Virus record (IMG/VR): IMGVR_UViG_3300008110_001074
Span: 1 to 26,575 of that record
DNA length: 26,575 bases
Source: a virus
Lineage: Duplodnaviria > Caudoviricetes
Reading direction: 5' to 3' (one strand)
This document shows positions 1 to 26,575 of the stretch, one piece after another. A program made the translations under genes and the position numbers. Below the pieces are notes generated by a model. The model was not told the DNA's origin, did no database searches, and was given only the letters and a program-made list of their open reading frames with translations. Within the stretch, counting starts at the first letter, position 1. Each line of letters starts with the position of its first letter.

Positions 1-1
1 A

Positions 2-3000
2 GGCAAAAGTCGTCAATCCGCAAATCTAACTTCTAAGAACAACATCTTTGTAGATGCGGTTGCCGATAATACTGGCATAGGAACTACAAGTCCCAAAAGT
101 AAATTAGATGTTGTTGGGAATGCAAGAATTTCTGGCATTTTGACAGTCGGAGTATCATCATCTGTTACTATTGATGGTAATGCTGGAATTGTAAGTGCTA
201 CTAAACTATATGCTGCCGGTATTGACGTATCATCCTTTATTGCTGGTGCGGGTTATGCTAATACTTCAGGTATTGCTACTGTTGCTCTAGGGATTGTTAC
301 GACTGCAAATATTAATACAATAGGAATTATAACTGCTTCTAATTTTGTTGGTAGTGGTGCTAGTTTAAGTGGAATTTTCATCAACCAATTAGAAGATGTA
401 GATATTATAGAAGGAACTATCAGTGATGGTCGCGCCTTAATTAATGTAAATGGTAAATGGAAAACCGGTCCTATCATTGGAGGATATGAATATTTTTCGG
501 GTAATGACCCGTATATTGGTAATGTAAGCATTGCTTTACCTTATGATACAGATTTCTTAGATAAAAGTGGTAATTTTGATCAAATTACTTCTATATTATC
601 TGTAACACAAAGTGGTACACCTACTATTACTACAAGTACTAAAAAATATGGAGCAGGTGCTTTATCTTTAAATGGTACTAGTTATTTAAATTATACTACA
701 TTAACTAATCAATCAGACTTTAATATTGGAACTGGTGATTTCACATTTGAATTATGGGCTAGAGATACTAAGGGTTTTAGTGCTCGTGGTCTTTGCCTTT
801 TCCACGGTATTGAAATAGTAGTTGATTCTGGAAATAATCTTAGTATACAACTAGGTAGTAGTAACTTTAGTGTCAGTAGTACCTTCTTTAATATTATTAA
901 TAATTGGGTGTATATTGCCATAACTAGGCAGAGTGGTACGGTAAGATTTTTTACTGATGGAGTATTGCGTAGTACACATACGGGAAATACTTCAAACATA
1001 TCGTATGGTACTGGGTGGATAGGGAGGGCTAATCCGTCTTCTCCTTATAACTGGACAGGACAAATTGATGATGTTCGTTATACAAAGGGAATTGCCAGAT
1101 ATACTTCTACTTTTTCTCCTCCATCTGCGGCTATTTTAGGAGATTATATTTCTCTTCCATACTCTATTAATAATTTGGACGATGTTGATACATCTAGTAA
1201 TGCACCAGTTACTGGACAATCACTTGTTTGGAATCAATCTACTAGTAAATGGGAACCAGGATATACCGGACTAACGACAACTGCAAGTGTCAATACAACG
1301 GGTATTGTAACAGCATCATCATTTGTTGGTGTTGGTTCTGGACTCACTGGAGTTATTGGTGTATCGACTCAGTGGATTACTACATCAGTAGGAATTCACA
1401 CACTATCTAATGTTGGTATAGGAACTACAAATCCAACTTCAAGACTTGATGTTCGTGGTGATATTATTGTTTCTGGTGTAGTGACGGCATCATCATTCGT
1501 CGGCAACTTAACCGGAACTGCAACGACTGCTACTACATTAACAAGCGATGTTAGTGTTAATACTAGTGGTATTGTAACAGCAACAAAGTTTGTTGGTGAT
1601 GGTTCTGGTCTGAGTGGTATCATTGCTGCCAGTAGTGGTGGAATATCACTTCAAAATGATAATAGTCCTGTAGGAACTGCCGGAACTATTAATTTTGATA
1701 ATAATTTTGACCTTGAAATCTCCGGAGGAATTGCAACAGTTACTATTGTATCTGCTCCGGGTCTTACCACAACCGCAAGCGTTAATACCACAGGTATTAT
1801 TACGGCATCTAATTTTTCTGGGAATTTTACAGGAACTTTTGTTGGTAGTGGTTCTAGTCTAACCGGAGTTGTTGGGTTATCAACTCAATGGATCACTACA
1901 TCGGCAGGAATTCATACACTATCTAAAGTTGGCATAGGAACCACAAATCCAGTCTCAAATCTAGAAGTTTTTGGGACAGTGAGTGTTGCCGGAACTTCTG
2001 GCCAACTATTTTCAGTAGTCGATAGTTTGGCAACAGGAAGTATCTTCAGTGTCAATGATATTAGTGGAATTCCAAGTATAGATGTTGATGCTGATGGGTC
2101 TATTGAACTAGCACCTTTTAATGGTGATGTTGGAATTGGAACCACACGAGCAAGAGCAAGATTGGATGTTCTTGGTAGCGTATTGGTAACTAATATTTCT
2201 GCAGGTATTGTTACGGCAACAACGTTCTCCGGCAACATCGTAACTCGTGTGAATGGGAGTGTTGGTATTGTATCAGTAGGAATTGTCAGTATGTCTGACT
2301 TCCAGTATCAACCACAAGGAGTTGTGACATTAAGTGATAGATGGGATTCTTATAATGCAATTAACTCTAGTGGTGGATGGGATATTTCAACAAATAATTC
2401 ATTACCAACAATCAGATTGAACTGGGTTCCATCTGTTTCTCAAAATGGAACTAGTGGAACTACTTGGAGAACCAATTTCTTAGATAAAGTTAAGACAGGG
2501 GATTTGGTTCAGTGGAGTAAAGATGGAATTAACTGGAACTCTTTTATACAACCATTTGATTCTTATTCACCAGGAAGCAATTCTGTTGCATTTTATGCTG
2601 GTGCTTCCGTTCCTACTGGTGGCTCAATGTATGTTCGGTACATTACCACAAGAGCAACAGGAGTTCAGGCACTTCAAAACGGACAAATTTTACAGTATGA
2701 TTCTGCATATACAAAATGGATGCCATTTGGACCTTATGCAAACTGGGAATCAACATCTGCAGGAATTAACACCCTAAGAAGCGTTGGTATAGGGACCACA
2801 AATCCGCTAGGTATATTACACATTTCTTCAACCGGTGTCACAAAGTTAATTATTGAAGCAGATTCTGATAATGTTAATGAGGCAGATAATCCTTTCATTA
2901 TTTTCAGACAAGATGGTGGTCTAGAAGAGTCTGCTATTTGGAAAGGTAACACTGTTGGAACTAATGATAATTCTTTAAATATTGCAAATACATCGACAGT

Positions 3001-3913
3001 TGGTGCGGGCGGAATTAGATTTTTAACCCAGGTAGCCATTGGATATACTAATGCCGTTGAAAGAATGGCAATTACAAATCCGGGTGATGTTGGAATAGGA
3101 ACCACGAATCCAACCGCAAGACTTGATGTTCTGGGTAATGTTATTATTTCTGGAATAGTTACGGCATCATCATTTATTGGAACCACATTTAGTGGAACTA
3201 CATTTGTCGGAAATCTAACAGGAACAGCAACTACTGCAATTAATTTAACAAGTGATACGAGTGTCAATACGACTGGTGTTATAACCGCAACAAAATTTGT
3301 CGGTGATGGTTCTGGGCTCACCGGAATTGTTGCGACAAGTAGTGGAGGTATTTTCTTACAAAATAATGATATTAATATTGGGGCGGCATCAACAATTAAC
3401 TTTAGTAGTAATTTTGTTGTCGAAACTTCTGGTGGAATTGGAACTGTTGGTATTAATACTGCAAGCACAATAACTGCAGCGGCATTTGTTGGTGATGGTT
3501 CTGGACTTACAAATGTTTCTGGTGGTGGAGGAGCATCTTCAAGAACCATTGTTTCTGGTATTACTACTGCACTGGTAGTAAATGGTATTGGTAACACTGA
3601 GATAGCTGGATTTAAGACTTATGGGGTATTAAAAGTTGGCGTATCTAGTGCCGCTTGGGTGCGCCTATATACTGATAGCACTTCTAGGTCTAATGATGCA
3701 TCTAGGTCAATTGAGGTAGACCCGATTACCGGAAGCGGGGTTATTGCTGAAGTTGCAACTGCCGGTATTGCCACCGTAAAAATGACTCCCTTTATTGTTG
3801 GATTTAATGATGATGACCCAGTTACGACTACAATCTACGTAGCAGTTAAAAACTTAACCGGAATTACAACTAGCATTTCAGTCAATTTAACAATCTTAAA
3901 GATGGAGGAATAA
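2..3913 (+). CDS. Large mosaic tail/virion fibre protein (5' truncated) with a LamG/concanavalin-A-like domain and a C-terminal adaptor domain
   Basis: The frame is open from base 2 (GKSRQSANLTSKNNIFVD...GIGTTSPKSKLDV), so the true start is upstream of the window rather than the TTG at 140. It has many fibre shaft motifs (VGIGTTNP, [16 protein letters not shown], W.TTSAGIHT), a LamG-like block, and a C-terminal FKTYGVLK..AWVRLYTD..SR..D domain. Confidence 0.85.
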   Translation, partial: GKSRQSANLTSKNNIFVDAVADNTGIGTTSPKSKLDVVGNARISGILTVGVSSSVTIDGNAGIVSATKLYAAGIDVSSFIAGAGYANTSGIATVALGIVTTANINTIGIITASNFVGSGASLSGIFINQLEDVDIIEGTISDGRALINVNGKWKTGPIIGGYEYFSGNDPYIGNVSIALPYDTDFLDKSGNFDQITSILSVTQSGTPTITTSTKKYGAGALSLNGTSYLNYTTLTNQSDFNIGTGDFTFELWARDTKGFSARGLCLFHGIEIVVDSGNNLSIQLGSSNFSVSSTFFNIINNWVYIAITRQSGTVRFFTDGVLRSTHTGNTSNISYGTGWIGRANPSSPYNWTGQIDDVRYTKGIARYTSTFSPPSAAILGDYISLPYSINNLDDVDTSSNAPVTGQSLVWNQSTSKWEPGYTGLTTTASVNTTGIVTASSFVGVGSGLTGVIGVSTQWITTSVGIHTLSNVGIGTTNPTSRLDVRGDIIVSGVVTASSFVGNLTGTATTATTLTSDVSVNTSGIVTATKFVGDGSGLSGIIAASSGGISLQNDNSPVGTAGTINFDNNFDLEISGGIATVTIVSAPGLTTTASVNTTGIITASNFSGNFTGTFVGSGSSLTGVVGLSTQWITTSAGIHTLSKVGIGTTNPVSNLEVFGTVSVAGTSGQLFSVVDSLATGSIFSVNDISGIPSIDVDADGSIELAPFNGDVGIGTTRARARLDVLGSVLVTNISAGIVTATTFSGNIVTRVNGSVGIVSVGIVSMSDFQYQPQGVVTLSDRWDSYNAINSSGGWDISTNNSLPTIRLNWVPSVSQNGTSGTTWRTNFLDKVKTGDLVQWSKDGINWNSFIQPFDSYSPGSNSVAFYAGASVPTGGSMYVRYITTRATGVQALQNGQILQYDSAYTKWMPFGPYANWESTSAGINTLRSVGIGTTNPLGILHISSTGVTKLIIEADSDNVNEADNPFIIFRQDGGLEESAIWKGNTVGTNDNSLNIANTSTVGAGGIRFLTQVAIGYTNAVERMAITNPGDVGIGTTNPTARLDVLGNVIISGIVTASSFIGTTFSGTTFVGNLTGTATTAINLTSDTSVNTTGVITATKFVGDGSGLTGIVATSSGGIFLQNNDINIGAASTINFSSNFVVETSGGIGTVGINTASTITAAAFVGDGSGLTNVSGGGGASSRTIVSGITTALVVNGIGNTEIAGFKTYGVLKVGVSSAAWVRLYTDSTSRSNDASRSIEVDPITGSGVIAEVATAGIATVKMTPFIVGFNDDDPVTTTIYVAVKNLTGITTSISVNLTILKMEE
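500..1135 (+). other. LamG/concanavalin A-like lectin domain within the first fibre
   Basis: Motifs DPYxxNVS, KKYGAGALSLNG, GTGDFTFELW, NNWVYIAITRQSGTVRFFTDG and GQIDDVRYTKGIARYTSTFSPP are typical of phage Laminin_G_3 domains. Confidence 0.8.
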
Positions 3914-3914
3914 T

Positions 3915-4946
3915 ATGGCAGTAACTAAAGTTGCATACACTTTAAACCCAACTTGGACTACGGCACAACACGCAGATTTAGTTCGTGATGCCTTTATTGA
4001 TGCCGGTTTGATGACTGCTTGGTACGATAGTTTCTTGTCTGGAACTATGGAAAATAGAATTCTTGAAGTTCAATATGATGCAGCAAAAACTTATGGAAGA
4101 ACTTATTACTGGTTTATATTTACTGGTGGGCAAATGTATATGGCTCTTGCCACCGGATGGAATGCCGTAACTCACGTTCCAACAGGGACTCAGTATCTAG
4201 ATTTTTATGCAACAACAACTAATGCGGTAACCAATCATAGACTAATTACTAGTTGGACAACAACAACAAATTTAGTTATTACTAGATATACAAGTCAGAC
4301 TAATTCATCATTTAGTTGGTTTGTAATTAGAAACGGAACTTCCAGTACAACTAATTTCCATATTTCGAATGCTGCCGTAGGTTCCAAAATATCAACTTGG
4401 TATGATTTAAATAAAGTATTTTTCCATCACTATTTAATTGCAAATTTAAGTACTAATGGTACAATGGGGATAATTAGATTTAATCAGTATTATATGTTAA
4501 GAAGGTCATACCATCCATGGGGATTGGCAAATAGAGATAGTACAACACTTAGTGGATATAATGGAACGCAAACAGACTTTGCAGTACAAACATACGGTGC
4601 AGTTGGAAATTTCAGTGGCAGTAGAACCACAAATCTTGTAGCTGCAGATAGTTATTCCGTATGGGCTGATTCTCCAAAATATCTTCCAGTTGCATTTTCC
4701 AATGTAAATCCGACATATGCAACTAACGTAACTCCGGTATTTACTGGAGCTCAATATAGTGATTTTCTATTTGAATCTATTCCAGAAGACTTTGGTTTAT
4801 CTATGCACTATGCAAACAATACAATGGCAGTTCAGGATACTCTAGTAGTTTCTGCCGGGGTTGAAGAATGGGAAATGATTAACGTTGCGAATAATGGCAC
4901 TATAACTACAGGGGCTTCTCCAATGTTCTTGGCAAGGACTGTTTAA
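3915..4946 (+). CDS. Virion structural protein, putative fibre-tip partner/receptor-binding protein (paralog of 21649..23136)
   Basis: 343 aa, aromatic/Thr/Asn rich, coupled to the upstream fibre (GGAGG..TAATATG). It shares motifs with the 495-aa protein. Confidence 0.7.
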   Translation: MAVTKVAYTLNPTWTTAQHADLVRDAFIDAGLMTAWYDSFLSGTMENRILEVQYDAAKTYGRTYYWFIFTGGQMYMALATGWNAVTHVPTGTQYLDFYATTTNAVTNHRLITSWTTTTNLVITRYTSQTNSSFSWFVIRNGTSSTTNFHISNAAVGSKISTWYDLNKVFFHHYLIANLSTNGTMGIIRFNQYYMLRRSYHPWGLANRDSTTLSGYNGTQTDFAVQTYGAVGNFSGSRTTNLVAADSYSVWADSPKYLPVAFSNVNPTYATNVTPVFTGAQYSDFLFESIPEDFGLSMHYANNTMAVQDTLVVSAGVEEWEMINVANNGTITTGASPMFLARTV

Positions 4947-4947
4947 T

Positions 4948-5169
4948 ATGGCATCATTTAATCAAAGTCCTCTAGGACAAACTACTGTTGGACTAGCATA
5001 TTCCACATCAACGCTTGGTATTGGAACCATAAATCCAACAGAATTCCTTACTATTTACGTTAAATTTAATTATGCCGGGTCAATTTTTCTATCTCCAGAT
5101 ACAACTATTGATAATATTGCACTACCACTTGATTTACGTCCAACAGTCGGACTACTTTATCCACGCTAA
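4948..5169 (+). CDS. Small hypothetical virion-associated protein, 'YPR-tail' family
   Basis: 73 aa, TAATATG coupling, MASFN start, ends RPTVGLLYPR. It resembles 25492..25824 and the ends of 23138..25492. Confidence 0.7.
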   Translation: MASFNQSPLGQTTVGLAYSTSTLGIGTINPTEFLTIYVKFNYAGSIFLSPDTTIDNIALPLDLRPTVGLLYPR

Positions 5170-5177
5170 CATAAATA
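5170..5177 (+). promoter_or_regulatory. T4-like late promoter (CATAAATA)
   Basis: One mismatch to the TATAAATA gp55 consensus, in the short intergenic gap 16 nt before the ATG at 5194. Confidence 0.65.
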
Positions 5178-5193
5178 ACTAAAAAGTATTATA

Positions 5194-8100
5194 ATGCCTA
5201 CACAAGTTCAGTTTAGAAGAGGAAACGAAGGTCAAAATAATAACTTCAAAGGTGCTGCTGGAGAAATCTCCATCAATACCGATACTAATTCTGTTCGTGT
5301 TCATAATGGTATTACCACGGGTGGTTTTGAACTAGCAAGAGATGACCTATCCAACGTAGGAAATGCCAGTATCTCAGGTATTCTTACCGCAACACAATTT
5401 GTTGGCGATGGTTCCGGACTCACTAACCTAGTTGCCACAGGAGTCGGAGTCGAGATACGAGATAATATCTCTGTTGTTGGAACTGCCGCAACAATTGACT
5501 TTGGTGATAATTTAGTAGTATCTCTTGCCGCAGGGGTCGCAACAGTTACTGCACTGAATACATCTAAATGGGAAGCAAGTCCATCTGGTATTGTTACTAC
5601 ATCAAACGTTGGTATAGGGACCACAGACCCACAATATGCTCTGCACGTTATCGGTGATGTAAGAATTACGGGAATTCTTACTATTGGTAATTCATCGGTT
5701 ACTATTGATGGTAATACGAATACGATTAATATTGGAACTGGAGTCACTGTTTATGGAAACACTGGTATTGTAAGTGCCAGTGCTCTTTATGTTAATGGTG
5801 CAAATATTTCTAATTCTTCTGGTTATGCATCTACCGCAGGTATTGCAACATATGCAACTTCTAGTGGTATTGCTACTTATGCATCAACCGCAGGAGTATC
5901 CACAACTCTTACAGCGACCTCAAGTGTCAATACAACTGGTATTATAACCGCAAGTAAGTTTGTCGGTGATGGTTCTGGAGTCACCGGAGTTATTGGTGTA
6001 TCTACCCAGTGGATTACAACATCTGCAGGAATTCATACTCTGGGTAATGTGGGCGTAGGAACCACAAATCCAAAAACAAGATTGGAAATTAATGGAGTTT
6101 TAGGATTTTCTACTGTTAATCGAAATATAAGAATTGGTGATAATACCACTGGAACTAATTTAACTACTGGGTCTGATAATATTTTTATAGGTTCTGGAGT
6201 AGGAAATTCTGCTATAACTGGATATCATAATGTTTCCATAGGGCATCAATCTGGATATTTGGGTGTTACGACAACTACTGTAGGAAATACTTATGGGTTA
6301 CATACTCCAGGAGTTCTTGTTATTCCCTCTCAAGCAAATCAAACATATGTTCTTACAAATCGAAGTGGCAATCTAAGTGGAACCGGATTTGGAATTACAT
6401 TATATAGAAACTCTTTTGGATCAATAAATTCTTGGTCATTAAATAATGGTGGATCTGGGTTTGTTGCATATGAAAGAATTACAATTCCTGGAAATTTAAT
6501 AGGTGGATCAACACCAACAAATGACATAACAATTACAGTACAAACAGTTTCTTCTACAGTAGTTCAATCAATTTTTGCTCCTGGTGTAAGCGTTATACAA
6601 TCTCAAGCAAATCAAAGTTATTCACTAACAAATTTAAGTGGCAATATAAGTGGAACTGGATTTGGAATTAATATTACTAGAAATTCTTTAGGAGAAGCAT
6701 CTTGGACTTTTACTTCGAAGGGAATTAATTTTGTAGAAAATGAAGTAATTGCTATTCCAGGAACTTCCGTAGGAGGATCTAGTCCTTCAGATGATATAAA
6801 ACTACTAGTTGTTTTAGATAATTTTGATTCAAACCGCAGCACTAGAATTGGATACAAGGCAGGATATACATTTGGGGGAAATAAAAATAACTTCTTTGGT
6901 GCTTTCGCTGGATATTCTAATTATAGTGGAAATTATAATAACTTCTTTGGTGCTTATTCTGGATGCAACAACACATCTGGAAAACAGAATACTTTTATTG
7001 GTAAATGTTCTGGTTATTACAATACCACGGGAAATTGGAATGTCATTATAGGAGAAGAAGCAGGATTTTGTAATACTACTGGACCAGAAAACACTATAGT
7101 TGGTTCTTGGGCAGGATTTTATAATACTACTGGTGGATATAATTCGTTCTTTGGATCTGGGTCTGGTCACTATAATCAAACTGGTTGCTTCAATACTTTC
7201 TTAGGAAATTATACTGGATTATCGACTTCAGCATCTTATAAAGTTGTTATTGGATCTGGTGAATTCTGGGGTAACAATTTTGATTCTCCAGATATCACTA
7301 AAGATAAGCAATTGGCGATTGGTGTAAGAACTGATGCTAATCCTGCAGAATACTGGTTAGTCGGTGACGAGAACTTTAACATTGGTATTGGAACCATAAC
7401 CCCGACATCAAAACTCCAAGTAGGAGGAACAGTAACCGCAACGGCATTTGTTGGTGATGGTTCTGGACTGACAGGCATAGTTGGAACTGGATCTGGAGTA
7501 GAAGTTAGAGATAATGGTTCTGTAGTTGGGACAGCATCCACAATTGATTTTGGTGATAACTTAACTGTAACATTCAGTGCAGGCATTATGACCGTTACTG
7601 GTCCTTCTCCCTCAGGATCAGGATCTGATTTTGTAAGGACTAGTGCTGGTATTCATACTTTGGGTAATGTTGGTGTCGGAACCACTAATCCAAGAACAGC
7701 ACTCACCGTCAATGGAATTATTAGTTTCAGTAATACTAACGTAAGAATCGGTGGAACTGATACTGGTTCCAAAGTAACTACAAGCCTTAATAATGTTTTC
7801 ATAGGAGTAGGAGCTGGTAATAGTATTTCAGATGCTGGTGCTGGTGGATATAATATTTTTATTGGTGAGTCTGCTGGAGGTAATGCTACTGGTGGTTATG
7901 ATAATATTTTTATGAATGATTCTGCTGGTTTTAATAATACTACAGGGTCTTCAAACAACTTCTTAGGTTATTATGCAGGACGTTACAACACCACGGGACA
8001 GTTCAATAACTTCTTAGGTCTTTATGCGGGAAGAGGAAACACCACGGGTAGTGATAATAACTTCTTAGGTGATCGTGCAGGAAGAGATAACACTACTGGA

Positions 8101-10179
8101 GTTTCCAACAATTTCTTTGGGTCATATGCGGGGAATAGTAACACCACTGGATATAATAATAACTTCCTAGGTTGTTCTGTAGGATATGCAAACACTTCTG
8201 GGCACGATAATAATTTCTTTGGTGCTCTGGCCGGTAAATGTAATACTACTGGAAATTGGAATAACTTTTTAGGTGGTTGTGCGGGAGAATGTAATACTAC
8301 AGGTTGTTTTAATAACTTTTTTGGTTCTTGGGCGGGATTTTGCAATACCACAGGACAATATAATTCTTTCTTTGGAAATGGTGCCGGTAATTATAATCAA
8401 ACTGGTTCATATAACACTTTCTTAGGAACTTATACAGGTCTTTCGGCATCAGCATCTTATAAAGTTGTTATTGGATCTGGTAAAAATTGGGGAAATAATT
8501 TTGATTCTCCAGACATCACTAAAGATAATCAACTAGCGATTGGCATAAGAACATCATCTGCTCCTGCAGAATACTGGTTAGTAGGTAATGAAAACTTTAA
8601 CATCGGTATTGGAACCACAAATCCCACCACAAAACTACAAGTAGGAGGAACCGTAACCGCCACGGCATTCGTTGGTGATGGTTCTGGACTCACCAATCTG
8701 CCTGCTGGACCTGCCGGAACATCAGACTTCGTAAGAACTAGTGCCGGTATTCATACACTAGGTAATGTTGGTGTAGGAACCACTAATCCAAAAGTAAAAC
8801 TACAAATCAACGGAACTCTAGGATTTGAAGTTTATAATGCTACTGGGATATATACTGGTACTAATATTCTAATTGGAGATATAACAACTGGTTCTAATCT
8901 ACTTCCAGATTCAAGTGGATATGGGTTGAATAATATCTTTATGGGTATTGGTGCCGGTAATAGCACAACCACCGGGTATTATAACAACTTCTTTGGTGCT
9001 TTTACAGGACAATCCAACACCGTTGGATTTAGTAATAACTTCTTAGGTTATCGAGCAGGATACTCCAACACCGATGGAAGTTGTAATAATTTCTTAGGTT
9101 TTTATGCAGGATACTGCAGCACCGCAGGATATGATAATAACTTCTTTGGTCATAATGCAGGATTCTACAACACCACTGGAAGTTATAATAACTTCTTTGG
9201 TAAAAATGCAGGACTCTGCAACACCACTGGAAGTGATAATAACTTCTTAGGTAGGACTGCAGGATACTGCAACACTACTGGAAACAATAATATCTTTTTA
9301 GGTGTAGAAGCAGGATATTTAAACACCACTGGAAGTAATAATAACTTCTTAGGTTATTTTGCAGGAAAATTGAACACCACTGGATGTCAGAATACTTATA
9401 TTGGTCATCAGTCTGGAACTTATGCAGAAACTGGATGTTTCAATACTTTCTTAGGTTCTTACTCTGGAACAATTGTTTCTGCAGCATCCAGTATTATAGC
9501 AATTGGTCATGCTGCAGGATATAATGCATCCGTTGGAACAAGAAATACTTTCCTTGGTTCCTATAGTGGTATGAGTGTAGATGCTGGAAGTAATAGCATT
9601 TATATTGGTGGATTTAGTGGATTAGGAACTGGATCTTATAAGGTTGTAATTGGTGAGGGTGGAAATAAATGGGGCAATCCAAATACTGAGCTATTTGACA
9701 CACCATATCCAAATAAAAATTTCCAATTAGCAGTTGGTGTAAGAACTGATGCTAATCCTTCCAAATATTGGTTAGTAGGTGATGAGAACTTTAACATCGG
9801 TATTGGAACCACAAACCCATCCGAGAAACTATCAGTCACTGGAAATATTGCCCTGAATCAGACTACGGTTTATGGTTCGGTTCAGGCATCAACGGCATCC
9901 ACAAGTGTAACTGGAATTCATTCTGGTCTTTCTACTTCTGTTTATCGCTCAGTTGAATACACAATTCAGGCAACCAGTGGAACGAATTATCAGGCAATTA
10001 AGATTCTTGCCATTCACGATGGAACAACCGCATATGATACTCAGTATGGTAACATATATAATACTGAGGTCGCAACATTTGATGTTGACATTTCGGCAGG
10101 AAATGTTAGACTGGTAGCAGCAGCATCATCAACTTCAACCACGAATTATACTGTCAACTTTATCGCAACTAAAATATAA
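5194..10179 (+). CDS. Tail fibre/adhesin with Mtd_N-like N-terminal anchor and three YadA-like beta-roll stacks
   Basis: The N-terminus [10 protein letters not shown]...[17 protein letters not shown] resembles the major tropism determinant N-terminal domain. It has many 14-aa NTTGxxNNFxGxxAG repeats and a C-terminal YRSVEYTIQ...[11 protein letters not shown] domain. Confidence 0.85.
6835..9660 (+). repeat. Three arrays of degenerate 42-bp (14-aa) tandem repeats, YadA/Hep_Hag-like beta-roll
   Basis: Arrays at about 6835-7255, 7735-8478 and 8860-9660, with consensus xNTTGxxNNF(F/L)GxxAG. Confidence 0.85.
7300..7469 (+). repeat. Dispersed 'neck' module repeat shared between two fibre genes
   Basis: [32 protein letters not shown]...[20 protein letters not shown]. 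Close DNA copies lie at 15635-15804 and ~8521-8690, with further copies near 9715, 17095 and 17635. Confidence 0.85.
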
Positions 10180-10186
10180 TTAAACT

Positions 10187-11089
10187 ATGACTGAAAAAAA
10201 TAAGATTAAGGGTGGATTCTTTTCTGCCACCAATGAACCTAATGCCCCAAAAACATTCTACTTTATGGCAGGACTCCCAAGGTCGGGTAGCTCTGCTCTA
10301 TCGGCAATTCTTAATCAAAATCCTAGATTTTATTCTGGACCTTCCAGTCCCGTCCTTTCTACGATGTTTGCAATTGAGAATCATCTGCAGAATGATGAAC
10401 TATTTTTTGGTTATCCAAAACCGCAACAAGCGGATATGATGATCTCTTCGGTTATTCATCAATTTTATAGTGATGTTGATAAACCCGTAGTATTTGATAA
10501 GAATCGTGCCTGGACTGCACGAGTTCCTTATATTGAAGGATACGTTCGTCAACAGGCAAAGATTCTTGTTCCTGTTCGTGATATTGAAGAAATTCTAACT
10601 TCAATGATTATGATGATTCGTCGTAATCCATATAAGGAAGGGCAACCAAGAATTAATTTTGTTGATGAGCAATTGGTTAAGCAAAATATTCCCATTAATG
10701 ATGATAATCGTTGTGAATTTATTGCCGGTTCTCAGGGTATTCTTGGACAATCGCTCAATGCCGTGATGGAAGCATTCCGTCAGGAGTTTGGTGATAGACT
10801 TTATTTTGTTGAGTATAAGGATCTTGTAAATACTCCAGAAGAAACTCTTCGTGGAATTTATGATTTTCTTGGTGAAGAATATTATGAACACACTTTTGAT
10901 AATCTAGAAAATCAAAATCGGGAACGAGATATTATTACTTATGGTCTTTCCGATATGCACGAAGTTCGTCCGGAACTAAAGGCAACCTCACCAGATCCAT
11001 CCGAAGTTCTTTCTAAGGAAATTTTAGAAAAATGTAAGGGTATGGATTTTTGGAGACAGAAACCATCCGGTCTAAATATTGTTAATTAA
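10187..11089 (+). CDS. PAPS-dependent sulfotransferase (Sulfotransfer_3/TPST-like)
   Basis: 5'-PSB loop FMAGLPRSGSSALSAILNQNP, 3'-PB motif VPVRDIEEILTS, and the typical YFVEYKDLVNTPEETLRGIYDFLG. Confidence 0.88.
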   Translation: MTEKNKIKGGFFSATNEPNAPKTFYFMAGLPRSGSSALSAILNQNPRFYSGPSSPVLSTMFAIENHLQNDELFFGYPKPQQADMMISSVIHQFYSDVDKPVVFDKNRAWTARVPYIEGYVRQQAKILVPVRDIEEILTSMIMMIRRNPYKEGQPRINFVDEQLVKQNIPINDDNRCEFIAGSQGILGQSLNAVMEAFRQEFGDRLYFVEYKDLVNTPEETLRGIYDFLGEEYYEHTFDNLENQNRERDIITYGLSDMHEVRPELKATSPDPSEVLSKEILEKCKGMDFWRQKPSGLNIVN

Positions 11090-11093
11090 GGAG
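11072..11093 (+). promoter_or_regulatory. Possible late promoter variant (CTAAATA) plus strong Shine-Dalgarno (TAAGGAG) for the 87-aa gene
   Basis: CTAAATA at 11072-11078 and TAAGGAG at 11087-11093, 7 nt before the ATG at 11101. Confidence 0.5.
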
Positions 11094-11100
11094 ATTAAAA

Positions 11101-11364
11101 ATGCCACGTCCAGTAAGAGAAGAACTCACCGAAGCTCAACAGGCAGCAAAGCATCTTGAGGCAATGGGTCACAGCGTAGATCTCATTCTTCGCCTTGTTG
11201 CAGAAGATGTTCATTCGGATGAAATTCACGCAACAATTAAGAGAAATACCGACCATCTTGCTCTGATGCTTGGAAAAGGAATTATTACAAATTCAGGAGC
11301 AGATTTGACTAGTTTTCAAGAAGCAGTATCTGATGGTGAAGCATTTATTGCACAACCTGTATAA
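11101..11364 (+). CDS. Small helical hypothetical protein, possible fibre-associated chaperone/cap
   Basis: 87 aa, strong SD, amphipathic helical pattern (SVDLI...RNTDHLALML...DLT). Confidence 0.75.
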   Translation: MPRPVREELTEAQQAAKHLEAMGHSVDLILRLVAEDVHSDEIHATIKRNTDHLALMLGKGIITNSGADLTSFQEAVSDGEAFIAQPV

Positions 11365-11369
11365 TATAA

Positions 11370-11777
11370 ATGAAAAGTATAAATTCTAAACCAATCAAAA
11401 TTAAAATAGAAACAATGCTAGATAGACTTTCTAGAGTTAATGTTGAAACTCTTAGTCCAGAAGAACTTACAAGATATGAAAATTTAGTTAATGATTTGCA
11501 GATTAAATTGCAAGATGTTAATATTATTGATGGTGTAGAATCTGAAATTAGAAAAACTACGATAGCAACTAAAAAAATTGAAACTGCAAATGATACTGCT
11601 AATGAAATTGTTCAATTAATTTCTTCTAGTGATCCAAATACTAACCAAAAAATAACTAAAGGAGTTAGATATATAGAACACGTTCTTGCCGATAGCACAG
11701 TTCTTGAATTAAATCAAGATTTATCTAACTTATCTCAGGTTGTTTCCGACGCAAATCAATACCTTTCAACACTTTAA
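11370..11777 (+). CDS. Helical hypothetical protein whose C-terminal half is paralogous to the 87-aa protein
   Basis: 135 aa. DLSNLSQVVSDANQYL aligns with DLTSFQEAVSDGEAFI of the upstream protein. Confidence 0.7.
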   Translation: MKSINSKPIKIKIETMLDRLSRVNVETLSPEELTRYENLVNDLQIKLQDVNIIDGVESEIRKTTIATKKIETANDTANEIVQLISSSDPNTNQKITKGVRYIEHVLADSTVLELNQDLSNLSQVVSDANQYLSTL

Positions 11778-11795
11778 TATTAAAAACTTTACATT

Positions 11796-12701
11796 ATGAA
11801 AGAATCTTATAGTATTTTCCACGTTCAAGGTGGTCTTGGAAAGCACATTGCCGCCACTGCAGTTGCAAAGTGTATTAAGAACAATTATCCTGATAGAAAA
11901 CTCATCGTAGTTTGCGTCTATCAGGATGTTTTTATTAACTTACCATTTGTCGATAGAGTTTATCAACTGGGAAATACTAGTTATTTCTACCAAAATTATG
12001 TGGAAAATAAGGACTCTCTTATTTTTCATAATGAACCTTATTTCACAACCGATCATATTCATAAGAAACTTCCACTGATTCAAACTTGGTGCAAGATGTA
12101 CCAACTTGAATATAAGGGAGAAACTCCTGAAGTCATTTTCAATGCTCTGCAAAGAAAAATTTCTAAGGATGTATGGGTCAAAAATAACAAACCAGTAATG
12201 GTTATTCACACAAATGGTGGATTGATTTCACCAGATGCAAAACCTTATATGTGGGCACGAGATATGCCCTTTGATATTGCTCAACAGATTGTAGATAAGT
12301 ATCACAAAAAATATACAATTTATCAGGCAACCAAAAAGAATTCTGAGAAATTAGTCAATGCAATTCCAGTTCAATGGGATGAAACAACTCAATTATCCAC
12401 AATGGAATACCTGAGTCTGATTATTCACAGCAAGAAGAGAATTCTAATTGACAGCTGCCTACAACACGCTGCAGCAGCACTAGAACTTCCTTCAGTGGTA
12501 CTATGGAATGGAACAAGTCCAAAGGTCTTTGGGTACGATATTCACAATAATATTGAAACTGAAAAACCTCATAATTTTAAACTTCCCGGAAGTTATTTGT
12601 TTGATTTTGATTTTATGGGAGCAGAACACGAATACCCATTCAATGAAAGAGAAGACATCTTTGATATTGACCAAATTATAGAGGCAATTGAAAATCAATG
12701 A
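11796..12701 (+). CDS. GT-B fold glycosyltransferase, family 9 (heptosyltransferase)-like
   Basis: N-terminal HVQGGLGKHIAATAVAKCIKNNYPD...NLPFVDRVY and C-terminal ILIDSCLQHAAAALELPSVVLWNGTSPKVFGY, matching the GT9 DSGxxHxAAAxxxPxVxLxGxTxP motif. Confidence 0.8.
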   Translation: MKESYSIFHVQGGLGKHIAATAVAKCIKNNYPDRKLIVVCVYQDVFINLPFVDRVYQLGNTSYFYQNYVENKDSLIFHNEPYFTTDHIHKKLPLIQTWCKMYQLEYKGETPEVIFNALQRKISKDVWVKNNKPVMVIHTNGGLISPDAKPYMWARDMPFDIAQQIVDKYHKKYTIYQATKKNSEKLVNAIPVQWDETTQLSTMEYLSLIIHSKKRILIDSCLQHAAAALELPSVVLWNGTSPKVFGYDIHNNIETEKPHNFKLPGSYLFDFDFMGAEHEYPFNEREDIFDIDQIIEAIENQ

Positions 12702-12703
12702 AC

Positions 12704-12728
12704 AAAACCTGCTTCGGCAGGTTTTTTT
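12704..12728 (+). terminator. Rho-independent terminator with C(UUCG)G tetraloop
   Basis: AAAACCTGC-TTCG-GCAGGTTTT followed by a T-tract, directly after the GT stop codon. This is the classic T4-type terminator. Confidence 0.92.
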
Positions 12729-12735
12729 ATAAATA
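12728..12735 (+). promoter_or_regulatory. T4-like late promoter TATAAATA
   Basis: Perfect consensus overlapping the terminator T-tract, followed by an AGGGGA SD-like element and a TTG start at 12765. Confidence 0.85.
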
Positions 12736-12816
12736 CCTGAAAGCTAGTAGGGGATATTGGAACCTTGGCTAATCAGAATTTTAGAGTTAAGAACGGATTA
12801 GAAGTCGGAAATATGA

Positions 12817-14733
12817 GGCGGTGGAACCTCTGATTTTGTAAGAACTAGTTCTGGCATTCATACACTTGGTAATGTTGGCGTCGGAACCACATCTGTTACT
12901 TCAGTATTAAATATTTCATCCCCTGCAATTGGGGATACTTCAAATTATGTTGTAACTTATGGAAGTTTTGATCATTATGCCTGGGGTGGAATTGGAACTT
13001 TCTCAGCAAAGCATTTTGATTTTACAACAGATGGAAATAATAATACTTATGTTGTAGGAGGTCTTTATAGTGATTATGAGGACTATAACCAAAACCCACT
13101 CTATCCATATAGACCTTTTATAGTTAAAATAAATTCATCTCGCCAATTAGTATGGGACGTTTCTCTATCTTCTACAACACCTGATTATAATAAGTCTTCT
13201 GAAGTTTGTGGTATTTGTAGTGCTACAAATGGTGATGTTATAGTGGCTATGAAGTCCTATAGATATACAAATCCAGTATATTCTGAAGAAGGATTAAGTC
13301 AGTTATCATTTGTCAAAATTAATACTTCCGGAACAATACAGTGGCAAACAACAATTAATAATATTCAATTAAATGCTAATGAACTTAGAACCCCAACATA
13401 TGATGTAGCGAATAGAAAAATATTCTTAAACACAGATTCAAGTGGTAATATATATGCTTCAGGTAAATCTGCGGCCGCTCCATTTATCATTAAATTAGAT
13501 TCTTCTGGAAGTGTATCATTTAGTAAAATATTATATAATACAAATGGACCAAAACAATTTGTACTAAAGAATGGCAGCCTATATTGGTTTGGGCAAGTCA
13601 CTAGTTCTGGAACAAAACTAAGAATTGTTAAATTTGATTTGAATGGTGATATTGTTTGGGATAGGTGGTTTAATACTAGAACTGCTTTTGGATATAATAG
13701 CGACAGCCTAGGTTATACCAAATTTAATATTGATGACAGTGAAAACATTTATTTCTTCACAAGAACTCTAGATTGGGACTCTTTTGCACCATTCCCAAAT
13801 CCGAGTTATGATGGATATGGAATAGGGTATCTGGTTGAAAAATATAATTCTAACCTCGAATTTCAGTGGTCCAAAAAAATTAATGCCACTGTTACTGGTG
13901 GCGACGGCACCAGCGAAATTTTTTATGGAATACCCGGTGCTATTGAAATTGATTCAAATCAAAATGTGTATGTAATTGCGCCCAATAATAATGAAAGATC
14001 CAGACATCCTTTTGGTTATGATATCTTTAAGTTAGATTCTTCTGGATCATATGTTTGGAAGAGATTCTTAAGTACTCCAGGATTATCTTATGAGACTGAT
14101 AATAATAACAATGAAACTGATTCAGTATTAATTTCAAAAATAGAAATTAAAGGAAATTATTTAAAATTTGTTGGAGACGTTAGAACTCCCAATGTATCCA
14201 AAGATATTCTTGGTGGGGATAGTAATTTCAATAGAGAAACTAATCCACAAACAGACTGGATTGAAAAATATAATAGTGACACTATATCGACTTTAGTTGC
14301 TAATTTAAATATAAATGGTGATAACATAGGATTATATGGGTCTTATTCTGTTGAAGATTTAGAAATAACAAGACTTCATGAGTATGCAAATTTCACTACT
14401 CGTGATAGATCTTCATTAGTTGTTCTTGATGTTGTAAATTCTAGTGGTGTATCTACTAATTTCTATCCTCTAGTTAGTAATGTTGGTATAGGAACAACCG
14501 TTGGTGTTTCTACATTTACTACCGGTTCAATTGGACTTAGTACTACAACGTTAAAGGATATAAATGGGGGGTCAACATTTGCACAATATGAAAATTATCC
14601 TCACCTAAAATCAGATACTAGAAAATTATTTGATCTTACTATTTCAGGAACAACTAAATTATCAAAATTAATAGTTAGAGATATTGAATTCTTCTGGTCG
14701 GGGTGCAGAAACAGATTATGGTGCGTGTTATAA
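12817..14733 (+). CDS. Middle segment of the split fibre: beta-propeller (SBBP-like repeats)
   Basis: The frame is open from 12817 (the ORF track starts it at GTG 13243). Repeats: TDGNNNTYVVGG, TDSSGNIYASG, IDDSENIYF, IDSNQNVYV, KFDLNGDIVW, KYNSNLEFQW, KLDSSGSYVW. Confidence 0.75.
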   Translation, partial: GGGTSDFVRTSSGIHTLGNVGVGTTSVTSVLNISSPAIGDTSNYVVTYGSFDHYAWGGIGTFSAKHFDFTTDGNNNTYVVGGLYSDYEDYNQNPLYPYRPFIVKINSSRQLVWDVSLSSTTPDYNKSSEVCGICSATNGDVIVAMKSYRYTNPVYSEEGLSQLSFVKINTSGTIQWQTTINNIQLNANELRTPTYDVANRKIFLNTDSSGNIYASGKSAAAPFIIKLDSSGSVSFSKILYNTNGPKQFVLKNGSLYWFGQVTSSGTKLRIVKFDLNGDIVWDRWFNTRTAFGYNSDSLGYTKFNIDDSENIYFFTRTLDWDSFAPFPNPSYDGYGIGYLVEKYNSNLEFQWSKKINATVTGGDGTSEIFYGIPGAIEIDSNQNVYVIAPNNNERSRHPFGYDIFKLDSSGSYVWKRFLSTPGLSYETDNNNNETDSVLISKIEIKGNYLKFVGDVRTPNVSKDILGGDSNFNRETNPQTDWIEKYNSDTISTLVANLNINGDNIGLYGSYSVEDLEITRLHEYANFTTRDRSSLVVLDVVNSSGVSTNFYPLVSNVGIGTTVGVSTFTTGSIGLSTTTLKDINGGSTFAQYENYPHLKSDTRKLFDLTISGTTKLSKLIVRDIEFFWSGCRNRLWCVL

Positions 14734-17700
14734 TACATTTATCGGAGCATATACAACACCTGGTCTTGAAAGCTATAATCCAATTAAATTCAATAATTTT
14801 ATAGGATACAGATCTGGCAATTATATGTCTCAATCGTGTTATAATAATTTTATAGGAGCATTTACCGGATATTATAGTGGTGGATGCTATAATAATTTCT
14901 TTGGAAATTGTGCAGGATCTTTTACTAGTGGATCATCTAGAAATGTTTTTATAGGATGTCGTGCAGGATCCTTTATGACGTTTTCCAATAATTCTGTTGC
15001 TATTGGAGCAGCGGCTGGTGGATGGGGCGGTGGATATGGTGCGTGGAGCAATATATTCATCGGATCCTATGCCGGAGCTAAAACTCCAGACAATATGTGT
15101 TATTATGGATATAATGACGGTAATATTTTTATCGGTGGTGGTGCAGGGTGTCGATCCGCAGGAAACTATAATATTTTCTTTGGTGCGTATGCCGGAGCTT
15201 ATAATGTAACCGGAGCTATTAATAATTTCATTGGATATCACGCTGGTGAATTCAATCAAACCGGAAATTATAACAATTTCTTTGGATGTTGCCCTGGACC
15301 AAATAATACTACAGGAAGTTATAATAATTTCTACGGAAATATTTCTGGATTCTGTAACACTACAGGATGTTACAATAATTTCTTTGGTAACCAGGCAGGA
15401 TACGGAAATACATCTGGATGTGGTAATAATTATTTTGGAGAACAATCTGGAGCGTGCAATACCACAGGATCCTATAACAATTTCTACGGAACTTCATCTG
15501 GATATTGTAACACGACTGGAACTCGTAATAATTACTTTGGTAGTTTTTCTGGAAATTCTACTGAAGCATCATTTAAGGTTATTATTGGATCTGCAAACAC
15601 TCTTCAAGATCGTTTTGATTCCCCAAGCCCAGATAAAGATAAGCAATTAGCAATTGGTGTAAGAACTGATGCTAATCCCGCAGAATACTGGTTAGTTGGT
15701 AATGAGAACTTTAACATCGGTATTGGAACCACAAATCCAACATCCAAACTTCAAGTAGGAGGAACTGTAACAGCAACAGCATTTGTCGGTGATGGTTCTG
15801 GACTCACTAATCTACCAATATCCTCAGATTTTGTAAGAACTTCTGCTGGTATTCATACTCTAGGTAATGTTGGTGTCGGAACCACCAATCCTATATCAAA
15901 ACTTACAATTGATGGAGTTCTATCATTCGCTAAAGAAAATACTGTTATTGATAGTGAAAATTTAAATATCATTGCTTCTACTGGAGTTCCTGCAGGATTT
16001 GCTGGAACTGATGTATCCGGTGGATTTGTTGGTGCTGGATATACTATTAGTGTTGGACTTTCAACATTCCCAACAGCTCCAGAATTTTTCTCAAGTTATC
16101 TGGTAAAAGGATTAAATGGAAACCTTAATGGTAAAGATGCTTCATTCAGTATTTCTAGATGGAATCCTGCTCCAAAGTTTGGGGGTATTCAATATGTTGT
16201 AGTTGATAACTATGGATATGATTTTGTAGTTGGTGAAGTTATTACAATTCCAGGAACTTCAATAGGAGGAACTAGTCCCGGCAACGATGTAAAAGTCTAC
16301 CTTAATGGAGTTGGTCCATCAAGATCACATAATATTGTTATTGGTAAGGATGCTGCTGTTGGTTTTGGATCAACAACATTTTATGGAAACTATAATACTG
16401 TAATTGGATTTGAAGCAGGCAAATGTTCCAATACTAGTATGGACTTTCCATTTGCTAATTGGTGGGATGGTGCGGGATCTAATGTAATAATTGGACCAAA
16501 ATCTGGATATTATAATCAATCATATAATAATGTTTTTATAGGAAATAAGGTAGGATATTCAAATACTACTGGATATGAAAATATATTCCTAGGATCTTGT
16601 GCTGGATATTATAATTCAACTGGTTATGGAAATAATTTTATTGGTATAAATGTCGGATATAATAACACTACCGGTTATTATAATAACTTCTTTGGTTATG
16701 GATATTCTTCTGGAAATACCACTGGAAGTTATAATAACTTCTTTGGTTATTCTGCCGGTCAATGTAATACGACTGGAAGTTATAACAACTTCTTTGGTTA
16801 TTATACGGGATGTTCCAACACCACTGGAGAGTGCAATAACTTCTTTGGGTATCAAACAGGATATTATAATGAAACTGGATGCAATAACAACTTCTTTGGT
16901 CAGTATGCAGGATTATGCAATACCACAGGATCCTACAATAATTTCTACGGAACTTCATCTGGATATTGTAACACGACTGGAACTCGTAATAATTACTTTG
17001 GTAGTTTTTCTGGACTTTCTACCGCAGCATCATTTAAGGTTATTATTGGATCTGGATGCGTTCTTCAATATCCTTTTGATTCTCCAAATCCCAATAAAGA
17101 CCTTCAGTTTGCCGTTGGTGTAAGAAGTGATTCTTTCTCATCCAGGTATTGGATAACGGGTGATGAGAATATGAATCTGGTATTCTACAATTCAGTCATT
17201 TTTAATAATGATAATATAAAAATAGGATATTTTGCCGGATGTTGCGCTAATGGTGGCGGTAATAATGTTTTTATAGGGTATGGTGCAGGATATAATAATT
17301 CAGGAGCATCAGATAATAACTTTATAGGACAAGGTGCGGGGTATTATAACACAACAGGACAATTCAATAGCTTCTTTGGAGAGCGTTCTGGAAATTCCAA
17401 TACCATAGGATGTTGTAATAGTTTCTTTGGGAGAATGTCTGGATGCTGTAATACTACAGGATCTCGCAATAGTTTCTTCGGCACAAGATCTGGAAGTGAT
17501 AATCAAACTGGAAATTATAATTTATTTTTGGGTGCTTATAGTGGAATTTCAACGGCATCTTCTAACAAAGTAATTATTGGAGTTGGTACTGTAATTAGTA
17601 GTACTAGATACCTATTTGATTCACCAGACACCACCAAAAATACTCAATTAGCAATCGGTGCAAGAACTGATGCTAATCCAAGTAATTATTGGTTAGTAGG

Positions 17701-17878
17701 CGACGAAAACTTCAATGTTGGTATTGGAACCACCAATCCAACATCCAAACTAACCGTAGGTGGTGATGTTAAGGTTGGGATCAATACCTCACAAGGTGTC
17801 ATTCTCACTTCTCCAAACGGAACGGCATATCGTCTAGTCGTTGATGATTCTGGTAATCTTTCTACTACACTTGTATAA
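14684..17878 (+). CDS. C-terminal segment of the split fibre: YadA-like beta-roll adhesin
   Basis: Three stacks of 14-aa repeats including a canonical NSVAIG motif, neck modules, and a C-terminal GVILTSPNGTAYRLVVDDSGNL cap. No clear SD precedes the TTG. Confidence 0.8.
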   Translation: MNSSGRGAETDYGACYNTFIGAYTTPGLESYNPIKFNNFIGYRSGNYMSQSCYNNFIGAFTGYYSGGCYNNFFGNCAGSFTSGSSRNVFIGCRAGSFMTFSNNSVAIGAAAGGWGGGYGAWSNIFIGSYAGAKTPDNMCYYGYNDGNIFIGGGAGCRSAGNYNIFFGAYAGAYNVTGAINNFIGYHAGEFNQTGNYNNFFGCCPGPNNTTGSYNNFYGNISGFCNTTGCYNNFFGNQAGYGNTSGCGNNYFGEQSGACNTTGSYNNFYGTSSGYCNTTGTRNNYFGSFSGNSTEASFKVIIGSANTLQDRFDSPSPDKDKQLAIGVRTDANPAEYWLVGNENFNIGIGTTNPTSKLQVGGTVTATAFVGDGSGLTNLPISSDFVRTSAGIHTLGNVGVGTTNPISKLTIDGVLSFAKENTVIDSENLNIIASTGVPAGFAGTDVSGGFVGAGYTISVGLSTFPTAPEFFSSYLVKGLNGNLNGKDASFSISRWNPAPKFGGIQYVVVDNYGYDFVVGEVITIPGTSIGGTSPGNDVKVYLNGVGPSRSHNIVIGKDAAVGFGSTTFYGNYNTVIGFEAGKCSNTSMDFPFANWWDGAGSNVIIGPKSGYYNQSYNNVFIGNKVGYSNTTGYENIFLGSCAGYYNSTGYGNNFIGINVGYNNTTGYYNNFFGYGYSSGNTTGSYNNFFGYSAGQCNTTGSYNNFFGYYTGCSNTTGECNNFFGYQTGYYNETGCNNNFFGQYAGLCNTTGSYNNFYGTSSGYCNTTGTRNNYFGSFSGLSTAASFKVIIGSGCVLQYPFDSPNPNKDLQFAVGVRSDSFSSRYWITGDENMNLVFYNSVIFNNDNIKIGYFAGCCANGGGNNVFIGYGAGYNNSGASDNNFIGQGAGYYNTTGQFNSFFGERSGNSNTIGCCNSFFGRMSGCCNTTGSRNSFFGTRSGSDNQTGNYNLFLGAYSGISTASSNKVIIGVGTVISSTRYLFDSPDTTKNTQLAIGARTDANPSNYWLVGDENFNVGIGTTNPTSKLTVGGDVKVGINTSQGVILTSPNGTAYRLVVDDSGNLSTTLV
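15455..17054 (+). repeat. 139-bp direct repeat (15455-15593 and 16916-17054)
   Basis: Manual alignment gives 133/139 identity with a 75-bp perfect core encoding NFYGTSSGYCNTTGTRNNYFGSFSG. Confidence 0.9.
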
Positions 17879-17883
17879 TTATT

Positions 17884-18603
17884 ATGGCAATTAATTTTCC
17901 AAATATACCAACACCAAATCAGGTATTTCAAGACCCAACCTCAGGTGTTACATACATCTGGGATGGATCTTCCTGGGTTGGAACAAACCCTGGTGGGGTT
18001 CTCTATGCAGAACAAGTATGGGCAGAAAACTTAACTGGTATTCATACAACTAGAAAAGTTGGAATCAATCGAACTAATCCACAATTTGAACTAGATGTAT
18101 CAGGAACAACAAGAATATCTGGACTAGTTACTTGCTCATCACTCCACGTTAATACAAATACTTTCATTTCGGGAATTACTACTATAAGTTCAACACTTGA
18201 TGCCAAAGAAGTCAGAATCAAATCAACAGGTGAAAAATTAACCAGAGTAAGTGGAAATCTAGTTAGATTAAATTATAATTCTGATGGTGGTAATATTGGA
18301 TACTGTACTGCACCCACCGGAGATATTACACTAGAAGTAACCGGAATTCCCACAGATTCTACATTCAATGAGCACTTAATTACTTTTTCAGTAGTGGTTG
18401 AACAAACAGGTATCGCAAGAACCTGTAATACAGTGAAATTAAACGGAGTAGTTGCCGACATTAAATGGCCAGATGGAATCCCTGGTATAGGGAATACCAA
18501 TTGTTATGACATCTTTAATTTTACTGGTATAAATGTAATAGGATCTGCAAGTTCTACTGCTAACTACCTTGTATTGGGACTTGTAAATGGTAACTTTAAA
18601 TAA
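17884..18603 (+). CDS. Short fibre/adaptor structural protein (MAINFP N-terminus)
   Basis: MAINFP..P..Q.F.DP.S..TY.WDG..W anchor, GIHT shaft motif, and a C-terminal beta domain (IKWPDG...YDIFNFT). Confidence 0.75.
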   Translation: MAINFPNIPTPNQVFQDPTSGVTYIWDGSSWVGTNPGGVLYAEQVWAENLTGIHTTRKVGINRTNPQFELDVSGTTRISGLVTCSSLHVNTNTFISGITTISSTLDAKEVRIKSTGEKLTRVSGNLVRLNYNSDGGNIGYCTAPTGDITLEVTGIPTDSTFNEHLITFSVVVEQTGIARTCNTVKLNGVVADIKWPDGIPGIGNTNCYDIFNFTGINVIGSASSTANYLVLGLVNGNFK

Positions 18604-18605
18604 TT

Positions 18606-20900
18606 ATGCCTGCGTTTAGTACATATAATCGAAACGGATTTAATTCCAGACTTAGAGATCAGGGTATAACTAGACAGGTTTTCTCAAGATTTGGATCAAC
18701 AGCAACAACATCAACAATTTCTCGTTCTTGTGTTGCCGAAGATTCCGAGTACTCAGTCTATGTAACTTCAAAGCAATCGAGTGGAGCAACACTTGTAAAT
18801 CCCATAGTCTCAAAGTTTGATAAAAAGGGCGACGAGATTTGGAGTGTCGCAATAGAGGATACTTTTTCTGCCGATAAGTATACACTATATGCTAAAAATG
18901 TTAATGTACCTCTAAATGGAACCATAAGTGTAAATGTAAATTCTTTTAGTACAATCTCATTCTGGTTTTCAAAAATTACTGCGACCGGAATTGCTCCTTC
19001 TTCAGATTTATTGGCATCAACAACCAACAGTGTTTTCTGGATCGTTATCAATAATGATCCAACTAGAAAATACAAATTATCATTTTCGGGAAATGAAACT
19101 GATTCTGGAACATATTATCGTCAATCAATTAATAAAAATCAATATGATGCCACGAGATTTATAAATGATGTAAATTCTAATGTCATAGCACTGGGAGATA
19201 CTTTTCAATTATTTTTTGAAAATACCTATAAGTATGATGAAATCCCGATTGCAATTGATGCAGCAGATGACATTATTGTGGCATATAGATCATATAAAAA
19301 TTCATCTTCTATTCTTTATAGTGATAATTTAAACGGTAGTAATTGGACGACTTATTGTGGAAGTTCTTCTAACTTTACACCAAACACAACAGATCTTCCG
19401 GCACCGAACGGAACATTTACGGCATCGAAAATAGTTAGAAATAATGTTGCAAGTTGTAATTCATCAACATCTTGGGGTAGACTTTGGAATTCATCTTCAT
19501 TAGTTTCAACCGGAACAAACTATACCATAAGCATATATGTAAGAGGTGCAGTTGGTGGAGAAGTTGTAAGTTTTGGAATTGCCGATGGAAATGCCGCTAA
19601 TTATACTTTAACGACTCAATGGCAAAAGATAACCTATACGGCAAATGCACTGAGCACTTCAAGGGGGTTGCAAATATTCAGTAGTCAAACCAATATAACT
19701 TTTTATATGTGGGGTGCAAGAGTCGAGAGGACAAGTTTGATTGATACTGAAAGAAGATATAAGATATCGGTATTTAAATTGGCGAAAAACAATGGGAGTA
19801 TTAAGTGGTTCAGTGAATTAAGTTTAAAATCTGATGCTTATATTGAAAGCTTTACGACTACGGCACAAAGTGATGTTAAGGCAATTACTACCGATTCAAA
19901 TAAAAATATCTACTTATGTGGTAGTGCCTTTGCCGCACAAGGTCCAAATAGTGGTGTAGGAAACAATTATGGATTTGTTACGAAATTAAATGAATATGGA
20001 AATTTAATTTGGAAGAGCTTAATGTATGCCTCTCAGGGTCCTATACCAGAATCTGCAACCGATGCGGCACAACAAATAACTTCATTATCACTCAGCCCAG
20101 ACGGGTTCCTGTATGCCTCTGGTGGGAGCACTACAGTAAATGGTGCCGGTCCTTGCCTTTATAAACTAAACCCAACAACTGGAAACTTAGAATCTGGTTG
20201 GCCAGTAATGTACAATCTAGATGTAAGTTTAAATAAGTTTTTATTCATAACAGAAATTGATACTGACAGTGAAGGAAATATCTATGGTATTGTGGGAAAC
20301 TTGGGAGAACCAGAAAGTGTGTTTGACTATTCGGTTATAAAGTTTGATTCAAATGGTAATTTATTGTGGTGCAATCGTTATGATACTAATGATACTACAG
20401 AATCGGGATATAATTTAATTATAGATAGGACAGATATAGTTTATGTATCTGGACGTTGTGATACAGTTTTAAATGATAGGCCAGGAGTACTGGGATTAAA
20501 TAAGGATGGAAGTGTCGAAGGGTTTAGGAGAATACGATATAGAAGAGAACCTTTCATAGATGAAACTAGTATTTCAATGAGAAAATCAAAAACATTCTCA
20601 ACTACACTCACTAGAAATCGCCATACATTTATTTTGAATGAGACTGGATTGAATGGTTTTGTAATTGGAATGATACAGAAAGAAAAAACGAGTGTGGGCA
20701 CATATGAAACTCCTTTGGATAGATATATTGTTAGTGGATCAAATCCGATTATAACCGACATTATATCAATTTTAATTTCTAGGGGATATTTTATAGAATA
20801 TGGAACTGATAATTATATGACACAGGCATTTGGAATTTCAAATACTATATCGCCACTATTAGATCACAGAGTTCTTTCTAAAGTTGAAGTTCCACAATAA
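18606..20900 (+). CDS. Beta-propeller virion protein with an inserted carbohydrate-binding-like domain
   Basis: Propeller blades KFDKKGDEIW, TDSNKNIYLCG, TKLNEYGNLIW, DTDSEGNIYG, IKFDSNGNLLW. The insert ILYSDNL..SNW...NYTISIYVRG...LTTQWQKITYT...YMWGARVE resembles CBM4/9. Confidence 0.75.
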   Translation: MPAFSTYNRNGFNSRLRDQGITRQVFSRFGSTATTSTISRSCVAEDSEYSVYVTSKQSSGATLVNPIVSKFDKKGDEIWSVAIEDTFSADKYTLYAKNVNVPLNGTISVNVNSFSTISFWFSKITATGIAPSSDLLASTTNSVFWIVINNDPTRKYKLSFSGNETDSGTYYRQSINKNQYDATRFINDVNSNVIALGDTFQLFFENTYKYDEIPIAIDAADDIIVAYRSYKNSSSILYSDNLNGSNWTTYCGSSSNFTPNTTDLPAPNGTFTASKIVRNNVASCNSSTSWGRLWNSSSLVSTGTNYTISIYVRGAVGGEVVSFGIADGNAANYTLTTQWQKITYTANALSTSRGLQIFSSQTNITFYMWGARVERTSLIDTERRYKISVFKLAKNNGSIKWFSELSLKSDAYIESFTTTAQSDVKAITTDSNKNIYLCGSAFAAQGPNSGVGNNYGFVTKLNEYGNLIWKSLMYASQGPIPESATDAAQQITSLSLSPDGFLYASGGSTTVNGAGPCLYKLNPTTGNLESGWPVMYNLDVSLNKFLFITEIDTDSEGNIYGIVGNLGEPESVFDYSVIKFDSNGNLLWCNRYDTNDTTESGYNLIIDRTDIVYVSGRCDTVLNDRPGVLGLNKDGSVEGFRRIRYRREPFIDETSISMRKSKTFSTTLTRNRHTFILNETGLNGFVIGMIQKEKTSVGTYETPLDRYIVSGSNPIITDIISILISRGYFIEYGTDNYMTQAFGISNTISPLLDHRVLSKVEVPQ

Positions 20901-20903
20901 ATA
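20896..20903 (+). promoter_or_regulatory. T4-like late promoter (AATAAATA)
   Basis: ATAAATA core overlapping the upstream stop codon, about 20 nt before the GTG at 20923. Confidence 0.55.
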
Positions 20904-20922
20904 GAGAAAAAAGAGAATAAAT

Positions 20923-21639
20923 GTGGCAATAAATTTTCCAATTAATCCTTCACCAAACGAAAGATTTACTGATCCAGTTTCAGATAATACTTATATCTGG
21001 AATGGTGAAGGGTGGATTGGATTTTCTGCCGGTGGATTAAGCAGGGACTCTATTTGGGCAAGAGGTCCAGTAGGTATTCACACTCTCACTTCAGTAGGAA
21101 TTGGGACGATTATACCCAATTATCCGGTTCATATTATTGGTGATACAAGAGTAGAAGGAACATTAATTGCCAATCAAATTAATACTATTGGAGTAGTAAC
21201 TGCTCTTTGTTATTATGGAGATGCAAGATGCTTATCAAATCTTCCTGTAGGACTTCAGAGTAGGGCAGTTGTAAGTGATACTATTGCTAATATAGAGCAT
21301 TTGGATACTGAATTGTATGAATTTAGTGGATTCAAGTCCTATGCTCTTATAAAGATTCAAACAAATTCTTCTGCTTGGATACGACTATATACTGATAGTG
21401 TTTCTAGATCTGCCGATGTTTCTAATAGAAGTTTAAATGAAGACCCTGTTCCTGGAAGGGGTGTGATTGCAGAAGTTGTGACGAGAGAATTTCCTTTTCA
21501 ACAAACTTTTACACCATACTCTATGGGAGGAAGTTCCGAAAACCCCCCAAGTAACACCATATATGCCGCAGTTACAAATCTTTGTGGAATCACTACAGAT
21601 CTAACGGTTTCATTAACAATTTTACAATTAGAGGTATAA
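20923..21639 (+). CDS. Short fibre/adaptor: MAINFP anchor plus the same C-terminal adaptor domain as the first fibre
   Basis: The GTG start is supported by N-terminal paralogy with 17884. The C-terminus FKSYALIK..AWIRLYTDSVSR..D..R...DP.PG.GVIAEV...LTILQLEV matches the end of 2..3913. Confidence 0.8.
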   Translation: MAINFPINPSPNERFTDPVSDNTYIWNGEGWIGFSAGGLSRDSIWARGPVGIHTLTSVGIGTIIPNYPVHIIGDTRVEGTLIANQINTIGVVTALCYYGDARCLSNLPVGLQSRAVVSDTIANIEHLDTELYEFSGFKSYALIKIQTNSSAWIRLYTDSVSRSADVSNRSLNEDPVPGRGVIAEVVTREFPFQQTFTPYSMGGSSENPPSNTIYAAVTNLCGITTDLTVSLTILQLEV

Positions 21640-21648
21640 AATAAAAAA

Positions 21649-23136
21649 ATGACAATTAGCACAAATACAGTATATGTTAATAATGGTGTTCCTGGTTGGA
21701 ACAGAGCAAATGTAATGCAGGGTCTAGAATCTGCATTTTCTTGGGCAAGATTGCACGGTGAGCCATTGACCGGATTGGTCCAATCAGTATCCGCAACTAG
21801 TGGTGGTGGAACATATAATGGTGGAGATGTAACTTGGTACGATAGAACTCAAAATACAACTTCTGGTATTGGTACTGGCGCATCATTTAAAGTTGTAAGA
21901 TCTGGAGCAACAGATACTGTAACTTCAGTTGTCATAAATCGACCAGGAAGAAATTACTCTAATGGCGAAACCCTAATTATATCTGCAGAAAATATTGGAC
22001 GGGCTGTTAATGGAGCTGCTAATTTAAGTGTTACTATTAATACAATTAGGGACGGATTTGGAAATCCAGTTTCTTATGGAACAACTCAAACATTTTTTGA
22101 TAAAGATTTTTCTGATGGAAATCCTTGGGGTGTTTTGAGGACTGTTCAAGATAATAGTAAGGCTTATGGGGAAACTTATTGGTATTTTAGAAATACAAGT
22201 ACTAGTACGCTAGAAATAGGATCTTCCGCTAAATATCATCCATATTATAGAAGATGGGCAGGAGAACCAGGATTTGATGGGGATACTAGTGATCCGACAA
22301 CAAATGGTTCTAGTGATCTTATTACAGGTGGGTCATTAAAATCTACTACAATTCAATATTCGAATGGGGATCAGAGTTATCCTCTAGAAATTTCTTGCTT
22401 CAGATCTGGATTAGATCCGGATTTTGCTATTTTCTCGTTCAAACAACCAACTCTAGCTTCTTCAACCCTTGCAAATCAGACGTATCAAACATTCTTCTTA
22501 CATAATTACACCTCAACGTTTTTTGATTTAGATGAAGTTTGGATGGAAGGAATTAGTATTGTAAGTAGAGCAAATAGTTTCCAGACATCTTTTTGTGGTG
22601 CTAATTATACCAATGGTGCTACAAATTCTCCATCATTTAGGTTTGGAGTTTATGGTAGTGTAAGTAACAATAGTGACCATAAGATGTCACATTCTAGACG
22701 TGCAGCTGAAGCAGGATATTGGAGAGCTGGTCAAAATAGACCATGGACTCAGTATCATTCTCAAGTATATGGAGGAACTAGTGGTTGCACTGGAGATACC
22801 ACATCTAATGATTACAGTTATATTAATTATCAAACTACAACTGTAGCGACTCAAAGAATTTACTACAGAAGTAACATTTTTGATGGTACAACTCCTGATA
22901 TGAATTTTAATGCTGTGATTAAGGGGTTACCCATTAGTGCAACTTATGTTCCTTGCCCATATTATTTACCAGATGATATTGTCCTGATTGATTTCTACTA
23001 CCCACAATCTTCGGCATTCATCGCTCAGTTTGATACAGTTACAATTAGTCCCACAGAAGTTTATACCGTAATTGATGCATCATATAATCAATCCGGAGCT
23101 ACTAGAGGAATGTTACTCTGTGGAAGAATAATCTAA
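21649..23136 (+). CDS. Virion structural protein, putative fibre-tip partner (paralog of 3915..4946)
   Basis: LRTVQDNSKAYGETYWYF vs LEVQYDAAKTYGRTYYWF, and LPDD...DTVTIS...MLLCGRII vs IPED...DTLVVS...MFLARTV. Confidence 0.72.
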   Translation: MTISTNTVYVNNGVPGWNRANVMQGLESAFSWARLHGEPLTGLVQSVSATSGGGTYNGGDVTWYDRTQNTTSGIGTGASFKVVRSGATDTVTSVVINRPGRNYSNGETLIISAENIGRAVNGAANLSVTINTIRDGFGNPVSYGTTQTFFDKDFSDGNPWGVLRTVQDNSKAYGETYWYFRNTSTSTLEIGSSAKYHPYYRRWAGEPGFDGDTSDPTTNGSSDLITGGSLKSTTIQYSNGDQSYPLEISCFRSGLDPDFAIFSFKQPTLASSTLANQTYQTFFLHNYTSTFFDLDEVWMEGISIVSRANSFQTSFCGANYTNGATNSPSFRFGVYGSVSNNSDHKMSHSRRAAEAGYWRAGQNRPWTQYHSQVYGGTSGCTGDTTSNDYSYINYQTTTVATQRIYYRSNIFDGTTPDMNFNAVIKGLPISATYVPCPYYLPDDIVLIDFYYPQSSAFIAQFDTVTISPTEVYTVIDASYNQSGATRGMLLCGRII

Positions 23137-23137
23137 T

Positions 23138-25492
23138 ATGAGAACAGACTGGAATTTTACAGTTCTTGCATTTACTACCAGATCATCTGTTCTGGGGTCA
23201 ATAGGTGCTCTTGAAAATCAGTATCTAAGTTCTGCACCATTTTCCATACAAACTACAAAACCAGTAGTAATTGATGCGAGAACAACCAATGTATTTGTTG
23301 GAATAGATTCTTCTAGTCTTTATGTTGGACAAGATTTATTTTATGTTCCAGGAATAATATATCCTAATACAAAAATATTAGAGATAGTTGAAGGTAGAAA
23401 TGTAATTAGTGCCCAAAGTATTCCAGTTGGTATTAGTACAACTATACTTACTAATGTTAATACTTCTGGAATAACAACTCAAACAAAAATTTCATTATCT
23501 CAGAATGTAATTGCAGATGGAACTTCTATAGTTTCTGTCGGAACGAGCAGTCTTCAAATATTTCCACCATCACTAAACTTTGCCGGAATTGCGACGAGAT
23601 CTTTATCTTTTTATAATGGGAGTGGTGAATATAGCCTTACTTTGTCGGCAAGAACCACAAATAGTTTTGAAGAATTTATTAATCTAGATTTTGGAACTGG
23701 TTCAGTCACCGGAATTGGTTCTACGTTCATCTTTAATACAGATGCATATTATGGAAGTGGTGGTCCAATAACCTTTGTTGGCGATGAACTTGGACAAACG
23801 TCCGGAATAATAACTACTGGATATTCTGTAACTGGAATTGATACCTATACTAGTTCATCTACTACAAATTTTAATATAAAAACCGAGATAGATGGTTACA
23901 AGTATCTTGAAGCGCGAACATATTCGGTAAATGTTGGTTCAATATCATCTTTGGTTGCGATTGGTGATTATGTCAGGGGCCCATACTTTACCAGCAATAC
24001 AACAGTAACTTCTATTAGTGGTAGTACCGTATCATTTGGATCATCATCAACAAATACATATGCACTAATATCTGATGTAGGATTTACAAGACCAGTATCA
24101 GTTTCAGAAGTATCTAATGTTATTAATATCAATACCACCGGAATATTTGTCGGTGATTATGTAGTCAGTGCCGTACTTGAACCAAATACATATGTAGTTT
24201 CTGTAGGAGTAAATTCAATTACTCTTAATAATCCGACCATAAATGGAGCGGCAACTGTAGGTAGTCTTGGAATCACAACAAACATTATTACCGGAATTAG
24301 TACTTCAAGATTAGAAGTTGGTCTTGGAGTTGCACAAATTCCAGGTATTATTCCTAGCGGAACCACAATTACCGGATTTGTAAAACAACCCACAATAATA
24401 GGAATTCAAACCAATGTTGTAGGAGTTCAAACCACAAGACTTTATGGTCTCGATACAACAAATATTACAACTCAATCAAAACTATCAGCAGTATCGGGAA
24501 TAATTGCCCAAGGAACCTACGTCAAATCTATTTTCACTACTTTTGGAACAAATGAAACTTTTGACAGTGAATTAATTACCTTTGATAGTGAAAATAGTAA
24601 ATTTGATTCTTTACCAGTAAGAGGATATGTTGAAATATTTCCAGCATCATTAAATACTGCCGGAATTGGGACAACGACATCTCTAACATTTTTTAGTGAA
24701 ACTGTAAATGTTCAGATCAATAACTTTACTCAAAATTCCACACCAATCCCAAGTCAATTATTAAATCTTTATCTTGATGTAAGTACTGAATTTGCATTTG
24801 GACAATACTCAACAGTACAAAATCAAAAAAACAGAATTTATTTTAATAAATCCGGAATAAACACAGCTCCAATAAGTTCTGCCGGATTCACATTTGGATA
24901 TACTGGACCCGTATCCAAAATCACTACTGCACAAGACTATGGTGATTTATTAAATGTTACATTTTCTCAGCAAAATAAATCTATAGGAATCAATACAAAT
25001 ATTATTGGGATTAATACGTCTCTAGTTTCTATAGGGCAGTTTATAAAACCAGTTACTGAAGTTTTTGATAATGAATCAGGAACTTTTATTGAATCTATAT
25101 TAGAAGGTGCAATTAAAACAAATGTTGGAACTTCTAATACAACCACAACATTAGTTAATTTTAAACTTGGAAATTTAATTACAAAAGAAAGTAAGAGATA
25201 TCCTTTTGATACATTCGATTCTTACACTATACAATTTCTTAGTCAATTTCAGAGAGCTTTTGTTACTCAAAACACTAGTGTATTTCCGGCATATGCAAAT
25301 CCACCAGGTTCAATATTTGGCGATCCATCACTAAGATACACATTCACCTCATTCCCAACAGATTGGGATATTAATAAAGTTCTAGGAATAAAGAATTTTC
25401 CCTATGATGTTACCGCTAGAGAACGGGCAGCGGCAAGAGGAAGAAGAAGTTATGGTGGCCCATTTTATCCACGTCACGTTTTTGGAAGATAA
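23138..25492 (+). CDS. Large structural protein with ~7 repeated beta domains and a YPR C-terminus
   Basis: Repeats of the form GIxTSxLxVGxxxxxxxGIIxxxTxIxSI; ends SYGGPFYPRHVFGR; TAATATG coupling. Confidence 0.75.
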   Translation: MRTDWNFTVLAFTTRSSVLGSIGALENQYLSSAPFSIQTTKPVVIDARTTNVFVGIDSSSLYVGQDLFYVPGIIYPNTKILEIVEGRNVISAQSIPVGISTTILTNVNTSGITTQTKISLSQNVIADGTSIVSVGTSSLQIFPPSLNFAGIATRSLSFYNGSGEYSLTLSARTTNSFEEFINLDFGTGSVTGIGSTFIFNTDAYYGSGGPITFVGDELGQTSGIITTGYSVTGIDTYTSSSTTNFNIKTEIDGYKYLEARTYSVNVGSISSLVAIGDYVRGPYFTSNTTVTSISGSTVSFGSSSTNTYALISDVGFTRPVSVSEVSNVININTTGIFVGDYVVSAVLEPNTYVVSVGVNSITLNNPTINGAATVGSLGITTNIITGISTSRLEVGLGVAQIPGIIPSGTTITGFVKQPTIIGIQTNVVGVQTTRLYGLDTTNITTQSKLSAVSGIIAQGTYVKSIFTTFGTNETFDSELITFDSENSKFDSLPVRGYVEIFPASLNTAGIGTTTSLTFFSETVNVQINNFTQNSTPIPSQLLNLYLDVSTEFAFGQYSTVQNQKNRIYFNKSGINTAPISSAGFTFGYTGPVSKITTAQDYGDLLNVTFSQQNKSIGINTNIIGINTSLVSIGQFIKPVTEVFDNESGTFIESILEGAIKTNVGTSNTTTTLVNFKLGNLITKESKRYPFDTFDSYTIQFLSQFQRAFVTQNTSVFPAYANPPGSIFGDPSLRYTFTSFPTDWDINKVLGIKNFPYDVTARERAAARGRRSYGGPFYPRHVFGR

Positions 25493-25824
25493 TGGCAAAC
25501 TTTAACTTTTCCGAAACTATCACCAATGTTATTGATTATGAGTCTGTGAAAATCAATAGATATCAACCTGTTGATGCTACAGTGTTTGTTCAAGATATAT
25601 TATTAGAAGGATACCCACTTGAAGTAAATTTTGATATTAATAATAATCCCAGCAATATTGAGAATTTATCGAATGAACTTTATATTCCATTTAACAATCT
25701 AGCTTTTACTACAATTAGAGGATGGGTATGGGGTCCAAGAACTCCGCACAGGGAAAAAATATACCCAAGAGGTGGTGGATATATACCTGTAGAACTTACT
25801 AATTATTTTGATGTTCCAAAGTAA
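25492..25824 (+). CDS. Small hypothetical protein, 'YPR-tail' family
   Basis: TAATG stop/start overlap, MANFNF start, and GPRTPHREKIYPRGG near the C-terminus. Confidence 0.7.
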   Translation: MANFNFSETITNVIDYESVKINRYQPVDATVFVQDILLEGYPLEVNFDINNNPSNIENLSNELYIPFNNLAFTTIRGWVWGPRTPHREKIYPRGGGYIPVELTNYFDVPK

Positions 25825-25848
25825 TTGTTATATTAAATAAAGAGGAAA

Positions 25849-26199
25849 ATGCCAAAAGCACTTATTAGTACAGGATCACTACCAAATGATGGATCTGGAG
25901 ATACTCTTAGAACCGCAGGTCAAAAAATAAATTCTAATTTTAATGAGATTTATAATTCACTAGGAAACGGATCAGTTTTAGCACCGGTTCTATGGGAAAA
26001 TGGAGTTTTGGGTATTACTACAACATCCGATGTTGGTATAGGAACTACTAGTCCATCACAAAAATTTGAGGTTCAGAACGGGAATATTAAAGTTGGGGTA
26101 AATACTTCAAATGGACTCATTCTTACCGATTCGGATGGAGTTCCTTGGAAATTATTTGTGAATACGGACGGGACCGTTGGGACATCATCTGCAATTTAA
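25849..26199 (+). CDS. Mini fibre with T4 gp9/gp10-like N-terminal domain
   Basis: MPKALISTGSLPNDGSGDTLRTAGQKINSNFNEIYNSLG resembles the gp9/gp10 baseplate connector N-terminus. AGAGGA SD; the C-terminal cap resembles that of 14684..17878. Confidence 0.78.
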   Translation: MPKALISTGSLPNDGSGDTLRTAGQKINSNFNEIYNSLGNGSVLAPVLWENGVLGITTTSDVGIGTTSPSQKFEVQNGNIKVGVNTSNGLILTDSDGVPWKLFVNTDGTVGTSSAI

Positions 26200-26202
26200 C
26201 CC

Positions 26203-26231
26203 TTGACACCAGATCCCTGATGCCCTATAAT
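26203..26231 (+). promoter_or_regulatory. Sigma70/SigA-type (early) promoter
   Basis: Perfect TTGACA (26203-26208), 17-bp spacer, TATAAT (26226-26231). Confidence 0.9.
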
Positions 26232-26257
26232 ACCTAGGTAATCAAACGAAACGCCCG

Positions 26258-26443
26258 ATGCCTGCCGAAGAAGTACTAACCCGCTGTGTTGTTGACACAC
26301 TGGCACGTAAGTTCTACCTGTACTCCGATCAAGGTGGAGAGCGAGTTGTGGAATGTCAAAGTGTAGATCAGTTTATGAACGTTCTTGAAGTTGTTCGTTC
26401 TAAACTTGACGGAGATACTTTGGTGTATTCCAACCCTTTCTGA
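26258..26443 (+). CDS. Small hypothetical protein, resembling conserved T4-like cyanophage proteins
   Basis: 61 aa directly downstream of the perfect promoter. The VVD...RKFYLYS..G..RVVEC...DQFMNVLE pattern is recalled from cyanomyoviruses and was not verified by search. Confidence 0.75.
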   Translation: MPAEEVLTRCVVDTLARKFYLYSDQGGERVVECQSVDQFMNVLEVVRSKLDGDTLVYSNPF

Positions 26444-26447
26444 TAAA

Positions 26448-26454
26448 CTAAATA
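26448..26454 (+). promoter_or_regulatory. Possible late promoter variant CTAAATA
   Basis: Intergenic, 11 nt before the ATG at 26466. Confidence 0.45.
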
Positions 26455-26465
26455 GAAGACAAAAA

Positions 26466-26575
26466 ATGGAAGTTTTTACCGTGGAACAATTTCAACAACA
26501 ATTTGACGAACTCCTTGAAAGAGTCGAAAATGGTGAGCACATAGGAATTGTCGGTGAAGACGGAAGAGCGGCAGT
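26466..26575 (+). CDS. Phd/YefM antitoxin-like small protein (3' truncated)
   Basis: Absent from the ORF track. Translates MEVFTVEQFQQQFDELLERVENGEHIGIVGEDGRAA..., which fits the Phd/YefM N-terminal pattern F.ELL.RV..GE.I.I...G..A. Confidence 0.65.
   Translation, partial: MEVFTVEQFQQQFDELLERVENGEHIGIVGEDGRAA

Follow-up and report, generated by a model that had tools for sequence, protein, structure and literature searches.

Among the systems closest to the locus described here are the bacterial autotransporter heptosyltransferases TibC and AAH and their adhesins TibA and AIDA-I (PDB 4RAP; described here from the accessible text of PMC4358343), where the enzyme gene adjoins that of a beta-solenoid adhesin. 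TibC shares the GT9-type catalytic fold of the protein that we call GT (Z 19.3, rmsd 3.4, 262 aligned residues); the match spans TibC residues 91-386, and the N-terminal beta-barrel of TibC has no counterpart in the 301 residues of GT. TibC also carries a four-Cys iron finger and an Asp110 base, whereas GT has no conserved Cys and a Lys in place of the Asp, and TibC modifies Ser of an autotransporter while the neighbouring protein here is a phage fibre. WaaC and WaaF (CAZy GT9; PDB 2H1F, 1PSW, 3TOV), the LPS heptosyltransferases, have the fold and the equivalents of D261/H266 in common with GT, but D13 is replaced by K16, identity is 11-13%, the family match lies below the Pfam cut-off and the host probably has no Kdo-lipid A acceptor. 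On the side of sulfation, the sulfotransferase of the locus (ST) keeps R11/S118 of RaxST of Xanthomonas (in the accessible text of PMC6637879) and has its best fold match in human TPST1/TPST2; raxX, raxA and raxB are lacking in our window and the fibre tyrosines lack an acidic context.

In predicted operons of Iyer et al. 2010 (PMC2938197, in the parts available), a sulfotransferase is proposed to modify a co-encoded tail-collar/collagen-like protein, with PAPS enzymes nearby; these operons differ in being bacterial, in their dioxygenases, in a hydroxylate-then-sulfate order and in having no GT9, and we liken them by the operons described and not by sulfotransferase family. Glycosyltransferases of mycobacteriophages also modify virion proteins (Freeman et al. 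2023, as cited in PMC12619734 and PMC12801897), the targets being capsid and tail-tube subunits; the citing passages mention neither fibres nor sulfate nor a linkage through sulfur. The host recognition cluster of pelagimyophages and cyanomyophages (PMC7029224) holds glycosyltransferases among the tail-fibre genes of T4-like aquatic phages, as here, which the accessible text reads as modifiers of the host O-chain; its main text, as available, does not contain the word sulfotransferase. A literature search, with subscription journals mostly outside it, returned no paper on phage tail-fibre sulfation by a sulfotransferase or on a link of heptose or glycosyl groups to the P-SSM2 tail fibre, and the literature on cyanophage sulfotransferases and phage S-glycosylation, judged by title and the start of the abstract, held none on an ST/GT fibre system.

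Results

Organisation of the locus

The locus lies in a 26,575-nucleotide stretch of a Caudoviricetes record (IMGVR_UViG_3300008110_001074), hereafter the window, with the following features.

5170-5177, +, late-promoter-like box CATAAATA of T4 type, in the 24-base gap 5' of fibre 1; putative function
5194-10179, +, fibre 1, ORF of 1661 aa
10187-11089, +, sulfotransferase (ST), ORF of 300 aa, PF13469
11101-11364, +, small protein A, ORF of 87 aa
11370-11777, +, small protein B, ORF of 135 aa
11796-12701, +, GT9-fold (GT-B) protein (GT), ORF of 301 aa
12704-12732, +, intrinsic-terminator-like hairpin (12704-12725) with UUCG loop and T tail
12728-12735, +, further late-promoter-like box TATAAATA, partly on the terminator tail, 5' of fibre 2
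12765-17878, +, fibre 2, fragmented in the window, a single 1752-aa gene in contig L024

The first five genes, all on the plus strand, are separated by 7, 11, 5 and 18 bases, and the hairpin that follows them (-12.2 kcal/mol, z -5.5) was equalled by 0 of 200 shuffles and was absent from the output of a simple terminator scan. The order given by the initial annotation, of fibre 1, ST, two small paralogues, GT and a hairpin terminator, is thus borne out by the ORFs and the hairpin fold. CATAAATA resembles the T4-type late-promoter consensus; as a word it shows no excess over chance (1 match, 3.17 expected), and the word ATAAATA occurs three times in the window, always on the plus strand and at a gene boundary (5171, 12729, 20897), and never on the minus strand. 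These motifs suggest that the unit 5194-12701 is co-transcribed and expressed late. The terminator and the second late-type box TATAAATA intervene before fibre 2, which on these motifs falls outside the unit of fibre 1 and the enzymes, and a single transcription unit for both fibres is rejected. No sugar or PAPS pathway genes were found in the window.

The small proteins are paralogues as annotated, though weakly so (20% identity, E 3e-4; family profile E 4e-4). In 7 GenBank phages a member of the small protein A family is encoded next to a beta-roll fibre, whether or not the enzymes are present, and A, for which the Atlas gave no match, is likely a fibre assembly helper. Small protein B, distantly paralogous to A and extended at its N-terminus, is present in 3 of 51 locus clusters.

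The repeat fibres

Fibre 1 has an N-terminal Mtd_N domain and three main stacks of the 17-residue repeat TGxxNNFxGxxAGxxNT, and all 16 of its cysteines lie inside the stacks (residues 591-665, 994-1050 and 1297-1415). Fibre 2 has 31 cysteines in its 1752-aa form and its stacks occupy the C-terminal 60%. A period of 17 is seen in 1613 of the repeat spacings. Neither fibre matches Pfam YadA, an Atlas feature match of 0.97 falls to a cluster auto-named YadA-like head, and fibre 1 may be expected to adopt a YadA-like beta-roll fold. In the window fibre 2 appears as two ORFs (13243-14733 and 14684-17878) because 80 bases at 12814/12815 and 65 near 14686-14691, 145 in total, are missing from this assembly; since the near-identical contig L024 reads it as one ORF and contigs from 4 of 4 runs contain the 80 bases, a genuine break is ruled out in favour of assembly loss. 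A separate 11-base insertion is seen in the fibre 2 region of contig L023.

The fibres had been called sequon-rich. Fibre 1 has 52 sequons against 42.0±5.6 in shuffles (p 0.044) and fibre 2 has 42 against 38.2±5.3 (p 0.26), or 3.1 and 2.4 per 100 residues, against 2.0-2.6 in five further structural proteins of the window. Such counts barely exceed the shuffles and mostly reflect composition, and we set aside the sequon argument for fibre glycosylation. Protein tyrosine sulfation generally favours an acidic context. Just 3 of the 74 tyrosines in one fibre and 6 of the 116 in the other come after an acidic residue, which lends little weight to sulfotyrosine on the repeats. Tyrosine content ranges from 0.5-0.8% in HTVC111P/112P through 5.3-8.8% in ST-only fibres to as much as 11% in enzyme-free fibres; the idea that it tracks ST was rejected, ST-linked and other repeats not differing significantly (4.4 vs 3.5%, p 0.17).

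The two enzymes

ST scores 58.6 bits against PF13469 (curated cut-off 27) and by its sequence is a full-length RaxST homologue of the PAPS-dependent sulfotransferase family. Its R32 and S139, which all 45 sequences compared have in common, align to RaxST R11 (5'-PSB) and S118 (3'-PB), and a raxST gene in raxSTAB context (locus L508) matches ST with 26% identity across 277 residues (E 1e-30). HlyD and C39-ABC exporter genes lie beside that raxST, and neither protein is found among the ORFs of the window. The nearest folds are TPST1/TPST2, the top three matches having Z 17.7-18.1 (best match Z 18.1, rmsd 3.8, 238 aligned residues) and the next 14.9. Score, nucleotide-binding residues and fold together uphold the earlier call of a PAPS sulfotransferase.

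GT deserves the label GT9-like by its fold, with Z of 18.9-22.5 to GT9 heptosyltransferases and 10.3 to the next unrelated GT-B protein, and not by sequence, as it reaches 16.2 bits against a Pfam GT9 cut-off of 22. PDB sequence and profile searches with GT gave no matches. NCBIfam yielded sub-cut-off matches only. K16 aligns to the catalytic D13 of WaaC (hhalign probability 92%), a column that in 83 rows holds 75 Lys, 1 Arg and 7 gaps (Lys in 75 of the 76 rows with a residue); the Arg appears in the P-SSM2 homologue. D219/H224 match the heptose-binding D261/H266 of WaaC, the roles of D13 and of D261/H266 being those given in the available part of 10.1101/2021.06.16.448588, and, like a GGxGK loop, they are unchanged in every one of 41 sequences, while no Cys is found among the invariant or nearly invariant columns. 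HMW1C belongs to GT41, and the proposed analogy to HMW1C-type enzymes finds little support, given a GT9 fold, a poor match to XcOGT (E about 1e-3, TM 0.33) and the compositional sequons. In P-SSM2 the GT homologue, gp307, precedes the annotated heptose-pathway genes gp309-311. GT was carried by just 4 of 151 relatives of one CPR genome.

Distribution across genomes

Of 24 repeat-fibre locus clusters of at least 12 kb, 13 hold both ST and GT, against 0 of 42 control fibre clusters (p 1e-7). The p values of the distribution overstate independence, since kin share genes and the controls span a broader range of taxa than the repeat fibres do. At a minimum of 5 kb the counts are 15 of 37 and 0 of 62, and in whole records ST is present in 18 and GT in 17 of 40 with a repeat fibre, against 0 of 26 controls. 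Among 51 enzyme clusters the 17-residue repeat is present in 27, within 1.5 kb in 19, and some fibre-type protein in 41. The enzymes are located between the fibre and its linked small gene or beside that gene. The link recurs in unrelated phages and CPR bacteria. Where a cluster has both enzymes, ST and GT stand within 1.5 kb of each other in all but one case (38 of 39). The divergence of ST is correlated with that of GT (rho 0.84, n=31), shared kinship contributing.

The association with repeat fibres that the initial annotation asked about thus holds, whereas a fixed pair does not. The cultured phages HTVC111P, HTVC112P and P-SSM2 have GT without ST, and S-SKS1 and S-SRM01 have ST without GT, so that an obligatory pair is rejected; CRP-1 and Venkman have Cys-free fibres and neither enzyme. 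In the Pelagibacter phage HTVC111P (31.6 kb) the gene of the GT homologue (E 6e-25), which has the GGxGK loop as well, begins within the end of the fibre gene, across its stop, and is followed by a homologue of small protein A. Single-sequence tblastn with GT matched in AG-345-L05 only, and a profile also reached HTVC111P and P-SSM2, so single-query absences are unreliable. Nine GenBank phages with the repeat gave no GT match, and 8 of these also no ST by profile, so the fibre does not need the enzymes. Among ST+GT records in which the large repeat proteins in view are nearly devoid of Cys, 13 of 17 showed no 17-residue repeat; most are 9-40% complete and several carry other Cys-rich repeats.

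GT and cysteine in the repeats

The presence of GT goes with cysteine in the repeats. Not one Cys occurs in the 86 repeat units (8 fibres) of GenBank phages that lack GT, against 6 in 21 units in HTVC111P, 10 in 22 in HTVC112P, 43 in 65 in AG-345-L05 and 1 in 8 in P-SSM2, and the close relatives with ST only have 0 in 11 (L005) and 1 in 6 (L010). The 23 GT-carrying loci have 1.2-8.5% Cys, fibres near GT that are built of other repeats (L072-L074, L080, L082, L087) reach 2.1-5.8% at best and three surface proteins of CPR bacteria, encoded next to GT pairs, have 1.8-2.6%, against a median of 0.21% in control fibres (15 of 143 at 1% or more). In a second, independent pattern sample GT lies beside 3 of 10 clusters with at least 1% Cys and 0 of 55 below (p 0.003); as whole records the counts are 3 of 10 Cys-rich and 0 of 21, five of the 21 being at least 90% complete, and the 7 of 10 Cys-rich records without GT are all at most 33% complete. 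Counter-cases are ST+GT loci whose visible large repeat proteins are nearly Cys-free (L018, L019 and L027, 0-0.1%; L036, 0.2%) and P-SSM2, with its single Cys in 8 units and its Arg in place of the Lys. The repeat cysteines are spread over five variable positions, 3, 4, 11, 14 and 15 of the repeat, at 9-28% each, with no fixed pairs. That serine content tracks GT was rejected (p 0.64).

Discussion

We propose a model in which the enzymes modify the beta-roll fibres of the phage, a presumed freshwater cyanophage, itself, to which we give a probability of roughly 0.55 on the genomic evidence. The virion-fibre target of the initial annotation is retained as the best reading because the enzyme-fibre link holds against the control and across unrelated phages and CPR bacteria; the argument from sequons and HMW1C and the idea of an obligatory pair are set aside, sulfotyrosine on the repeats is given little weight, and the replaced Asp and the cysteines had gone unremarked in that annotation. 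Modification would take place in the host cytoplasm during late infection. GT would bind a nucleotide sugar, which may be a heptose in at least some phages as the P-SSM2 homologue precedes heptose-pathway genes, and add the sugar to exposed repeat residues, likeliest Cys. Since GT has lost the catalytic Asp, its general base, we suggest an acceptor that can react without one, namely a Cys thiolate that could be stabilised by K16. Cysteine as the sugar acceptor would take a little over half of the fibre-target reading and is, taken overall, a tentative proposal. ST would use host PAPS, beside which we note the APS kinase of some relatives, and may sulfate a fibre hydroxyl on Tyr, another side chain or the added sugar, and the coat would alter fibre charge, stickiness or stability. 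In its fullest and more speculative form, which we hold as doubtful, a lysine-type GT9 clade widespread in phages and CPR bacteria would S-glycosylate beta-roll fibre cysteines and a RaxST-like enzyme would sulfate the same fibres, giving a thio-linked, sulfated virion coat.

Glycosyltransferases of this region are conventionally read (PMC7029224 and PMC12801897, as far as their available text goes) as acting on the host surface, here an O-antigen or sulfated exopolysaccharide modified against other phages or grazers, with the fibre neighbourhood being a variable host-recognition island. The best folds for GT are indeed LPS heptosyltransferases, and GT2, methyltransferase, carbamoyltransferase and APS kinase genes (6-11 of 51 clusters), with an epimerase (2 of 51), lie near the enzymes of relatives. 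We consider this improbable, as it gives no account of GT following fibre Cys, HTVC111P retains GT alone, fused to the fibre-small-gene module of a small genome, and the base required for a sugar hydroxyl acceptor has been lost. Heptose and Kdo are absent from most cyanobacterial LPS (PMC4515613) and psbA-family genes occur in 4 of 5 records of relatives, so that the host probably lacks the acceptor that GT9 enzymes normally use. Loss of the Asp is also compatible with a dead enzyme, because a chloroplast NDH subunit, presumably non-catalytic, shares the fold (Z 16.9), and CPR genomes hold a second, degenerate GT copy. GT would then be a fibre folding or assembly factor, or serve some other chemistry, with the cysteines for disulfides or metal and ST separate. 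Invariance of the donor-binding D219/H224 and GGxGK, the heptose-pathway genes downstream in P-SSM2 and the scatter of cysteines without fixed pairs make this, too, an improbable explanation.

O-linked decoration of the virion would place the sugar on Ser/Thr or another glycan and the sulfate on that sugar, with targets perhaps beyond the two fibres. TibC sets the precedent by modifying Ser of beta-helix adhesins (accessible text of PMC4358343), the repeats are rich in Ser/Thr, and ST and GT lie close together and diverge in a correlated way; set against this, Ser bears no relation to GT, each enzyme occurs alone, and ST folds nearer to protein-tyrosine than to carbohydrate sulfotransferases (Z 18 vs 13), and we regard it as quite unlikely. 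Least probable is a phage DNA or small-metabolite target. DNA is a frequent target of phage glycosyltransferases (PMC12619734, in its available part), carbamoyltransferases and 2OG oxygenases lie near the enzymes in relatives, and many bacterial contexts harbour RaxST homologues of unknown substrate (PMC6637879, likewise), but the enzymes sit in a late fibre module, the phage DNA glycosyltransferase HY126 matches the fold of GT weakly (E 7e-4, TM 0.32) and the Cys link is left unexplained.

Should modification of the fibres prove true, the glycosyltransferases of aquatic-phage fibre islands, usually filed as modifiers of host LPS, would partly build the virion. Fibre glycosylation, perhaps on sulfur, together with sulfation of protein or glycan, would be added to phage biology, and the mechanism of a GT9 enzyme without its base would be defined.

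Gene organization and transcription signals

Same-strand tail and fibre genes fill the 26.6-kb window, whose source is likely a T4-like cyanophage since psbA-family genes occur in 4 of 5 tested records among related contigs found via ST and GT; sequencing runs containing its DNA carry the labels freshwater, lake or fungus metagenome. The relevant features are:

5194-10179, fibre 1, 1661 aa
10187-11089, RaxST-like sulfotransferase (ST), 300 aa
11101-11364, small protein A
11370-11777, small protein B
11796-12701, GT9-fold protein (GT), 301 aa
from 12765, fibre 2, in fragments
18606-20900, 764-aa protein combining SBBP beta-propeller repeats with a head-spike fibre domain (NF048003, above its cut-off)
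20896-20903, third ATAAATA word, where the 764-aa gene ends

The order of the five genes from fibre 1 to GT, as read in the initial annotation, was borne out, with gaps of 7, 11, 5 and 18 bases. As a word, CATAAATA at 5170 is not rare in the window; all three ATAAATA words lie at + strand gene boundaries, and the third is a possible late box for a 238-aa gene. A strong hairpin (z -5.5) lies at 12704-12725, although a simple terminator scan did not report it, and a second late-type box, TATAAATA at 12728, suggests that fibre 2 forms a transcription unit of its own.

Real breakage of fibre 2 was rejected, as it is interrupted in this assembly only: a contig of 99.99% identity (L024) carries it as a single 1752-aa ORF, the window lacks 80 bases at 12814/12815 and 65 bases at 14686-14691 relative to near-identical contigs, and contigs from 4/4 runs contain the 80 bases plus additional bases at the second gap site. 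An 11-base insertion in an otherwise identical contig (L023:4975-4985, window about 13499) disrupts the N-terminal part of fibre 2 and is either a variant or an assembly error. The fibre repeat has a period of 17, and the sequons of the two fibres, which had been called sequon-rich, are close in number to what composition predicts (52 against 42.0±5.6 and 42 against 38.2±5.3 expected).

The two enzymes

ST passes PF13469, and its AlphaFold model (pLDDT 91.5) best matches TPST1, tick TPST and TPST2 (Z 17.7-18.1), with heparan 3-O-sulfotransferases lower (Z 13). Searching 251 Xanthomonadaceae-side genomes by profile (250 of them scored) returned a gene with R11, H50, S118 and R129 in RaxST numbering (PMC6637879), followed by HlyD, C39-ABC and MFS genes. 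ST shares 26% identity with the product of this gene over 277 residues, and its R32 and S139 line up with R11 and S118. The majority of raxST homologues are described as using other substrates (PMC6637879), and acidic neighbours are rare around the fibre tyrosines, so the sulfate acceptor is not narrowed to tyrosine. ST homologues that share 56-59% identity with the phage protein occur in freshwater Comamonadaceae MAGs (L093-L097); behind each lies a 612-617-aa gene that matches ST weakly, and GT is absent. These bacteria are possible donors or recipients of the gene. APS-kinase-like genes near ST in 7/51 clusters of enzyme loci (e.g. L016:11179-12030, L048:5707-6120, L072:12082-12549), one fused to a cytidylyltransferase-like domain, are candidates for phage PAPS supply.

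The GT model (pLDDT 91.6) best matches Veillonella GT9, WaaF, TibC and WaaC (Z 22.5-18.9); it also matches a chloroplast NDH subunit (Z 16.9), the next match being at Z 10.3. Unlike TibC as described, GT has neither beta-barrel nor iron finger. In a profile alignment with four E. coli K-12 heptosyltransferases, K16 falls on WaaC D13, the catalytic base, and D219/H224 fall on D261/H266, which bind heptose (10.1101/2021.06.16.448588). Over 83 distinct homologue rows the D13 column holds K in 75, R in 1 and a gap in 7. Both enzyme families are large (2633 and 2981 clusters, E 0.001 or better).

Linkage of the enzymes to repeat fibres

Part of the viral collection was scanned with a DNA pattern for the 17-residue repeat and, as control, with one for a common fibre motif, and 91 repeat and 71 control loci remained once loci below 5 kb were dropped (a cluster of the repeat set that held 2 repeats was excluded). 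ST and GT were both present in 15/37 repeat against 0/62 control clusters at >= 5 kb and in 13/24 against 0/42 at >= 12 kb, a contrast that is inflated by relatedness because the controls are more diverse than the repeat-fibre set. Whole repeat records, picked for no enzyme nearby or short flanks, held ST in 18/40 and GT in 17/40; neither was found in 26 whole control records, two of which have weak repeat matches.

From the enzyme side, 87 viral loci with ST or GT, many cut by contig ends, formed 51 clusters at 90% identity. Both enzymes were present in 39, within 1.5 kb of each other in 38 of these; the repeat occurred in 27 (within 1.5 kb in 19) and some fibre-type protein in 41. Other neighbours were GT2-like genes (10-11 clusters), carbamoyltransferase (9), APS kinase (7), methyltransferase (6) and 2OG oxygenase (6). 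In 14/51 clusters (e.g. L004:10917-11234) DUF7936 occupies the position of small protein A, either between the two enzyme genes or next to them. At L009, L018, L019, L027 and L088 (S-SKS1), nearly Cys-free kelch-like NYGWFGGG repeat proteins adjoin ST, 2OG oxygenases and a GT4-like gene, possibly a second modification module.

Among 78 bacterial and archaeal loci from the ST profile, the fetched DNA also held a GT homologue in 9. In three CPR genomes ST is grouped with a large Cys-rich repeat protein and a pair of GT copies, of which one has a degenerate GGxGK loop (L108:2218-8186, L114:7995-15420, L119:7980-16809). The L114 repeat protein carries a Peptidase_S74 domain, and at L108 and L114 ST lies directly 3' of a gatB-like gene.

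The expected co-occurrence of the pair with repeat fibres holds in these samples but does not extend to obligate pairing in GenBank phages. The repeat occurs in 18 GenBank records. Among those searched for GT, a set without AG-345-E02 and P-SSM5, the profile found it in HTVC111P (gp53, directly 3' of the fibre gene), AG-345-L05 and P-SSM2 (gp307), and a copy of gp53 at 96% is present in HTVC112P. The P-SSM2 protein, which carries a hypothetical annotation, is distantly homologous to GT and has Arg at the base position (L517:2283-6656, gp307-gp311); its gene lies between fibre genes with a carbamoyltransferase and then heptose-pathway genes directly downstream. The profile did not find GT in vir515, CRP-1, CRP-7, CRP-831, Venkman, two Manatee Spring phages, Axy12 or LR756500, and ST was not found in HTVC111P, HTVC112P or P-SSM2. 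S-SKS1, S-SRM01 and S-SCSM1 have ST with no GT and no repeat, ST adjoining kelch-like or RCC1 repeat genes in the first two. With GT-only phages, ST-only phages and repeat phages without GT, the two enzymes can occur apart, and the fibre does not depend on them. Small protein A homologues adjoin the fibre in 7 GenBank repeat phages irrespective of the enzymes, and ST and GT are therefore inserts in a fibre-plus-helper module.

Cysteine content of the adjoining fibres

All 16 cysteines of fibre 1 lie inside repeat stacks. Fibres of GT-positive GenBank phages have 6, 10, 43 and 1 cysteines in 21, 22, 65 and 8 units, against none in 86 units of the eight GT-negative fibres with countable stacks. 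In a second pattern sample (78 of 135 loci >= 4 kb; 65 clusters with >= 4 units), GT adjoins 3/10 Cys-rich against 0/55 Cys-poor clusters, with no comparable trend for Tyr or Ser; on whole records the figures are 3/10 against 0/21, the 7 Cys-rich negatives being <= 33% complete. The close relatives L005 and L010, which have ST and no GT on short records, carry Cys in 0/11 and 1/6 units, against 1.2-8.5% Cys at 23 GT loci. Other kinds of repeat next to GT are likewise Cys-rich, as are the three CPR proteins. Counting against the link, both enzymes are present at L018, L019, L027 and L036 and the neighbours are Cys-poor; the 17-residue repeat was not seen in 13/17 ST+GT records of this kind. Likewise against it, Cys reaches >= 1% in 15/143 control fibres.

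A model for fibre modification

The conserved fibre-linked enzyme cassette is real, and we put the probability that it decorates the fibre at roughly 0.55. The published reading for such genes is modification of the host surface (PMC7029224). This reading gives no account of the cysteine link or of HTVC111P, and heptose and Kdo are reported missing from most cyanobacterial LPS, with exceptions listed (PMC4515613). A non-catalytic role of GT is also possible.

GT keeps its donor site, carries Lys in place of the base and follows the cysteines of the adjoining fibre; on the simplest reading, these features together suggest that it glycosylates thiols of the fibre, acceptors for which no base is needed. 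We hold this sulfur linkage only tentatively. TibC/AAH, the glycans of mycobacteriophage virions and, for a fibre-like sulfation target, a predicted sulfotransferase-tail-collar pairing (PMC2938197) serve as precedents in the sources cited. ST would work independently, sulfating fibre side chains or, where ST and GT co-occur, the sugar.
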